Shown here in pieces: positions 1 to 64,000 of a stretch of DNA of 64,000 nucleotides. This stretch comes from Candidatus Bathyarchaeia archaeon (GTDB lineage: Archaea; Thermoproteota; Bathyarchaeia; Bathyarchaeales; Bathycorpusculaceae), in NCBI GenBank assembly GCA_038727135.1, contig JAVYWL010000001.1, forward strand, positions 736,001 to 800,000, written 5' to 3'. A program made the position numbers and the translations under genes. A model generated the notes under the pieces. The model was not told the DNA's origin. It saw nothing but the letters and a program-made list of their open reading frames with translations, and ran no database searches. Every line of letters begins with the position of its first letter. Positions within the stretch are counted from its first letter, which is position 1.

Positions 1-296
1 TCCAAAATTATTTTTGAAACTTCCCTTATTATCTTCGCCTTGTTTCGATAGAGTCCAGCGACTTTTAGGCACTCCTCTATTTCGCTTGTTTTGGCGTTTG
101 CCAAGGCTTCCGGGGTTATTGGGAAGGTTTTTGAGAGTTTTTGGAAGGCTTTCTCCGTATTTCTGTCAGACGTGTTTTGGGAAATTATCGTTATGATTAG
201 CGTTTCAAAGGGGTTGTGATCTGCTGAAACCCATCTTGGCAAAGTGAAGTTTTCCCTTAGGATTTCAAGGATTTCTTCTGCTCTTTTATCGTTCAT
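1..296 (-). CDS. nth: Endonuclease III (HhH-GPD DNA glycosylase), N-terminal part, truncated by window edge
   Basis: Manual translation (not in ORF track): MNDKRAEEILEILRENFTLPRW...NPFETLIITIISQNTSDRNT...CLKVAGLYRNKAKII; the PFExLIxxIISQ and GLYRNKA motifs are typical of Nth. Confidence 0.85.
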   Translation of the reverse strand, partial: MNDKRAEEILEILRENFTLPRWVSADHNPFETLIITIISQNTSDRNTEKAFQKLSKTFPITPEALANAKTSEIEECLKVAGLYRNKAKIIREVSKIIL

Positions 297-368
297 TTTC
301 GCCTTCCTTTTTTGAAAGTAATAAATAGTGAATGCATAAAGCTATAAATACGTTGGAGAATCCCGGAG

Positions 369-758
369 ATGGAGCGAGCCAAAGTTATTAAGGACGAGTT
401 GGTTGAGCAGAACATCCATTTTCTCGCCGTTTACCTTGAAACGAAGAACTCCTGCCTAATACTTTTGAGTGAGAACGAGGATAGGCTTGGAACGCTAGCT
501 ATAGCCATACCCAAACCTCCAGACACGCCGGGACTGCCCTCCTCATCTGTTATTCTTGGCAACAGGAACGTTATTTCAGCTCGCATGTTTGCCGAATATT
601 TGGCTTCGAAAAAGGGCAAAATAGCTGTAGTTTCAGTCTATCTCGAGAAAATGGACGAGATGCAGGCACAAGCCATTTTTAAGCGGCTAATTGAAAGAGT
701 CACCCTTGCAGAACCAAAAGTTGAAGGTTTGGAAAGCCGAGAGGGAAGCATAACATGA
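369..758 (+). CDS. Proteasome assembly chaperone 4 (PAC4)/LpdD-like fold protein
   Basis: LGTLAIAIP...PSSSVILG...ARMFAEYLASKKGKIAVVSVYL resembles the PAC4/PSMG4 pattern; 4-bp overlap with the ubiD-like gene. Confidence 0.55.
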   Translation: MERAKVIKDELVEQNIHFLAVYLETKNSCLILLSENEDRLGTLAIAIPKPPDTPGLPSSSVILGNRNVISARMFAEYLASKKGKIAVVSVYLEKMDEMQAQAIFKRLIERVTLAEPKVEGLESREGSIT

Positions 759-2098
759 GCCTTAGAACTTTTCTGGCGCAGATGGAGGAGAAGGGCGAAG
801 TACTCCACATAAAAGAAGAGGTTTCCACAAACTTTGAAATCTCCTACATTATGAAAGCTTTCGACGCTGACGGTCCAATTCTCATGTTTGAAAACGTTGA
901 AGACACAAAAACCAAGATTGTGGCTAACGTTTGCGGAACAAGAAAGCGCATATGCGAAGCATTAGGTGTTGAGCCGGAAGGGCTTTATCAAAAACTTTTG
1001 GAGGCTTGGCGCAGTTCTCAAAGGCCAAAAATTATTGAAGACGGCGCTGTTAAAGAGGTTGTTGAAGAGCCAGACTTGCTACGAATTCCAATTTTAACCC
1101 ATTTTGAGAGGGATGCTGGACCTTACATAACTTCGGCTGTTGTCCATGCGAAAAGCCTTGACGGAACCATTGAAAATGTGTCCATCCACCGTTTGCAGCT
1201 TTTAGACGAGAGGCATTTGGCAATACGCCTGGTCCCTAGACACCTTTATAAGTTGTGGCAGATGGCTAAGGAGGCAGAAGTTGACTTGGACGTGGCAATT
1301 TCTGTCGGTGTTCATCCAGCAGTCATGTTGGCAGCTTCCTCGCCGGTGCCCTTTGGAGTAAACGAATATGAGGTTGCGAATGCACTGTTAGGCGGAAAAC
1401 TTCAACTGGTGAAATGCAAGTATGTGGACGCCTATGCCCCAGCAGACGCGGAGCTCGTTTTAGAGGGTAGAATTTCCGCCTCAAAAGAGGTGCCGGAGGG
1501 ACCACTGGTGGACATTACTGGAACATACGATATTGAGCGTAAACAGCCAGTCGTCGAAATTGTCAACATTATGCACCGCAGAGACTACATTTATCAAGCG
1601 CTTTTACCATCTGGAGCGGAGCATAGGCTTTTGATGGGTCTCCCACACGAGGCAGCGATTTATGAGGCGGTTTCAAAAGTTGTGCCAAAGGTTAAGGCTG
1701 TAAACCTTTCGGTTGGTGGTGGCGGATGGCTCCATGCAATAATATCCATAGAAAAACAACTTGACGGCGACGGAAAAAACGCCTTGTTAGCCGCGTTTGC
1801 AGCTCATCCAAGTCTCAAACATGCCGTTGTTGTGGACACCGACATAGACGTTTTCAATATGGCTGATGTCGAATGGGCTATTGCCACCCGCTTTCAAGCG
1901 TCGGAAGACCTAGTTATAATAGAAAATGTGAGAGGTTCAACATTGGACTCGTCTGCAAACCAGGAGACGGGTTTAACTTCAAAGATGGGTTTGGACGCCA
2001 CCAAGCCACTGGCAAAACCCAAAGAGAAGTTTGAGAGAGCGCGGATACCAGCGAGCAAGCGTGTTGAAGAATTAACGAAGAAACTTCTTGGACGCTGA
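755..2098 (+). CDS. ubiD: UbiD family prFMN-dependent decarboxylase, probably anhydromevalonate phosphate decarboxylase
   Basis: NVSIHR, EGPLVDITGTY, VVDTDIDV, WAIATR, KMGLDAT motifs; substrate inferred from the MVA genes in the window. Confidence 0.88.
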   Translation: MSLRTFLAQMEEKGEVLHIKEEVSTNFEISYIMKAFDADGPILMFENVEDTKTKIVANVCGTRKRICEALGVEPEGLYQKLLEAWRSSQRPKIIEDGAVKEVVEEPDLLRIPILTHFERDAGPYITSAVVHAKSLDGTIENVSIHRLQLLDERHLAIRLVPRHLYKLWQMAKEAEVDLDVAISVGVHPAVMLAASSPVPFGVNEYEVANALLGGKLQLVKCKYVDAYAPADAELVLEGRISASKEVPEGPLVDITGTYDIERKQPVVEIVNIMHRRDYIYQALLPSGAEHRLLMGLPHEAAIYEAVSKVVPKVKAVNLSVGGGGWLHAIISIEKQLDGDGKNALLAAFAAHPSLKHAVVVDTDIDVFNMADVEWAIATRFQASEDLVIIENVRGSTLDSSANQETGLTSKMGLDATKPLAKPKEKFERARIPASKRVEELTKKLLGR

Positions 2099-2148
2099 AG
2101 CGTCTGTTCACCAACGCGTCAAATTATATATGTGGGTTTCCTTATAGG

Positions 2149-2661
2149 ATGGTTGGTGAAACCTTGGAAGACGAGGAAGAAGCAGGAAAATCGGAAAGCC
2201 CACTTACCCTTAGAGTTGAGGATGTTATGGTTAGGGAAGTAATAACCATAGATGAAGAGTCGAGTGTTCGTGAAGCCGCAGAGGTAATGAACAAGTTTGA
2301 GATTGGCTGCCTAATAGCCGTCCGGAAGGGAAAAGCTGTCGGCATAATAACTGAAAGAGACCTCCTAAAAAGGGTTGTCGCCGAAGCCAGAGACGTTAAC
2401 AAAACAAAGGTTAAAGACGTCATGTCAAGTCCGTTAGTTGTTGTGGAGCCAAAAATGGAGCTGGAGGAAGCGGTAAGACTAATGTTTCAGATGAAGATTA
2501 AAAAGCTGCCAGTGGTTGATGGAAAACGCCTCGTTGGACTTGTAACCTTAACAGATATAGCTCGCTTCCAACCTCAAATGATAAAAATCCTTAAACAGCT
2601 CGCCATGAGACAAGCGGCACCGAAAAGCATGAAAAAGGTCATAGACTACTACGTAGTGTAA
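2149..2661 (+). CDS. CBS domain pair protein
   Basis: VEDVM...GIITERDL, VKDVM...KLPVVD...GLVTLTDI. Confidence 0.9.
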   Translation: MVGETLEDEEEAGKSESPLTLRVEDVMVREVITIDEESSVREAAEVMNKFEIGCLIAVRKGKAVGIITERDLLKRVVAEARDVNKTKVKDVMSSPLVVVEPKMELEEAVRLMFQMKIKKLPVVDGKRLVGLVTLTDIARFQPQMIKILKQLAMRQAAPKSMKKVIDYYVV

Positions 2662-2773
2662 TTTTTTAGGCTTATATCCGGTGTTTGGCTAATGCTCTGT
2701 TTTATTGACACGTTATTTTTAACGCAAGTTTAAAATATTCAGAATCAGAATAAGAAGGCTACTGGGATAATAA

Positions 2774-3739
2774 ATGAACAAGAAAATATTGTTAGTAGTA
2801 CCGCTGCTTTTAACAATGCTGTCTACAGTTAAGCCGTCAACGGCACGCATTGACCACTTTGCTTGGATAAACCCAACAATAGGCGAAGATCTCTATTACG
2901 GGCGAACAGTAGTCGCCTATATGGAAGGGACTATCTGGAACATTTCATTAAGCATTTATAACGATTATCGTCCGCCGCCACAACCAACATACTTGCCCAT
3001 AAATGTCACTGCAATAAAAGTTTACTTTGATTGGGGCGAATGGTACAACCATACATTGGAGACCCCTGTTCACATGGACCCATATGACGTTAAGGTCTTT
3101 AACGTTTGGAATTATACGCCATCAGTCACTGTTGCGCCAGAAACATGGGTGCACACATACTATGTTTACGTGGAATTTATTGTTGAGGGCGAGGATGTTC
3201 CACGGATAGAGTGGTATACTTCCGGCAGCAACTTCGCTGTTATGTCAAGTGCGCATTTTGAATGCTTCAAACTTTACAACAAATTAAAAAATGTTATCGG
3301 GGGAATAGCTTCCATGCCGCTTAACTCCACCGAGGCCAGAATTCTCTTGGCTAAAGCCCAAATAGAGTACAACCTTGGAAGGCAATATTACACTAATGGA
3401 GCTTTTGAGGATGCAAGAATACATTTTGCATATGCCGAGACATACATGAACGAGGCTCTCGTGGTAGGAGAAGAAAGGGGAGTAGAGTTTGAGGATGCCA
3501 TGCTAGCCTACTATAATGCTATGGCAGAGTACTATAACGCTTTGGCGAACGCCACAATAAAACAGGCTGAAGCAGAGCTAAAACAAGCCGAAGCACAAAT
3601 CATACAAGCGAACGCCGCCCTAAACAACTCCTACGGGTGGATCTTCTTCGGACTTGGCTGGACGCTAATAGGCATAGGCGTCATAATCTACGGTTTCAGA
3701 AAAACGAGAATTCCAAAAACCGAAGCCAAAACCGCGTGA
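2774..3739 (+). CDS. Secreted, C-terminally membrane-anchored hypothetical protein with helical stalk
   Basis: N-terminal signal peptide (MNKKILLVVPLLL), aromatic beta-rich domain, heptad repeats, C-terminal TM helix with basic tail. Confidence 0.75.
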   Translation: MNKKILLVVPLLLTMLSTVKPSTARIDHFAWINPTIGEDLYYGRTVVAYMEGTIWNISLSIYNDYRPPPQPTYLPINVTAIKVYFDWGEWYNHTLETPVHMDPYDVKVFNVWNYTPSVTVAPETWVHTYYVYVEFIVEGEDVPRIEWYTSGSNFAVMSSAHFECFKLYNKLKNVIGGIASMPLNSTEARILLAKAQIEYNLGRQYYTNGAFEDARIHFAYAETYMNEALVVGEERGVEFEDAMLAYYNAMAEYYNALANATIKQAEAELKQAEAQIIQANAALNNSYGWIFFGLGWTLIGIGVIIYGFRKTRIPKTEAKTA

Positions 3740-3832
3740 TATACCCTATCCTTTTTGCATTCTCTTTTTCCTTTTTAAATGTGTTTAAATAAGTTTTAGG
3801 CTATTTTGATAAGGGCGAAACGGCGGAACGCT

Positions 3833-4897
3833 ATGAAGAAGACTTTAGTGTTTAAGGTTAACCCCGAAAACCCCGAAGCCAAAACAATATGCGAAGCAGC
3901 CATCATCATCAGAAACGGCGGTTTAGTGGCTTTTCCAACAGAAACAGTTTATGGCTTAGGAGCCGACGCATTAAATGCCAAGGCTGTTCTTGCACTTTTT
4001 AAGGCGAAAAAGCGTCCTCTGGACAACCCACCCATAGTCCATGTTGGAAGATTCGAGGACGTCTACAAACTCGCAAGAGATGTTCCAGCAAAGGCTAAAA
4101 TCCTAATGGAAACCTTTTGGCCGGGTCCATTAACACTAGTTTTAAAGCGTTCAAATATTGTGCCAGACGTGACTGTGGCTGGTTTGGACACTATAGCGGT
4201 TAGAATGCCAAAGCATAATGTTGCGCTGGCCCTCATTAGAGAAAGCGGCTGTCCAATTGCGGCTCCCAGCGCGAATCTGGCTGGTAGGCCTAGTCCCACA
4301 ACGGCTGAGCATGTTCTCGAAGACCTTAATGGTAGGATAGACGCCATTTTAGATGCCGGTCCAACCAGAATAGGTGTGGAATCCACAGTTTTAGACATGA
4401 CCGTTGACCCGCCCCAAATACTCCGCCCAGGCGGCACACCCCGTGAAGCCTTAGAGGCTGCTCTCGGGAAGGTTGAGCTACATCCAGTTGCTGTTGCTGA
4501 GAAAAGGTTACCAGTCGAAAAGGCTCGTTCGCCGGGGATGAAGCATAGGCACTATGCTCCAAAAGCTAAACTAATTGTTGTTGAGGGTGAGTTTTCAGCC
4601 ATCGTTAAAAAAGTTATGGAATTGGTAAACCGTTATAAAGAGCAGAACATGAAGGTGGGTGTTTTAGCTACCGATGAAACTGCCAGCCTTTATAGGGCTG
4701 ACGTTGTGAAGTCCCTTGGAAGCAGAAACCGCCTCGATGTGGTTGCGAGGAACCTTTTTGGGCTTTTAAGGGAGTTTGATATTGAAGGCGTAAACATAAT
4801 CATAGCCGAGGGTGTGCCAACTGAGGGTTTAGGTTTGGCTGTTATGAATAGGCTTAGGAAGGCTTCTGGTTATAAAATTGTCAAGGCAAGCTTCTAG
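3833..4897 (+). CDS. sua5: L-threonylcarbamoyladenylate synthase Sua5
   Basis: [36 protein letters not shown]; C-terminal SUA5 domain. Confidence 0.95.
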
Positions 4898-4981
4898 AAA
4901 AATTTATATAGAAGTAATTTTTCGTGTGATTTTGCTGTCTTACACTTAACATGAAAAGTGGGATGAAGGGGGTGATGGTGC

Positions 4982-6628
4982 ATGGCGGCCATACCCTCTG
5001 GAACGGTCCCGGTTTTGGTGTTGAAGGAAGGAACCGGGCGAACCACTGGAAGGGAAGCCCAGAGAAACAACATTATGGCAGCCAAGATAATAGCGGAGCT
5101 TGTTAAAACCACTTTGGGACCGAAGGGCATGGACAAAATGCTTGTCAGCAGCTTCGGCGACGTCACAATAACCAACGACGGTGCAACAATACTGAAGGAG
5201 ATTGATGTTCAGCATCCGGCGGCTAAAATGCTTGTAGAGGTTGCTAAAGCTCAAGACAACGAGGTTGGCGATGGAACAACAACGGCCGCCGTCTTGGCTG
5301 GAGAGCTATTAGCGAAAGCTGAGGAGCTCCTAGACCAGAACATTCACCCAACGATAATTATTGAGGGTTTCAAGAAGGCCAGCGAGAGGGCCCGTGAAGT
5401 TTTGGAGAAAATGGCTTTGCCGGTGAGTATAAATGATGAGAAGAGGCTTATGGATGTTGCAATAACATCCATGGGCAGCAAGGGAATAGCTGCCGCAAAA
5501 GAGCACTTTGCAAAGTTGGCTGTTGAAGCCGTGAAGCAAGTCGCCGAAGAAAAGGATGGGAAGCTTAAGGCTGACATTGACCTTATCAAGATTTTGAAGA
5601 AGCACGGCAAAAGTCTAGAAGAAACGGAGCTTGTCAAAGGAATGGTTATCGACAAGGAAGTGGCTCATCCGCAGATGCCAAAGATGGTCCACAACGCGAA
5701 GATTGCGCTGTTAAACGCCAAACTAGAGATTGAGAAGACAGAATTTGACGCCAAAATCAACATTGAAAGTCCAGAGCAGATGAAACTCTTCTTGGACGAG
5801 GAGGAGCGCATGCTCCGTGAGATGGTGGACAAGATTGCAGAGGCAGGCGCCAACGTGGTGTTCTGCGAGAAGGGCATAGACGATGTGGCACTGCACTTCC
5901 TAGCTAAAAGAGGCATATTAGCAGTTAAGAACGTGAGCAGCAGCGACATGGAGAAGCTGGCTAGGGCGACCGGCGGCAAAATTGTTGCCAGCGTTAAAGA
6001 CTTAACGCCGGATGTGCTTGGCGAGGCGAAACTCGTCGAGGAGGTCAAAATAGGCGAGGACAAACTGGTCTATGTGCGGGAGTGCAAGAATCCAAAGGCC
6101 GTCACAATAGTAGTTAGAGGCGGAACAGAACACGTGGTCGACGAGGCTGAACGCTCACTGCACGACGCACTGTGCGTTGTAAGAAACGCCATCGAAGACG
6201 GAAAAATTGTGCCCGGAGGCGGCGCACCAGAAGCCGAAGTGGCAAAGCAGCTTAGGGACTATGCTGTGAAGGTTGGTGGACGAGAACAATTAGCTATAGA
6301 GGCTTTTGCCGATGCTGTTGAGTCTATACCGTTGACTTTGGCTGAAAACGCTGGATTAGACCCGGTTGACATCATGGTCGCATTAAGGGCGGCACACGAA
6401 AGTGCTTCATCACCGTCCTTTGGTGTTGATGTTTTCACCGGCAAGATTAGGGACATGCTAGAACTAAACGTTGTAGAACCATTAAGGGTCAAGCTTCAAG
6501 TCATAAAGTCCGCCACTGAAGCGGCAAACATGATACTGAAGATTGACGATGTAATAGCAGCGAAGGGTATTGAGAAGGAGAAGGAAAAGGAGAAAGAGAA
6601 ACCCAAAGAAACATCAGAGTTCGAGTAA
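4982..6628 (+). CDS. ths: Thermosome (group II chaperonin) subunit
   Basis: [29 protein letters not shown]. Confidence 0.97.
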
Positions 6629-6645
6629 ACCCAAAATCTCCAAAA

Positions 6646-7011
6646 CTATTTTTCTTTCCAGAGCTCTCTGAAAGCATCGGTCCACAGTAGGCTTTCTAAT
6701 GATGCTTGTTCAATAACGTCTCTCCATTTTCGCTCTATTTTTCTCCACTCATTGTCTTCCTTAATTTTTTTGAAAAATTCCTCCATGTCATGCAGATCTG
6801 CGAACTCATGCATTAGGACATATTTTCCCGGTGGTTTGCCACCTATACTTTGTCTGAAACAACGCAGAGACCTGATAAGCTTGAAGGTTTCCGGATGCTT
6901 GCTTCCATATTGGAGGATCTGTTTTACGATATCTTCGTTTTCCGCTTCTTTGCCCTTAACAACCGTCCACATATCTAGAAGGAAAATCGCTATAAAACAT
7001 CCCTCCTTCAA
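6646..7011 (-). CDS. Hypothetical protein, possible dimeric alpha-beta barrel (NIPSNAP-like); last gene of the hut operon
   Basis: Starts 3 nt after the hutU stop; YVLMHEFADLHDMEEF pattern; start uncertain. Confidence 0.55.
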   Translation of the reverse strand: MKEGCFIAIFLLDMWTVVKGKEAENEDIVKQILQYGSKHPETFKLIRSLRCFRQSIGGKPPGKYVLMHEFADLHDMEEFFKKIKEDNEWRKIERKWRDVIEQASLESLLWTDAFRELWKEK

Positions 7012-7014
7012 CGC

Positions 7015-8685
7015 TTATCTTAGCATTGGCATTTTAATGCCCTTTTCCCTCGCTATTTTCTTCGCCTTCTCATAACCAGCGTCCGCATGCCTAACTATGG
7101 CTGTTCCAGGGTCTGTTGTTAGAACTGTGACTATGCGTTTTTCAGCCTCTTTTGTTCCGTCAGCCACGAGGCACATGCCAGCATGTATACTATAGCCTAT
7201 TCCCACGCCTCCGCCGTGGTGGACGCTGACCCATGTGGCGCCAGCCACAGCATTCAATAACGCATTTAGTATGGGCCAGTCAGCTATGGCGTCGCTTCCG
7301 TCCATCATGCCCTCTGTTTCACGGTTTGGCGATGCAACGCTTCCTCCGTCCAAGTGGTCTCTCCCAATCCATACGGGGCCGGAAAGCCTCCCGCTTGCCA
7401 CCATGTCATTCATTATTTTTCCGAAGCGGGCTCTCTCTCCAAAGCCCAGCCAGCAGACGCGGGCTGGCAATCCCTGAAACTTAACCTGCTCTTTTGCCTT
7501 CCTTATCCATCGGCAGAGCTCCTTGTTATAGGAGAACTCCTTCAAAATCACATCATCCAAAGTATAGATGTCCTCGGCGCTCCCCACAAGGGATGTCCAG
7601 CGGAATGGCCCCCGCCCTTCGCAGAACATTGGCCTAATATAACGTTGAACAAAGCCTGGAAAGGCGAAGGCTTCTTTGAATCCGGCGTTGTAGGCTTGCT
7701 GGCGGAGATTGTTGCCGTATTCGAAGGTTACTGCGCCTTTCTCCATCATTTTAACCATGGCTTCCACTTGGGTGCGCATGCTTCGGCTGGCTCTTCGCAG
7801 ATACTCTTCTGGGTCATTTTTGCGGAGTTCGTCGGCTTCCTCCTTTGATAGTCCAGCTGGATAATAGCCATTCAACGGGTCGTGGGCGCTGGTTTGGTCT
7901 GTTAGCACGTCTGGTATTATTCCCCTCTTCAAGAGTTCTGGATGCACCTCAGCCGCATTTCCAAGTAGTCCAATGCTTCTTGGAATGCCTTCGCGTTTGG
8001 CTTCCAAAGCCATTTTCACAGCCTCATCCAAATCATCTGTCCATGTTTCCAAATAACCATGCCTTATGCGCCTGTCAATTGCGCGTTTGTCTATTTCCAC
8101 AACAAGCGCTACGCCCTCGTTCATTGTCACGGCTAGGGGCTGGGCTCCCCCCATCTCGCCTAAACCAGCCGTTAAGACTAGTCTGCCTCGGAGGGTTCCG
8201 CCGAAGTGTTCGCGGGCTACCGCCGCCAAGGTTTCATATGTACCTTGCAAAATGCCTTGCGTGCCAATGTAAGCCCACGAGCCGGCGGTCATCTGTCCAA
8301 ACATGATTAAGCCTTTCTGCTCCAGCTCGTAGAAATAGTCCCAAGTCGCCCATTTCGGCACAAGCATGGCATTAACTATTAGGGCTCGGGGCGCCCACTC
8401 GTGGGTTTTGAAGACGGCTACGGGCTTGCCGCTTTGAATAAGCATGGTTTCGTCTGGCTCAAGCTCAACAAGGGTTTCAACAATTTTTTCGAAACATTCC
8501 CAGTTGCGGGCAGCCTTGCCAGTGCCACCATAAACAATCAGCCTTTCAGGGTCTTTAGCCACTTCAGGGTCAACGACATTAAAGAGCATTCGCAAGATTC
8601 CTTCAATCTGCCAATTCTTGCAGTGCAACTCGTGGCCGGTCAAACATTTTATGGGTCTTTCCAACTTTAACAAGGAACTTTTCAC
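7015..8685 (-). CDS. hutU: Urocanate hydratase
   Basis: [53 protein letters not shown]. Confidence 0.97.
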
Positions 8686-8713
8686 CCTTAATCATGAAAT
8701 ATGTGGCTTGAGG

Positions 8714-10048
8714 TTACTCTAATTCTTTGCTGAAGAGTTTAGCTGCCTCAGCTATGGAGGCTTCCTCGTCAACAACTGTTCTGCCGTTCTTTATTACTTT
8801 GTCAACGAGGTTTACGCCGAAACGGTAGCCTAGAAAAACATGGTTTGGCACATTCAAAATCACTATGTCCGCTTTCTTGCCAACTTCTAGGCTTCCCACC
8901 TCGCTGGCCCTTCCAATGGCATGAGCGGCATTAATTGTGGCTGCTGTTATGGCTTCAGCTGGCGTCATCTTCATGAAATAGCATGCAAAAGCTATGACGA
9001 GCTGCTGGTTCTCAACCCAACAGCTAGGGTTAAAGTCTGTTCCCAAAGCCACTGGAACACCATAATCAATCATTTTACGGGCTTCGGCGTAACGTCCAGT
9101 CATGAGGCTGAAGGCCGCTGCTGGGAGCAGAACGGCAATCACGCCTTTTTCAGCCATAGCCTTAAGCCCAACATCAGAAGCGAACAACAAGTGCTCGGCT
9201 GAAACTGCTTCAAGGCTTGCTGCAAGCTCAGCCCCGCCCAGCTGGCTCATTTCGTCCGCGTGCACCTTAAGCCCTAAACCATGTTTTTTGGCTGCTATGA
9301 GAATTTTTCTGGTCTGTTCCAGGTTGAAGACGCCTTTCTCGCAGAAAACGTCGCAGAACTTCGCCAGCTTTTTCTCGGCAACGGCTGGAATCATTTCATC
9401 AACAACTAAGCTTACATACTCTTCTGGGTTGCTTGCGTATTCGGCTGGGATGGCGTGGGCTCCCATAAAGGTGGGAATAACGTCAACAGCGTGAAGCTGG
9501 TTTAAACGCTTAATAACCTCCAAAATCTTCAGTTCATCCTTTATTGTTAAGCCGTATCCGCTTTTTGCCTCCACAGTTGTCGTGCCATACCGCAGCATAA
9601 CATCTAAAGTGTTTAAGCCAAAGCCCAAAAGCTCGTCTAGGCTCGCTTTGCGGGTTTCCCTAACAGTTTTCAGTATGCCCCCGCCAGCCCTTAAAATCTC
9701 CATATAAGAGGCACCTTCAATTCTCATTTGGAACTCGTCTTCCCTCGAACCCGCAAAAACCAAATGCGTATGAGGGTCAACAAAGCCCGGCAGAACAGTT
9801 TTTCCGCTGGCATTCACAATGTTTTCAGCTCTAAAATTTTTCCTTATTTCCGAGGTTTTTCCAACAGCCAATATTTTACCGTCTTTTATGGCCACGCATC
9901 CGTTCTTGATTATTCCCAACTCCCGCATACGTTTGCCAGTTCTTGGCTTCTCGTTGCCGCCGGCCAATGTGATAAGCTCGCTGGCATTAACAATGAGTGT
10001 ATCGGCCTTTTCCTTGGCAGCGGTTTTCCCAGTTTTAGCTTTACTCAA
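8714..10048 (-). CDS. hutI: Imidazolonepropionase
   Basis: PGFVDPHTH, GGGIL, EAKSGYGL, HADE, GTDFNP; probable TTG start overlapping the ftcD stop. Confidence 0.95.
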   Translation of the reverse strand: MSKAKTGKTAAKEKADTLIVNASELITLAGGNEKPRTGKRMRELGIIKNGCVAIKDGKILAVGKTSEIRKNFRAENIVNASGKTVLPGFVDPHTHLVFAGSREDEFQMRIEGASYMEILRAGGGILKTVRETRKASLDELLGFGLNTLDVMLRYGTTTVEAKSGYGLTIKDELKILEVIKRLNQLHAVDVIPTFMGAHAIPAEYASNPEEYVSLVVDEMIPAVAEKKLAKFCDVFCEKGVFNLEQTRKILIAAKKHGLGLKVHADEMSQLGGAELAASLEAVSAEHLLFASDVGLKAMAEKGVIAVLLPAAAFSLMTGRYAEARKMIDYGVPVALGTDFNPSCWVENQQLVIAFACYFMKMTPAEAITAATINAAHAIGRASEVGSLEVGKKADIVILNVPNHVFLGYRFGVNLVDKVIKNGRTVVDEEASIAEAAKLFSKELE

Positions 10049-10961
10049 ATCTTCCTCCCTTCTCAACGGCGTTTTGAATGGCCACCTCCAACACTCTATC
10101 CACTGTGAGGTTGTCAATTTTTAGGTAGTAGGACGCAACGTCAACTATCGCTTTTAGGGGCGCCATTCCACAGAATTCTGAGCCCATCACTGGCACGTTG
10201 TAGCGTTCAGCCTCCACTTTTAAGAGTTCAAAGACACGATAGAGGGGGGTGGCCTCAAAATCGCTAATGCTCATCCCAATCTGTGTTATGTTCTTTTCTG
10301 GGATATAGGCCGCCATAGCTTTAACATTTGCAAGTCCACCTTTTTTCGAATGCAAAGCCTTAGCGATTTTCTTTGCAATTTTTAGGTCTGCTGTTCCAAG
10401 GTTTACATTGAATCCGGCCATAACCTTGCGGGCGCCAGTTATTGTGGCTCCAGCCGTAGGGTGGGGCTTGGCTGGACCAAAGTCTGGTTTGCGCTCCGGC
10501 TTAGCCATCATTTCCGCTAGCCTCTCATATTCGCCTTCCCGTATCCAGTCCAAGTCTCTTCTTTCCGGTTTTGTGGCGGCATCTCCGTAAAGGTAGACTG
10601 GCACGCCGCGTTCTTGGGCTAATTTTTTGCCAAACTTTCGCGCTAGCCTTATGCAGTCTTCTATTGTGGCGTTTTTTATTGGTATGAATGGGACAACGTC
10701 CACCGCGCCTATTCGTGGATGCTGCCCCTTATGGGTTCTCATGTCGATGAGCTCCACAGCCCTAAAAGCCATTTTTAACATGGCTTCAAGAACGGAACGC
10801 TTATCGCCGATAAATGAGATAACAAGCCGATTATAATAATTGTCAAAGGTGTAATCGAGCAAAAACGCTTTTTTGGTTGTTTTAAGCTCGTTTAAGATTT
10901 GTTCGACAACCTTTGGGTCTGAAGTGCTAAAATTCGGAACACACTCAATGATCTCCTTCAA
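10041..10961 (-). CDS. ftcD: Glutamate formiminotransferase (stand-alone FT domain)
   Basis: IECVPNFS, HKGQHPRIGAVDVVPF, PVYLY, PDFGP, HPTAGA; no cyclodeaminase domain. Confidence 0.92.
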   Translation of the reverse strand: MKEIIECVPNFSTSDPKVVEQILNELKTTKKAFLLDYTFDNYYNRLVISFIGDKRSVLEAMLKMAFRAVELIDMRTHKGQHPRIGAVDVVPFIPIKNATIEDCIRLARKFGKKLAQERGVPVYLYGDAATKPERRDLDWIREGEYERLAEMMAKPERKPDFGPAKPHPTAGATITGARKVMAGFNVNLGTADLKIAKKIAKALHSKKGGLANVKAMAAYIPEKNITQIGMSISDFEATPLYRVFELLKVEAERYNVPVMGSEFCGMAPLKAIVDVASYYLKIDNLTVDRVLEVAIQNAVEKGGRFE

Positions 10962-11089
10962 TGAGTTTCCACCGCCCTCCCCCTTCTATCATCCTCGGAG
11001 CCTAATTAAAGTTATTAGCAAACTCTGCCATTTTTAGAAAAGCTAAAATCGGCTTTAAATCCAAACTCTTATCCGCGCCTTGAAAACTG

Positions 11090-11710
11090 GTGGAGAAAGG
11101 CTTGACACAACGAGAGCTTGAGTTCGAAGTGCCAAAATGGAACCAAATATATAAAATGCTCATACAAATAGCGGAAAAAATAAGGAAAGACAATTTTAAG
11201 CCAGACGTAATTGTTGGCGTTTCCCGTGGCGGATGGCCCCCAGCAAGAGTCTTATCAGATCTCTTGGAGAATCCAAACCTCGCCAATGTTAAGGTTGAGT
11301 TCTATGTGGGTGTGGCTGAAACTAAGGGAGAGCCAACCCTAACACAGCCTGTTTCTGTTAATGTGGCCGGTAAAAGAGTGCTTGTTGTGGACGAGGTTGC
11401 CGACACTGGCAAAAGCCTCAAACTCATAAGGGAGCACTTGCAAAATGAAGGCGCCGCCGAGGTTAGGATTGCCGCTGTTTACCTCAAGCCATGGAGCATA
11501 ATAAAGCCGGACTATTACGCTAGAGAAACAAGCCGCTGGATAGTTTTCCCATGGGAAATAAAGGAAACCATAAGAAAAATAGTCAAAAAATGTAAGGAGC
11601 AAGGCGAGCCTGTTGAAAAGGATATGGAAAAACTGGTGAGGGCTGGCTTGTCCCGAAGGCTTGTTAACCATTTCTTGAAAGAGATTTGCGGGGAAGAAGG
11701 GGTTTGCTGA
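11090..11710 (+). CDS. Type I phosphoribosyltransferase (purine PRT-like)
   Basis: GVSRGG, VLVVDEVADTGKSL, WIVFPWE. Confidence 0.9.
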   Translation: MEKGLTQRELEFEVPKWNQIYKMLIQIAEKIRKDNFKPDVIVGVSRGGWPPARVLSDLLENPNLANVKVEFYVGVAETKGEPTLTQPVSVNVAGKRVLVVDEVADTGKSLKLIREHLQNEGAAEVRIAAVYLKPWSIIKPDYYARETSRWIVFPWEIKETIRKIVKKCKEQGEPVEKDMEKLVRAGLSRRLVNHFLKEICGEEGVC

Positions 11711-12270
11711 GATATCTCGAAGAGTTTGGCAAGTATGTGGCTATTGCCGGCTTCAAGGATGTGAAAGTGGCTGATGTTGAGGGTTTTCTTGAAACTGTTA
11801 GAAAATGTTTGACAAAAAATGTGGAAGCCCAGTTTTTTGATGCCGAGTTTGTGGCTACTTGGCAGCACTTGTATTTTGCAGTTTTAAATGCCTTGAACGC
11901 CTTCAAAAACGGCGTTAACATTTCAAAAAACCTAGCTGTGGAGGTGCTGCTTTATGCTTCTGCCCAGCGTCAAATTCGAAAAGCCATGAGCCTTCTTGGA
12001 GTAAAACCCAACTGTGAGGCGATTGCAGTTCTCGTCTTGGGGGAAAGGGCAGAAGATGTGGAGGCAGCCCTACAAGCCATATCAAAAATTGTTGGTGGAC
12101 GGCGTGACGATGCCGTTTTGGAACTTTCACGAGAAAAGATTGAGGCTATTCAAAAAGCCTTCGAAATTTCAAACGTGGAGCTCGAGGCAGTTGTGAGGGA
12201 AAACGACTTGGAGCAAGCCCTAGTTAACCTAGTCATCGAGCGTGTGGCGCTCTTGGCAACTGAGCGTTAA
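11704..12270 (+). CDS. cgi121: KEOPS complex subunit Cgi121
   Basis: HLYFAVLNA...ISKNLAVEVLLYASAQRQIRKA...LVIERVAL. Confidence 0.9.
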   Translation: MLRYLEEFGKYVAIAGFKDVKVADVEGFLETVRKCLTKNVEAQFFDAEFVATWQHLYFAVLNALNAFKNGVNISKNLAVEVLLYASAQRQIRKAMSLLGVKPNCEAIAVLVLGERAEDVEAALQAISKIVGGRRDDAVLELSREKIEAIQKAFEISNVELEAVVRENDLEQALVNLVIERVALLATER

Positions 12271-12803
12271 AGCACTTTCTCCTTCACAATTGATAGAATG
12301 TCTTCCGGCTTAATCACCGAAAGCCCGGTCAACCCGCCGATAACTTCGATTAGGAGAATCTTGTCAGGCTTGTTTAGGTCCACTTTGCGTTCAATGTTGG
12401 CTGCTGCCGCCTCAATAATGTCCCTTGTTGAAGTTTCCGTGAAGCGCTTCTCAACGGTAATCCTGAAAGTTTCGTTTTTGCCGATTTTTGAGCTTAGTTC
12501 TATGGCTGCCCGCTGGATTTCCCCCAAATCTGTGCGGATAACCTTCTCTATTGGGATTATGCGCAGTGTATAGCGGAACTCGTAGGGGCGTTCTCGGAGA
12601 ATCTGCCTAAACTTTTCAATAACTTCAAAGGGGTTGAAAGCCGTTTTTGCTGCAATTAAACCAGCCACTCCAGTCTTGTCCACAACAGGTGCCGAGTCTC
12701 CGATCTCGCCAAGCAAATACCAAAGTTCGGAGCAAGCCTCATCTTCGTTTCCTCTTGAAGTTGTGGCTAAAAGGTTGAAGTCCCTAAGCACATAACCACC
12801 CAC
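12267..12803 (-). CDS. THUMP domain protein (Tan1/THUMPD1-like)
   Basis: FNLLATT, RIIPIE, TFRITVEKR, KVDLNKPDKILLIEVIG. Confidence 0.9.
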   Translation of the reverse strand: MGGYVLRDFNLLATTSRGNEDEACSELWYLLGEIGDSAPVVDKTGVAGLIAAKTAFNPFEVIEKFRQILRERPYEFRYTLRIIPIEKVIRTDLGEIQRAAIELSSKIGKNETFRITVEKRFTETSTRDIIEAAAANIERKVDLNKPDKILLIEVIGGLTGLSVIKPEDILSIVKEKVL

Positions 12804-12810
12804 TATAAGT

Positions 12811-12883
12811 TTTGGTCAGTGCAGGTTAGTTGGCTTTTCACAGCTTTGGAAGGCTCCTAGCCGTCGCCTCACATCATCCCAAA
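12811..12883 (-). ncRNA. Box C/D-like double K-turn small RNA
   Basis: Minus strand reads UUUGG-G-AUGAUGU...A-CUGA-CCAAA: 5-bp terminal stem, 3-nt bulge, tandem G.A pairs and a compensatory U-A pair; second K-turn-like motif GGCU-AGGA-GC...GC-UGU-GAAA-AGCC. Confidence 0.7.
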
Positions 12884-12988
12884 TATTACTTCCATAAACA
12901 TGAATTTATCTGTTTTGATGGTTCATAAGGATTAGGCTTAAATTTATGGGCGTAGACTCTATCTTTCCAAAGTTCGGGGGAAGGGCAA

Positions 12989-13942
12989 ACGCCAAAACCC
13001 GTAATCGTTGTACATGGCGGCGCTGGAAACTGGCAGCCAGAACGCATAAACCCGGGACTTGAGGGCGTAAAAAAGGCGGCTAAAACAGGCTTTGACATTT
13101 TGGCTAAGGGTGGAAGTGCCCTTGACGCTGTTGTTGAGGCTGTCGCCGTTATGGAGGATGAAGGCGTCTTCAACGCTGGTTATGGTTCAAGCCTAACAAT
13201 AAAGAAGACCGTGGAGATGGAAGCCTCAGTCATGGATGGAAAAACTTTGAAGGCTGGGGCTGCCGGGCTCTTGCGGGACATTAGGAATCCGGTTAGGCTT
13301 GCACGAATTGTTATGGAGAAGACAGACCACGTCTTCATTGTTGGCGAGGGAGCAGAAAAGCTCGCAAAACTGTTCAACCTTGAAAGGCGGAACCCGCTTA
13401 CGGAGCTCCGCCTAAAATATTATGAGCAGGCGAAGCAAGCCCTTCTGGATGGCAAGTTTGAACTGCCAAAACTTGCAGAACTGGTTAAAAGTCATCCAGA
13501 ACTTTTTGATCTTGAAACGGTTGGCGCTGTTGCCTTGGATTTGGAGGGAAATGTTGCAGCTGCCACATCCACAGGCGGTTTTCCATTGAAGATTCCTGGA
13601 AGGATTGGCGACTCGCCCTTGATTGGATGTGGCACCTACGCCGATAATAGGAGTGGTGCTTGTTCCGCCACAGGCGTTGGCGAAATCGCCATAAGGCTTG
13701 TTTTGGCGAAGACCGTTTGCAACTACATGGAGAGCGGCAAAACCGCACAGGAGGCTGTTGAAGCCGCCATAAGACTTGTTAATGAGCGGATGGCTGGAAC
13801 CTACAACTCCATGGGTTTAATCGCCGTGGACAAGCAGGGAGAAATTGGAGCCGCCCACAACTCTAAACATTTATGTTGGGCTTATCTTAAACCTGGAATG
13901 CAGGAGCCGGAAGCGGCATTAACGGCAAAAATTCTGAAGTAA
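12989..13942 (+). CDS. Isoaspartyl peptidase/L-asparaginase (Ntn hydrolase); apparent ACG start
   Basis: The conserved PKPVIVVHGGAG N-terminus lies upstream of the ORF-track start; ETVGAVA nucleophile Thr, TSTGG, GRIGDSP, TGVGE. Confidence 0.9.
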   Translation, partial: TPKPVIVVHGGAGNWQPERINPGLEGVKKAAKTGFDILAKGGSALDAVVEAVAVMEDEGVFNAGYGSSLTIKKTVEMEASVMDGKTLKAGAAGLLRDIRNPVRLARIVMEKTDHVFIVGEGAEKLAKLFNLERRNPLTELRLKYYEQAKQALLDGKFELPKLAELVKSHPELFDLETVGAVALDLEGNVAAATSTGGFPLKIPGRIGDSPLIGCGTYADNRSGACSATGVGEIAIRLVLAKTVCNYMESGKTAQEAVEAAIRLVNERMAGTYNSMGLIAVDKQGEIGAAHNSKHLCWAYLKPGMQEPEAALTAKILK

Positions 13943-14060
13943 ACCTTTTAAAATATGGGCGTGTAATCAAGGAGGTTTCTCGACAGCAGTCGAAAGAAAA
14001 TGCTTAAAGCAGTCTTTTGAGGCTCTCACTATGCCAAGCCCACGGTTAGGGGAGGTGAAA

Positions 14061-14135
14061 ATGGTGTTCGAGGAAGAAGAGGAATGGGAAGAGGAAGACT
14101 GGGAAGAAGAAGAGTGGGAAGAAGAGGAATGGTAA
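14061..14135 (+). CDS. 24-aa hyperacidic micro-protein MVFEEEEEWEEEDWEEEEWEEEEW
   Basis: SD GGAGGTGA just upstream of ATG, mixed synonymous Glu codons, TAA stop, downstream T-rich tract. Confidence 0.65.
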   Translation: MVFEEEEEWEEEDWEEEEWEEEEW

Positions 14136-14263
14136 AAACCTTGAAGAAGTTTATGTTTCCCTCGTTTTCTTTTTAACCCGAAAAGTTTTTAGCACCGCGC
14201 CAATCTGATTTTAGGCTCATATTTATGTTGTGAGACACATAACTAGATAGTTGCTGGTAAACT

Positions 14264-16063
14264 ATGACGCGTGTGGCAGTGTTAGACTCTGATAAGTGCA
14301 AGCCTAAGCGTTGTGGAAAACAGTGCCAACGCTTTTGCCCAATGGTGAGGAGCCACGTTGAGGCAATCCGCTTCGAAGACACAAAACCACTGATTGTTGA
14401 GGCTCTCTGCTCCGGTTGTGGAATATGCGTCAAAAAATGCCCGTTCAGCGCCATATCAATAGTGAACCTTCCAGACGAGCTGGAAAAGGAGTGCAGCCAC
14501 AGGTTCGGACCAAACACCTTCAAACTTTATAGGCTTCCAACACCATCACCTGGCACTGTTCTGGGGCTTCTTGGGAAAAATGGAATTGGAAAGACAACAA
14601 CATTAAAGATTCTTTCCGGCGAGGTTAAGCCAAACCTTGGAAATTATGAGAATCCGCCCAGCTGGAGCGAAATTATAAGATATTTTAGGGGTTCAGTGCT
14701 GCAGGACTATTTCCAGCGGATGAGTGAGGGCAAACTTAAAGTTGTGCATAAGCCCCAATATGTTGACAAGATTGCAAGAGCCGTTTCAGGAAGGGTTGGC
14801 GAGCTTCTCAGAAAAGTGGATGAGCGGGGCGTTCTTGAAAATGTTGCTGAAAGACTTGAGTTGAAAACCATCTGGGATAGACCCATCGAAGCTCTAAGCG
14901 GCGGCGAACTGCAGAGGGTGGCTGTAGCCGCAGCGATATGCAGGGAAGCCGACGTTTACCTTTTCGACGAGCCCTCCAGCTATCTTGACGTGAAACAAAG
15001 GCTTGAGGTTGCCAGAGCCATAAGAAGCCTAAAAAATGAGGGAAAAATTGTCGTTGTAGCCGAACACGACCTTGCAATAATCGACTACCTCTCAGACCAA
15101 ATATGCATATTCTACGGCGAGGCTGGCGTTTACGGAATAGTTTCCCACGTGCACGGCGTTAGGACGGGCATAAACATTTACCTTCAAGGCTATATTCCAG
15201 ATGAAAATATCCGCTTCAGAAAAGAAGCAATAGTATTTCATGAAAAACCACCGACCATAAGCTTCGGAGCTGGAGAAACTCTCCTGAAATGGGATAGATT
15301 GGAAAAGACCTATGAAGGCTTCAAACTCGTCGCCCAGCCAGGAGAAATCAGAAAGGGCGAGATAATAGGGATTCTTGGACCAAACGGCATTGGAAAAACA
15401 ACCTTTGTAAAAATATTGGCTGGCTTGGAGAAAACCGACGATGGGAAAGAATTCAAAGAGCTAACAGTAAGCTACAAGCCACAATACATTTCTGCTGAAT
15501 ACGAGGGCACAGTGCAGGAACTTTTAACAAGTATAGCGAAGGAGGACTTCACATCGGGCTGGTACAAGGCTGAAATCCTCCAGCCTCTTGGAATTACGCC
15601 GCTTTTGGAGAGAAACATAGCCGAGCTAAGCGGCGGCGAACTTCAGAAGGTTGCCATAGCCGCATGCCTATCCAGAAAGGCTGAACTTTATCTTCTAGAC
15701 GAGCCAAGCGCCTACTTGGACGTTGAGGAGAGGCTTAACATGGCGAGAACCATACGCCGAGTAATAGAGGCTAGAAACGCCACAGCCTTCGTTGTTGAAC
15801 ATGACGTTGTCGCTCAAGACTTTATTGCAGACCGTTTAATGGTTTTCACGGGCGAACCGGGAATAAGGGGCGTAGCCAACCCGCCCACAAGCCTAAGGGA
15901 TGGGATGAACGCTTTCCTAAGAGAGATGAATGTAACCTTCAGAAGAGACCCGGTCACGAAGAGACCCCGCGTCAACAAGGAGGGCTCAAAGCTGGACAAG
16001 TATCAGAAGGAGATAGGCGAATACTATTATGTTAGGCATGTAGCCATAACAGAAGAGGATTAA
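14264..16063 (+). CDS. rli1: Ribosome recycling ATPase ABCE1/Rli1
   Basis: N-terminal FeS cysteines (CKPKRC...CSGCGICVKKCP) and two ABC domains (GKNGIGKT, GPNGIGKT, LSGGELQ). Confidence 0.97.
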   Translation: MTRVAVLDSDKCKPKRCGKQCQRFCPMVRSHVEAIRFEDTKPLIVEALCSGCGICVKKCPFSAISIVNLPDELEKECSHRFGPNTFKLYRLPTPSPGTVLGLLGKNGIGKTTTLKILSGEVKPNLGNYENPPSWSEIIRYFRGSVLQDYFQRMSEGKLKVVHKPQYVDKIARAVSGRVGELLRKVDERGVLENVAERLELKTIWDRPIEALSGGELQRVAVAAAICREADVYLFDEPSSYLDVKQRLEVARAIRSLKNEGKIVVVAEHDLAIIDYLSDQICIFYGEAGVYGIVSHVHGVRTGINIYLQGYIPDENIRFRKEAIVFHEKPPTISFGAGETLLKWDRLEKTYEGFKLVAQPGEIRKGEIIGILGPNGIGKTTFVKILAGLEKTDDGKEFKELTVSYKPQYISAEYEGTVQELLTSIAKEDFTSGWYKAEILQPLGITPLLERNIAELSGGELQKVAIAACLSRKAELYLLDEPSAYLDVEERLNMARTIRRVIEARNATAFVVEHDVVAQDFIADRLMVFTGEPGIRGVANPPTSLRDGMNAFLREMNVTFRRDPVTKRPRVNKEGSKLDKYQKEIGEYYYVRHVAITEED

Positions 16064-16065
16064 AC

Positions 16066-16488
16066 ATGGTTAAAATTGGTGAGGCGGAGCAGGCCCTTTT
16101 AAAGGAAGCCTCAAAGGCTTTAGCGAACGCCTATGTGCTTTGGGGTTTTGGCGTTGGCGCGGCAGTTCTGGCTGAGGACGGAAAGATTTATGGCGGCTGC
16201 AATGTTGAAAGCTGGGTTTCCGGGCTTGGCATCTGTGCTGAAAGAAACGCCATAAACCACGCCATTTTACACGGGAACAAGAGGATTAAGGCAATAGCCG
16301 TTGCGACAGATGCCAAAAACGAGGGTGAAATAAAACCTTGCGGGGCTTGCCTCCAATATATTTCGGACTTCGCCGAAAGCTCCGAAATTAAAATTGTCAT
16401 GGCAAAAGTTGAAAACACTCAAGTGTTGTTTGAAACGGTTAAGATAAAGCGGCTCAAGGAGCTCCTCCCAGAGCCTTTTGAGAAATGA
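16066..16488 (+). CDS. cdd: Cytidine deaminase (homotetrameric type)
   Basis: GCNVE, ICAERNA and PCGAC zinc motifs. Confidence 0.85.
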   Translation: MVKIGEAEQALLKEASKALANAYVLWGFGVGAAVLAEDGKIYGGCNVESWVSGLGICAERNAINHAILHGNKRIKAIAVATDAKNEGEIKPCGACLQYISDFAESSEIKIVMAKVENTQVLFETVKIKRLKELLPEPFEK

Positions 16489-16573
16489 GCTGTTCACATG
16501 AAACGGCATAGTTAAATTAATGTGCATGCCGCGTATACATACGTTAAAGTGGCCCTGCTGAATGAGGTGACTG

Positions 16574-18112
16574 GTGGAGGCTAGCGTGGCACAGGTAACC
16601 TTCGAAGAAATAAGTGCATCAGATTTCTTCTATAGAAACCGTGACATAGCAGGATTCACAAACCCAACGAGAGCCATTTTTGCGGCGATCCGTGAACTTG
16701 TGGAAAACTCTTTGGATGCTGCTGAAAGCCTCAAAATACCACCAGAGATTTATGTTAGGCTCTCCTTTGAGGGCGAGGCGAGCAAGGAAACCCAAATCTA
16801 CAAGCTACGTGTTGAGGATAATGGCTGTGGTGTCCCGCCTAGGCATATCCCTTCAGCTTTTGGGCAAGTGCTTTTCGGTTCAAAGTATAAGCTGAAACAG
16901 CAGAGGGGAACCTTCGGCTTAGGCGGTAAAATGGCTATTTTGTATGGGCAGATAACAACCCACCAGCCAGCCACAATAATTTCCAGTACTGGCATGTCAA
17001 GGATTTACATGTACAAGCTTATGATTGACATTCAACGAAACCGCCCAATAATCCTTGACCGAAAGGTGTTTTTGAACAAGGAGGGCTGGCGCGGCACCAT
17101 TGTCGAGTTCTGCCTTGAAGGCGACTATTTGAGGGCTATGCCAAAAATCCTAGAATATTTCAAGCAGACGGCTATGGTGAACCCCTACGCCAACCTCACC
17201 TTCGTAGATCCGAAAGGCAGACTCTACAAGTTTACTAGGGCAACCACAGTTATGCCGGACCCGCCAAAAGAGACTTTACCCCACCCATACGGCGTTGATG
17301 TGGAGCTTCTCCAACGCCTCATACAGGTTACGCCCTACAACAACATGCTCGAGTTTCTGAAAAACCACTTCCATCGTGTGGGCGAAATAACAGCCAGAAA
17401 GTTCCTAGAGTTCAGTGGCATAAGCCCATCCAAAAACCCGAAGAAGCTATCCCACGAGGAAATTGTCCGGCTTATGCATATGCTGAAAAAGTTTAAGGAG
17501 TTCCTCCCACCAGACGCCAGTTGCCTCTCCCCACTAGGTGAGGAACTGCTAAAAACAGGCGTTTTAAAAGAGCTTAAACCAGAGTTTGTGGCGGTTCACC
17601 AGCGGAAGCCCGCTACTTATGCTGGACACCCCTTCATTGTGGAAGTGGCAATAGCCTATGGCGGGGAAATCCCACAGAAAGGCGGCTTCCTAATATACCG
17701 CTTCGCAAATAGGATTCCACTTCTTTATGATGAGGCAAGTGACGTTTCAGTCAAGGTTATAAATGAAATGAACTGGCGACGCTACAAGGTTACGCCGGAC
17801 ATGCCCATAGCAATAGTTGTCCACATCTGCAGCACAAAAGTCCCCTACAAAACTGTCGGAAAAGAGTTTATAGCCGACAGACCGGAAGTCCGGCGGGAGA
17901 TAGCCAACGGCTTAAGGGAAGTAGCACGCCAACTCCAGCGTTTCTTAACACGAAGAGAGCACGTGGACAGAGAGCGCAAACGCCTAGGAGTTTTCAGCAA
18001 ATACTTGCCAAAAATTGCCGAGTTCTCCACAAAACTTGCCGGCAAGAAGAAGCCTCCAGACATCGAGAAGCTTTTAAGGAGTGTGAGAAGGTTTGGAGTC
18101 GAGGGAATTTAA
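16574..18112 (+). CDS. top6B: DNA topoisomerase VI subunit B
   Basis: ELVENSLDA, DNGCG, RGTFGLG, RFANRIPL. Confidence 0.96.
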   Translation: MEASVAQVTFEEISASDFFYRNRDIAGFTNPTRAIFAAIRELVENSLDAAESLKIPPEIYVRLSFEGEASKETQIYKLRVEDNGCGVPPRHIPSAFGQVLFGSKYKLKQQRGTFGLGGKMAILYGQITTHQPATIISSTGMSRIYMYKLMIDIQRNRPIILDRKVFLNKEGWRGTIVEFCLEGDYLRAMPKILEYFKQTAMVNPYANLTFVDPKGRLYKFTRATTVMPDPPKETLPHPYGVDVELLQRLIQVTPYNNMLEFLKNHFHRVGEITARKFLEFSGISPSKNPKKLSHEEIVRLMHMLKKFKEFLPPDASCLSPLGEELLKTGVLKELKPEFVAVHQRKPATYAGHPFIVEVAIAYGGEIPQKGGFLIYRFANRIPLLYDEASDVSVKVINEMNWRRYKVTPDMPIAIVVHICSTKVPYKTVGKEFIADRPEVRREIANGLREVARQLQRFLTRREHVDRERKRLGVFSKYLPKIAEFSTKLAGKKKPPDIEKLLRSVRRFGVEGI

Positions 18113-19184
18113 AAGCATAATGGAAAGGCGAAAAGAAGTTTTAACAAGTCTTGAAAATTTTGGATTGAAAATTTACGAGCAGCTTGATAGGGGATATTTC
18201 CCATCCATTGAAATGCCAAGCCGATCAACAGAAAACATCTATTATGATCCAAAATTTAGGCAGTTCATTTTAGGCGATAAGCGTGTTAGGCGAAGCACCC
18301 GCAACATCCGCCACTTGAAACCCTTCGCCCAGCTGGTTTGGACGGCGCTTTTCTCCTATGAACTTACAAGCCAACGTAAGACATCCACCCTAAGAGACGT
18401 TTACTATTCGGCGCAAGCCTACGAAATGACCTTCAAAGACCAGCAAGAATCCAACAACATAATAACAGACTTGGAAACGGTTTTGGGCTTCTCACGAGAA
18501 GACTTTAATATCTTCCCAGAAGAGCGTTCAGCTGTCTTCGGAGACCTAACAATACGCTATACAGTACCGGGCTACGAGGGAAAAACCCTAAACTTGACTT
18601 CCCACCCAGACGGTGTCATGATTGGACCAGCCCTAACCTCCGCGGAGTTTGTCGAAACCACAGCTGACAAAGTGATAGCCATAGAGAAGGGCGGCTTGTT
18701 CACCCGCTTTATTGAAGAGAATGTGCATAAAAAGTTCAACGCCCTGCTGGTGCTTACGGCTGGACAAGCGCCAAGAGCAACCCGCCATTTTATTAGGCGA
18801 CTAAACCGCGAACTCGGCTTGCCAGTCTACATTTTCACGGACGGCGACCCGTGGGGAATGCACATAGCCATGGTCATAATTTCCGGTTCGGCGAATGCCG
18901 CCCACCTAAGAGATTTGACAACGCCGGATGCCAAATGGAGTGGCGTTTGGGCAACAGACATTGTCAAATATAAGCTGCCAACAGACCCGCTGGACGAGAT
19001 TGACATGAAGAGGCTGTATGAACTTCAGAAAGACCCGAGATATAAGGAGGACCCCCTATGGCAAAGGGAAATTAAAACTTTCATGAAGATTAAGCGCAAG
19101 GCTGAGCAGGAGGCTTTCAGCAGATATGGGCTGACCTACATTGTGGACGAGTACTTGCCAGCAAAACTCGAAGAGACAAAATAG
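18093..19184 (+). CDS. top6A: DNA topoisomerase VI subunit A
   Basis: TLRDVYY catalytic Tyr, IEKGG, TDGDPWG, KAEQEA. Confidence 0.96.
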   Translation: MESREFKSIMERRKEVLTSLENFGLKIYEQLDRGYFPSIEMPSRSTENIYYDPKFRQFILGDKRVRRSTRNIRHLKPFAQLVWTALFSYELTSQRKTSTLRDVYYSAQAYEMTFKDQQESNNIITDLETVLGFSREDFNIFPEERSAVFGDLTIRYTVPGYEGKTLNLTSHPDGVMIGPALTSAEFVETTADKVIAIEKGGLFTRFIEENVHKKFNALLVLTAGQAPRATRHFIRRLNRELGLPVYIFTDGDPWGMHIAMVIISGSANAAHLRDLTTPDAKWSGVWATDIVKYKLPTDPLDEIDMKRLYELQKDPRYKEDPLWQREIKTFMKIKRKAEQEAFSRYGLTYIVDEYLPAKLEETK

Positions 19185-19264
19185 CCCTTATAAAAGGGGA
19201 AATTTAAAATAACCCTCAATGCTTTATGTAGAAGGACACTGCAAACCTTTAGAGGCTGAAAAGT

Positions 19265-19462
19265 ATGAGCGAAGAAGGCGGCTTCGGAATAACAGCTGCA
19301 GAAAAATTCTTTGGGCTAATTCTAGTGATTGTTGGCGCTTTGGCTACACACTTCACTTTAACAAGCAGCAGCACGCTGGGCGTTTACACGTGGTTTTTTG
19401 GATTTTTAGCCATAGTCTTACTTGCACTTGGAGTTTTCCTCATAATCGCCAAGGCTGAGTAG
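19265..19462 (+). CDS. Small two-TM membrane protein
   Basis: 65 aa with two hydrophobic segments; fills the intergenic gap. Confidence 0.65.
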   Translation: MSEEGGFGITAAEKFFGLILVIVGALATHFTLTSSSTLGVYTWFFGFLAIVLLALGVFLIIAKAE

Positions 19463-19553
19463 CATCGCCTTATAACAGCATTTATTATAAGAGGGATAAT
19501 TTTATTAGTTTGTTGGATGGTTGCAGTCTGTTATCTGCCCAGGGAAGACTGCC

Positions 19554-21335
19554 ATGTCGCTTCGTCAGCCTATCGTCTGTGTTCTTGGTCATGTGGATAC
19601 TGGTAAGACTCTTCTTTTGGATAAGATTCGCAAGACAAGTGTTCAAGCTCGCGAAGTTGGAGGTATGACACAGCATATTGGCGCCAGCTTCTTTCCAGTT
19701 GAAACCCTAAAACAAATGATTGGTCCATTGCTTTCGACTATTAAGGGCGAGATTGAGATTCCGGGATTGCTGGTTATTGACACGCCGGGGCATGAGGCTT
19801 TCACCAATTTGCGGAAACGCGGTGGCAGCGTAGCTGACATCGCTATTCTCGTCATTGACGTGCTTCGGGGTTTTGAGGCTCAAACTTATGAGTGTATTGA
19901 GATTTTGAAGGCTCGGAAGACGCCTTTCCTCGTGGCTGCCAACAAGATTGACCGCATTCCAGGCTGGAATTCTTATCCTGACACGCCTTTTTTGAAGGCT
20001 TATCAGCTTCAGGACAAGTATGTGCAGGAGGATTTGGACAACCGCCTTTACGAGATTATTGGCACTTTTTCGCGTTTGGGTTTTAGGGCTGACCGTTTCG
20101 ACCGAATAAAGGACTTCACAAGAACAGTGGCTATTGTTCCTACAAGCGCCAAGACAGGCGAGGGCATAACAGAGCTTTTGGCTGTTCTTGTGGGCTTGAC
20201 ACAGCAGTACCTTAAGAAGCGTTTACAAACCACTGTTGGACCAGCTAAAGGCACGGTTCTCGAAGTTAAAGAGGAGCCTGGGCTTGGCTTGACGCTTAAC
20301 ACAATAATTTATGATGGGACACTGCGGAAGGACGACTTGATAGTTGTTGGCGGTAAGGAGAAGCCCATAACAACGCGGGTTAGAGCCATCCTAGTGCCAA
20401 AGCCACTAGACGAAATTAGAGATCCAAGGGACAAGTTCTCTTCAGTGGATTCTGTTTCCGCAGCCGCCGGAGTGAAGATTGTTGCCCCAGACTTGGAGGG
20501 CGCCTTGGCTGGCGCGCCCTTGTATGCTGTTGGGGATGGCGAAGACCCTGAAAGGTATGTTAGGCTTGTCTCCGAAGAAATTGAGAGGATTAGGATTACG
20601 ACGGATGTGGATGGCGTTGTTTTGAAGGCTGACACGCTTGGCTCTTTGGAGGCTATAGCGGAAAACCTTAGGCGGAACGGTGTGCCCATCCGTTTGGCAG
20701 ACGTTGGCGACGTTTCAAAACGGGATGTTACCGAAGCCTCCATCGTTAAGGAGCATGAACCCTTCTACGGTGTCATTTTAGCCTTCAACGTTAAAGTTTT
20801 GCCAGACGCCGAGGAAGAAGCAAAAAACATTGGCGTCCAAATCTTTAAGGAAAAAATAATCTACCACTTGATAGACAATTATCTTTCTTGGCTTAAAACT
20901 CAAAGAGAAGCCAAAATTGAAGCTGAATTCGAAAAACTGGTTAAGCCTGGAAAAATCCAGATTTTGGAGGGCTATGTTTTCAGAAGAGCCAAACCAGCCA
21001 TAGTAGGCGTCGAAGTCCTAGCTGGAAGAATAAAGCCCAGAACAAGCCTAATAAGGGCTGAGGACGGCGAGGAAGTCGGCGAAATACAGCAAATCCAAGA
21101 GAAGGGAAAAGCCCTACCAGAGGCCAGACAGGGCATGCAAGTAGCCATAAGCCTAGACAAGCCCATGGTTGGAAGGCACATATTCGAAAAGGACATTTTA
21201 TACGTGAAAGTGCCAGAACAACACGCCAAAGCACTGCTCAAAAACTTTATGGACAAACTGACGCCCGACGAGCAAGAAGCCCTCAACGAGTACATCAACC
21301 TAATGCGGAAAAAGGTGCCCTTCTGGGCAACCTAG
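19554..21335 (+). CDS. infB: Translation initiation factor aIF5B (IF-2)
   Basis: LRQPIVCVLGHVDTGKT, TQHIGA, DTPGHEAF, NKID, ADTLGSLEA. Confidence 0.97.
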   Translation: MSLRQPIVCVLGHVDTGKTLLLDKIRKTSVQAREVGGMTQHIGASFFPVETLKQMIGPLLSTIKGEIEIPGLLVIDTPGHEAFTNLRKRGGSVADIAILVIDVLRGFEAQTYECIEILKARKTPFLVAANKIDRIPGWNSYPDTPFLKAYQLQDKYVQEDLDNRLYEIIGTFSRLGFRADRFDRIKDFTRTVAIVPTSAKTGEGITELLAVLVGLTQQYLKKRLQTTVGPAKGTVLEVKEEPGLGLTLNTIIYDGTLRKDDLIVVGGKEKPITTRVRAILVPKPLDEIRDPRDKFSSVDSVSAAAGVKIVAPDLEGALAGAPLYAVGDGEDPERYVRLVSEEIERIRITTDVDGVVLKADTLGSLEAIAENLRRNGVPIRLADVGDVSKRDVTEASIVKEHEPFYGVILAFNVKVLPDAEEEAKNIGVQIFKEKIIYHLIDNYLSWLKTQREAKIEAEFEKLVKPGKIQILEGYVFRRAKPAIVGVEVLAGRIKPRTSLIRAEDGEEVGEIQQIQEKGKALPEARQGMQVAISLDKPMVGRHIFEKDILYVKVPEQHAKALLKNFMDKLTPDEQEALNEYINLMRKKVPFWAT

Positions 21336-21351
21336 CCCTTTGAACTCAATT

Positions 21352-22467
21352 TTATGATAGAAGATGTATATTACCTAGGCGTACCCGTTTTAGGTGTTTT
21401 TCCGCTGCTTCTAGACATTCTGTTGCTTGTTTTCTGCTTGTGGTTGGCAAGTCATTCATAACGTAGCATGGGTAAAATGCTAAAAGCGTGTAGGGGATTT
21501 CTGGGTTTATTTGGCTTATGAACTGGGCTATTTTTTCGACTTCTTCTGCGTCCACATATCCTGGCACAAGTAGCGTGCTTGCCGTTAGGACTGGTGGTTC
21601 TGGGCGTTTCGCGTAATATTTTTCGCCTATCATTTGGAAGTTTTCTAGGGATGGTTTGTTGGATACTCCGCATAGGGCTATGGCTAGTGGCTCGCTCCAC
21701 GCTTTCAAGTCGAATTTTATGTTTCCTCCGCTTTTTAGGGCTAGTTCTGCGGCTTTCTCCGCCATTTTTGGGTTCATGTAGCCGTTGGTTTCCCAGCAGA
21801 CTCGCATTATTCGCTTTTCCTCTTCGGCTTTTTCTAGGGCTATGCGACTTGCCTCCAGCGAGTGTGGCATCTGCGGGGACGGGTCTCCTCCAAAGTAGCA
21901 TATGCATGAAACCCTTTTGTCGAAGGCTTTTTGGGCTAGGGTTTCGGCGCTCATAACTGGCTTGTGTTTGGCTGAAAGATTGCGATAATGCCAGTTTTGG
22001 CAGAAGAGGCAGTCGTAACTGCATGCGCCGTAGAAAACTGCCAAATTGTAATAGCCGTATTCTGGTTCTGGCTTGTAGGCGTATTTCGGATAGCCATTGC
22101 CAGTGCATCCTGGACAAAACCACCAGCTTACACAGTTGGTGGGCAAGCCATCATAATACCATTCCAAGACGCCTTGTTCTGCTGTTCCGCCGAAACGGAC
22201 GAGGCGACCGCCAACATTCCAGACAAGCCCACAAAAGCCGCTTCCACCAACGCCTATGACACAGTTGTTGGCACAAACACCGCATGGAAGTCCGCCCTTA
22301 TCTCGTGGTGGTTCTGAAGGTAAACCATAAACGGCTCTGCTCTTGGCATGGGCTTCCCTTGCGGCTTCTAGGGCTTTTTCAGGCTTTTCCCTAATACATT
22401 TCAGGCAGACGCCCAAATTCCCAGAGATTAGTGGCGAACTTTCACCGCAAACCCGACATTTCCCCAT
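21352..22467 (-). CDS. Radical SAM protein (PflA/AmrS-like) with Cys-rich N-terminus
   Basis: CSYDCLFCQN (CxxxCxxC), FGGDP, ETNG, FDLKAW; extra CxxC motifs. Confidence 0.9.
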   Translation of the reverse strand: MGKCRVCGESSPLISGNLGVCLKCIREKPEKALEAAREAHAKSRAVYGLPSEPPRDKGGLPCGVCANNCVIGVGGSGFCGLVWNVGGRLVRFGGTAEQGVLEWYYDGLPTNCVSWWFCPGCTGNGYPKYAYKPEPEYGYYNLAVFYGACSYDCLFCQNWHYRNLSAKHKPVMSAETLAQKAFDKRVSCICYFGGDPSPQMPHSLEASRIALEKAEEEKRIMRVCWETNGYMNPKMAEKAAELALKSGGNIKFDLKAWSEPLAIALCGVSNKPSLENFQMIGEKYYAKRPEPPVLTASTLLVPGYVDAEEVEKIAQFISQINPEIPYTLLAFYPCYVMNDLPTTSRKQATECLEAAEKHLKRVRLGNIHLLS

Positions 22468-22550
22468 CGCAAGCTCAAGAAAACTATTGCTTATCAAACC
22501 TAAAAATCTAGAGGGGAAAGTCCACTATTGGCTTTCCCACAAGCCAAAAA

Positions 22551-22598
22551 CCTAGAGAGGGTATCCAATTTAGCAAAACCCCACAGCCTAAAATTGAC
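22551..22598. repeat. Dispersed ~48-bp intergenic repeat, copy 1
   Basis: cctagagagggtatccaattt...cctaaaattgac; 38/48 ungapped identity to 46053-46100. Confidence 0.75.
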
Positions 22599-22613
22599 CG
22601 AACAGCCTTCCTT

Positions 22614-22907
22614 TTAGCCGCCGCCCACTGGTGGTATAATTGCCAAGACGTCGCCATCTGCCAGTTCCGTCTTAAGCCCTTTCATGGTGGAGGCGCTTCT
22701 CCCATTTATTAGGAATTGGAGGAAACCCTTCACATCACCGGTTTTACTATCATAAACGTATTCAACAAAGTCTTTCCCATACTGTTTCGCCAATCTTCCC
22801 AGCACTTTTTCCACAGTTACGTTTTCCCCGTCTGGAAATTCCAGCGTCTCCTCTCTCTTGCCGGTAATTTCCCGAAGGGTGGTGAAGAAGCGCACCGAAA
22901 CCCTCAA
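22614..22907 (-). CDS. MoaD/ThiS family ubiquitin-like sulfur carrier (SAMP-like)
   Basis: VRFFTTLRE, LINGR, LADGDVLAIIPPVGGG with C-terminal di-glycine. Confidence 0.92.
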   Translation of the reverse strand: MRVSVRFFTTLREITGKREETLEFPDGENVTVEKVLGRLAKQYGKDFVEYVYDSKTGDVKGFLQFLINGRSASTMKGLKTELADGDVLAIIPPVGGG

Positions 22908-23007
22908 GGCTTTTCACCATCAACAATGGAATATAAAACATATGGAAAAGCTTTTCCCAAGGCAGAAGCCACTCTTATAGGCAAAACACCACTTAAAGTG
23001 CATATCA

Positions 23008-23562
23008 TTGGATATAGCCACAATACTGGTCATAGCCGTCGGGCTTGCAATGGACGCCTTCAGCGTCTCCATAGCCTATAGCATAACAGCCAAAGGCAAC
23101 GGCAAAACCAACGCCTTAAAGATGGCTTCATCCTTCGGAGCCTTCCAAGCCTTCATGCCAGTAATAGGATGGCTGTTAGGCGTTGAAATCCTAGAGCTTA
23201 TAGCCGGCTTCGACCACTGGCTTGCATTTCTTCTCTTAACCCTCATCGGATGCAAAATGATTTATGAAGCAGTAATCGCCAAGCATCAACCAAAAAACAA
23301 GAGACTCGACTTTCCCACACTTTTATTGTTGTCTATTGCCACAAGCATAGACGCCCTAGCAGTGGGCTTAAGCTTCGCCTTCCTAAAAGTCTCCATAACC
23401 ACGCCAATAGCCATAATAGGCACAATAACCTTCACGCTGTGCCTTATAGGCGCAACTATAGGCGACAGGCTCGGAAAGACTTTTTCAGACAAAATTGAAG
23501 TTTTAGGTGGACTAATCCTAATAGGCATAGGCGCAAAAATCCTCATTGAGCATATGGCTTAA
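23008..23562 (+). CDS. mntP: Manganese efflux pump MntP family
   Basis: GLAMDAFSVS, FQAFMP, DHW, ATSIDALAVG. Confidence 0.92.
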   Translation: MDIATILVIAVGLAMDAFSVSIAYSITAKGNGKTNALKMASSFGAFQAFMPVIGWLLGVEILELIAGFDHWLAFLLLTLIGCKMIYEAVIAKHQPKNKRLDFPTLLLLSIATSIDALAVGLSFAFLKVSITTPIAIIGTITFTLCLIGATIGDRLGKTFSDKIEVLGGLILIGIGAKILIEHMA

Positions 23563-23674
23563 GCTTATGCATGTGCTAGGTTAAACTCCAACTTCTTTTT
23601 TGGAAAAGTTTATATTTTACCGCATTTTTGCTTAACCACGAAACCATTTTAACATTGATTGGAGGAAAAGCTGT

Positions 23675-25327
23675 ATGGCTTACTTAACAACAACAGCTTC
23701 AGGTCAGCCCGTCTTAATCCTAAAAGAGGGGACAGCCCGAAGCCGCGGAAGAGAAGCCCAAAGAAACAACATTATGGCAGCCCGCATTATAGGCGAAGTC
23801 CTAAAAACAACACTTGGTCCCCGCGGCATGGATAAAATGCTTATTGACAGCCTTGGCGACATAACAATAACCAATGATGGCGCCGCAATTTTGGACGAGA
23901 TTGAGGTGGAGCATCCAGCCGCCAAAATGATGGTGGAAGTGGCAAAAACCCAAGATGACATGGTGGGCGACGGAACAACAACAGCCGTTGTCTTGGCTGG
24001 CGAACTCTTGAAAAAAGCTGAGGAGCTCCTAGACCAGAACATTCACCCAACAATAATTGTTAGCGGTTATCGAAAAGCCGCTCAAAAGGCTGTGGAGGTG
24101 ATAAACCGCATAGCCAAGCCTGTGGACATCGAAGACCGTGAAACCCTCCGAAAGGTGGCTTTAACATCCATGGCAAGCAAAGCCGTTGGTCCAGCCAAAG
24201 AACACTTGGCAGAGATAGCCATAGACGCCGTAAAACAAATCGTTGAGAAGAGGGGCGATAGGCTGGTTGCGGACATAGATAACATTCAGATAATTAAGAA
24301 GACTGGCAAGGGGCTCTTCGAATCCCAGCTTGTAAGGGGAGTAATAATAGACAAGGAAGTTGTCCACCCGGGAATGCCGAAGAAAATTGAAAATGCAAAA
24401 ATTGCATTACTAGACTGTCCACTGGAGATTGAGAAGACAGAGTTCAGCGCTGAAATACGCATCCGCGATCCATCCCAGATGAAAGCCTTCCTAGACCAGG
24501 AAACCCAAATGCTCAAGGAAATGGTTGAGAAGATTAAGGCTGCAGGCGCCAACGTTGTCTTCTGTCAAAAGGGCATAGACGACATGGCACAACACTTCCT
24601 AGCCAAGGAGGGCATACTAGCCGCCAGAAGGGTCAAACAGTCAGACATGGAAAAGCTGGCAAGAGCCACAGGCGGAAGAATAGTTACAGACCTAGACGAC
24701 CTGACACCGCAAGATTTGGGTACCGCTGGCGTTGTGGAAGAGCGGAAAATCGGCGAGGACAAAATGATATTTGTTGAAGACTGCAAGAACCCGCGTTCTG
24801 TTGGCATTCTCATAAGGGCTGGACTTGAAAGGATGGTGGACGAGGCGGAACGAGCCATGACGGACGCTCTGTCAGTGGTTTCAGACGTAATAGAACACAA
24901 CAAAATCGTGGCTGGAGGCGGCGCAGTAGAAGTTGAAATAGCCAAAGAGCTCAGAGACTACGCGGCAAAGGTTGGCGGAAGAGAACAACTAGCCATAGAA
25001 GCCTTCGCAGACGCCATAGAAATAATACCACGAACACTGGCTGAAAACGCTGGGCTAGAACCAATAGACATAATAGTTGAGCTTAGGGCTGCCCACGAAA
25101 AAACCGACGGCCACTACATGGGCGTAAACGTGTTCACAGGGAAAGTCGAAGACATGTACAACAACGGCGTTGTTGAACCAGCCATAGTCAAGGAGCAAGC
25201 GGTAAAATCAGCCACAGAATCAGCCTCCATGATACTCCGCATAGACGACGTCATAGCTGCATCAAAACCGAAAGAAGAAAAGGAGAAAGAAAAGCCTCCA
25301 AGCGAAACCGAAAGCGAAGAATTCTAA
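23675..25327 (+). CDS. ths: Thermosome subunit (second paralog)
   Basis: [29 protein letters not shown]. Confidence 0.97.
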
Positions 25328-25435
25328 ATCACCCAAACTTTTTCTAAACCCTAAAACTGTTTGACTATTGTTTTCCTTAAAACTTTAAAGGAATCTTTTT
25401 CCATCATGTTTTGCATTGTTTGGTTAGTGATTACC

Positions 25436-26365
25436 ATGCCTTTGGTTTGCAGCAAGTGCCGCTTGGCAAGCGCTGAAGTACAGATTCCATACGCCAAGCT
25501 AAATCTCTGCCCGGGCTGCTTCATGGACTTCTATAAAGCCAGAGTGCGGAAAACCGTTGAAGAATTTAAAATGTTTAGGGAAGACGACACTGTTGGCGTA
25601 GCCGTTTCAGGCGGAAAGGACAGCGCCGCACTCTTGCATGTTTTGCGGCAAGCCTATCCAAGGCTTGGACTTAAAGCCCTACACATAAACTTGGGCATAC
25701 CAGAATATTCGGCGCATTGTCAAGAAAAGGTTGAAAAGCTTGCAGACATTTTGGATGTTGAGTTGCATGTTTTCAGCCTTCCAGAAGAGCTGGGCATAAG
25801 CATAGGAGACTTTAAGAAAACGCCATTCAAAGGGAAAATATGCTCTGCTTGTGGAACAATTAAACGCCGCGTCTTCGAAGAGCTAGCCATAAAAGCCAAA
25901 GTTCGGGTTTTGGCAACAGGCCACAACTTGGAGGACGTTGCAGGCGTGTTGTTTAACAACTTCCTTTACGGACGATGGGAACAGTTCGTGAGGCTTAAAC
26001 CAGTTCTGCCTCCGCTGGCGGAGGGCATGGCCTCAAAGGTTAAGCCCCTAATGAAATGTCCGGAAAACGAGAATCTGCTTTACTGCCTTTATGGGGATGT
26101 TCCTTTCCGCGAAATTGACTGCCCTTACGCAACTGGAACCGGCGTGAGGAAAAGAGCAAAAATTCTGGAGTTTTTGTCGAGGGATAACCCATATTTTAGG
26201 CATCAACTCTTGAACCGATTCTTAGAAATCATGCCGCTGGTTGAAAGTGTTACACAAAAGCCTACACTAGGTCGATGTAAGGTTTGTGGTTTCCCCTCGT
26301 CCAGCGAAGTTTGTGCCTTCTGCAGACGCCTAGCCATGGTTAGGGAAGCCGCTGGCAAAGTTTAA
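25436..26365 (+). CDS. TtuA/Ncs6 family tRNA 2-thiolation protein
   Basis: N-terminal CxxC..CxxC, SGGKDS PP-loop, CSAC, GHNLED, CPY, C-terminal CxxC..CxxC. Confidence 0.87.
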   Translation: MPLVCSKCRLASAEVQIPYAKLNLCPGCFMDFYKARVRKTVEEFKMFREDDTVGVAVSGGKDSAALLHVLRQAYPRLGLKALHINLGIPEYSAHCQEKVEKLADILDVELHVFSLPEELGISIGDFKKTPFKGKICSACGTIKRRVFEELAIKAKVRVLATGHNLEDVAGVLFNNFLYGRWEQFVRLKPVLPPLAEGMASKVKPLMKCPENENLLYCLYGDVPFREIDCPYATGTGVRKRAKILEFLSRDNPYFRHQLLNRFLEIMPLVESVTQKPTLGRCKVCGFPSSSEVCAFCRRLAMVREAAGKV

Positions 26366-26390
26366 GCCTTTAAAGGTTCTAAAAATTATT

Positions 26391-26984
26391 GTGGACCAGA
26401 TTCCAGAGCATCAACACCTATATCTTGTGAAGAATCTTAGGGGAATAATCTACCTTTCAAGAGATGTTTCTCCAGAGAAAGAGGTTGAGTGGCTTAAGAG
26501 AAAGTTTAGGTATAGGGAACTGGGCGTTTCAGAAACCCTAAAGCTCGAGCTAAAATGGAAGAAGCTCCTAACCCTGCCAAAAATTGTGGATAACCCGGTT
26601 TTAGATTCGCTTATACTAGCCTCCAGCTTTGTGTGCCCATTAATAGTTTTGAAGGAGGAAAGCCTAAAAGACTTCGAAAACGCTGTAGTCGCATCCCTCA
26701 AAACAAAGGAGAAGCTTGGAGACAAGGACCTAAAATTCAATTTAAGGCTTGTAAATTACGCCATAACCGACTTTTACACGAAATCCATAGAGCTTGCACT
26801 TCACTCTGATTTGGATGGGCGGAAAAGGCTTGCTGAAAAAGACTTGAAAAGGTTTTGGAGAATCCCAGAAAATACCAGCGGAAAAACTTTAATTGCCTAC
26901 ATAGACCCGCTTCTGGTTAAAAGCAACTTGCAAAAGCCAGTATACATGAGCTTGGTTCCAAGTCTAGTTCTTGACTTAAGCTAA
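26391..26984 (+). CDS. Hypothetical protein
   Basis: 197-aa ORF co-oriented just downstream of the TtuA-like gene; no motif recognised. Confidence 0.7.
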   Translation: MDQIPEHQHLYLVKNLRGIIYLSRDVSPEKEVEWLKRKFRYRELGVSETLKLELKWKKLLTLPKIVDNPVLDSLILASSFVCPLIVLKEESLKDFENAVVASLKTKEKLGDKDLKFNLRLVNYAITDFYTKSIELALHSDLDGRKRLAEKDLKRFWRIPENTSGKTLIAYIDPLLVKSNLQKPVYMSLVPSLVLDLS

Positions 26985-27017
26985 AACGTGTTATGTTTAT
27001 TCGGAATTCGACCTTAA

Positions 27018-27036
27018 AATATGAATAATTCATATT
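27018..27036. promoter_or_regulatory. Perfect palindrome AATATGAA-TAA-TTCATATT, candidate operator
   Basis: 8-bp inverted arms with 3-nt spacer, upstream of TATA-like cttaag (27051) and a small ORF. Confidence 0.45.
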
Positions 27037-27089
27037 GAAAATTCACACAACTTAAGTCTTCTGGCACTAAAATTTCTATTCGGAGAAGA

Positions 27090-27260
27090 ATGCGGGACAG
27101 GAAGAGCTTGGGAGAACAATACTATTGTATAATAGAAGTTAGGGTTCCAAGCGGCCCAAAAGGTTGGCAGGAAACCGTTAACGGCAAGATGAGGCAGGTT
27201 TTGGAGAAGCTTAAGATCAGTGTTGAGGAGTTGGGCGGCAAAGTTTACATCAGATATTAA
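27090..27260 (+). CDS. Small hypothetical protein (56 aa)
   Basis: MRDRKSLGEQYYCIIEVRVPSGPKGWQETVNGKMRQVLEKLKISVEELGGKVYIRY; GGAG upstream; shares TTAA stop overlap with the convergent macrodomain gene. Confidence 0.55.
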   Translation: MRDRKSLGEQYYCIIEVRVPSGPKGWQETVNGKMRQVLEKLKISVEELGGKVYIRY

Positions 27261-27835
27261 CGTTGGCTATTGAGAATTTCTTTTGCCGCTTCCTTATAAA
27301 CTTCAAAGTCATGCCTACTGTAGAGGACAAGCACCACCTCTTCAAGTTTGTCCTCCTTTTCCAAGAACTCTTTGACTGTTTTTAGGGCTACTTTGCAAGC
27401 TTGCTCTATAGGGTATCCGTAGGCACCTGTGCTTATTGATGGAAAGGCTATTGTCTTCAATCCTTTTGAAACGGCTAGTGCCAAAGAGTTGCGGTAGGCT
27501 TCAGCCAAAAGTTCTGGCTCCCCGCTTTTTCCTCCCCGCCAAATCGGTCCAACAGTGTGGATAACATATTTAGCCTTTAAGTTTCCGCCCGTGGTGATTA
27601 CGGCTTTTCCTGTTGGAAGTCCGTTGGGCCATTCGGTTGCCCTTATACGTTTGCACTCTTCTAGGATTTTTGGTCCGCCCTTTCTATGGATGGCTCCGTC
27701 TACCCCGCCGCCTCCCATGAGGGATGGGTTTGCAGCGTTTACTATGGCGTCTGTTTCCATTTCTGTTATGTCTCCCTGAACTAGGCACAATTTCGCCTTT
27801 CCAATCTGGTATTCGATTTTCTCCGCCATTGCCAA
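27257..27835 (-). CDS. Macrodomain O-acetyl-ADP-ribose deacetylase (YmdB-like)
   Basis: GDIT, IVNAANPSLMGGGGVDGAIH, IHTVGP, AFPSISTGAYGYP. Confidence 0.95.
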   Translation of the reverse strand: MAMAEKIEYQIGKAKLCLVQGDITEMETDAIVNAANPSLMGGGGVDGAIHRKGGPKILEECKRIRATEWPNGLPTGKAVITTGGNLKAKYVIHTVGPIWRGGKSGEPELLAEAYRNSLALAVSKGLKTIAFPSISTGAYGYPIEQACKVALKTVKEFLEKEDKLEEVVLVLYSRHDFEVYKEAAKEILNSQR

Positions 27836-27930
27836 CCCTCATTTATTGTACATGGTTGGCTTAGATTTTTAAATGTTTAAGCTTATCAGCAAGCATCGGC
27901 ATACTAAAATGGCGAGGGAGTGTCAACAAA

Positions 27931-29304
27931 ATGGATTATGGCAGACTGGAAGAATTCATCTTCGAAAAGCTTTCAAGAACTCATCTTCCCGGACTAAGCT
28001 TGGCAATAATTAAAGATAGTGAATTAGCCTATTGCAGAGGTTTTGGCTTCCGCGACTTGGATTATGGCTTGATGGCTACACCGGAAACCCTATACGGCGT
28101 TGGCTCGGTCACGAAGTCTTTTACGGCTTTGTCCATAATGCAGCTTGCTGAGAAAGGGAAACTAAGCCTAGACGACCCTGTTAAGAAGTATGTTCCAATA
28201 GATTTGGAGCCTAAAGGCGGAAAACCCGTTGAAATTTGGCATCTGCTTTGCCATGCTTCTGGTATACCAGCACTTGCCTATGCTGAAGGCTTAATCCGAT
28301 ATATGACTGGGGCTGGCGGCAAATGGGTGCTCATCGCCAGCGCGGAAGACCTTTTCACATTCATGCGGGACGCGAACCATTGGGCTTTGGCAGAGCCGGG
28401 CGAAAGGTGGTTCTATCTTAATGAGGGCTATGTGATTTTGGGCTACATTATCGAAAAGGTTTCCGGCATAAGCTATGACAAGTATGTTAAAGAGAACATA
28501 CTCAAACCCTTAAAGATGGATAGAAGCTTTTTCCGCAGGGAGGATGTGGAGGCAGACGCCAATGTTGCAACCCCATACATAATCACCCGAGACGGAGAGC
28601 TCAAAAAGTCCGTATTTCCTTACGGGATTTACGCGGATGGTGGATTGATAAGCAATGTTGTTGATTTGGCACGCTACATCATTATGTACCTTAACAGAGG
28701 AAGATACGATGGAAACGCTCTTGCCTCTTCAGAGTCCGTTGAGGAGATGGAAAAACCGCGGGTTAAGATGCCGCTTCAAGTTTTCGGCGGAGAATCCTAC
28801 GGTTATGGATTAAGCGTAATCCCGAACTTCTTTGGCTACAAACTCGTTGGACACGGCGGCTCAGTGCTTGTTTATACGGCTTATATAGGCTATGTTCCAG
28901 AAAAACGGGTTGGCGTGGCGCTTTTAGCGAATGGAAGTGGTTATCCGCTATCGCAGATGGGATTGTATGCGCTTGCTCTATTGCTGGACAAAGACCCCGA
29001 CGAGCTTCCCTTCATCAAATACGAGAAAGTCTACGAGTTGTTAAGCGGTTTATACCAGACATACAAAGGGACTATGGACGCCAAGGTCGTGCCTAAAGGC
29101 GGACTTCTCCAAATAGAAATTTGCGACAAATACACCGACATGATAATACCATTAATCCCAGAGGACATTGAAGGCGACGTGAAAAGGTTTTATGCCTTGC
29201 AAGCTGGCGGGAAACTTCCAGTAGAGTTCATTGTTGACGGCGACCGTGTCGAGCTTATTTATGAGCGTTATAGACTGAAAAAAGTGGGCAACCTACCACA
29301 ATAA
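27931..29304 (+). CDS. Beta-lactamase-family serine peptidase, Pab87/CubicO-like
   Basis: SVTK (SxxK), YLN, GHGG; C-terminal beta domain ending LIYERY. Confidence 0.88.
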   Translation: MDYGRLEEFIFEKLSRTHLPGLSLAIIKDSELAYCRGFGFRDLDYGLMATPETLYGVGSVTKSFTALSIMQLAEKGKLSLDDPVKKYVPIDLEPKGGKPVEIWHLLCHASGIPALAYAEGLIRYMTGAGGKWVLIASAEDLFTFMRDANHWALAEPGERWFYLNEGYVILGYIIEKVSGISYDKYVKENILKPLKMDRSFFRREDVEADANVATPYIITRDGELKKSVFPYGIYADGGLISNVVDLARYIIMYLNRGRYDGNALASSESVEEMEKPRVKMPLQVFGGESYGYGLSVIPNFFGYKLVGHGGSVLVYTAYIGYVPEKRVGVALLANGSGYPLSQMGLYALALLLDKDPDELPFIKYEKVYELLSGLYQTYKGTMDAKVVPKGGLLQIEICDKYTDMIIPLIPEDIEGDVKRFYALQAGGKLPVEFIVDGDRVELIYERYRLKKVGNLPQ

Positions 29305-29916
29305 GGCGGAAACAATAAACCATAAGCCAAAAGCCACAAGGACGGCGAAGCAGAAAAGAAAGACCATTGTGAAAACTCTTTCGTTCCAGAAGCGCCTCGA
29401 CTTGAAAACCGTTACAGAAACAAAAGTGTCCCATGCTAAGTCGCATAGCCAATGCACGGTGGCGAAGGCCAACAATCCAGCAGAGCCAAAAATGGAGGCA
29501 TTCCAAATAAGGGCTGCGCCAACGGTTGCCCACCAAATGAAAAAGTATGGGTTTGCGCCGGTCGCAATTAAGCCAGCAATAAATGAGGCGTGTCCGGAGT
29601 GGCTTATCTCGGCTCTGGCTTCCCTTCTAGTTTTAAAGGTTTGGAAGCCCATGTAGATAAGCACAGATCCGCCAACAACGCCGATGGTTTTCTGTACAAA
29701 AGTTGAGGCGAAAAGCCCTGAAAGCCCAAAGTATAAGAGCAAGATTAATGGAAACTCCACAGCTCCATGCCCAAGAGCTATTAAGGCACCGGCAACCTTG
29801 CTCCTATAACCCCTCGCAACAGTTACGGCGAATACTGGTCCGGGCATCATAACTCCTGAAAGGGATATGAAAACCACAGAAGCCAAGAAAAGAGGAAAGT
29901 CTGTTATGGGCTCCAT
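29293..29916 (-). CDS. LysE family translocator
   Basis: SGVMMPGP, ALGH, NPYFFIWW. Confidence 0.9.
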   Translation of the reverse strand: MEPITDFPLFLASVVFISLSGVMMPGPVFAVTVARGYRSKVAGALIALGHGAVEFPLILLLYFGLSGLFASTFVQKTIGVVGGSVLIYMGFQTFKTRREARAEISHSGHASFIAGLIATGANPYFFIWWATVGAALIWNASIFGSAGLLAFATVHWLCDLAWDTFVSVTVFKSRRFWNERVFTMVFLFCFAVLVAFGLWFIVSALLW

Positions 29917-29930
29917 AAGCTTTAGCCCAT

Positions 29931-31082
29931 TTAGGCTGAAAGGATCTTCTCTTCTGCCGCTTTAACTCCGCTTCCAAGGCTAACATTGTATCCTAGGTGC
30001 TTCAGCGTTGTTTCTATTGCGGATACTGTGGCGGCTATGTCATTTTGGTTTACGTTTCCCATATGTCCCACCCGAAAGCCTCTCCCTTTTAACGGTCCAA
30101 GGGTTGCGGCAACAACAATTCCGCGGTTTTTCATTTCGCTTCTAAACTGGTTGTCATCTATACCATCTGGATAATAAACGGCCGTAACAGTATTCGCCTC
30201 GTATCCCTTTTCCGCAACGATTTTAAGGCTTAAGGCGGTCATGGCGGCCCTAAACGCTTCAGCCAAAACGTGGTGCCTTCTAAAACGTTTTTCCAATCCC
30301 TCCTCAAGCACAAGCCTCAGAGCTTCATGCAATGCATAAATCATGTTCACTGGCGGAGTTGCAAAATACTTTGTCGGGTCCCTCATAACCGGAAGCCAGT
30401 TCTTAAAGCTTCCATACCACGAGCCGACAGGCGTTTTGCGTCTTTCTAAGTATTGTAAGGCTTTTTGGCTGACAGCCACTAAAGCCAATCCGGGTGGAAC
30501 GCCTATGCATTTCTGTGAGCCGGAGGCGCAAACGTCTATGCCCCAGTCGTCTACGCGGACTTCCATTCCTCCAAGGGAGCAAACAGTGTCAACTATGTAG
30601 AAGGCGTCGCTGTACTTACTCACAACTTCGCCTATTTCCTTTATTGGATTTGCCACTCCAGTTGATGTTTCCACATGAGTAACAGTAACAGCCTTAAACC
30701 CACCATCTTTTAGGGCTTCCCTAACTTGTTCAGGCTTTACAGCCATGCCATAAGGCACTTCTAAAACGTGGGAAGCCGCCCCATAAGCTTTGCATATATC
30801 AACAAAATACTGCCCGAAATACCCCGAAACAGTGTTGAGCACTTTGTCGCCGGGCTCCACAATGTTGGCTATCGCCATTTCTAGTGCTAGAGTTCCGGAA
30901 CCAGCCACCACAAAAACTTCGCCTTCAGTCATGAAAACCCTCCTCAAATTGTTTAGGGCCTCCCTGAATATGGTTGCAAATTCTTGGCTTGTGTGCGACA
31001 ATGGAGGCTTGCACATAGCACGCAAAACTGACGGGGCAACGTTTGTCGGTCCGGGAATCATTAGAAGCTCCCTTTCGAACAT
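29931..31082 (-). CDS. Class V PLP aminotransferase (alanine-glyoxylate/serine-pyruvate family)
   Basis: MIPGPT, GSGTLALE, HVETSTG, DTVCS, GSQKC, RVGHMG. Confidence 0.93.
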   Translation of the reverse strand: MFERELLMIPGPTNVAPSVLRAMCKPPLSHTSQEFATIFREALNNLRRVFMTEGEVFVVAGSGTLALEMAIANIVEPGDKVLNTVSGYFGQYFVDICKAYGAASHVLEVPYGMAVKPEQVREALKDGGFKAVTVTHVETSTGVANPIKEIGEVVSKYSDAFYIVDTVCSLGGMEVRVDDWGIDVCASGSQKCIGVPPGLALVAVSQKALQYLERRKTPVGSWYGSFKNWLPVMRDPTKYFATPPVNMIYALHEALRLVLEEGLEKRFRRHHVLAEAFRAAMTALSLKIVAEKGYEANTVTAVYYPDGIDDNQFRSEMKNRGIVVAATLGPLKGRGFRVGHMGNVNQNDIAATVSAIETTLKHLGYNVSLGSGVKAAEEKILSA

Positions 31083-31179
31083 TTGCTTCTTCCCCTATTA
31101 GCCGTTGAATGTGAAATTTAGGTGCTCCAACCTTTATAAATGCTAAAGTCTCTAAACTCTGGAAAGGTGGCACACCATC

Positions 31180-32214
31180 ATGAGCGTAGAATTCATAGGC
31201 GAGATTCCAGCCGAAAAATATTCAACCATAGGCTTGTCACGCGATGACTTTCTATGGTTTTTAAGGAAAATGTGTGAAATGCGAAAATTCGAGGAGCGTG
31301 TTGAAAGGCTGTTCTTTGAAGGACAGCTTATCGGTCCATGCCACCTATATCTTGGGCAAGAGGCGATTGCCGCCGGCATAGTCAAGGCTTTAGACAATGA
31401 AGACTTTATAATTTCCACTTACCGGGGGCATGGGCACGCTATAGCCCGAGGCGTTCCCTTCGAGACTTTGATGGCTGAATTGTTTGGCAGGAGAACTGGC
31501 ACTTGCAAAGGTCTGGGCGGTTCCATGCATTCTGCCACGAGCATAGAGCACAATATACTGCTTGCTTCGGCGATTGTTGGAGGAGGAATACCCATAGCCG
31601 TAGGCGTTGGATTAGCCCTACAATACCAAAAGCGAAAACAGATTGTCGCTGTCTTTTTCGGCGACGGTGCCGTAAACACGGGCGCCTTCCACGAAGCCCT
31701 AAACTTGGCGGCTGTTTGGAAACTTCCAGTCTTGTTTGTTTGCGAAAACAACTTTTACGCCTTTTCAGTTCCTCATAAAAAGTCTTTCGCCGGAGAAAGC
31801 ATAGCTGCTCGCGCCTCATGTTATGGAATGAAAGCCTATTTGGTGGATGGAAACGACGTATTAGCCGTTTACACAAGCGGAAAAGCCGCCGTAGCCCATC
31901 TCCGCAGCGGTGCTGGTCCAGCCTTCATCGAGTGTAGAACATATCGGAAAAAGGGGCACGGCGTCTATGATAAGGCTGAATACCGTCCCAAAGAAGAGGT
32001 TCAAGAGTGGATGAAAAAGGATCCCATAGAAAGGTTTGCCAACAATCTCGTTCGGCTTGGCATCCTAACAAAAGAGGAGTTTGAAGCGTTAAACATGGAA
32101 ATCGAAAGGGCGTTGGATGCTTGTGTGGAGAAGGCTAAGGCGGCGCCTTATCTCGATTTCAGCGAACTTTGGAATCTTGTTTACACTGAAGGAGGGGAGG
32201 CGCGTCATGGTTAG
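31180..32214 (+). CDS. 2-oxoacid/acetoin dehydrogenase E1 alpha subunit
   Basis: HLYLGQEA, YRGHGH, GGSMH, GDGA...ENN TPP motif. Confidence 0.93.
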   Translation: MSVEFIGEIPAEKYSTIGLSRDDFLWFLRKMCEMRKFEERVERLFFEGQLIGPCHLYLGQEAIAAGIVKALDNEDFIISTYRGHGHAIARGVPFETLMAELFGRRTGTCKGLGGSMHSATSIEHNILLASAIVGGGIPIAVGVGLALQYQKRKQIVAVFFGDGAVNTGAFHEALNLAAVWKLPVLFVCENNFYAFSVPHKKSFAGESIAARASCYGMKAYLVDGNDVLAVYTSGKAAVAHLRSGAGPAFIECRTYRKKGHGVYDKAEYRPKEEVQEWMKKDPIERFANNLVRLGILTKEEFEALNMEIERALDACVEKAKAAPYLDFSELWNLVYTEGGEARHG

Positions 32215-33184
32215 GGAGATAAGCTACGCTGAAGCCCTAAATGAGGCACTGCGGGAGGAAATGGAACGAGACGACCGTGTAATAGTTTTCGGCGAAGACG
32301 TAGGCGTATTCGGAGGCGTCTACAAAGTCACAAAGGGATTGCTGGAAAAATTTGGACCGGAAAGGGTTAGGGATACACCCATATCAGAAGCCGCCATAGT
32401 TGGCGCAGCCATAGGCGCAGCCCTCGCCGGATTGAAACCAGTCGCCGAGATAATGTACATGGATTTTATAACGATAGCCATGGACCAGCTGGTAACTCAT
32501 GCAGCGAAAATTAGGTTTATGAGCGGCGGGCAAGTGAGCCTCTCAATGGTTGTCAGGACGCAGTACAGCCTTGGAAGGGTTCACGGCTGCCAACACAGCC
32601 AGTTTTTGGCTTCATGGTTTCTAAACGTCCCAGGGTTGAAGGTGGTGCTTCCCGGCACCCCTAAAGACGCTAAGGGCTTATTGAAATCTGCCATAAGAGG
32701 CGAAGACCCAGTCTTGTTTGTGGAGGCTGGAGTGCTCTACAGCTGGAAGGGTCCAGTGCCAGAAGAGGAATACCTAATTCCCATTGGGCAAGCCGAAATA
32801 AAGCGGAAGGGTTCAGACTTGACAATTGTGGCTTTCTCCAGAACCGTTAGAGAGGCGCTGGCAGCAGCGGATAGACTTGCAGTCGAAGGCATAGACGCCG
32901 AGGTTGTGGATTTAATGACGCTAAACCCGTTAGACGTGAAAACCTTAGTGGACTCCGTCAAGAAGACGAATAGGCTATTGGTGGCGGATGACAGCACAAA
33001 AACCGGGGGAATTTCAGCCGAAATCATAAGCCGCATAGTAGAAGAAGCCTTTGACTATTTAGACGCTCCACCAGTACGGGTGAGCTCGCCAGACCTTCCA
33101 GTGCCTTTCGCTCAACCATTGGAAAACCAGTATTTGGTTAGTGCTGACAAAATATGTGAGGCGGCAAGGAGGATAGTGCACTAA
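32207..33184 (+). CDS. 2-oxoacid/acetoin dehydrogenase E1 beta subunit
   Basis: GEDVG, DTPISEAA, EIMYMDF, QHSQ, LDAPPVRV; ATG overlaps the E1 alpha stop. Confidence 0.93.
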   Translation: MVREISYAEALNEALREEMERDDRVIVFGEDVGVFGGVYKVTKGLLEKFGPERVRDTPISEAAIVGAAIGAALAGLKPVAEIMYMDFITIAMDQLVTHAAKIRFMSGGQVSLSMVVRTQYSLGRVHGCQHSQFLASWFLNVPGLKVVLPGTPKDAKGLLKSAIRGEDPVLFVEAGVLYSWKGPVPEEEYLIPIGQAEIKRKGSDLTIVAFSRTVREALAAADRLAVEGIDAEVVDLMTLNPLDVKTLVDSVKKTNRLLVADDSTKTGGISAEIISRIVEEAFDYLDAPPVRVSSPDLPVPFAQPLENQYLVSADKICEAARRIVH

Positions 33185-34299
33185 TGCCCGTTATCGTTTT
33201 TCCAAGAGTAGACCCAGTAATGACTGAAGGCATAATCGCCGAGTGGCTGAAACGAGAAGGCGACACTGTTCAAGTAGACGAAGTTATAGCCATAGCTGAA
33301 GGCGAAAAAACCACATTTGAGGTGCGCTCCCCCTACGCTGGAAGAATAACAAAAATACTGTGCAGGGCAGGCGAAGTCGTTAAGGTTGGTCAGCCCATAT
33401 GCCAAGTTGAAGGTGTGGAGGAGAAAGCCCCAACTGTTGAAAAGGTAGAGAAGCCAGCACCCATCGAAGTGAAGGCTTCTCCATTAGCCAAAAAGCTGGC
33501 AACCCAGCTTGGCATACCCCTAGAAGAGATTAAGGGCACCGGTCCAGAGGGACGGATAACTAAGGAGGATGTTTTGCTTGCGGCTCGGGAGAGGGGCATA
33601 GCTGTTCCAGAGGCGGAAGCCAAAGCAGTTGAGCGCAGAGTTCCCTTCGCCGGAATTAGAAGAGCCATAGCCCAGAGGCTGAAGGCTGGTTTCCATGAAG
33701 CTTTGCCCGTTGCCCTAACAACAAGGTTTGCCGCAGACAAGCTCGTCAAGCATAGGACGGAGACCGGCGGCTCTTTTACGGCTTATGCTGTTAAGGCTAC
33801 TGCCTTAGCCCTTCAGAAACACAAAAACCTAAACGTGACATTGGAGGGCGAGGAACTCGTTTACCACGATGAGGTCAATATTGCCGTAGCTGTAGACACA
33901 CCAAAAGGCTTAATGGCACCGGTCATAAGGAGCGCGGACAAGCTTTCCATCCAAGAACTAACACGGCGGATCAACGATTTTCAAGAAAAGGGCTTGCGGG
34001 GCGAAATAACCCTTGAGGAGCAGTCAAACCACAACTTCACAGTCACAAACCTTGGGGCACTAGGAATACAATATTTTACGCCAATAATTAATCCGCCGGA
34101 CCCGGCGATACTGGCTGTTGGAAACATAGAAACCGAACCTTATATCACGGAGGATGGACGAGTAGAGCCGAGAAAGGTTGGCTACCTAACCCTAGTCTTT
34201 GACCATAGGGTTGTTGACGGTGCACCAGCGGCAAAGTTCCTCGCCACAATAAGAGAGTTTTTGGAAAATCCCGAAACCATGGAGGCAAGCCAAGCCTAA
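33184..34299 (+). CDS. Dihydrolipoamide acyltransferase E2
   Basis: Lipoyl domain (EGEKT lysine), PSBD (ASPLAKKLA..GTGPEGRITKEDV), catalytic DHRVVDG. Confidence 0.93.
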   Translation: MPVIVFPRVDPVMTEGIIAEWLKREGDTVQVDEVIAIAEGEKTTFEVRSPYAGRITKILCRAGEVVKVGQPICQVEGVEEKAPTVEKVEKPAPIEVKASPLAKKLATQLGIPLEEIKGTGPEGRITKEDVLLAARERGIAVPEAEAKAVERRVPFAGIRRAIAQRLKAGFHEALPVALTTRFAADKLVKHRTETGGSFTAYAVKATALALQKHKNLNVTLEGEELVYHDEVNIAVAVDTPKGLMAPVIRSADKLSIQELTRRINDFQEKGLRGEITLEEQSNHNFTVTNLGALGIQYFTPIINPPDPAILAVGNIETEPYITEDGRVEPRKVGYLTLVFDHRVVDGAPAAKFLATIREFLENPETMEASQA

Positions 34300-34820
34300 A
34301 CGTTTTTTATCCACTGCTTCTGCATTTCCACTATTTCGCCGCTGTCTTTTGCCTTCGCGTAGCTTTCAAGCCTCTCCCTGTTTAGCTCTATGAAGGTGTG
34401 TCCCCATTTAAATATGGACAAAAGCTTGAGGGCTTCTTGGCGGTATCCGGCTATGTAGAGGGCTGCGGCTAAGGCTTCAGCCGTGCTGAGCTTTGTTGGA
34501 CAGCCAAAATTGACCGGGTTTCCAGCGATTAGGTATGGTAGGCAGCGTGATGTGCCCCTCACGCTTTTTAGTAAAGGTTTTTCTGCGTGTTCCCAGCTGA
34601 AGTCTAATGCCGCTAAACCAAAGTTTGTTATGCGTTCTCGGTCGGCTGGCGAGAAAGCCTTTTTCGAGTACGGGTTTAATACAACAGCCCTTCTTGGCAA
34701 ATGTTTTATTTGGCGTACAAGCTGGACTAACCCGTGGCGTTTGAGTTTTAGAGCTGTACACTTTTTGGGGTCGCACTGCCCAGCATGATAAACGACTATT
34801 CTAACTGGTTTTTGCTGCAC
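34296..34820 (-). CDS. tsr3: 16S rRNA aminocarboxypropyltransferase Tsr3 (DUF367)
   Basis: CDPKKCT, LPYLIAGNPVNFG, KLSTAEA, FKWGHTF. Confidence 0.93.
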   Translation of the reverse strand: MQQKPVRIVVYHAGQCDPKKCTALKLKRHGLVQLVRQIKHLPRRAVVLNPYSKKAFSPADRERITNFGLAALDFSWEHAEKPLLKSVRGTSRCLPYLIAGNPVNFGCPTKLSTAEALAAALYIAGYRQEALKLLSIFKWGHTFIELNRERLESYAKAKDSGEIVEMQKQWIKNV

Positions 34821-36354
34821 CAGCCCTCTGCACCTTTAAGTGGCTCATTGGATTGTCCAAAACCTTTGGAATCCAATCTAGAAGGTCTGATGCCACCATG
34901 TGGTAGCCCTTCTCCTCAAAGACAAAGTCTCCAGCAGCCCCATTCACAAAGGCACCGGCAACCGCCGCCTCAAATGGGTCTGCACCTTGAGCTAGGAAAG
35001 CGCCTACAATGCCCGAAAGCACGTCTCCTGTTCCGCCAACCGTCATGCCGGGATTTCCTGTGAAATTGAGTTTGTAGTGTTTTTCGTCGGCTATGATGTC
35101 CACTGCGCCCTTTAGAAGCAGCACAACGTCCAGCTCGGCGGCTGTTTTCTGCACCTCTAAGGCTTTTTCTTTTAAGCTTTCCGGCAGCCCCTTTCCAGTT
35201 AGTATGGCATATTCTCCAGCATGAGGCGTAAGCACTGCTGGCACATTTAGCTTTCTCTTAAATTCTGCAAAGGCTTTCAAGCCGTCAGCATCTAACAATA
35301 AAGGTTTGCCAGCCTCTTCCACAGCCTCAATTAGGGCTTTAACTGCTGGTCTTGTTTCCGCATGGAGCCCCAATCCGGGACCGACGACGACGGCGTCCAC
35401 TTTTTCCACAAATGTTTTTAGGGCTGGGATATTGCCCATGTTTAAGTGTTCCCCGTCAAGCTTTATCGTTATTAAGTCTGGTGTTAGGGCGGCAATGTCA
35501 TGGGCTGTTTTGTGGGGTGCGGCGACATAAGCCAAATCAACGCCTGTTCTGAGGGCGGCAAGAGCCACCAAGGCTGGGGCACCAGAAAAGGTTTCGCTTC
35601 CGCCAACAACGAGTAGTCTGCCAAAATCGCCCTTGTGGGATTCTGGAGGGCGAGGTTTCACAACGAGGCCTACGTCGCCCGGTCCAGCATAGTTTTCAAA
35701 TTCCTTTGGCAAGCCTATATCCTTGACCAGCAGTTCGCCAACATAATCCTTGGCTTTCTCCAAGCCAGCCTTAGCCTTGTAAAAGGTTATCGTCAAATTT
35801 GCCTTTACAGCTATTCCCAGAACTTCTCCTGTGTCGGAGTCTATGCCCGTTGGCACGTCAACAGCCACCTTAAAGGCGTTTAACATGTTAATTTTTTCAA
35901 CAAGCTGTTGTATTGGAGGCTTAAGCCTACCCTTCATGCCTGTTCCAAGCAGCGCATCAACAACCACGTCCGCCTCCACGCTTGGCACTAATGCGCTGTC
36001 AGAAACTTCATGGATGGTGACGCTTTCCCTTAGGAATTGGAGAGCTTTCCAGTTTTCCAAAGCAGCCTTATGAGAAATTTCCTTCGCCTTCCCAGCTAAG
36101 ATAACGGTCACCTTAAAACCCATGGCGGACAGATGCCTCGCTGCAACAAAACCATCCCCGCCATTACCGCCTAAACCACAGAAAATTACTACTTTCTTGT
36201 CCGGGGTGAATCTTCTGGCTATTTCCTCAGCCACGTTTCGCCCAGCATTTTCCATAAGCTGAAGCTGAGAAACCCCAAAATATTCGGCGTTCAGTTCCAA
36301 AGCCCGCATTTCACGGCTTGTAATGCATCCGCCTGCAACACTTTCAATAGTCAT
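34801..36354 (-). CDS. nnr: Bifunctional NAD(P)H-hydrate epimerase/dehydratase
   Basis: LMENAG, GGNGGDG, DALLGTG, HKGDFG, GPGLG, TPHAGE, GGTGDVL. Confidence 0.95.
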   Translation of the reverse strand: MTIESVAGGCITSREMRALELNAEYFGVSQLQLMENAGRNVAEEIARRFTPDKKVVIFCGLGGNGGDGFVAARHLSAMGFKVTVILAGKAKEISHKAALENWKALQFLRESVTIHEVSDSALVPSVEADVVVDALLGTGMKGRLKPPIQQLVEKINMLNAFKVAVDVPTGIDSDTGEVLGIAVKANLTITFYKAKAGLEKAKDYVGELLVKDIGLPKEFENYAGPGDVGLVVKPRPPESHKGDFGRLLVVGGSETFSGAPALVALAALRTGVDLAYVAAPHKTAHDIAALTPDLITIKLDGEHLNMGNIPALKTFVEKVDAVVVGPGLGLHAETRPAVKALIEAVEEAGKPLLLDADGLKAFAEFKRKLNVPAVLTPHAGEYAILTGKGLPESLKEKALEVQKTAAELDVVLLLKGAVDIIADEKHYKLNFTGNPGMTVGGTGDVLSGIVGAFLAQGADPFEAAVAGAFVNGAAGDFVFEEKGYHMVASDLLDWIPKVLDNPMSHLKVQRAGAAKTS

Positions 36355-36430
36355 GCCTTAAACCTAACAGCTAATATTACGCGTTAAGGATAAGAACATT
36401 TTCAATTTTGAACAGTCTCCTAATTCAAAA

Positions 36431-37600
36431 CTAGTCTTTCTCTGTGAAAAATAGGGTGAGGTTTGATACTGTTGTTAGGGCAACTGCCGAGAGTAGCCCC
36501 CAAATTGTTCCGTACACTTGCACGAGTGGGGATAATATGAACAAGGCGAAGCTTTGCCCAACATGCGTCAAGGTGCTTAAACCGCTTAGAACGGTTGCCC
36601 GTACACTGCTAGGTATAAGTATATTCCGCCAAAATTCAATTATGGGGTGGCGTGTGGCAATAAGGCTTTCTAACACTATGACTAACGCTATGGTGGCGGC
36701 TGGGTGGGCTAAAAATGTAATTAGAAGACATGAACCAGTCCAAGCCCAAGACAAAATGACTACCGTTTTCCTACAGCCAAATTTTCTTGTTAAGTGGTAT
36801 GCATAGGCTGTGGTGACCACTGCTGGCAAGTGCGTGGCTGAGCATATCAAGCCAAAGAGGGCTTCTGGTATTCCCCTCTCGCCATAGACGGGCGTTAGCG
36901 TCTCCCAATATGAGTAGGCACCAGCAATGAAGAAGGTTTGAGCTAGTCCTAAAAACAACATCGTTTTCTTTCCGAGAATCCATTTGGCTCCGTCCTTCAG
37001 CAGTTTGGTGTAGGGCTCCCTTTCACCTGCGCCCCAATTTTCCGGCATAAAAATCATCGCGAATACGAAGGCTGCCACGGCGATAATTCCAGCCGTTGGA
37101 ATAATCCACCAATATCCAACCATAAATGTGATGGTGCTCCCAACAATTCCAGCGGCAACATCCGCCACTAGGCTGAAGGATGTCCCCCGTCCAAAGACCT
37201 TGTCCAAATCTTCAAACTTTCCTATTTTCCCCAACTCGTCGGTTATCCAAGCTTCAAGGGAGCCGCTTTGAAGGGCAGCTCCAAAGCCAGCCAAGAAGGC
37301 GGCTAAAACCACAACAGCGGGGAAAGTATATGACGCTACAATCAAATAGTTGATTCCAATGAAAGCCAAGCCCAGAGCGTATGTGCGTTTTCTTCCAAAA
37401 CGGTCTGCAAGACCACCGGTCGGATAGTCAAACAAGCCGAAAACAAGTGCAAAGACCGCCATATACAAGAAGCTGTAGCCCAGCCCAAGGCTTTGGAAAA
37501 GATAATAAGCCAAATAAGGAATTTCAAAAGAGAATTCGCCTAAAGCCGAAACCATATAGTAAACAGTTACAACATGCAAACGCATGGATATAAAATACAT
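36431..37600 (-). CDS. MFS transporter
   Basis: Motif A PTGGLADRFGRK, SGSLEAW, many TM segments; start uncertain. Confidence 0.88.
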   Translation of the reverse strand: MYFISMRLHVVTVYYMVSALGEFSFEIPYLAYYLFQSLGLGYSFLYMAVFALVFGLFDYPTGGLADRFGRKRTYALGLAFIGINYLIVASYTFPAVVVLAAFLAGFGAALQSGSLEAWITDELGKIGKFEDLDKVFGRGTSFSLVADVAAGIVGSTITFMVGYWWIIPTAGIIAVAAFVFAMIFMPENWGAGEREPYTKLLKDGAKWILGKKTMLFLGLAQTFFIAGAYSYWETLTPVYGERGIPEALFGLICSATHLPAVVTTAYAYHLTRKFGCRKTVVILSWAWTGSCLLITFLAHPAATIALVIVLESLIATRHPIIEFWRNILIPSSVRATVLSGLSTLTHVGQSFALFILSPLVQVYGTIWGLLSAVALTTVSNLTLFFTEKD

Positions 37601-37694
37601 TCCAGTCCATTTTAAAATGTTCGTAGCTTCCCTTTTCCGGTAACACAAAATATTTTAATGGATTAAGGCTAGACAATAGTGTGAGGAGGTTTAA

Positions 37695-37937
37695 ATGCCT
37701 AAAGCCTTTGTATTAATCAACACGGAGATAGGCTCAGAAGCAGATGTCCTAAAAGATTTGAAGAAGATTGAGGGTGTTGAGGAAGCCTTCGCCGTCTACG
37801 GCGTATACGACATAATTGCAAGAGTTAGCGCAGAATCAATGGACAAACTTAAGGAAATCGTTACCTGGCGCATCCGTAGGCTTGACAAGGTTAGGTCAAC
37901 ATTAACAATGATTGTGGTTGAGGAGTCGGCAAAATAG
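37695..37937 (+). CDS. Lrp/AsnC ligand-binding domain protein (no HTH)
   Basis: AFVLIN...VYGVYDII...VRSTLTMIV; GGAGGT SD. Confidence 0.92.
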   Translation: MPKAFVLINTEIGSEADVLKDLKKIEGVEEAFAVYGVYDIIARVSAESMDKLKEIVTWRIRRLDKVRSTLTMIVVEESAK

Positions 37938-38032
37938 CCTAGCCTCACTCTCTTTTATTTTCAAACATCAAAGTGTTTGCCAAAGCACACCATTTTTAAG
38001 TCTTCAGAAAGGTAATGCTGTTAGGCGTTTAG

Positions 38033-39373
38033 ATGGCTTTACAGCACATACACATAGGCTTTGATGACACGGACTCCCCGCGAAGGGGATGCACAACCTA
38101 TATTGCGGCACTATTAGTGGAGAAACTGCAAAAGTTAGGCGTAGAATTCACAGATTATCCGAACCTTATTAGGCTAAACCCAAATGTTCCGTGGAAAACG
38201 AGGGGTAATGGGGCTTTATGCTTAAGAATAAAATGTGAAGAAAGCCTCGTCGACGTGGTTAAGGAAACAGTGATAGAAACTGTTGAGGAAAACTCCGACC
38301 TAGCCTACAAAGGAACAGAACCCGGAATAGTCTTCTTCCCAAAAGCGAAAATTCCAAGGGAAGTTAAAGACTTTGCAAAAAACGCCATAACAGGCATTGT
38401 AAACATGAAAACGGCCCTAAAAATCCTAAAAAGGTTCAAAGCCGAAGCCATAGGCTTCAAAAGTGGGCGTGGAATAATTGGCGGTTTAGCCGCTGTGGGC
38501 GAAAACCTTGAAGGGGACCACACTTTTGAGGTCATAGCCTACCGTGTCCCGGAGAACTATGGCTCGAAAAGAAGGATAGACGTGGCATCTGTTGTGGAAA
38601 TGGATAGGGCAACAGCCCCCTACACCTTCAACAACGTTGACCCAGAAACTGGCAGAATCTTGATAACACCTCGGGGACCAGATCCAATACTCTTCGGTAT
38701 AAGAGGAGAAACTCCCGAAATTGTTAAGAAGGCTTTCGAGATGGTTAAGCCCCTTGAACCAGTGGAGCGGTGGGTCATATTCCGCACAAACCACGGCACA
38801 GACGCCCACCTAAAACGGGTCAAAAACTTAAGCGAGGTAAAACCCTACCACCCGGTCATAGCCCGGGGAACGGTGGCGTCAAATCCAAAAGTGGTTCCGA
38901 GAAGGCACGTTATTTTCCAGGTTAAGGATGACAGCACTTGCGTTGACTGCGCTGCATACGAGCCTACTGGCACATTGCGAAAAGTGGCAAGCAAACTCGT
39001 AGTCGGCGATTTTGTGGAGGTTTACGGCGGTGTTCGTCCACCATCTGAAGGGCGTCCATTAACAATAAACCTTGAAAAACTACGCTTGTTAAAGCTGGCG
39101 CCAAAAATCGTTTACCAGAACCCAGCCTGCCCGCAGTGTGGTAAACGGCTAAAATCTATGGGAAGGGGCAAAGGCTTTAGGTGCGAAAAATGCGGCGCAC
39201 GCTACGCGGAACTGGAGAAGGTTGCTGTCAAAGTTAAGCGTGAGGTGCTGAAGGGACTTTATATCACTTCGCCCCGTTCCCAGAGGCATCTAACAAAGCC
39301 TTTCATTCGTTATGGTATGGAAAAACGCCACACACCCATGGGCAACTTGATTGAAGGTTGGCACTTTCCATAG
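38033..39373 (+). CDS. tiaS: tRNA(Ile2) 2-agmatinylcytidine synthetase
   Basis: DDTDS..GCTT, RLNPNVPWKTRGNG, DPILFGIRG, TNHGTD, OB fold, CxxC..CxxC, RHLTKP. Confidence 0.96.
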   Translation: MALQHIHIGFDDTDSPRRGCTTYIAALLVEKLQKLGVEFTDYPNLIRLNPNVPWKTRGNGALCLRIKCEESLVDVVKETVIETVEENSDLAYKGTEPGIVFFPKAKIPREVKDFAKNAITGIVNMKTALKILKRFKAEAIGFKSGRGIIGGLAAVGENLEGDHTFEVIAYRVPENYGSKRRIDVASVVEMDRATAPYTFNNVDPETGRILITPRGPDPILFGIRGETPEIVKKAFEMVKPLEPVERWVIFRTNHGTDAHLKRVKNLSEVKPYHPVIARGTVASNPKVVPRRHVIFQVKDDSTCVDCAAYEPTGTLRKVASKLVVGDFVEVYGGVRPPSEGRPLTINLEKLRLLKLAPKIVYQNPACPQCGKRLKSMGRGKGFRCEKCGARYAELEKVAVKVKREVLKGLYITSPRSQRHLTKPFIRYGMEKRHTPMGNLIEGWHFP

Positions 39374-39388
39374 GAACGCTTACCATCT

Positions 39389-39649
39389 TTAGCTTTCTTT
39401 AACCTTGAAGATTTCGCACAACAACCTATAAAGCTCATCTCCGCCCTCAACCTTTGAGAAAAGCTCCTTTTCAGCCTTGAGTATGCGCCCCACAGCCTGA
39501 TAAGTTTGCCTCCACTCCAACTCCTTCCACATCAGCTTATAGTTTTTCAGCTCAATCCAAGCCCTAAAAATTAAAACGACAAACATGCCTAAAGTCAAAG
39601 CCAAGTTTAACAAGTATATTTCAAGCAATTCCAGCCCATCCACCTCCAA
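39389..39649 (-). CDS. Small membrane-anchored hypothetical protein
   Basis: N-terminal TM helix; fills the gap between tiaS and the FUN14 gene. Confidence 0.65.
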   Translation of the reverse strand: MEVDGLELLEIYLLNLALTLGMFVVLIFRAWIELKNYKLMWKELEWRQTYQAVGRILKAEKELFSKVEGGDELYRLLCEIFKVKES

Positions 39650-39727
39650 TCAACACTAAAATAGCGCTAAAAGGTTTATAAGGTGATAAAATTTAACAGT
39701 TGGCAAAGGTTTGGAGAATCCTTTCGA

Positions 39728-40042
39728 ATGAGCGAGGTTTTCCCCTCAATAATCTTCCAGCTTGGCGTCGGTGGGATAGGCGGCTTCATCTTGGGATTCG
39801 CCCTTAAAAAGTTGAGTAAGCTCATACTGCTTCTGATAGGACTTTTCATTATTGTGCTTCTTTATCTTGGCATGAAGGGAATCATACATGTAAGCATAAA
39901 CTATGAGGCGTTACTAAAAGCGGTGAACGATTTTCTCGGATGGGCTGGCTCAGCCATTTCTTGGCTGGCTAATGTGGTGGCTTTACTGCCCTTCGCTGGA
40001 AGCTTTATTGCTGGTTTCCTTTTAGGCTTAAAACTTGGATAG
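39728..40042 (+). CDS. FUN14 family membrane protein
   Basis: QLGVGGIGGFILGFALKK...GIIHVSINY...LPFAGSFIAGFLLGLKLG. Confidence 0.85.
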   Translation: MSEVFPSIIFQLGVGGIGGFILGFALKKLSKLILLLIGLFIIVLLYLGMKGIIHVSINYEALLKAVNDFLGWAGSAISWLANVVALLPFAGSFIAGFLLGLKLG

Positions 40043-40124
40043 CAAAATAGTTTAAATGGAAGACTCCTCTTGTTAATCCATTAAAACACTCTTAGAATAA
40101 GAGAGTTTACAGAGGCGTTCGGAA

Positions 40125-42902
40125 TTGGAGAGATTTCCAGCAGAGGAGTATGCCCTTCCATTCTTTAAGGAGAAAGGCTATGTTAGGAAGCTTTGTCCAA
40201 AATGCGGCACATACTATTGGACTCTTAACCCCGAGCAGGAAACTTGTGGGGAAGCCAGACCAGAAGGATGTGCCCACTACACTTTTATTGGAAATTCGCC
40301 GACGAAGAGAAGCTACGACCTGCGCGAGATGAGAGAATTCTTCCTATCCTTCTTTGAGAAGCGGGGACACACAAGGATAAAGCCTTACCCTGTTGTGGCG
40401 AGGTGGCGGGACGACATATACTTGACACATGCAAGCATAATTGATTTTCAGCCCTATGTTACAGAGGGGATTGCTCCGCCTCCAGCGAACCCTCTTGTTG
40501 TAGCTCAGCCTTGCATTCGCCTTGTGGACATAGCTAACACCGGTCCAACCTTCGGCAAGTACGTCACAATTTTCGAGATGGGAGGGGAACACGCCTTCAA
40601 CTACTCTGACAAGGAGGTTTACTGGAAGGACGAAACGGTTCGTTATCATGACGAGTTCATCAAAGAGCTGGGCATAAGGCCGGAAGAGGTAATTTACAAG
40701 GAGGAGGTCTGGTCGGGCGGCGGGAATGCCGGTCCATGTTTAGAGTGTATAGTTCGCGGATTAGAGGTTGCCACACTTGTTTTTATGCAGTATAAGGTTG
40801 TCGGCGACAGGTTTATCAAGTTGCCCATACGAACCGTGGATGTTGGCTACGGGATAGACCGTTACGCTTGGCTTTCGCAAGGCTCCGTGAGCGCTTTTCA
40901 CGCCATTTACGGCGAGTTACTTGACAAGGTCTTCAAGATAGCCGGGATAAGCGCCGATTACGATTTGTTGGCAAGGGTTGCCAAGTTTTCAGCTGCAATA
41001 AGCCTTGACAAAACAGGCGGTAGGCTTGAAGCTAGAAGGAGAATAGCCGAGTTGGTGGGCGTTGACGCCGAAAGGCTGGATGAAATTTTGCTTCCAGTTG
41101 AAAACGCCTTTGCAGTTACAGACCACACGAAATGTCTAACTTTTATTCTTTCTGAAGGGGTTGTGCCCTCCAATATTCAGGAGGGTTATTTGGCTAGGCT
41201 TCTTTTCCGCAGAATCTACCGCCTATTAAGGATGTTGGGCATCACGGACAAGCTTTACGATCTTTTTGAACTGCAGATTGATTACTGGTCTTTGGACTAT
41301 TCACATCTTAGGGAAATGCGCAACGAAATATTGGAGATTCTCGCTGTTGAGGAGGAAAAGTATAAGGAAACCATAGCTAGAGGCGAACGCCTTGTAAGGA
41401 GGCTTGCCGGAGAGCTTAAGGCTAAAGGTGTTGGGTGTGTTCCAGTTGAAACCATGACTGAGCTTTATGATTCGCATGGTGTTCCGCCCGAAATCGTTAA
41501 GGAAATAGCCGAAACTGAGGGTTTGGAGGCAACTGTTCCGGAAAATTTCTATGCTTTGATTGCTGAGAGGCACATGCAATCCCAGAAGCTGACTAAAGAG
41601 GAGGCTAAAACTGAAAAGTGGCTTGAGGATGAGGTGGCTGGTCTTCCAGAGACGGAGGCGCTTTATTATGAGGACCAGTACTTGCGGGAGTTTGAGGCAA
41701 AAGTCTTGAAGGTTATTGGCGGTGGCGAATACGTCGTTTTGGATAAAACGTGTTTCTATCCGGAGGGTGGCGGGCAACCGTCAGACACTGGTTGGCTATT
41801 TTTTGAAGACGGGAAAGCCGAAGTTTTAGATGTGCAGAAGGTTGGCAAGGTTATTGTCCACAAAATTGGTGGTAAAAAGGCTCCAGTGGAAGGCGCCACT
41901 GTTAAGGGGGTTATCGACTGGGATAAGCGCTACGCCCTAATGAAGGCGCACACAGCCACCCACATTGTTAATGGCGCGGCGCGGCGTGTTTTGGGGCAAC
42001 ATGTCTGGCAGTTTGGCACACAAAAGGGCGTTGAAAGTTCAAGGCTCGACATATCCCACTACCGCAGATTAACACGGGAAGAGGTGCAGAAAATAGAGGC
42101 TTTAGCCAACGAGGCTGTTTTCAGAAACATACCAGTTGAAACCATGTGGCTTCCAAGGTCGGAAGCTGAAAGCCAATACGGCTTTAGGCTTTACCAAGGT
42201 GGGGCCGTCCCGGGAAAAGAAATCCGCATTGTGAAGGTTGGAGACTGGGAGGTTGAAGCTTGCGCCGGAACCCACGTTCAGAATACTGGCGAGATAGGCT
42301 TCATAAAAATAACCCATTCGGAGAGGATTCAAGACGGTGTTGAAAGGCTTGTTTATGCTGTTGGAATCCAAGCCTTAAAGGCTGTGCAGAGGAATGAGGA
42401 ACTCCTCTGGCGGGTTTCAGAAATCCTCAACGCACCACTGGAAAAATTGGACAAAACAGCCGAAAAACTCGTTAAAGAACTGAAAGAAGTAAAGGCAGAG
42501 AGAAAAAAGCTTGTTGAGAAACTGGCTAAAAAGGCTGAGCCAAGCCTTGAGGTTGTCCGGGAAATAGGCGAAGTTAGGCTCGTGACACGCGATTTTAAGG
42601 ACGAGATAGACGTTGATGTTATGGTTCAAACAGCAAACGAAATAATAAGGAAGGATGACTCGGCAGTTGCCGTGTTTTATGGCTCCGATGGCAAAACAGC
42701 CAGAATAATGGTTATGGCTGGGAAGAAGGCTGTTGAAAAAGGCGTTAACGCAGCCGAAATTGTCCAAGAAACCTCGGCAATAATCGGCGGCGGAGGCGGT
42801 GGAAGAACAAACTTTGCACAGGGTGGAGGCACAAAACCAGAGAGACTGAAAGAGGCTCTAGAAAGGGTTGAGGAAATTTTGAGGAGGCAGATTGGCGCAT
42901 AA
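40125..42902 (+). CDS. alaS: Alanine--tRNA ligase
   Basis: YPVVARWR, ASIIDFQP, WSGGGNAGP, HTATH/EACAGTH editing domain, GGGGG...AQGGG. Confidence 0.97.
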   Translation: MERFPAEEYALPFFKEKGYVRKLCPKCGTYYWTLNPEQETCGEARPEGCAHYTFIGNSPTKRSYDLREMREFFLSFFEKRGHTRIKPYPVVARWRDDIYLTHASIIDFQPYVTEGIAPPPANPLVVAQPCIRLVDIANTGPTFGKYVTIFEMGGEHAFNYSDKEVYWKDETVRYHDEFIKELGIRPEEVIYKEEVWSGGGNAGPCLECIVRGLEVATLVFMQYKVVGDRFIKLPIRTVDVGYGIDRYAWLSQGSVSAFHAIYGELLDKVFKIAGISADYDLLARVAKFSAAISLDKTGGRLEARRRIAELVGVDAERLDEILLPVENAFAVTDHTKCLTFILSEGVVPSNIQEGYLARLLFRRIYRLLRMLGITDKLYDLFELQIDYWSLDYSHLREMRNEILEILAVEEEKYKETIARGERLVRRLAGELKAKGVGCVPVETMTELYDSHGVPPEIVKEIAETEGLEATVPENFYALIAERHMQSQKLTKEEAKTEKWLEDEVAGLPETEALYYEDQYLREFEAKVLKVIGGGEYVVLDKTCFYPEGGGQPSDTGWLFFEDGKAEVLDVQKVGKVIVHKIGGKKAPVEGATVKGVIDWDKRYALMKAHTATHIVNGAARRVLGQHVWQFGTQKGVESSRLDISHYRRLTREEVQKIEALANEAVFRNIPVETMWLPRSEAESQYGFRLYQGGAVPGKEIRIVKVGDWEVEACAGTHVQNTGEIGFIKITHSERIQDGVERLVYAVGIQALKAVQRNEELLWRVSEILNAPLEKLDKTAEKLVKELKEVKAERKKLVEKLAKKAEPSLEVVREIGEVRLVTRDFKDEIDVDVMVQTANEIIRKDDSAVAVFYGSDGKTARIMVMAGKKAVEKGVNAAEIVQETSAIIGGGGGGRTNFAQGGGTKPERLKEALERVEEILRRQIGA

Positions 42903-43000
42903 TTCTCGGTTTTTGTTCTAGAAAAAGCCTCTAAAAGAAAACTTCAGAAGGCATTTAAACAATTTCTGCAAAACTATTAAGTACGCTGGAGGACACGTTC

Positions 43001-43216
43001 ACGGATAAGTCTATTGCAGAAATTCTTGAACTGCTTGAGGATGGCGAATGGCGTCTTTTAGATGATATACAACGCAAAACAAATCTTAGTCGTCGAGACA
43101 TTAAAAAGGCAATAGAATTTCTCGCCAAGTATAATTTTGTGGTTGTTGATGAAAGCGGCGAAAAGGTGAGGCTTAGCGATGTTTATCTCAAAACTTTACT
43201 TCATAAGCCCCAGTAA
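43001..43216 (+). CDS. Small winged-helix protein (71 aa) with apparent ACG start
   Basis: Not in ORF track: DKSIAEILELLEDGEWRLLDDIQRKTNLSRRDIKKAIEFLAKYNFVVVDESGEKVRLS; GGAGGA SD 7 nt upstream of ACG. Confidence 0.7.
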   Translation, partial: TDKSIAEILELLEDGEWRLLDDIQRKTNLSRRDIKKAIEFLAKYNFVVVDESGEKVRLSDVYLKTLLHKPQ

Positions 43217-43483
43217 TCCCTTGTAGGTTTCTAGGAAGCGTTCGCCCTTCTCCGTAATCCTAAAAAGGCTTGTGTTGTTGCTGTTGTCCTCTATGGCTTT
43301 TAGGAGTCCCCTTTTTAGGAGAAGGTTCAAATAGTTTTCCAGTTGCCTGAAGCTTAAATTGCAGCGGTACATGAGGCATGTTTTCCTTGTTTTCCCTTTT
43401 GAGGCTTCTAGGATGTCTGCGATTATGTCTAGGCTTCCTCGATGTTTGTTGCTGCGCTTCTTGTTATTTGTTTGCAGGTTCAA
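43196..43483 (-). CDS. Winged-helix transcriptional regulator (HTH_45-like)
   Basis: RGSLDIIADIL..KTCLMYRCNLSFRQLENYL..FRITEKGERFL. Confidence 0.88.
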   Translation of the reverse strand: MNLQTNNKKRSNKHRGSLDIIADILEASKGKTRKTCLMYRCNLSFRQLENYLNLLLKRGLLKAIEDNSNNTSLFRITEKGERFLETYKGLLGLMK

Positions 43484-43611
43484 TATGTTGCCTCCTTTAG
43501 GGAGGCTTAAAAGGTTCCCTTCTCCCGGTAGAATAATTCACAGAGGCAAATTTAAGTGTTCTGAAAAGAAGAAGCGTGTTGGAAAATGAGGGATTCTGTC
43601 CCTAAGCCCCT

Positions 43612-44025
43612 TTAAAATTGGAGTTTTTTGAGGGGTTTTTCTACGTCGGCATTTTTCTCGAGAAATATGCTGATTCTGTTTTCGCCTATTGTCAGGGAGA
43701 GGATTTTGACGTCTCTTCCTTCCACGAGGATGTTGTTGAAGTCGCCTAGGCTGAAAAGCTCTGATAGTTCTTCTGCCGCGTCCAGTGCCGATGAGGATAG
43801 GATGGCGTATTCTATTAGTTTTGTTGGGTCTTTGAGGTCTATTGCGGCTGATGTGGCGTTTCGCAGTATATACCCTATAACGCCTTCGTAGCTCTTAATC
43901 TCTTCTAGGCGGGTTTTTAGGTCTTCTGTTGTTGATGTTTCTATGGCTATTGGTGGGGCTAGCGCTTCTGTTGTTGCGGTTTCTTCTAGGCTTTTCTTTC
44001 TCTTTGTCATAACCTTTGCCTCCAC
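43612..44025 (-). CDS. Roadblock/LC7 domain protein
   Basis: LEEIKSYEGVIGYIL...LGDFNNILVEGRDVKILSLTIGENRISIF fits the Roadblock topology. Confidence 0.75.
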   Translation of the reverse strand: MEAKVMTKRKKSLEETATTEALAPPIAIETSTTEDLKTRLEEIKSYEGVIGYILRNATSAAIDLKDPTKLIEYAILSSSALDAAEELSELFSLGDFNNILVEGRDVKILSLTIGENRISIFLEKNADVEKPLKKLQF

Positions 44026-44027
44026 TT

Positions 44028-44867
44028 TTATTCTATTATGGGCTTAACCCTGACGAGTTCGCCCTTCTTTATCTCTAGGGTTAACTGCATTTTTTCTGGG
44101 ATTTGCACAATTCCCTTGCCAAGATATTTCGAGTCTTTTATGGGCTTAACTTTACATTTTGTTGTTTTTCCATCGAAGGTTTCTATCTCAACATATTCAA
44201 CCTTTTTGCCCTCGAACATGTTTTCCCATTGGGTTAGGGTTTCGTTGTCTATGCGCACAGTGTCTGATGGCACCAACAAGCCTCCAATGTTTTCCACTAT
44301 GAGCTGTGTGGCTGACACTTCGAAGGATGGCACTTCTGTTTTAACTTCCTCTTCTTCCTCTTCTTTCGTTTTCTCTATAATTGGTTCTTCGGCAACCTCC
44401 TCTGGGGGTTCGCCGATTTTTGGGGTTTCTGGTTCGCTTATGGCTGGTGGTGTTGGTATTGCCGTCTTCTGTGGGGGTATGTTTTTGAGGGGGGTAGGGC
44501 TGATTTTCTCTAGCAGCTTAAGAACTGTTGGGATCAGGACGCGGGTTAAAGTGTTTATGTAGTTTAGGTCTGCCTTTGCAGACGTAACCATGACTAAGTG
44601 ATTTTCGCCGAAACTGTGGAGGGTTACCGTGCCGCCGCCACATTTTAGGGTTACCGCCTCAACTCCTCCTATGGCTTCAGCCCTGCTAAAAATGCCGTTG
44701 AAGGCGTCTAAAACTCGAACAATGACCTTTTGTGGAGTTTCCGCGTCTCCAGCGATTATTTCGCCTGTCCCTTTGAAGATGAAGGCGTGCTGTATTTCTG
44801 GGCAAGCGTTTCGCATCTCGTTTAAGGCATTTTGTAGCGCAATCGCATAGACATCATTTTCCATCAT
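44028..44867 (-). CDS. Roadblock domain + Pro/Glu linker + C-terminal double-psi beta-barrel (Cdc48-N-like)
   Basis: N-terminal PEIQHAFIFKGTGEII...HLVMVTSAKADL; C-terminal TVRID...VEIE...GKGIVQIPEKMQLTLEIKKGELVRVKP. Confidence 0.65.
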   Translation of the reverse strand: MMENDVYAIALQNALNEMRNACPEIQHAFIFKGTGEIIAGDAETPQKVIVRVLDAFNGIFSRAEAIGGVEAVTLKCGGGTVTLHSFGENHLVMVTSAKADLNYINTLTRVLIPTVLKLLEKISPTPLKNIPPQKTAIPTPPAISEPETPKIGEPPEEVAEEPIIEKTKEEEEEEVKTEVPSFEVSATQLIVENIGGLLVPSDTVRIDNETLTQWENMFEGKKVEYVEIETFDGKTTKCKVKPIKDSKYLGKGIVQIPEKMQLTLEIKKGELVRVKPIIE

Positions 44868-44898
44868 GTTTTCACCACTTTGAAAGGAAGCTTTTGAC

Positions 44899-45324
44899 TT
44901 ATGTTATTTTGAATAGAATGCGCTCTGGAACGCCGTCGTTTTCCACAACAATATATTTTAAGCCTTCAGTGTCACCCAGCTGGTCAAGCCACTTCAAGGC
45001 TTCTCTTGCCTTCTGCAACACTAGAAGCCTCTCCTGATAACTGCGCACAACCTGCTCTATGGCTGTCAGCTCGTGGAATGGGTTGGCATCCAAAACAATG
45101 CTTAGGCTGCCAACCGTGATTTCGCCGAGGCTTTCGGCAGCCGCCTTCTTCCCAGCCAACTTCATAACCACCTCTCGGATTTTTTTAGACTTTTCAGCCA
45201 AAGCCCTAATCTCGTCTAGGCGGCGCAGGTACTCGCCCAAGGTGCTCTTAGTTTCGGCGATCTGCTTCTCCAGGGTTTCGGCTATGTCTTCAGCCGAAGC
45301 ATACTCCTTTATTTCAACCACCAT
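44899..45324 (-). CDS. Coiled-coil hypothetical protein (helix-hairpin-helix, prefoldin-like architecture)
   Basis: Two long amphipathic helices around a GEITVGSLSIVL hairpin; GGAGGTG SD. Confidence 0.7.
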   Translation of the reverse strand: MVVEIKEYASAEDIAETLEKQIAETKSTLGEYLRRLDEIRALAEKSKKIREVVMKLAGKKAAAESLGEITVGSLSIVLDANPFHELTAIEQVVRSYQERLLVLQKAREALKWLDQLGDTEGLKYIVVENDGVPERILFKIT

Positions 45325-45416
45325 ACGATTTTACACCTCCAACATGGGAACAATAGAATAGAGGGGAAATTTTCGGAGTGGCTAACGCCCTACCCCCAAT
45401 CCCAACATGAAGAAAT

Positions 45417-45872
45417 CTAAGGTGACGGCGCTGGTTTTATGTACGGGCCGACAACGACGCCCTTTGCTGTTAGGAGTGTAAACTCATAGTTAACCCCAGA
45501 TCTGAATGGCCAGGTTGTGAATGTTATTGTAAAAGTCACGCTGTCCCCTTTTTCAAGATCGTAAGGTAAAGTTTTATCCAAGAGCCCGTTGCCAGTGCTA
45601 TTGAAGTTCTTATAGGTTATACCATCTATTCTAATATCAGTTATTGTTGAAGTAGTAGATCCTATGTTCACAACGTCTATGTAGACTTTCTTTACTGTAG
45701 CTGTATATTCATATCTGACATCTGTGATTTGTAGTTTTTCCGTTTGCATTTGTCCTGTTGTTAGGGAGCCCATCCATACGGCTACTGCTAGGCTGACGGC
45801 GACTGTTACTGCTATGAGGATGATGGATGCTACTACGGGGCTTAGGGCTTTAACGTTCTTCAGTATTTTCAT
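45417..45872 (-). CDS. Archaeal type IV pilin/archaellin-like protein
   Basis: Class III signal peptide MKILKNVKA|LSPVVASIILIAVTVAVSLAVAVW followed by a beta-rich domain. Confidence 0.9.
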   Translation of the reverse strand: MKILKNVKALSPVVASIILIAVTVAVSLAVAVWMGSLTTGQMQTEKLQITDVRYEYTATVKKVYIDVVNIGSTTSTITDIRIDGITYKNFNSTGNGLLDKTLPYDLEKGDSVTFTITFTTWPFRSGVNYEFTLLTAKGVVVGPYIKPAPSP

Positions 45873-46052
45873 TTTCTTTTTAATCCCTCCCTTTTTGTTG
45901 TCGTGTATGTTAGGGGAAGCTTAGAATTTAAATCTTACGACTTAATACACCATATTATCCATTTGTAAAACAAAACAACAAAACCACGCCACAAAACCAT
46001 AAAGGGGACTAGACACTATTGGCACACTCACAACCAAAACAACAATAAAAAT

Positions 46053-46215
46053 CCTAGAGGGGGTATCCAATTTAACAACATCTGCGCTCCTAAAATTGAC
46101 TTGCACCGTGACAAAACCTAGAGAGAGAGGGGATAAAGAAAATGGCGCCAGAAAATTATCCAAATTCTAGAGGGGGCTACCAATTTTGCAGTTTCCCGCT
46201 AGCAACAAAATTGAC
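46053..46215. repeat. Dispersed ~48-bp intergenic repeat, copies 2 (46053-46100) and 3 (46166-46215), plus a partial copy at ~46113-46133
   Basis: Shared CTAGAGGGGG(TAT/CTA)CCAATTT...AAAATTGAC frame with variable centre. Confidence 0.75.
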
Positions 46216-46287
46216 ATTTAAATAACTACAAATCGAAAATTACCAGAGACCTTACCCGCTCTTTAAACAAATCAAAAGAGGAGAAGC

Positions 46288-46623
46288 CTAAACGCCAAGC
46301 TCATCAAAGAACTTCAGCAGAAGCCTCGCCACCTTATCGCCAAACTCTGTCTTCTCATACTTCCTCTTTAACGGATCTAACCGCTCGCTCTTCGCCAAGC
46401 CCAAATCCTCAATCTCCATCATCCTAGCCCTAAAAGTGCCATCACTAAGCGTCAAGCCATTAGCCCTCATAAACTCCTTGGCTTCCTTCCACTTCCCCCG
46501 CCCCAAATACAATAGGAAAATACAGTCAATGGCATGGTCCTTCTCCAACATAGCCTTAATAGCCGAAAGCCTAGGATCCGTCAATATACGCCTAATCTTC
46601 TCCTCTTCCCCACTCCTACTCAT
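46288..46623 (-). CDS. Winged-helix protein (HxlR/MarR-like)
   Basis: LSDGTFRARMMEIEDLGLA...RKYEKTEFG wing pattern. Confidence 0.75.
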   Translation of the reverse strand: MSRSGEEEKIRRILTDPRLSAIKAMLEKDHAIDCIFLLYLGRGKWKEAKEFMRANGLTLSDGTFRARMMEIEDLGLAKSERLDPLKRKYEKTEFGDKVARLLLKFFDELGV

Positions 46624-46722
46624 TCAAACCAACCATCCGCTCACGCTTTCTGTTATAGGCTATTCTGCTTAAAAGATTTAACCTATATTACGATTTATGA
46701 TTTATTACGCAAATCACTATTT

Positions 46723-47064
46723 TCACGAAGAAATATGCGCAATAAAATTTTCCGGAGTGTATTGCAGTATGCCCCTTGCTTGGTAGGCAAAGCCCCTAGC
46801 CACAAGAACCTTCAATATTTTCTGCGGACATAAGCGCTGCTTTATCAATAGTTCCAACGCATGGGTATAGTTGCGGTTAAGCTCCCTAACAGCCAAAACC
46901 TGTTGTTTTCTAGATAAAGCGTAATCCTTGCATTCCACAAGATAAGCCAAACTCATGTCAGGCTTAACAGCCAAAACATCGCAGTGATTCTGCCTCGTAA
47001 AGACTATGAAGCCCCTCTTTCGGAAGGCTTCAGAAACGGTGTCTTCAAGCAATGTGCCGCTCAT
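46723..47064 (-). CDS. Small PD-(D/E)xK nuclease-fold protein (Hjc/Mrr-like)
   Basis: LEDTVSEAFRKRGF...CDVLAV...LVECKD. Confidence 0.7.
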   Translation of the reverse strand: MSGTLLEDTVSEAFRKRGFIVFTRQNHCDVLAVKPDMSLAYLVECKDYALSRKQQVLAVRELNRNYTHALELLIKQRLCPQKILKVLVARGFAYQARGILQYTPENFIAHISS

Positions 47065-47180
47065 TTCCAGCCCATGTTTAAAATGTCCTCCAAACGCATT
47101 GTTAAGTGTTTTTCGGTTTCATTTGACTAGGAAAGTTTAAATAAAATATGATTAACTTCTAGTTTGCAAACAGGGAACGG

Positions 47181-47675
47181 ATGCATAGAATGTCAAGCCA
47201 AACAGCCAGAGAGTTCCGTCACATACTAAGGATAACGGACACGGATATAGACGGCTCTCTGAAGGCGTCCTACGCCCTAAGAAAGATTAAGGGCATAAGC
47301 CTAAACCTAGCCAACGCCATCCTCAAAAAGGCTGGAATAGACCCAAACATAAGGGCTGGCTTCTTAACAGAGGCGGAAGTTGAAAAAATAGAGGAAATAA
47401 TCAAAGAACCAACAAAATTTGGGCTACCAGGCTGGCTCTTAAACAGGCGGAAGGATTTAGAAACCGGAAAGGACATGCACCTAATAAGCGCAGACCTAAT
47501 CCTAAGAACAAAAATGGATATCGAAAAAATGAAAGAGCTGAAGTCTTGGCGGGGATACAGACACGCCTATGGATTAAAAGTTAGAGGACAAAGAACACGG
47601 ACAACAGGGAGGACGGGCAAAGCCGTTGGAGTCAAAAAGAAGGCTGCCGCGAAACCTGGAGGCGGTGGCAAGTAA
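47181..47675 (+). CDS. rps13: 30S ribosomal protein S13 (uS13)
   Basis: FRHILRI, IKGIS, WLLNRRKD, GLKVRGQRTRTTGR. Confidence 0.97.
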   Translation: MHRMSSQTAREFRHILRITDTDIDGSLKASYALRKIKGISLNLANAILKKAGIDPNIRAGFLTEAEVEKIEEIIKEPTKFGLPGWLLNRRKDLETGKDMHLISADLILRTKMDIEKMKELKSWRGYRHAYGLKVRGQRTRTTGRTGKAVGVKKKAAAKPGGGGK

Positions 47676-47677
47676 CC

Positions 47678-48250
47678 ATGGGAGACCCTAAAAAACAGAA
47701 AAAGAAGTATGAAACACCGCGTTTTCCATGGCGGACAGACGTCCTCCAAGAAGAGCTTAAACTCTTGGGACAGTATGGCTTACGGAACAAACGCGAATTG
47801 TGGCGCCACAAAACCATGCTTTCAAAATTTAGGGGCATAGCTCGCTCTCTTATAGGGAAGGCTCCGGAAGAAAGGAGAAAAATGGAGGAAGAACTCCTAT
47901 CACGCTTAAAGAAGCTTGGAATAATCCATGAAACAGCAGTTTTAGACGATGTTTTAGACTTAACAGTTGAGGACATACTCGAAAGGCGTCTCCAAACAAT
48001 AGTCTTCAGAAAGGGACTAGCCAAATCAATTTATCAAGCTAGGCAGCTAATAACTCACGGACATATAGCGATAGGCGACCAACGCGTGACAGTGCCAAGC
48101 TACCTAGTGACGAGAGAAGAAGAGGCTAAAATTGCCTACGCACCGGACAGCCCCCTAGCAAACCCAAGCCACCCAATACGCCAAATGATAGCCGTTGCAG
48201 CCACGACACAGGCTGGAAAGAAAGCTGGAAAAGAGAGGGGTGAAGAATAA
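47678..48250 (+). CDS. rps4: 30S ribosomal protein S4 (uS4)
   Basis: [32 protein letters not shown]. Confidence 0.97.
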
Positions 48251-48251
48251 A

Positions 48252-48695
48252 ATGAGCAGCGGCAGTAGCGGAGGCACAAGCACAATCGGAACAACAACCG
48301 CAACGAAAAAAACTGAAAAGTGGGGCGTAGTCCACATATACAGCTCATACAACAACACAATAGTCCACATAACAGACCTTTCAGGAGCAGAAACCATAGC
48401 CAGAACATCAGGCGGCATGTTCGTAAAAGCCGACAGGCTTGAGTCGTCGCCATACGCCGCCATGAGAGCAGCCTCAGCAGCAGCAGAAATAGCCAAAGAC
48501 AAGGGAATAACAGCCATCCACATAAAAGTGCGGGCGCCAGGCGGACCAGGACCAAGAACGCCTGGACCGGGCGCACAAGCAGCCATAAGAGCCCTAGCCA
48601 GAGCAGGATTCCGCATAGGCAGGATAGAAGAGGTCACTCCTATACCGCATGATGGCACACGGAGACCTGGCGGAAGAAGGGGAAGAAGAGTCTAG
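48252..48695 (+). CDS. rps11: 30S ribosomal protein S11 (uS11)
   Basis: [42 protein letters not shown]. Confidence 0.97.
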
Positions 48696-48779
48696 CAGTT
48701 TCTAAATCTAGTCGCTTCGCCGATTGTTGAAAATAACGCTTTTTATAGTTCAAAATCAAGATTAAAGGCTGGTGGAAAG

Positions 48780-49295
48780 TTGGGTTATTTAGCTGTCTGG
48801 AAAGTTTTAGAAGAAATGATTACAGACTTAAAGAAAAAAGGCACACTGGTTCCAGCGGACATCCTTAACGATTTACGTAACGCGAGAACTCTAATCAATG
48901 TTTTGAAGGCTGACCCCACACGCCTTGAAACAAGCCAAAAAATTGAGGAATACCTAAACAATGTTGAGGCTTACCTCATTTCAGAGGGACAAAGATTCGG
49001 AGACAAATACATTGAAGGATGGGTTAAAAGACTGGAGGAAGCAAGCAGAAAAGTTTTCGATGAGGAGGAAGAGGAAACCCGCTTTGTCCCCGGACTGCCA
49101 AGAGACCAACGTTGGATACGCATTAAGCCCTCCGAAGAAATGCCCATAGAGACTTTAAAGGCTTTGGCTGGTGAATTAAACCTTTCATTTGAAGTGCAAA
49201 GTGACGGCTTCCTACTTGTCTACGGCGAAGACAAGCGCCTCAAAGATTTTGTCAAGAAAATGGCTACAAAATATGGTTTTAAACCCGAAAAGTAG
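48780..49295 (+). CDS. DUF2096-like archaeal protein
   Basis: WKVLEEMITDLKKKG..VPADILNDLRNA...RFVPGLP pattern. Confidence 0.7.
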   Translation: MGYLAVWKVLEEMITDLKKKGTLVPADILNDLRNARTLINVLKADPTRLETSQKIEEYLNNVEAYLISEGQRFGDKYIEGWVKRLEEASRKVFDEEEEETRFVPGLPRDQRWIRIKPSEEMPIETLKALAGELNLSFEVQSDGFLLVYGEDKRLKDFVKKMATKYGFKPEK

Positions 49296-49415
49296 CGTTA
49301 AAAAGTGCATAACCGTTAAAACGTGAAGGATGCAACACTTTTATAGCGAAACAGCACAGAAATCACACTAAAACGGGATGTTCACGGTTTCATCTAGGGG
49401 TGAGGGCCCAGCTTA

Positions 49416-52400
49416 ATGCCCTATATCAAAAAAATAGAAATTAAAGGTTTCAAATCCTTCGGAGAGACGGCAAAAATAGTCCTAGATAAGGGTTTTACAG
49501 CCATAACAGGCCCGAATGGAAGCGGGAAAACAAATGTTGTTGACGCTGTTTTGTTCGCCCTAGGCGAATTAAGCACTAAAAGGCTTCGCGCTGAAAACGC
49601 TGCCAAACTAATTTTTCACGGTTCGGAGAAGGCTGGGCTGGAAAGGGCTAGGATGGCTAAAGTGGTTATACAGTTTGACAACTCCGATGGACGCATACCA
49701 GTTGACACGGCGACTGTCACAATATCCCGCGAAGTCTACCGGAATGGGCAGTCGGTTTATAGGCTTAATGGAAGGCGAATCTCAAGGGTTCACATAATGG
49801 AAATTCTCTCAATCGCTGGCATAAGCTCCACCAGCCAAAACATCGTGTTGCAAGGCACCATAACCCGCCTGACGGATATCTCTCCAATGGAAAGGCGGAA
49901 AATAATCGAAGACCTCGTTGGAATAGCCCAATACGACGCGGAAAAAGCCGAAGCTGAAGAGAAGCTTAGGGCAGCAGACATTTCCATCCGCACTGCCATG
50001 GGAAGAATAGAAGAGGTGCAAAGGCGAGTTGAAGACTTGGAAAGGGAACGCAACGAACTATTGCGGTACAACTTCCTAAAAAATGAGATTAAAAAATTCG
50101 AGGCTGTCAAGCTCTCCCACGACATCGCGCAAATACAAGAAAAGATTAAGCGGGACTCCATTCAAGCCGAGAAGATTAAAAGCAGACTGGAAAAGATTAG
50201 GGCGCTCAGAGACCAGTACAGACAGAAGCGAAGAGAAATAGAAGGCGAATGGCGAAAACTAAGCTCAGAAATAGTCGAAGAAGGCGGTTCTCAAGTTTTT
50301 AGGGTTCAAATGAAAATAGGTGAGCTGAAATCAAAGCTTACAGAACTAGCCACAAAAATAAGCTCTGGAAAAACAAGCCTAGAAGGACTGAAACGGGTTA
50401 GGGAGAACAGCCTCCAACAATACCAGTCCATAAGGAACGAAATCCGCGAGAACAGAATCAAAATTAGGAAGTTAAGAAGTGAATATGAACGCATAATAAG
50501 CCAAATCAACTCTAAGCAAGCGGAACACGATGCCCTTGCACAGGAAGCTGCCCAACTTTGGGAGAGCATAGGCGAAAACAGCAAGAAAATCCGCGAAATA
50601 GAACTTCAACTCGACAGAGACTATAAGCGGCTAGCATTCTTAAGGTCTGAACATGCTAAAAGCCAAACAGCCATCAAAATCCGCGAAAGAAGACTTAGAG
50701 ACCTGAGCGAGCGGAAAGAAAGATTCGCCACAACCCTCAGCGAACTCGGAAAATCCCTCGCAGAGCTAATAAAAGTCCAGAAAGAACAGAAGACGCAGCT
50801 CAAAAATTTGGAGCGTATGCTAGAACGCCGCATAGCCCAAAAAGAAGCCATAGAACGGGAAATAGCTGAAGCTGGAAAAATAGCTGAATCAGCCCGCGAA
50901 GCTGTTGTGGAGTTTGCCACACAGAGGGAACTTGCGGAAACCGTTGCTGCAGAAGAAAAAGCCCTAAAAAGCATAGAAGAGCTTGGCGAATTAGGCGTTA
51001 TTCAAGGCGTCTATGGGCGACTGCGCAACCTAATCAAGATTGATAAGGCTTACCAGCAAGCAATTGAAGTTGCAGCTGGAGGATGGTTGGATGCCTTGGT
51101 TGTTAAGGACTTCGACGCGGCTTTTACATGTACGGAAACCTTGCGCAGAATGAAGCTTGGGAGGATAAAGATAATCCCGCTGGAAGCAGTTTCAACCACA
51201 AAGCCGGTGAAGGTTCCAGAAGGCGGAAACATTAGTGGTGCAGCCTTCTCCTTTGTAAAATGCGCTAAACAATATGAGCCTGCCGTTTACTTTGTTTTTG
51301 GCGACACCATTGTTGTTCCAGAAGATAAAACAGCCTTTGAGCTTTCCAGCAGAGGTTACCGTGTAGTCACGGTGAACGGCGACTTATACGAGCCTGGCGG
51401 CGCTTTAGAAAGTGGTTATTATCGTGCACCCATAGACTTTTCAGCAATAATACCAAGCGAGGCAGCGATAAAAAGCCTAGATGAGGCTGTTAGAGCTTTA
51501 CAGCAACACCTTTCCAGACGTGGAAGTGACATAGCAACTCTTGAGGAGGAAATAGACAGAACCAGAGTTGAAATTGCCCGCTTGTCCGAAGCCATAACAA
51601 CACTTGATAGGGAAATCTCCCGCGTGAAAAGAAGCATAAAAAGAACAAAGTCAAACGTCAGAAGAATAGAGTCCAACATAAAGCGCATTGAAGGCGAGAT
51701 TGAGGCTGAAAAGGCAAAAATATGGACTTATAGGGCTGAAAGAAGCACATTGCAAAAGGAGATACGCAAACTTCAAAGCGAGTTAGCGAGCCTAAGGCGG
51801 AAGGTCGACCCCGCAAACATTCAAGAGATGGAGGTTAAACGTGAAAAGCTGGCGGAGGAAATAAACACTTTAAGGCAGAAGCTTGGAGCAGTCCAAACAG
51901 AAATTTCAACCCTTCAGTCACAGTTTGACAATGTTTTAAGAGTGGGTTATAAAAATGCTAAAATCCAGCTGGCAAAAGTTGAGCAGCAACTACGGAAAGT
52001 CGAAAGCGAAGTTGAGGAGGCGCTCCAAGAGAGGGAAAAACTAAAGCAAGAGCTAGCTGAGCTGGAGAAAAGCCGCATCGAACTCTCGAAAACTGTTCTA
52101 TCGGCAAAGGAGGAGGCTCAAAAATTCTCAAACCAACTAGACGAGATAGATAAGGAACTCCGCAAAATCGAAGCTGAATATGAGGAAACAGACCGGCTGC
52201 TAAACCAGTACCAGCTAAACATCCAAACATCCATGATACAACTGGAACAGTGGCGGAACCAGCTTAGGCAATTTGGCTATGAAAAACCCCTAGAGGTCAC
52301 AGTCAAAGAAGTTGAAGAGGCAGAAGCCTCATTACGGATGCTCCAATTCGAACTGGAGCGGATAAGCGGTGTCAACCAGCTTGCGCTTTCCCACTATGCC

Positions 52401-52964
52401 GAGCAAATCTCCCGTTACAAGGAGCTCTCCTTGAGGATGAATGAGCTGGAAAGGGAGAAGCAAGCCATCCTAAAGTTTATGGAGGAAATTGAAAGCAAAA
52501 AGCATAAGGTGTTCACGGAAGCCTTTGAAAAAATAAACCAAAACCTGCAAAAGTACTTCTCCAAACTTACCGGCGGTGGGGCAGCCAATCTAATTTTGGA
52601 GAATCCAGAAGAGCCCTTTTCCGGTGGCATAGACATGATCGTCCAGTTTCCCAACAAGCCGTCCATCGTGGTCAGCGGTGCCAGCGGTGGTGAACGTTCA
52701 GTGGCAGCCGTAGCCTTTCTCTTCGCCATAAAAGACTTCACACCAGCATCCTTCTACATACTTGACGAGATTGACGCACACCTAGACGCTTTCCACGTGT
52801 CAAGACTTGCTGACGTCTTGCTAGAGGAGTCCGAGAAAGCCCAATTTATTGTTATTACGTTAAAGCCTGAAATGGTTAACAAAGCTCAAAAGGTCTATGG
52901 GGTTTACGGGCGCAACGGCGTTTCATATGTTGTTTCAGCCAAGTTCCTAGAGGTGCCAAGCTAG
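49416..52964 (+). CDS. smc: Chromosome segregation protein SMC
   Basis: GFKSF, GPNGSGKT, long coiled coils, hinge, ASGGERS, LDEIDAHLD. Confidence 0.97.
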   Translation: MPYIKKIEIKGFKSFGETAKIVLDKGFTAITGPNGSGKTNVVDAVLFALGELSTKRLRAENAAKLIFHGSEKAGLERARMAKVVIQFDNSDGRIPVDTATVTISREVYRNGQSVYRLNGRRISRVHIMEILSIAGISSTSQNIVLQGTITRLTDISPMERRKIIEDLVGIAQYDAEKAEAEEKLRAADISIRTAMGRIEEVQRRVEDLERERNELLRYNFLKNEIKKFEAVKLSHDIAQIQEKIKRDSIQAEKIKSRLEKIRALRDQYRQKRREIEGEWRKLSSEIVEEGGSQVFRVQMKIGELKSKLTELATKISSGKTSLEGLKRVRENSLQQYQSIRNEIRENRIKIRKLRSEYERIISQINSKQAEHDALAQEAAQLWESIGENSKKIREIELQLDRDYKRLAFLRSEHAKSQTAIKIRERRLRDLSERKERFATTLSELGKSLAELIKVQKEQKTQLKNLERMLERRIAQKEAIEREIAEAGKIAESAREAVVEFATQRELAETVAAEEKALKSIEELGELGVIQGVYGRLRNLIKIDKAYQQAIEVAAGGWLDALVVKDFDAAFTCTETLRRMKLGRIKIIPLEAVSTTKPVKVPEGGNISGAAFSFVKCAKQYEPAVYFVFGDTIVVPEDKTAFELSSRGYRVVTVNGDLYEPGGALESGYYRAPIDFSAIIPSEAAIKSLDEAVRALQQHLSRRGSDIATLEEEIDRTRVEIARLSEAITTLDREISRVKRSIKRTKSNVRRIESNIKRIEGEIEAEKAKIWTYRAERSTLQKEIRKLQSELASLRRKVDPANIQEMEVKREKLAEEINTLRQKLGAVQTEISTLQSQFDNVLRVGYKNAKIQLAKVEQQLRKVESEVEEALQEREKLKQELAELEKSRIELSKTVLSAKEEAQKFSNQLDEIDKELRKIEAEYEETDRLLNQYQLNIQTSMIQLEQWRNQLRQFGYEKPLEVTVKEVEEAEASLRMLQFELERISGVNQLALSHYAEQISRYKELSLRMNELEREKQAILKFMEEIESKKHKVFTEAFEKINQNLQKYFSKLTGGGAANLILENPEEPFSGGIDMIVQFPNKPSIVVSGASGGERSVAAVAFLFAIKDFTPASFYILDEIDAHLDAFHVSRLADVLLEESEKAQFIVITLKPEMVNKAQKVYGVYGRNGVSYVVSAKFLEVPS

Positions 52965-52965
52965 A

Positions 52966-53661
52966 ATGGCAGCAACCATCAAAAAGCCCTTTTACCTTCG
53001 TCCGCCATGGAACATCCTCTTCGAGTTCCACAAACTTGAAAAGTTAACGCCATGGAACATAAACATAGCTTATCTGCTAACAACTTTCCTAGAAGAGATG
53101 GAGAAAACCGGACAGATTGATTTTAGGGCTTCAGGCGTAGCCTTAGACTCTTCAGCCCTCATATATCTAATGAAGTCAAAGCTTCTCCTAAAACTTGAGG
53201 AGCCGCCACCACCGCCAAAGCCACCATTAGACTTTATCCCACCACCACTCCTTCTGCCGCTAAGACACGAGCTAACATCAACAACTATACGCCACTTACT
53301 AGAGGTGTTGGACGACGTTTTAAAGGGGGAAGCACTCTTTCGCCTAGAAAAAACCCCGGCGGAGCCTATTCTGCCAGCCCCTTCTGAAATCTTCCCACAA
53401 ATAGATTATTACCTCATGGAAATTGAGCTTCAAATGGAAAGGCTCTACAAGTCCCTCTACGAAATGGTGAAGGGTTCTGGAATAATTCAGTTTTCAACCA
53501 TAATTGGGGGAATGGCGCGCCTTGAAGCCATACGCACATTCATTCTCTTACTCTTCTTGGCTCAAGAGGGAAAAGTAAGCCTTTACCAAGACGAAGAAAC
53601 AGAAGAAATATACATCACAATTGGAGGACAAGACGCTGCAAATGAAAGCCCAATCCAATGA
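52966..53661 (+). CDS. scpA: Kleisin ScpA
   Basis: PWNINI, FRASG..LMKS, C-terminal FILLLFLA..LYQ; directly after smc. Confidence 0.88.
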   Translation: MAATIKKPFYLRPPWNILFEFHKLEKLTPWNINIAYLLTTFLEEMEKTGQIDFRASGVALDSSALIYLMKSKLLLKLEEPPPPPKPPLDFIPPPLLLPLRHELTSTTIRHLLEVLDDVLKGEALFRLEKTPAEPILPAPSEIFPQIDYYLMEIELQMERLYKSLYEMVKGSGIIQFSTIIGGMARLEAIRTFILLLFLAQEGKVSLYQDEETEEIYITIGGQDAANESPIQ

Positions 53662-54223
53662 TGCAGGAAAAACCGTCAGCGATCTTGCACTAGTTGAGGC
53701 TGCGATGTATGTTGCTGGTCGCCCCCTAGACCTCTCAGAAATATGCTCAGTTCTAAAAACCCGCTCGAGAAATAAGGCTAAGCGGCTTGTAAAAATGTTG
53801 ATGCAAGAATATGCAAAAAGGGACACAGCCCTAGAGATTCTCGAACTAAAGGATGAGAGATTCGTTTTACAACTCAAAGCAGAATTTACACCCTATGTCC
53901 GAAAACTTGTTAAGAAGCCGTTGCTCTCCACTGGTCCGTTAAAGACGCTTTCCTACATTGCTTTGAGACAGCCAGTCTCTCAGAAGCGGGTTGTTGAAGT
54001 TCGGGGACACCACGCCTACGGACATATTAAACTGCTAGAGGAAATGGGCTTAGTCGCTGTGGAACGTAAAGGGCGTGCCTCCATTTTAAGGACGACGGAT
54101 TACTTTGCAGACTATTTTGGTTTAAGCCACGATATTCCAACTATGAAGAGGGAGCTGAAAAGAATTTTGGAAGGAGAAAAAGCTTCGGAAGAAGCCACTC
54201 AAACATCAACTTTAAACGTTTAG
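53642..54223 (+). CDS. scpB: SMC-Scp complex subunit ScpB
   Basis: VEAAMYVAGRPL, TLSYIALRQPV, VRG, TTDYFADYFGL. Confidence 0.93.
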   Translation: MKAQSNDAGKTVSDLALVEAAMYVAGRPLDLSEICSVLKTRSRNKAKRLVKMLMQEYAKRDTALEILELKDERFVLQLKAEFTPYVRKLVKKPLLSTGPLKTLSYIALRQPVSQKRVVEVRGHHAYGHIKLLEEMGLVAVERKGRASILRTTDYFADYFGLSHDIPTMKRELKRILEGEKASEEATQTSTLNV

Positions 54224-54312
54224 CATTTTAAAAACGGATAGGTTTATATGCAAATTAGCGTGATAGTGAACAAGCCCGTAAAGTATCAACCAACCAGAAG
54301 AGAGGATTAGAA

Positions 54313-54711
54313 ATGTCAGTTTGGCACGGCGACCTACACAAAAGAAAACCAACAGGAGGTAAAAGACGACCATACCGTGGGAAAAGAAAATTTGAACAAG
54401 GCTCATTCCCAGTGGAAACGGTTTTAGGCGAACCTAAAAGAAAAGTTGAGCGGGGAAGGGGCGGCAACATCAAGGTGAAAGTTTTAAGCGAAAAATACGC
54501 TTGCGTAACAGACCTAAAAACTGGAAAAACAGAAAAAGCCGAAATTCTGCGAGTTGTTAAAAACCCAGCGAACGTTGACTACGACAGAAGAGGCGTAATA
54601 ACAAAAGGCGCCATAATAGAAACATCACTTGGCTTGGCACGGGTAACATCCAGACCGGGTCAAAACGGCGTAATAAACGCTGTCTTAATAGGCGAAGAAG
54701 AGGCAAGCTAA
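54313..54711 (+). CDS. rps8e: 30S ribosomal protein S8e
   Basis: RKPTGG, RGGNIK, TKGAII, TSRPGQNG. Confidence 0.97.
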   Translation: MSVWHGDLHKRKPTGGKRRPYRGKRKFEQGSFPVETVLGEPKRKVERGRGGNIKVKVLSEKYACVTDLKTGKTEKAEILRVVKNPANVDYDRRGVITKGAIIETSLGLARVTSRPGQNGVINAVLIGEEEAS

Positions 54712-54716
54712 CCAGC

Positions 54717-55025
54717 CTAAGCAGATTTCGCCGTAATCGCGGCACCGCGAATTTTCTGCAACTGTCTTGCAATTTTCTTAAGCAACTGATTTTTAGCTTC
54801 CTTTTTGGCTACCAATAGCATGCCAGTTTTAAGCCAAGGAGTCTTCGGATAACTCACATCCACCACAAGTTCACATTCTAAACCAAGCTTTTCCGCTGCT
54901 TCCTTAAGTTCCGTGATTTTGGGAGAAGGCACAGCCAAGCTCTTCGATATTTTTCTTCCTTCTCCTCTGGTTTTTGTCGAATCAAAGTATGCTGGCCACA
55001 AAATAACCTTATCTTGCTTACGCAT
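54717..55025 (-). CDS. srp19: Signal recognition particle protein Srp19
   Basis: WPAYFDSTKTRGEGRK, YPKTPW. Confidence 0.93.
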   Translation of the reverse strand: MRKQDKVILWPAYFDSTKTRGEGRKISKSLAVPSPKITELKEAAEKLGLECELVVDVSYPKTPWLKTGMLLVAKKEAKNQLLKKIARQLQKIRGAAITAKSA

Positions 55026-55034
55026 CCAACATCC

Positions 55035-56795
55035 CTACTTATGCGCATAATAAGCCGTAATTTTAGCGTTAACTGTGTCTATTCTCACAAAGCCGAACCT
55101 TTCAAACTGCACTATGTCGTTCGGCTTTAAGTCTTTGCATGCTTTTTCAGCTATTCCCTCGGTTATAGTGGCATCTGGCATTATAACTTGACAAGGCATG
55201 TCCATCCCCATTGGCACCCAATGAATTAGAGGCGCTTCAACTTTCCTAGCCTCTTCATAGGACTCGCTTTCAAAATCAGCCTCAATAGAATAGGCTTCAA
55301 CCTGCTCAATCTTTATGTTGAACAACTCCATAAGCCGAACAACCTTTCCCACAGCCAAAACCTTCAAATCCATTCTTGAAATCCAAAACAGAGCCTCGCC
55401 ATCAGCCTCAGAAGGCTTTATTACGTATTCTTTAAAGCCTCTTTCTGGATACTCTGGATGTAAACGAAGCTTAACCGTAAATGTTCGCGGAATATGCCTA
55501 ACCAAAAGCTGAACCGGATTCGGCACAAAAAAGTACCTATTCACTTTTGGATCTAGGATTTTGCGATTATAAGCGTAAAGGTTCTCCCAGCTCAAAACAA
55601 CATCGGAAGTTTTCGGGCCTACATCAGTTATGAGCTTCTTGATGGCCGCGGGGATTATTCCACGCCTCCTCAAGGCTGCAAAAGTCGCCAGTCTGGGGTC
55701 ATCCCATCCCTTGTATAGGCCTTCCCTTATTCCTTGAACGATTTTTGACTTGCTTAGATGTGCGCCTTTAATCTTCAGTCTGCCGTAGTGAATTGCCTCC
55801 GGATAACGCCAGCCCAAATGCCTATACATGTACTCCTGCCGGACCATATTTGTTAGGTGTTCTTTGCCTCGTATTATGTGGGTTACACCCATTAAATGGT
55901 CGTCTAATCCGCATGCAAAATTGTAGAGGGGCCAGACGCGATATCTTGTTCCAACCCTTGGATGTGGATATTGTTCGATGTCTATTACGCGGAGGGCTGG
56001 CCAGTCTCTGACGGCTGGGTTTGGATGGGTTAAGTCTGTTTTGATACGTACTACTGCTTCGCCTTCTTTATATTTGCCTTCAAGCATGCTGTCCCATCTT
56101 TCAAGATGCTCCTCTGGCGGTAAGTTGCGGCATGGGCAAGGCTTATGGGCTAGCACTTTTTCTCTGAAGGCTTGTGGTTGGCATGTGCAAACGTAGGCGT
56201 TGCCGTCCTCCAGCAGCTTTTTCGCATATTCATAGTAAATGGGGACTCTGTCGCTTTGAATATATTCCTCATCAGGTTTACACTCTAACCATTCCAAGTC
56301 TTCCCTAATTCGGTCGTAAAACTCCAGAACAGGCCTTTTCAGCTTGGGGTCTGTATCCTCAAAGCGCAAAATGAACTTGCCATTATACATGCGGGCATAC
56401 TCGTAACAGAGTACTATGGCTCTAGCGGAGCCCAAGTGCAGAACACAGTCAGGGTTTGGCGAGAAACGTGTGACAATTTCCCGGTACTTGTCAGCGTTCG
56501 GCAATGGAGGGAGCTTCTTCTCCTCTTCTTCAACCTTTTCTTTTGTGAGGGTTTCAGGCCACTTCTCTTCGACAATCCGTATCTGTTCGCTTAACGAGAG
56601 ACTGTTGACCTCATCAACAACCTCTTTTATTAGGGCGGTTAGCTCCTTTGCTTTGGTTCGCAATTCTGGCCTTTCAGCTAAAACCTTTCCTACAACCGGG
56701 CCTGTCTGGGCTTTTCCGTCATGCCTTATGGCGTTTAGTAACGCAAACTTTCGAATAATCTCCCTTAATTCTTCGTCCTCCCTAATCTGGTTCAA
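55035..56795 (-). CDS. gltX: Glutamate--tRNA ligase
   Basis: RFSPNP..LHLG, RFEDTDP, IRGKEH, LSKS, QFERFGF. Confidence 0.97.
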   Translation of the reverse strand: MNQIREDEELREIIRKFALLNAIRHDGKAQTGPVVGKVLAERPELRTKAKELTALIKEVVDEVNSLSLSEQIRIVEEKWPETLTKEKVEEEEKKLPPLPNADKYREIVTRFSPNPDCVLHLGSARAIVLCYEYARMYNGKFILRFEDTDPKLKRPVLEFYDRIREDLEWLECKPDEEYIQSDRVPIYYEYAKKLLEDGNAYVCTCQPQAFREKVLAHKPCPCRNLPPEEHLERWDSMLEGKYKEGEAVVRIKTDLTHPNPAVRDWPALRVIDIEQYPHPRVGTRYRVWPLYNFACGLDDHLMGVTHIIRGKEHLTNMVRQEYMYRHLGWRYPEAIHYGRLKIKGAHLSKSKIVQGIREGLYKGWDDPRLATFAALRRRGIIPAAIKKLITDVGPKTSDVVLSWENLYAYNRKILDPKVNRYFFVPNPVQLLVRHIPRTFTVKLRLHPEYPERGFKEYVIKPSEADGEALFWISRMDLKVLAVGKVVRLMELFNIKIEQVEAYSIEADFESESYEEARKVEAPLIHWVPMGMDMPCQVIMPDATITEGIAEKACKDLKPNDIVQFERFGFVRIDTVNAKITAYYAHK

Positions 56796-56811
56796 GGCTT
56801 AACACGACGCT

Positions 56812-57888
56812 TCAAATCTTTCTCTCAATAAGGAATCTTGCAAAAGCGTTTAACTTTTCCTTTGCTTCCGACTCTGGAAGAAGTTTTTCCACATTTTTCC
56901 AGCTTTCTTCAACAATTTTTCTGGCAAAGTTTTTCGCATATTCAATTGAGCCATACTTTTGCATTATCGCTATTGCCTCATCCCTCAACTTCTGGTCTGA
57001 AGTATGCATCCTTAAAATCTCAATTAGCCTTTTTCTGTCCTTAGCGTTTGCAACCTTTAATGTATGAATCACGATGAGGGTGCGTTTTCCCTCTGTTATA
57101 TCTTGTCCTCTTCCACCTTTTTTCTCGGCAAACTCCTCTCCGATCAAATCCAGCACATCATCCTGTATTTGGAAGGCAACTCCTATGCTTTCTGCAAAGT
57201 GTCCAAGCTTCTCAACAAGCTCGTCTGGGGCGTCAGCCACCACAGCGGCGATTTTGGCAGCCATCCTCGCTAAAGTCCCGGTCTTGTAGGCGCACATCTG
57301 TAAATAGTTTTCTTCTTTTAACTGGTCGGCGTTCGCCAAGCCCTTGTGCCAGGCTATGTCCATGGCTTGTCCTAGGCTGAGGTTTATCATTTCTTGCACA
57401 TAAATCTCATAAATTCTCGCAAGCTTCTCGGAGCCAAGCTTCTCACGGTTTTCCATCAATGGCAAAAGTGGGAGGTAATACATGGTGTTTCCAGCGTTTA
57501 TGGCTATGTCCAAACCGTAAATTTTGTATGTGCATGGCTTACCTCTGCGGAATTCGGAGGCGTCTTCAATGTCGTCTATCATTAACGTTCCGTTGTGCAC
57601 AACTTCAGGGATTATGGCATAATCCACATAGTCTTCAGGATTTTTGCCCAAAGCCTCACATATTAGCAGGAAGAGGGTTGGACGCCACCTTTTTCCACCT
57701 CTGTCAAGAAACTCCCAAATTGGTTCAGCCACAGCCTTGTTTATCGCCTCGATGTTGTATGCGTATTTTGGCGGGCTAATTTTGAAGATGATAGCCTCCT
57801 TTGAGAAGATTCTTGGTATGTACTTCTCAATAGCCTTGTTTATGATGGCTGCCTTTTCTTCAAGAAGCTTTTCTATGTCAAAACTCAA
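56812..57888 (-). CDS. idsA: Geranylgeranyl diphosphate/polyprenyl synthase
   Basis: GGKRWRP, DDIED..RRG, GQAMD, KT, FQIQDD, EGK. Confidence 0.92.
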   Translation of the reverse strand: MSFDIEKLLEEKAAIINKAIEKYIPRIFSKEAIIFKISPPKYAYNIEAINKAVAEPIWEFLDRGGKRWRPTLFLLICEALGKNPEDYVDYAIIPEVVHNGTLMIDDIEDASEFRRGKPCTYKIYGLDIAINAGNTMYYLPLLPLMENREKLGSEKLARIYEIYVQEMINLSLGQAMDIAWHKGLANADQLKEENYLQMCAYKTGTLARMAAKIAAVVADAPDELVEKLGHFAESIGVAFQIQDDVLDLIGEEFAEKKGGRGQDITEGKRTLIVIHTLKVANAKDRKRLIEILRMHTSDQKLRDEAIAIMQKYGSIEYAKNFARKIVEESWKNVEKLLPESEAKEKLNAFARFLIERKI

Positions 57889-57897
57889 GGTTAACCC

Positions 57898-58995
57898 TCA
57901 CCCTCTTCTCGCATAAACTTCTATGTCAAAGCCCCTTAACCTAAGCCACTCAGCCGTCTTCCCAACAATCACGAGGGACACTTTATGCAGCTGCTGAGTA
58001 TTTTCAGCCCCAACGAGAAACATAGTGTTCCTAAGCTCTTCTAACAATATACGCAACATTTTTCTTGTTTGTCTAACGCCTTCAACAGCCACCTGCAAAA
58101 CCGGTTGTGCAAGAGCCGCGAGGCTTGCCCCCAAAGCTAGAGCTTTAGCTGCATCCAATCCACTGCGCACTCCACCAGAGGCTATAACTGGGATGCTGAC
58201 AGTTTGTGCAACTTCAACTATGCTTATCGCTGTTGGTATCCCCCAATCCCAAAAAACTTCGCCTAACCTGCGATTGTAGGCGTTTCTCCTACCTTTTGCA
58301 CGAAAATACTCTACTGCGGCAAAGCTTGTGCCGCCGGCACCACTTACATCAATGCCCTTTACACCAGCAGCCTCAAGCTTTTTCGCTTCTTCCGCGGCTA
58401 TACCTGCTCCAGTTTCTTTCACAATTACCGGTTTGTCAAGCTCTTTGGCAATTTCACTTATCTTTTCAAGCACTCCCTTAAAGCTTGTTTCGCCTTCCGG
58501 CTGCACAGCCTCTTGAAGAGGGTTCAAGTGTATGGCTAGGGCATCAGCGTCAATCATTTCTATGGCTTTTCTTGCCTCTTTTATGTTGTAGCCTTTGGCG
58601 AGTTGTATTCCACCGATGTTCGCCATTAAGAAGGCTGTGGGCGCTTTTTTCCTAACTATTGCAAAGGTTTTCTCTAGCCTTCGGTCTTCTAATGCAGCCC
58701 TTTGACTTCCAACGCCCATTCCAAGCCCAAATTCCTCAACAACAGTGGCTATTGTAGCGTTAATTTTCCTAGCTTCGCTTGTTCCACCGGTTATAGCGCT
58801 GACTATTATTGGTGCAGAAAACTTGTGGTTAAAAACCGTTGTTGAAAGGTTTATCTTGTCCTTGTTAACCTCCGGTAAGGCTCTGTGAACAAAGTACACG
58901 TCTTCAAATCCCGTCGTGATCTTTTTTGCTTGGACATTGCAGGTTGTGGCTATGCGGATGTGGTCTGCTTTACGCTTTCTGGTTTTTTCAGCCAA
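57898..58995 (-). CDS. fni: Type 2 isopentenyl-diphosphate delta-isomerase
   Basis: RKADH, GVGSQR, HLNPLQE, KETGAG, GGTSF, SGGVR. Confidence 0.96.
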   Translation of the reverse strand: MAEKTRKRKADHIRIATTCNVQAKKITTGFEDVYFVHRALPEVNKDKINLSTTVFNHKFSAPIIVSAITGGTSEARKINATIATVVEEFGLGMGVGSQRAALEDRRLEKTFAIVRKKAPTAFLMANIGGIQLAKGYNIKEARKAIEMIDADALAIHLNPLQEAVQPEGETSFKGVLEKISEIAKELDKPVIVKETGAGIAAEEAKKLEAAGVKGIDVSGAGGTSFAAVEYFRAKGRRNAYNRRLGEVFWDWGIPTAISIVEVAQTVSIPVIASGGVRSGLDAAKALALGASLAALAQPVLQVAVEGVRQTRKMLRILLEELRNTMFLVGAENTQQLHKVSLVIVGKTAEWLRLRGFDIEVYARRG

Positions 58996-58998
58996 ACT

Positions 58999-59799
58999 TT
59001 ATTCCTTCTCTATAAGTGTTCCCCTAACCCGTTCTCCCTTTAGGGCTTTATAGATATATCGGGGCTTTGTAGCATTAACCATTAAAACTGGAATTCCAAG
59101 CTCAACCGCGGGAATAAGCTCAGCAATCTTATTTGCCATCCCGCCCGTCACATCACAAGCGTTTGACCCACCCAAAAGCTTCTGAACATTTTTAAGCTCC
59201 GCCAAAGTTAAACGGTCGAACATCTTGGCTTTCACGTCGGTCTTCGGATCAGCGTCATACAATCCGTCCACATCAACGCCAATCACAATATTTTTTGCGC
59301 TGAACCGCATGGCTAAGAACGCGACAAGCTGGTCTCCAGACAATATTGTGAAGCCTAACTTTGTGTCAAAGACGGCGTCTCCGTAGAGGACCGGAATAAA
59401 GCCCATTTTCATAAGCTGTTTGAGGGGAGAATCTTCAAAGCACATTATTCTGCCATTCTGCGTCATTATGCACGAAGAAGGTGTGATGCTTACTGCTGGT
59501 ATGCCCCGCCATATTAAGGCGTCCATAAAAAGTCCATTAAGCACCGTCATAACGTGGTGGGTTTCTGCAAACCCTATTATTTGTGACTCCTCTTTAAAGC
59601 CTTCTTTTATGGCGTGTTTTTGCGCCACTGGGTGGCCAAAACTTCCGCCGCCATGCACAATTATCAAGTTTTTAGTGTTTGCTTCAAGTATTTCGTCTGC
59701 TATTCGACTTATGGCTTCCATTTGAACACCAAGCTCTCTGCTCTTATCCGTTATTACGGAGCCGCCAATCTTCAGAACAGTCGGTCTAGGTTGGCTCAA
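58999..59799 (-). CDS. ipk: Isopentenyl phosphate kinase
   Basis: KIGGSVITDK, HGGGSFGH, SGD, DVTGGM. Confidence 0.95.
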   Translation of the reverse strand: MSQPRPTVLKIGGSVITDKSRELGVQMEAISRIADEILEANTKNLIIVHGGGSFGHPVAQKHAIKEGFKEESQIIGFAETHHVMTVLNGLFMDALIWRGIPAVSITPSSCIMTQNGRIMCFEDSPLKQLMKMGFIPVLYGDAVFDTKLGFTILSGDQLVAFLAMRFSAKNIVIGVDVDGLYDADPKTDVKAKMFDRLTLAELKNVQKLLGGSNACDVTGGMANKIAELIPAVELGIPVLMVNATKPRYIYKALKGERVRGTLIEKE

Positions 59800-60769
59800 T
59801 TCTAACCCCCTCATCCGTTTTTCTCGCTAAGAAGGCGTTTCCTCCAGCCCTCCGAACAGCCTCCAAAACATTTTCAACTTTATCGTTGCTTGCAAGAGCT
59901 ATCATGCATCCTCCGCCACCCGCACCAGTCAGTTTTGCACCTAGTGCACCTGCCTTACGGGCGGCGTTAATGAGCCACTCTAGAGACTCGTCTGAAACCC
60001 CTAATCCATAAAGCAGTGCATGGTTTATGTTCATCAGTTCCCCTATGGTTTCCAAGTTGCCTTCTTTTAGGGCTTCAATGGCTCTTAAAACTATTTCACG
60101 GGCAGCTCTCATCATGGGCTCAACAATCTGTGGATAACGTTCCCTCAAGCTTCGAACTTTTGCAACTTGGCTCCGCGTTGACCTTTCAACACCAGTATTG
60201 CCAACAACTAGCGGTATATCCGCCCTAACATCAAGAGGCTTAAACCCCGTGTCTATCTGAAAAAGCAGCGCCCCTCCAAAAGTTGATATTGCTGGGTCAA
60301 CGCCTGAAGGCGTGCCATGCATTATCTTTTCAGCTTCATAGGCTATGCGGAAAACATCCTCCTTCGACATCTTCACATTTAATAGAGCGCCGACAGCCGC
60401 TGCCACGGCGGCAGCCACAGCTGCTGAAGACCCTAAACCAGCTGCGACTGGAACTGTTGAGTTTACCTCTATGTTTAAGCCAACCCTCTCGCCTGAAATC
60501 TCTAGAACCTTCTCCACTGCGCATTTAAGCGGTTCAAGCTTCATTTTAGCCTCTTTTGGGTTTCCTTCTTCAACCCTAAAGTTTCCATCTTCAAAAAATC
60601 CAGCAACGTTTAGGTTTAAAGAGCGCAGGAAAAGCCTCTTATCCTCACGTAGTTCCGCCTTTGCGTAGGCTCTTTTATCTATAGCTAGAACTATGGCTGG
60701 TTCACCGTAGACGACGAAATGTTCTCCGAAAAGTATTATTTTTGCGGGAGCCGAAGCGATAACTCCCAT
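59786..60769 (-). CDS. mvk: Mevalonate kinase
   Basis: PAKIILFGEHFVVYG, GLGSSAA, HGTPSGVD, KLTGAGGGG. Confidence 0.96.
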   Translation of the reverse strand: MGVIASAPAKIILFGEHFVVYGEPAIVLAIDKRAYAKAELREDKRLFLRSLNLNVAGFFEDGNFRVEEGNPKEAKMKLEPLKCAVEKVLEISGERVGLNIEVNSTVPVAAGLGSSAAVAAAVAAAVGALLNVKMSKEDVFRIAYEAEKIMHGTPSGVDPAISTFGGALLFQIDTGFKPLDVRADIPLVVGNTGVERSTRSQVAKVRSLRERYPQIVEPMMRAAREIVLRAIEALKEGNLETIGELMNINHALLYGLGVSDESLEWLINAARKAGALGAKLTGAGGGGCMIALASNDKVENVLEAVRRAGGNAFLARKTDEGVRIEPT

Positions 60770-60778
60770 CCTAAACCA

Positions 60779-61627
60779 CTATTTTGTGAATTGCACGGCG
60801 GCGTACCCAACAACGGCTGAGTAGTCGCCAGTTACATCTCCACTAGTCTTGTAACATAATAATTTTGCCTCTTTCGCCCCTAAAGCCTTTGCAGCCGTGA
60901 TAAGGGCGGCTATGGGACCATAACCGCACGCGGTGATTCGATGCTCTTCGATTATGGAATAAAAGTGTTCCTCATCCATTACTTCTACAGCTTTAAGAGC
61001 CAGCATGTCTTTCTTTTCAGCTACTTTTTGTGGCTCATAGTGGGTCATGTCTGAAGAAGCCACAATTAAGGCGTTTTTCCCAGCTAAAACCCTTGCAACA
61101 GCTTGCCCAACCTCTCTTGCAGAGTGCAAATCCTGCATTAAAAAGCATATGGGCACGATTTTAAACGCTGAGCCAAAAAGGTATTGCAGAAATGGAAGCT
61201 GCACCTCAATGGAGTGCTCATATCGGTGGGCGGAATCATCAACATCAACTATGCGAGCTTCCCTAACAATTTTATTGGCTGTTTCCCCATCAACCTCAAC
61301 ATCGCCAAGCGGGGTGCGCCAAAAACCCTCATTCATCACAGCTAAGGCGCTACCATAACCAGTATGGTTTGGGCCAAAAAGCACAACAGTGTCTGGCTTA
61401 CCATCAGAAGCCAAATTATAATAGGCGTGGGCTGCCACAGGTCCAGAGTACATATATCCAGCATGAGGGCATACGAGACCAACTATGCGCCTCGGTCCTT
61501 CAACAACTTTTGGGATTTTTCCCGGTCCCAACTCGTGTAGGAAGCACTCTTCAATCTGCCTCTTCAAAGATTCGGCTTTTCCAGCGTAGAATGCTCCAGC
61601 TTGGCTTGGAAGCCGAATCTTCGCCAT
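60779..61627 (-). CDS. MEMO1 family protein (AmmeMemoRadiSam protein B)
   Basis: AGAFY, PHAGYMYSG, GPNH, EHSIEVQLPF, SSDMTHY, CGYGP, VGYA. Confidence 0.94.
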   Translation of the reverse strand: MAKIRLPSQAGAFYAGKAESLKRQIEECFLHELGPGKIPKVVEGPRRIVGLVCPHAGYMYSGPVAAHAYYNLASDGKPDTVVLFGPNHTGYGSALAVMNEGFWRTPLGDVEVDGETANKIVREARIVDVDDSAHRYEHSIEVQLPFLQYLFGSAFKIVPICFLMQDLHSAREVGQAVARVLAGKNALIVASSDMTHYEPQKVAEKKDMLALKAVEVMDEEHFYSIIEEHRITACGYGPIAALITAAKALGAKEAKLLCYKTSGDVTGDYSAVVGYAAVQFTK

Positions 61628-61632
61628 CCCGA

Positions 61633-62334
61633 TTAGCTCTCCTCTTCCTCCTTTGAGATTTTAGCCTCAAAATCCTCAATGGTTAGTGGCATATCCTTGT
61701 CTGGTGGGAGCTCTCCTCTTTCGCGCAAAACCTGCCTCGCGAGAAGCCAGTAAATAACCGCTAAGGCTCTCCTACCCTTGTTATTTGTTGGTATTACTAG
61801 GTCAACACCGGAAAAGTCGTTGTCGGTGCTGCACAGGGCCACCACCGGAACACCTATGGAGGCGGCCTCCCGCACTGCTTGGGAATCCGCTCTGGGGTCT
61901 GAAACTATTAACACATTTGGTTCAATACGGTTGGGATAGAGCGGGTTTGAAAGCAGCCCGGGAATGAAGCGTCCAACAATTGAGGTTGCGCCAACTGCTT
62001 CACAGAACTTTTTCACGGGTTCTTGTGCGTATAGCCTAGCTGCGGCGGCAGCTATCCTTGAAGGCTCAAATCTTGCCAAGAATTTGGCCGCCACCCTTAT
62101 ACGCTCATCAGTCTTTTTCACATCTAAAACAAATAGGCCGTCTGGTCTGACGCGGTATATAAACTGTTCCATGTCCTTCGTCTTCATTCTAGTTCCAATG
62201 TGTATTCCAGCCGAGAGAAGCGTGTCTCGGGGCAATAGGAGTTCTTCTTCTGCGCTTACACTTGTTTCCTCTTCAAACTTTTCCTTTTTAGCTTCTTCCT
62301 TATCCTTTTCAGCCAAACTTATTTCACTCTCCAT
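61633..62334 (-). CDS. rps2: 30S ribosomal protein S2 (uS2)
   Basis: GIHIGT, GRFIPG, IPTNNKG. Confidence 0.97.
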
Positions 62335-63588
62335 TTATGGAATGTGGAGTTCAGCCATTTTAGCCCTATCTCCGAGAAACTCCTCAATTCTCAGCAACTC
62401 ATTTATTTTTGCTATTCGAGCTCCCTCCACCACGCCAGTCTTAATGATGGGACATTTAAACGCCACAGCTAAGTGGGCAATATGCCAATCACATGTATCG
62501 CCAGAACGGTGAGACACCACTGGCACATATCCAGCCCTTTTCGCAGTTTCAATAGTATCCAAAGCATCTGTAAGCGTGCCCACCTGATTCACTTTAATTA
62601 TTATGGCGTTGGCTGCCCGCACTTTAATTCCATGAGATAATCTTTCATTGTTTGTGACGAATAAGTCATCGCCACAGATGAGGCAGTTCTTAACCTTCTT
62701 TGTGAGTTCCGCAAAACTGCCATAGTCTTCCTCGTGGAACGGGTCTTCCACATAAACCAGATGATACTTTTCGATAAACTGCCGAATAAATTCCAGCTGT
62801 TCTCCAGGGTCCAACTCCTTTTCATTTCTCTCATATACATATTTCTTCTTTTTAGCATTCCAGAGGGATGAAGCCGCAACATCAATACCGAAACCACATT
62901 TAAAGCCCATTTCGTTGCTTACCTCTTCGCATGCCGAAGCCATAATTTCAAGAGCTTCCATGTCGGTGATGTTTGCAATCCACGCCCCCTCGTCGCTTCT
63001 TCCGCCGCTGAAAAGTTTATCCTTTTTCCTCAAAGCTTCCTTAACTTTGCTGTGGATTCTTATGTTCGCTGTTGCTGCTTCCAGAAAAGAGTCAGCACCA
63101 TAGGGAAGAGCCAAAAACTCTTGTATATCCGGAGATTTTCCACTCGTATGCTTTCCACCGCTGATGATGTTTCCAAGAGGATAAGGAAGTCCGTGGGCTG
63201 CATATCCGCCCAAATATTGGAAGAGGGGTAAACCATAAGAGTTTGCGGCAGCTTCAGCGTTTGCCAAGGAGACCGCAAAGGCTGTATTTCCACCGATGAT
63301 TCTAAAGTCTTTTGTGTTATCTATCTCATGAAGGGTTTTATCAATCTCCTCTTGGAAGTCTGCGTTCAATCCAATAAGTTCCGGGGATATGAGCTCTTCA
63401 ACTTTCTTAATTGCCTCGTCTACCCCGCCTTGCGGATAATAAACAACCTCGGCTTTTCCTCGGCTTTCCCCAGCCGGCGCCGAGGCTCTCCCAAAACCAG
63501 AAGTAGTAATAACGTCAACCTCTATTGTTTCTTCTCCACGGCTGTTGAAAACCTTCCTTGCAATTACATCCTCAATAACTGTGGACAT
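62335..63588 (-). CDS. eno: Enolase
   Basis: NSRG, GGKH..QEF, DEG, EDPF, GDDL, KVNQVG, SHRSG, IKTG. Confidence 0.93.
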   Translation of the reverse strand: MSTVIEDVIARKVFNSRGEETIEVDVITTSGFGRASAPAGESRGKAEVVYYPQGGVDEAIKKVEELISPELIGLNADFQEEIDKTLHEIDNTKDFRIIGGNTAFAVSLANAEAAANSYGLPLFQYLGGYAAHGLPYPLGNIISGGKHTSGKSPDIQEFLALPYGADSFLEAATANIRIHSKVKEALRKKDKLFSGGRSDEGAWIANITDMEALEIMASACEEVSNEMGFKCGFGIDVAASSLWNAKKKKYVYERNEKELDPGEQLEFIRQFIEKYHLVYVEDPFHEEDYGSFAELTKKVKNCLICGDDLFVTNNERLSHGIKVRAANAIIIKVNQVGTLTDALDTIETAKRAGYVPVVSHRSGDTCDWHIAHLAVAFKCPIIKTGVVEGARIAKINELLRIEEFLGDRAKMAELHIP

Positions 63589-63603
63589 GTCTCCCGGGGC
63601 TCC

Positions 63604-63843
63604 CTATTGTTGATAGTACTGCATTCTGGCTTCCCTTCTCTTTTCTGCTTCTTCATAGAAGCGTAAAACCTCATCAATAATTTCAACGTGGGAAAGAAGC
63701 ATACGCCTGCAACAGTACCGCTTTATCCCCAAGCTGTCCAAAATGTCTCCAGCGTTTTCACCCATCTTAATCCTTCTCGCGAACTCCTCCCACTTGTCAC
63801 CAATTAACTTGCCGCACGTAAAACATCTTATGGGTATAATCAA
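63604..63843 (-). CDS. rpoN: DNA-directed RNA polymerase subunit N (Rpo10)
   Basis: IPIRCFTCG...[11 protein letters not shown]; GGAGGT SD upstream of TTG at 63843. Confidence 0.97.
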
Positions 63844-63858
63844 CACTTTAACCTCCAA

Positions 63859-64000
63859 TCATCTATAGCTCTTCTGATCCCTTGCCCTTGCACCTGGACC
63901 ACCAAACTTTTTAGGCTCTTTTCTTCTTGGGTCACCAACAACCATTGTCCTGTCATATTCAATGAATGCTGTGCGCAATTGCGTGCTCTTAGTCCATTTT
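63859..64000 (-). CDS. rps9: 30S ribosomal protein S9 (uS9), C-terminal part
   Basis: Manual translation ...[32 protein letters not shown]. Confidence 0.96.

Follow-up and report, generated by a model that had tools for sequence, protein, structure and literature searches.

The locus lies in a 64,000-nucleotide stretch of DNA from a Candidatus Bathyarchaeia archaeon (GenBank assembly GCA_038727135.1, contig JAVYWL010000001.1), here termed the window, and comprises a small RNA and a protein-coding gene, both on the minus strand. The RNA, a predicted box C/D sRNA of 73 nt including its terminal stem, occupies positions 12811-12883 and scores 98.8 bits (E = 1.4e-22) with covariance model R1, which was built from 16 homologs. 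An earlier note on this DNA had read a double K-turn RNA from 12883 to 12811, and this reading proved exact with respect to the terminal stem, boxes C and D, the GGCU...AGCC pairing and the internal GC...GC hairpin. In the 5' to 3' direction, the RNA opens with the strand UUUGG (12879-12883) of the terminal stem, whose partner CCAAA lies at 12811-12815, followed by box C, AUGAUGU (12871-12877), which is invariant in alignment A2 and is missing from none of the 73 distinct sequences examined by a rule-based parse. Next come the 12-nt D' guide GAGGCGACGGCU (12859-12870), invariant in most homologs, and a degenerate box D', AGGA (12855-12858), with the family consensus NNGA and conservation limited to GA. 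A GC-loop-GC hairpin (12843-12854), serving the internal K-turn as its canonical stem, leads to a degenerate box C', GUGAAAA (12835-12841), which has a conserved UGA core and reads RUGANNN in the family. The 3' strand AGCC (12832-12835) of a short helix, hereafter the clamp, is partnered by GGCU at 12859-12862, and the D guide AACUAACCUGCA (12820-12831), which matches the 3' strand of helix 34 in 16S rRNA, precedes box D, CUGA (12816-12819), invariant in A2 and replaced by CUAA in one of the 54 distinct rows of alignment A4. Against a norm of about 12 nt for archaeal guide spacers, the D' spacer is exactly 12 nt long and the D spacer measures 15-16 nt, or 12 nt when counted from the end of the clamp. 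Archaeal C/D RNAs carry box C close to one terminus and box D close to the other, together with a short terminal stem, and this arrangement is seen here. The degenerate D'/C' boxes, flanked by the GC/GC stem and the GGCU/AGCC helix, have the form of a second L7Ae site. The two K-turn motifs are supported.

The adjoining gene (12267-12803) encodes a stand-alone, Tan1/THUMPD1-like protein of 178 aa, whose sole Pfam domain is THUMP (residues 91-163; E = 6.2e-6), with no catalytic domain. A PDB search using a profile of 15 orthologs returned human THUMPD1 (2DIR) as the only match, a weak similarity (E = 0.0011), and a single-sequence phmmer search of the PDB and a search of NCBIfam each yielded 0 matches. 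Alignment of orthologs points to GTG 12791 (MLRDFN) as the likely start, with GGUGG preceding it at 12796-12800. The sRNA ends 20 nt before this codon and 8 nt before the first possible start, GTG 12803, in agreement with the proximity described earlier. Upstream of the sRNA, an A-rich stretch followed by the TATA-like GAUAAAU (12904-12917, minus strand) forms a putative BRE/TATA promoter; in 40 of 57 loci, the first base of (A/G)AUAAAU lies 32-34 nt upstream of box C, and by eye many of the remaining loci have CUUAAAU at about the same place. The sRNA and the THUMP gene probably share a transcription unit. An RNA-library contig of a relative covers the 5' part of the THUMP gene and extends into the sRNA (12605-12868), which is not proof of a single transcript; in four public runs, all represented by assembled contigs only, depth over the sRNA was raised in a DNA run as well, an effect of sequence conserved among many relatives accumulating at this position.

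Conservation and folding of the RNA

Model R1 finds matches in 32 of 41 related genomes, with E-values from 1e-22 to 9e-5, and the THUMP gene is present in 35 of the 41. The earlier note had suggested examining the regions upstream of THUMP genes for conservation and had identified the neighbour as Tan1/THUMPD1-like; the sRNA is indeed kept beside this gene, at 57 of 72 orthologous THUMP loci as detected with R1, and every one of these copies lies upstream on the same strand. Across the class, the sRNA occurs in 37 of 151 genomes and is restricted to one order, whereas the THUMP gene (134 of 151) spans the whole class. Such recurrence, far beyond chance, shows that the small RNA is real and that Bathyarchaeia of hot springs have conserved it. 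Within it, the inner two pairs of the terminal stem are kept in 53-54 of the 54 distinct A4 rows and the outer pairs only weakly, with GGG/CCC or GUAUGGG/CCCAUAC taking the place of the stem in other genera. Both pairs of the GC/GC hairpin are retained in 53 of 54 distinct rows, and its loop differs from row to row, both in length and in sequence. In several lineages the D guide has drifted or been altered.

The GGCU/AGCC helix proposed in the earlier note gains support from the rule-based parse, in which the full 4-bp complement is found in 58 of 73 distinct sequences compared with 2, 12 and 2 of 73 in three controls, and from the compensatory variants GGCG/CGCC, GGCG/CGCU and GGA/UCC. Covariation is thus visible in the clamp variants but not in a formal pair count over alignment A4, which showed none above shuffles. 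The helix extension GUGAGG/CCUGCAC, likewise proposed earlier, is possible, given that 98.5% of cells are paired, but it is not demonstrated, the changes being one-sided only. As a single sequence the RNA folds no better than its shuffles (z = 0.15; 103 of 200 shuffles fold equally well), and RNAalifold applied to A2 produced a structure of -6.4 kcal/mol that has zero covariation and ignores the K-turns.

Predicted pairing of the two guides with 16S helix 34

Using the 16S numbering of E. coli K-12 (rrsH), positions 1-10 of the D' guide pair with G1057-C1066 in the 5' strand of helix 34 (h34), a helix that we take to sit at the neck of the decoding site. The duplex with the organism's own 16S sequence, AUGGCCGUCGCC, abuts box D' and consists of nine Watson-Crick pairs and one G-U pair, with guide position 5 opposite G1061. 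Positions 2-11 of the D guide pair with G1194-U1203 in the 3' strand of the same helix, forming nine Watson-Crick pairs, including C5:G1197, and one mismatch at C1200 (guide position 8). In an anchored scan of 7428 nt of rRNA and tRNA, this strand was the single best match of the D guide. The D guide of the B26 lineage, GACUGGCCUGCG, differs at two positions and pairs with the same 16S stretch through nine Watson-Crick pairs and one G-U pair, with no mismatch. Among the 16S sequences of relatives, the target is identical in 21 of 22 rows for the 5' strand and in 21 of 21 rows for the 3' strand, a constancy that matches the invariant D' guide. Both guides have at least 9 bp of pairing beside the box, their fifth nucleotide forms a Watson-Crick pair, and both agree with the double-guide criteria of Dennis et al. 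2015 (PMC4644070). The observed best score is reached by 20 of 300 shuffled guides for D' and by 33 of 300 for D; taken singly, each guide-target match is only modestly above chance. RNAduplex runs of the whole sRNA against 16S and 23S rRNA ranked h34 second, and their long, looped and unrealistic duplexes were discarded.

The clamp also occupies positions 1-4 of the D' guide, and in genome G032 it is retained at the sacrifice of one target pair. The self-complementarity of the two arms might be regarded as a mere by-product of aiming at partner strands; this holds only in part, since such mimicry predicts about three pairs and a register different from that of GUGAGG/CCUGCAC. A second sRNA of the same clamp design in this genome (G000:C1:~272146) carries a D guide that fits 16S rRNA around C1402 with nine Watson-Crick pairs, and Cm at position 1402 is recorded for P. 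abyssi, yeast and human (PMC7005279).

From these sequences we infer that the sRNA is transcribed from its own TATA-like promoter and that, in this genus, the transcript probably runs on into the THUMP coding region. Both K-turns, the terminal C/D one and the internal C'/D' one, would be bound by L7Ae, with the clamp propping up the degenerate internal boxes, and addition of Nop5 and fibrillarin would make the RNP complete; the same genome encodes fibrillarin and Nop5 side by side, and L7Ae is also present. On the 5' strand of helix 34, the D' guide would direct 2'-O-methylation of G1061, and on the 3' strand the D guide would direct methylation at position 1197. By gripping both strands, such an RNP would also chaperone the formation of the helix; the rRNA-chaperone role suggested in the earlier note is plausible alongside guiding. 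The RNA is probably, in our assessment, a double-guide box C/D sRNA for 2'-O-methylation of 16S helix 34 that acts in addition as a chaperone. An ordinary 2'-O-methylation guide, the outcome that the earlier note had set against its own proposal, is the best reading. A point against it is that, among the entries consulted in the table of P. abyssi 16S modifications (PMC7005279), there is no Gm in h34.

Alternative readings: other substrates, a leader role and acetylation

An RNP of the same kind might use its D' guide mainly on another substrate, either the 23S hairpin GGCUGUCGCCUU (G005 23S 1614-1625) or G34 of tRNA-Asp(GUC), and this we regard as unlikely. In this genus the 23S site heads the anchored scan, with nine Watson-Crick pairs and one G-U pair at guide positions 2-11; its flanks, read by eye, add two G-U pairs at positions 1 and 12, and the invariant guide positions 11-12 find partners only there. 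Against a main role of this site, the hairpin varies although the guide is constant, reading AACCGUCGUUUU in G032, where the guide still fits 16S, and GGUCGUCGCUUU in G040. The anticodon loop of tRNA-Asp(GUC) pairs with positions 1-10 through eight Watson-Crick and two G-U pairs, placing wobble G34 at N+5, but the B26 variant, which has U at D' positions 6 and 11, would through the U at position 6 mismatch U35 of the Asp anticodon, a nucleotide that cannot change. A further point against these substrates is that the best match of the D guide is the partner strand of the 16S site.

Decidedly improbable is a purely cis-acting leader, in which L7Ae-bound K-turns in the 5' UTR of the THUMP gene would control its translation or stability and the apparent guides would be structural only. 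In this genus the RNA does end 8-20 nt before the THUMP start, the gap contains the Shine-Dalgarno-like GGUGG and would not accommodate a separate promoter, the arms are capable of self-pairing, and L7Ae-bound K-turns in mRNAs have been reported by RIP-seq (PMC5539422). Nevertheless, the interval separating the sRNA from the first THUMP codon varies across genomes between about 5 nt and 2.3 kb, and in several genomes (G025, G036, G028, G029, G113, G119, G143, G167 and others) the sRNA is unlinked from THUMP, being kept on a separate contig or 25-100 kb away. The loop nucleotides CGAC and ACUAA are also conserved and match rRNA, and a regulator would be expected to conserve its K-turns rather than 12 invariant guide bases.

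The earlier note had speculated on an acetylation guide directed at 16S helix 45 (h45), taking the target to be UAGCCGU. The h45 of this organism reads UGGCCGU, so that the pairing amounts to seven pairs including one G-U, compared with ten for helix 34, and h45 was rejected as the target. The D' duplex does span the CCG C1059-C1060-G1061 of h34, which we take to be the site acetylated in eukaryotes and homologous to yeast C1280, guided by snR4; G1198 and G1197 are presumably the h34 partners of C1059 and C1060. The sRNA might accordingly serve Nat10 as a helper in h34 acetylation, with the Tan1-like protein as partner and the CCG left unpaired: closure of the clamp would restrict D' guide pairing to G1061-C1066, and the D guide would sequester G1197/G1198. 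This possibility is very improbable. Published data offer it some footing, in that ac4C occupies the second C of CCG in the SSU rRNA of archaea and eukaryotes and is recorded in h34 of P. abyssi (PMC7005279), yeast ac4C1280 in h34 is guided by the atypical C/D snoRNA snR4 (PMC5464676), and the question of whether archaeal sRNAs assist Nat10 has been raised by the authors of two studies (PMC11928934, PMC7005279). In addition, this genome itself carries a Nat10 homolog, and the THUMPD1-like gene adjoins the sRNA.

Set against this, Nat10 homologs occur in only 5 of the 41 relatives above the Pfam cut-off, or 6 of 41 by protein search, whereas the sRNA is present in 32 and THUMP in 35; near-complete genomes such as G021 (98%, 2 contigs) have both sRNA and THUMP and no Nat10 match. 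The D' duplex runs continuously over the CCG, the second guide takes the opposite strand, and the D' guide does not show two antisense elements on one strand around a looped-out C, the bipartite form described for snR4 and snR45 (PMC5464676). The sister sRNA with the same clamp aims at a classic Cm site. TkNat10 is active in vitro without adapters (PMC11928934), and yeast 18S ac4C does not require Tan1 (PMC9957541). The persistence of the sRNA at sites unlinked from THUMP, and its restriction to one order within a class that carries THUMP throughout, likewise speak against an acetylation guide. Thus, the acetylation reading fails on the scarcity of Nat10, the continuous pairing over the CCG and the h45 match of only seven pairs, and the geometry and helix 34 targets are those of a methylation guide. 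Proximity of a C/D RNA to a Tan1 gene cannot be taken as a sign that acetylation is guided, since both are kept in genomes lacking Nat10.

Relation to known C/D RNAs and significance

An Rfam scan of the window found no family at its gathering score, which upholds the un-annotated status that the earlier note had proposed to check. The nearest entry is sR36 of Pyrococcus (RF01124), which has the same box order and shares short segments downstream of box C and within the D guide; at 17.8 bits (E = 0.024) against a gathering cut-off of 55, and with several insertions needed, the RNA is not a member. By its boxes, guides and targets, it can instead be assigned to the double-guide C/D sRNAs of archaea, as a member not yet catalogued. 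Its closest parallels are sR17 and sR15 of N. equitans, which bind the two strands of h28 and of h30, respectively (Dennis et al. 2015, PMC4644070). As described there, these RNAs likewise have C/D and C'/D' boxes and two guides, their targets lie more than 100 nt apart and yet are partner strands of one 16S helix, and a combined role in methylation and folding has been proposed. In the present RNA, by contrast, h34 is the predicted target helix, degenerate C'/D' boxes (NNGA / RUGANNN) occur and the D spacer extends to 15-16 nt; furthermore, the C'/D' motif is backed by a covarying helix of 4 bp, into which the final 4 nt of the D' guide are drawn.

Among eukaryotic RNAs, snR40 and snR55 of yeast have targets (Gm1271 and Um1269) that, by our placement, fall some 10 nt upstream of the predicted one. 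Both are canonical C/D guides on the 5' strand of helix 34 (PMC5464676), the strand that the D' guide is predicted to bind here. The acetylation guides snR4 and snR45 of yeast and U13 (SNORD13) of vertebrates are also C/D RNAs, of which snR4 binds SSU helix 34 near a CCG, and the gene beside the present sRNA resembles the Nat10 adaptor family. These RNAs differ in that their two antisense elements flank a looped-out C on one strand and depart from the D/D' rule, and in that they depend on Kre33/NAT10 (PMC5464676), whereas the duplex here is continuous and abuts D', and the family occurs mostly in genomes without detectable Nat10.

In the Nat10-bearing minority, which includes this genome, there is a very slim chance that an sRNP on both strands of h34 decides whether its CCG is acetylated, by exposing it with the clamp closed or by masking it, and that the co-transcribed Tan1-like protein would be part of the same circuit; if true, this would represent an archaeal forerunner of snoRNA-assisted rRNA acetylation. 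The outcome with regard to acetylation is mostly negative and raises the question of what job the Tan1-like protein performs where Nat10 is not found: with Nat10 in 6 of 41 relatives and THUMP in 35, most THUMP carriers are without their known partner. For the biology of the group, which to our knowledge has no cultured representatives, the finding contributes a C/D sRNA family that is not yet catalogued and is confined to a single order of Bathyarchaeia. If the double-guide reading is correct, it is also a further instance in which a single sRNA holds the two strands of one 16S helix, in this case h34. The clamp, a 4-bp helix formed from the end of the D' guide, would constitute a structural variant of the C'/D' motif, and it recurs in the sRNA predicted to target C1402.

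A box C/D RNA family of one Bathyarchaeia order

The RNA encoded on the minus strand at 12883-12811 reads UUUGG G AUGAUGU GAGGCGACGGCU AGGA GC CUUCCAAA GC U GUGAAAA GCC AACUAACCUGCA CUGA CCAAA. Among aligned homologs, box C is AUGAUGU and box D is CUGA throughout, and the 12-nt D' guide that follows box C, GAGGCGACGGCU, is unchanged in nearly all of them; only GA of the D' box and UGA of the C' box are kept, and the variable loop between these boxes is closed by a GC...GC stem. The D' guide ends in GGCU, which is complementary to AGCC immediately 3' of C', and positions 1-4 of that guide are also part of a conserved internal clamp. A second K-turn closed by GGCU/AGCC, proposed in the earlier note, is credible because a rule-based parse finds the full 4-bp complement in 58 of 73 distinct sequences (2, 12 and 2 of 73 in three controls) and because double changes (GGCG/CGCC, GGCG/CGCU and GGA/UCC) occur in several lineages. 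The extended GUGAGG/CCUGCAC helix of the same proposal is possible (98.5% paired), but its changes are one-sided only. A formal count over the 54 distinct rows of the alignment, which slips the clamp register, detected no covariation above shuffles, and single-sequence folding of the RNA was not better than that of shuffles.

THUMP orthologs occur in 35 of 41 related genomes, and among the 30 loci returned the RNA is visible no more than 220 nt upstream of THUMP in 19. A covariance model derived from 16 sequences of the RNA matched it in 32/41 relatives. In public genomes, the model matched upstream and on the same strand at 57 of 72 THUMP loci, and all but a few of the record titles denote Bathyarchaeia or Bathyarchaeota MAGs. 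An even sample of the class yielded 37 carriers among 151 genomes, almost all from the window's own order (by group: f1 21/22, f11 5/6, f10 2/2, f6 3/4, f2 1/1 and f7 0/6). No Rfam family matched anywhere in the window at gathering score, the nearest at loose thresholds being the Pyrococcus C/D sRNA sR36 (17.8 bits; cut-off 55). We conclude that the RNA is genuine and represents a box C/D family, not catalogued before, that belongs to one order of Bathyarchaeia.

The source genome carries fibrillarin and Nop5 genes side by side on its contig C2, together with an L7Ae gene. A crude C/D pattern scan of its 1.55 Mb yielded few candidates; the relaxed pattern gave 4 matches, compared with 1-3 in shuffles. 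Three further candidate RNAs lie on the plus strand of contig C1, outside the window. One (~272146-272225) follows the same plan. It comprises AUGAUGA, a guide of 12 nt, a UAGA-like D' box, a GC...GC hairpin, UGUGAUA, a clamp formed by GUCA and UGAC, a D guide of 12 nt and CUGA. The D' and C' boxes of this RNA are degenerate, and its D guide, which comes after the clamp, forms 9 Watson-Crick pairs with 16S rRNA, the fifth position falling on C1402, where Cm is reported for P. abyssi, yeast and human (PMC7005279). Because an RNA of the same clamp design matches the Cm1402 site, the clamp reads as the ordinary methylation-guide build of this lineage, not as the mark of a different function. The second, a candidate at ~535974-536040, is canonical: its terminal stem has 7 bp, its D' box is CUGA and its loop is short. 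Its best match in 23S comprises 9 Watson-Crick pairs; the third candidate (~116934-116995) has boxes C and D about 32 nt apart and a 5-bp stem.

Predicted pairing with 16S helix 34

Each guide of the THUMP-associated RNA was anchored to its own box and compared with full-length 16S and 23S rRNA of the same genus and 36 tRNAs of the source genome (7428 nt). From the base adjoining D', the D' guide forms 1 G-U and 9 Watson-Crick pairs with 16S AUGGCCGUCGCC; its pairing with a 23S hairpin, GGCUGUCGCCU, is slightly better, and that with the tRNA-Asp(GUC) anticodon loop is poorer. For the D guide, which precedes box D within AACUAACCUGCA, the single best match in the 7428 nt is 16S GGCAGGUCAGU (9 Watson-Crick pairs, one mismatch). 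In E. coli K-12 rrsH numbering, these 16S targets are G1057-C1066 (D') and G1194-U1203 (D), the two strands of helix 34, and the fifth-position rule would place modifications at G1061 and position 1197, respectively.

Each match by itself is weak evidence, since shuffled guides equal the observed score in 20/300 (D') and 33/300 (D) trials. The case for helix 34 is strengthened because the best 16S matches of both guides fall on opposite strands of one helix, because both target stretches are constant in the 16S of relatives (21/22 rows for D', 21/21 for D), as an invariant guide requires, and because the D guide of the B26-type lineage, GACUGGCCUGCG, pairs with the same stretch without mismatch. 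The 23S hairpin is altered in two relatives (G032 and G040), in which the D' guide is unaltered. A double-guide and chaperone function at 16S helix 34 is the most likely reading of this RNA, which would then be of the same kind as N. equitans sR17 (h28) and sR15 (h30). In each of those, one guide contacts one strand of the helix and the other guide the partner strand, and a chaperone role has been proposed (Dennis et al. 2015, PMC4644070). In three genera (loci and genomes L052/G022, L057/G015 and L059/G023), the D guide is AGCCGUACUUGCA or AGCCGUACUUACA, a change that extends the internal clamp to 6 bp and fits 16S GGGGAGUACGGCC, with the fifth position on A889, instead of helix 34; guide turnover has been described for C/D sRNAs (PMC4644070, PMC6009581).

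The acetylation-guide alternative

The earlier note had suggested, as speculation, that the RNA may belong to an acetylation-guide or rRNA-chaperone RNP, with h45 as target. The idea merits a fair test because the authors of work on TkNat10, which needs no adapter in vitro, still allow for a role of sRNAs (PMC11928934), small-RNA guides have been proposed for archaeal ac4C in work on the P. abyssi 30S subunit (PMC7005279), and in yeast an atypical C/D snoRNA, snR4, directs formation of ac4C1280 in h34 (PMC5464676, PMC9670809). In P. abyssi, ac4C occupies the second C of CCG motifs, h34 included (PMC7005279). A Nat10/TmcA homolog is encoded by the source genome (contig C2, 268857-271157, plus strand). 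The D' target spans the h34 CCG (C1059-C1060-G1061), which we take to be homologous to the yeast ac4C1280 site.

However, a Nat10 domain exceeds the Pfam cut-off in only 5/41 relatives, and the source protein as query retrieves orthologs in 6/41, one a fragment (a weak, stop-interrupted match in G025, E 2e-4, being excluded), against 32/41 for the RNA and 35/41 for THUMP. Nat10 was not matched in near-complete genomes such as G021 (98% complete, 2 contigs), although the RNA and THUMP are present there. Most carriers of this Tan1/THUMPD1-like THUMP protein thus have no detected homolog of Nat10/TmcA, to our knowledge the only known partner enzyme of a Tan1-type "adaptor". The two antisense elements of snR4 and snR45 flank a looped-out C (PMC5464676), whereas the D' duplex here is continuous across the CCG and abuts D'. 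The proposed h45 pairing amounts to 7 pairs in the source organism, and yeast 18S acetylation does not need Tan1 (PMC9957541). Taken together, this evidence counts against an acetylation-guide function and leaves it a small possibility for the few Nat10-bearing members.

Transcription and the link to THUMP

The co-oriented THUMP gene (12267-12803, minus strand) encodes 178 aa with THUMP as its sole Pfam match (residues 91-163, E 6.2e-6), and a Cgi121 gene converges on its 3' end. Since ortholog alignments favor a GTG start at 12791, just preceded by GGUGG, the RNA ends 8-20 nt before the THUMP start. The motif (A/G)AUAAAU begins 32-34 nt ahead of box C in 40/57 loci, and by eye CUUAAAU lies at about the same position in many of the others; we infer that the former is a TATA box setting the 5' end of the RNA. 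In the source genus, there is no space for a second promoter before THUMP and no T-run was seen after box D on sequence inspection, which makes read-through into THUMP likely; in genera with longer spacers, T-rich runs and TATA-like motifs are visible by eye upstream of THUMP.

A second conserved AT-rich element, AAUUUAAGCCUAAU (minus strand, 12935-12958), lies ~60 nt upstream of the RNA, in the same place in relatives, and may act as promoter for the divergently oriented Asparaginase_2 gene (about 12955-13942, plus strand). The conserved N-terminal motif of that gene, KPVIVVHGGAG, lies in a frame that lacks ATG, GTG and TTG from the upstream stop to TTG 13100; a nearby ATG at 12946 is in a different frame, and some relatives have an in-frame GTG inside the motif. 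This could reflect an unusual start codon, a frameshift or truncation of the protein.

Conserved adjacency to, or overlap with, protein genes is described as common for archaeal C/D sRNA genes (PMC6009581). Among the 32 RNA-bearing relatives, the RNA lies ~130 nt or less upstream of THUMP in 21; in 4 others it precedes THUMP by 0.9-2.3 kb in the same orientation, and in 7 it is on a different contig. In several members of one genus in the class sample it is unlinked or 25-100 kb away. Because THUMP is found class-wide (134/151 genomes), the RNA is an order-level addition ahead of an older THUMP gene, and it is retained after the two have separated.

Follow-up and report, generated by a model that had tools for sequence, protein, structure and literature searches.

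The 64,000-nucleotide stretch of Candidatus Bathyarchaeia archaeon DNA analysed here (the window) raises an unusual question in the gap between an asparaginase_2-family gene (13100-13942; Pfam) and the gene for the ribosome-recycling factor ABCE1. A frame of only 24 codons would there encode a peptide made almost entirely of glutamate, with tryptophan at regular intervals: is this frame a gene and, if so, what does its product do? The original prediction described a stand-alone gene with a TATA-like box, a Shine-Dalgarno sequence (SD), an ATG at 14061, the peptide MVFEEEEEWEEEDWEEEEWEEEEW, a TAA stop and a T-rich tract, and the sequence reads as described. The parts of the locus are:

13976-13993, + strand: near-palindrome TTTC-TCGAC-AGCA-GTCGA, directly 5' of the BRE/TATA region; candidate operator that a dimeric regulator would bind
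13994-14009, + strand: BRE/TATA-like promoter region AAGAAAATGCTTAAAG, with the TATA-like GCTTAAAG at 14002-14009 and TTAAA at 14004-14008
14024-14035, + strand: CTCACTATGCC block, ~25 nt after the TATA; putative transcript start region
14051-14058, + strand: Shine-Dalgarno sequence GGAGGTGA, 8 bases
14061-14135, + strand: micro-ORF, 24 codons plus TAA (14133-14135), product MVFEEEEEWEEEDWEEEEWEEEEW
14165-14174, + strand: oligo-T tract TTTTCTTTTT, terminator-like, 29 nt after the micro-ORF stop
14218-14227, + strand: separate TATA-like box of ABCE1, CATATTTATG, ~40 nt before the ABCE1 ATG
14264-16063, + strand: ABCE1 (599 aa), a conserved neighbour that begins 128 nt 3' of the micro-ORF stop

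As read from the sequence, the peptide includes 16 Glu, one Asp and Trp at residues 9, 14, 19 and 24, has no Lys, Arg, Cys or Zn-ribbon, and closes with Glu-Glu-Trp; 11 GAA and five GAG codons alternate among its glutamates. Translation may in fact begin at GTG 14064 and yield 23 residues, because this GTG follows the SD by 5 nt, the spacing found in relatives that lack the ATG; ATG 14061 follows it by only 2 nt. A further in-frame ATG at 14031, which would give a 34-aa form, lies at or before the putative transcript start. The product of 23-24 residues, with a net charge of about -17 and a C-terminal Trp whose carboxylate would be free, is almost certainly disordered, and a micro-ORF of this type occurs once in its own 1.55-Mb genome.

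The frame is a real micro-gene, apparently with expression of its own, and one that is built for strong translation. With a promoter-like region ahead of it and a T-tract behind it, followed by a separate TATA box for ABCE1, it looks like a transcription unit of its own, which bears out the claim that the gene stands alone. The BRE/TATA-like consensus AAAATGnTTAAA (also written AAAATGCTTAAAG after the palindrome) is found family-wide at a constant distance from the SD, and the start-region block is kept as CACTA(T/A)GC in many relatives, with the family form CACTATGC preceding the SD. Past the stop, a T-rich tract sets in after ~17-31 nt in the relatives inspected, among which TTTTCTTT recurs, and CATATTTATA is kept across the family between this tract and ABCE1. 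The SD is exceptional, in that GGAGGTG is found before just four of the 942 long ORFs of the genome; under the start-picking rule used here it precedes 78 of 154 micro-ORF instances, and a 6-mer of it precedes another 37 of the 154.

The palindrome lies upstream in 25 of the 28 aligned relatives, with the consensus TTCTCGACA-NN-TG-NCGAA in the window's family. It is single in its own genome (its weight-matrix score of 27.3 compares with 17.2 at the runner-up site), where a regulon search with it returned no further site and no regulon. A variant, CGTCA-NN-TGACG, accompanies copies of the micro-gene that are unlinked to ABCE1 (upstream regions of L135, L150, L091 and L081 compared). Being single in the genome and travelling with the micro-gene, even to unlinked second copies, the palindrome suggests a dedicated regulator.

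RNA reads from the locus are few. Three of four metatranscriptome runs had none there and the fourth had 16, all oriented as + strand RNA would be in a usual stranded library. Their depth is 0 over 13969-14050, ~1 over 14092-14214 and 2-4.6 at the start of ABCE1, and one or two of the 16 cross the T-tract from the micro-ORF toward ABCE1, a profile that is compatible with a transcript start downstream of the TATA-like box and some read-through, 16 reads being far too thin to decide. The locus matched no Rfam 15 family (best matches 10-19 bits, gathering cut-offs 37-85), its RNA folds no better than shuffles (z from -1.1 to +0.8), and a tRNA scan of the window found none.

Conservation argues for a peptide. 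We searched for ABCE1 in 60 relatives and took 30 loci, one of which (L014, with 46 nt upstream) is uninformative. All 29 informative relatives have, on the same strand and 5' of ABCE1, an acidic and in most cases Trp-studded micro-ORF that keeps frame, SD, start and stop. A GGAGGTG-type SD sits a few bases ahead of an ATG, GTG or TTG start, and the distance from stop to ABCE1 (28 loci measured) is 101-249 nt in 27 and 896 nt in one. The peptide ends in Trp in 26 of the 29 (exceptions L027, L028 and L029), and a terminal Phe is found in two Sulfolobaceae genomes; in total, 100 distinct peptides share the architecture. Among the 11 closest loci, which comprise nine distinct DNA sequences, 12 sites vary, every one of them at a third codon position and synonymous. 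The ORF core averages 0.93 identity, compared with 0.80 and 0.78 for its 63-nt flanks and 0.85 for the opening 315 nt of ABCE1. More distant relatives show Glu-to-Asp changes and shifted or doubled Trp, always in frame. Synonymous-only variation nearby, in-frame changes further out and the higher identity of the core together indicate selection on a peptide. The original prediction had read the alternation of GAA and GAG as a mark of such selection rather than of slippage, and the 12 synonymous sites agree with it; it had also staked the gene on homologous ORFs with frame and SD conserved, which are present in all 29 relatives and in other classes.

The wider range of the gene was explored with a DNA pattern, W-[DE]4-W-stop; of 401 genomes sampled across the phylum, 60 have it, almost all of them as a single match, and a reversed-pattern control was found in one genome among the matches listed. 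A scan of one genome per species, made without using ABCE1, listed at least 120 stretches, mostly from Bathyarchaeia, and 103 of 120 stretches listed are micro-ORF-like. Among the matches listed are Acidianus copahuensis, Metallosphaera javensis, Ca. Aramenus and Thermogladius, records of Pyrodictium, Hyperthermus, Ignisphaera and Desulfurococcaceae, and a handful of bacterial chance matches. The positions of ABCE1 at these 103 loci, all counts being among the matches listed, are:

39-574 nt downstream, same strand (median 131 nt): 75 of 103
729-1449 nt downstream: 5 of 103
divergent from the micro-ORF: 5 of 103
upstream of the micro-ORF: 1 of 103
no ABCE1 in the locus: 17 of 103, of which 10 have less than ~1.1 kb of downstream sequence and 7 have at least 3.4 kb

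A pattern search of this kind, for repeat ORFs and their synteny with ABCE1, had been proposed with the original prediction, and its result is in line with it. The same-strand pairs include Acidianus, Metallosphaera, Pyrodictium, Hyperthermus and Ignisphaera records. The pattern undercounts the gene, since 11 of 20 pattern-negative genomes from other families, including four of five further Sulfolobaceae and a Methanomethylicia genome, nonetheless carry an acidic, aromatic-ended micro-ORF beside ABCE1; the other nine have no micro-ORF within 1.5 kb of ABCE1, one of them belonging to a family with no pattern match in 56 genomes. The gene is thus found in Bathyarchaeia, Sulfolobales, Desulfurococcales and Methanomethylicia, and outside Bathyarchaeia too it mostly adjoins ABCE1. 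Throughout the window's order the whole block of asparaginase_2, micro-ORF, ABCE1, cytidine deaminase and topo VI-B is syntenic, so that linkage there says little, and the linkage across classes is the informative part: from class to class, the micro-gene and ABCE1 are inherited together. A spacer of just 42-56 nt in Sulfolobaceae, where GGTG precedes ABCE1, suggests an operon of the two genes. Some Bathyarchaeia have a second, unlinked copy that keeps the peptide type and a palindrome-plus-TATA variant, and no conserved gene follows these copies.

Not every micro-ORF has ABCE1 for a neighbour. In one family (f30; L059 and L060) it lies away from ABCE1, upstream of genes that by eye are a putative S-adenosylmethionine decarboxylase and a SIS-domain protein. 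At a Nanopusillus locus (L148) a 50-aa variant with a basic N-terminus (30-182) stands ~30 nt upstream of translation initiation factor 1A (PF01176; 212-514), and there is no ABCE1 in the 7.8 kb downstream.

The gene was previously unannotated, and gene callers miss it. Pfam-A (hmmscan of the 24-aa and 34-aa forms, E up to 10) returned no family, DSS1_SEM1 included, and NCBIfam has no matching family for the peptide; an exact look-up of 10 peptides in a 15-billion-protein collection found none present, and the best ESM Atlas scores, 0.77-0.78, are below the level of a lead. With a natural 40-aa relative as protein query, the only matches were two clusters of 'hypothetical protein' from Methanomethylicia; a natural 50-aa relative as query found no near or longer protein and hence no fused form by this route, which is weak evidence. 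A profile search of 401 genomes with a peptide alignment (A2) matched one and missed the peptide's own genome, a failure of the method on low-complexity sequence and not a sign of absence. In the portions of the published literature consulted (on the peptide strings, small proteins and uORFs at archaeal ABCE1, and Sulfolobus small proteins) nothing on the gene was found, though supplementary tables of small-protein surveys in Sulfolobales, should there be any, might list the ORF already. Trypsin-based proteomics would miss a peptide without Lys or Arg. New here are the cassette of promoter and palindrome, its retention by unlinked copies, the finding that the SD is rare, the linkage counts from a scan blind to ABCE1, and a fused LysW-like form described below.

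As a real gene kept beside ABCE1 in several archaeal classes, it probably encodes a small helper of protein synthesis. We favour, at a probability of about 45%, a polyanionic, aromatic-anchored ligand that would act in trans on the recycling and initiation machinery. This is the kind of role raised in the original prediction, where the peptide could mimic single-stranded nucleic acid as a decoy or chaperone for basic proteins, perhaps in connection with ribosome recycling. Its acidic runs would attach to a surface of the apparatus served by ABCE1 that is strongly basic and binds nucleic acid, at best guess the interface of the small subunit, basic ribosomal proteins, or ABCE1 on its Fe-S-domain side; the tryptophans would insert into hydrophobic pockets, and the peptide would shield the surface or hold it open until RNA or other factors displace it. 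That the peptide accumulates, that it binds anything, and to which target, are steps that we infer. Action in trans is favoured by the apparently autonomous cassette (palindrome, TATA, SD, ORF and terminator), by the divergent, unlinked and duplicated copies that keep the peptide, by the conserved periodic Trp and terminal aromatic residue, by larger Zn-ribbon proteins that end in the same tail, and by the conserved TATA that ABCE1 has for itself.

Two such proteins were found. A 73-aa LysW-like Zn-ribbon protein (L154, 6979-7200; PF21344 at 25.9 bits, cut-off 27) ends in an acidic-Trp tail like that of the micro-protein, and the ending is similar in a Zn-finger ORF from Hadarchaeota (L110), which the locus edge truncates. 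The neighbouring genes kept across loci encode ABCE1, a THUMP protein and an RPB9-type Zn-ribbon protein, joined within the window's order by asparaginase_2, a deaminase and topo VI-B. The RPB9-type protein, of 94-103 aa, has an N-terminal Zn-ribbon and a conserved acidic C-terminal helix or tail; it recurs in the neighbourhood of ABCE1 in Thermoprotei and Methanomethylicia, often between the micro-ORF and ABCE1 or else beside ABCE1 (L063, L094, L134, L140, L181 at 1171-1473 and L187 at 1193-1477).

ABCE1 itself is not very basic (net charge +2 overall, +4 over its first 75 residues) and hence a poor charge match for a peptide of -17, which makes the small subunit or basic ribosomal proteins possible targets in its place. 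The charge of its Fe-S domain averages +3.75 where the micro-ORF is present (n = 63) and ranges from -2 to +5 where it is absent (n = 9), a weak trend confounded by relatedness. A predicted complex of ABCE1 and peptide scored 0.00, which speaks neither for nor against binding, a 24-residue chain being outside the calibration of the tool.

Small, acidic, disordered proteins that dock on basic patches or mimic nucleic acid are known, among them DSS1/Sem1, which uses acidic/Trp segments to bind PCI-domain or OB-fold partners, and prothymosin-alpha (with histone H1). Like the DSS1/Sem1 kind, the archaeal peptide is very small, stands free, is extremely acidic and presumably disordered, and has conserved aromatic anchors; it differs in matching no such Pfam family, in being three times shorter, and in its near-perfect (acidic)4-Trp repeat, terminal Trp and genomic link to ABCE1. 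The N-terminal acidic motif of eIF3j/Hcr1, which acts together with ABCE1 at the small subunit, is likewise an acidic stretch centred on a Trp, but eIF3j is a much larger protein and the likeness is one of description, with no detectable homology. We know of no eIF3 in archaea.

A bolder version of the trans-acting reading has a slim chance: the peptide could be a missing archaeal translation factor, a free polyanionic mimic of nucleic acid placed in the mRNA/tRNA cleft or at the small-subunit interface of the ABCE1 post-splitting complex. It would then stand in functionally for the acidic, aromatic-anchored tails of eukaryotic initiation factors and couple recycling to re-initiation, and, a poly-acidic frame being hazardous to translate, the amount of peptide made could signal whether ribosomes are intact. 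All archaea and eukaryotes have ABCE1 and cannot do without it; to our knowledge, no accessory factor is dedicated to it in archaea. A peptide gene kept beside it in four archaeal groups points to an unrecognised component of recycling or initiation. Because cultured Sulfolobales carry the gene, the question is directly testable by genetics and by existing in-vitro splitting assays. Cells here keep, and apparently express strongly, a frame consisting almost entirely of the sort of acidic N-terminal stretch that is otherwise avoided in proteomes. Asp/Glu runs at the N-terminus cause translation to abort in both bacteria and eukaryotes, according to excerpts of two reports (PMC9718836, PMC11162784), so the peptide may be made inefficiently.

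The reading that ranks second is a cis-acting leader peptide (uORF) for ABCE1, which we consider unlikely. Translating a risky poly-acidic frame, or terminating at its stop, would indicate how stable ribosomes are or how much capacity there is for recycling, and this signal would set read-through or re-initiation into ABCE1 and so give homeostatic control of the recycling factor. Mg2+-sensing leader peptides with ribosome-destabilising acidic runs are known from bacteria, leader-controlled ABC-F genes are also known, and the micro-ORF shares with them its shortness, its N-terminal Asp/Glu run and its place upstream of a ribosome-associated ABC ATPase. That place, directly upstream on the same strand, is the rule among the matches listed, but a leader should always lie in cis, and the five divergent loci, the one downstream of ABCE1 and the seven unlinked with at least 3.4 kb of following sequence (of the 103 listed) leave the peptide intact, as do the unlinked second copies that precede no conserved gene. 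The short spacer in Sulfolobaceae, with an SD-like GGTG before ABCE1 as for internal genes of operons, and the one or two reads that run on toward ABCE1 fit a leader; against this, the window's family has a conserved terminator-like T-tract and a separate conserved ABCE1 TATA between the two genes. Poly-acidic N-terminal nascent chains destabilise ribosomes, an effect that ribosome-bound ABC-F ATPases counter in E. coli (excerpts of PMC9718836 and PMC11162784), but for such destabilisation the periodic Trp, the terminal Trp or Phe and the hydrophobic N-terminus are superfluous. Known acidic leaders also differ from the micro-gene in these conserved aromatic residues, and the fused forms bear the tail at the C-terminus of a protein.

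A second alternative has a faint chance: by analogy with Lto1 (which acts with Yae1), the peptide might help the Fe-S domain of ABCE1 to mature, either as an adaptor or as an independent address tag with a C-terminal Trp. We know of no archaeal receptor for such a C-terminal tripeptide, nor of archaeal counterparts of Cia1 or Mms19. The genome has one Cia2-type domain (PF01883), but so do 13 of 14 control genomes, and the presence of so nearly universal a domain is uninformative. Linkage to ABCE1 and the terminal Trp, replaced by Phe in the two Sulfolobaceae, recall Lto1, an Fe-S adaptor that serves only Rli1/ABCE1 and whose functional tip is a conserved C-terminal Trp (Phe in some organisms) with a free carboxylate (PMC4523923, in excerpt). 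The peptide, however, has no deca-GX3 motif, and of the eukaryotic signal [LIM]-[DES]-[WF]-COO- (PMC10245660, also in excerpt) it fits the last two positions and has Glu, not Leu, Ile or Met, at position -3, which leaves the likeness to Lto1 an analogy only.

A fainter chance still attaches to a minimal relative of the LysW-type amino-group carriers, reduced to the tail, or to a precursor peptide that is made by ribosomes and then modified by enzymes. Acidic C-terminal tails that end in an aromatic residue are known from single-strand-binding proteins; in tails of the LysW and SSB type, partner enzymes use basic clefts to recognise an acidic run together with a Trp or other aromatic residue close to the C-terminus, and the LysW-like protein of L154 bears the same tail as the micro-protein. 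The latter, however, would be the tail alone, with neither Cys, Zn-ribbon nor any globular domain, and it ends in Trp, whereas the attachment site of LysW is a C-terminal Glu. Among the conserved neighbours across classes there is no ATP-grasp, radical-SAM or other known peptide-modifying enzyme, which speaks against the modified-peptide precursor considered in the original prediction; metal binding, also raised there, found no support in the context.

That the locus holds no protein gene at all, and is instead a (GAR)n element of RNA or DNA, rich in purines, or a microsatellite prone to slippage, in either case open by accident, has next to no chance: third-position A/G changes also keep purine richness and the transcript would be only ~140 nt, but variation is strictly in codon register at 12 of 12 sites, Glu-to-Asp changes bring in pyrimidines, lengths differ by multiples of three, SD and start keep a fixed spacing whether the start is ATG, GTG or TTG, the stop follows the last Trp, and neither the Rfam search nor the folding set the RNA apart.

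A few minor observations were made along the way. In the window, neighbouring ORFs encode a homologue of CGI-121 (KEOPS; 11686-12270), a protein with a THUMP domain (12267-12803), one with a cytidine-deaminase fold (16066-16488) and, judged from the ORF, a putative topoisomerase VI subunit B (16574-18112); the THUMP gene recurs near the pair of micro-ORF and ABCE1 in other classes (L063, L181 and L187). At one locus (L185, G078:C2) the open frame of ABCE1 extends to 925 aa and the match begins at query residue 54, which may reflect an inserted element, for instance an intein, or else an extended N-terminus. At another site (G000 C3 230089, + strand) a 63-aa small ORF rich in Lys, Glu and Gly also has a perfect GGAGGTG SD and may be another unannotated small protein.
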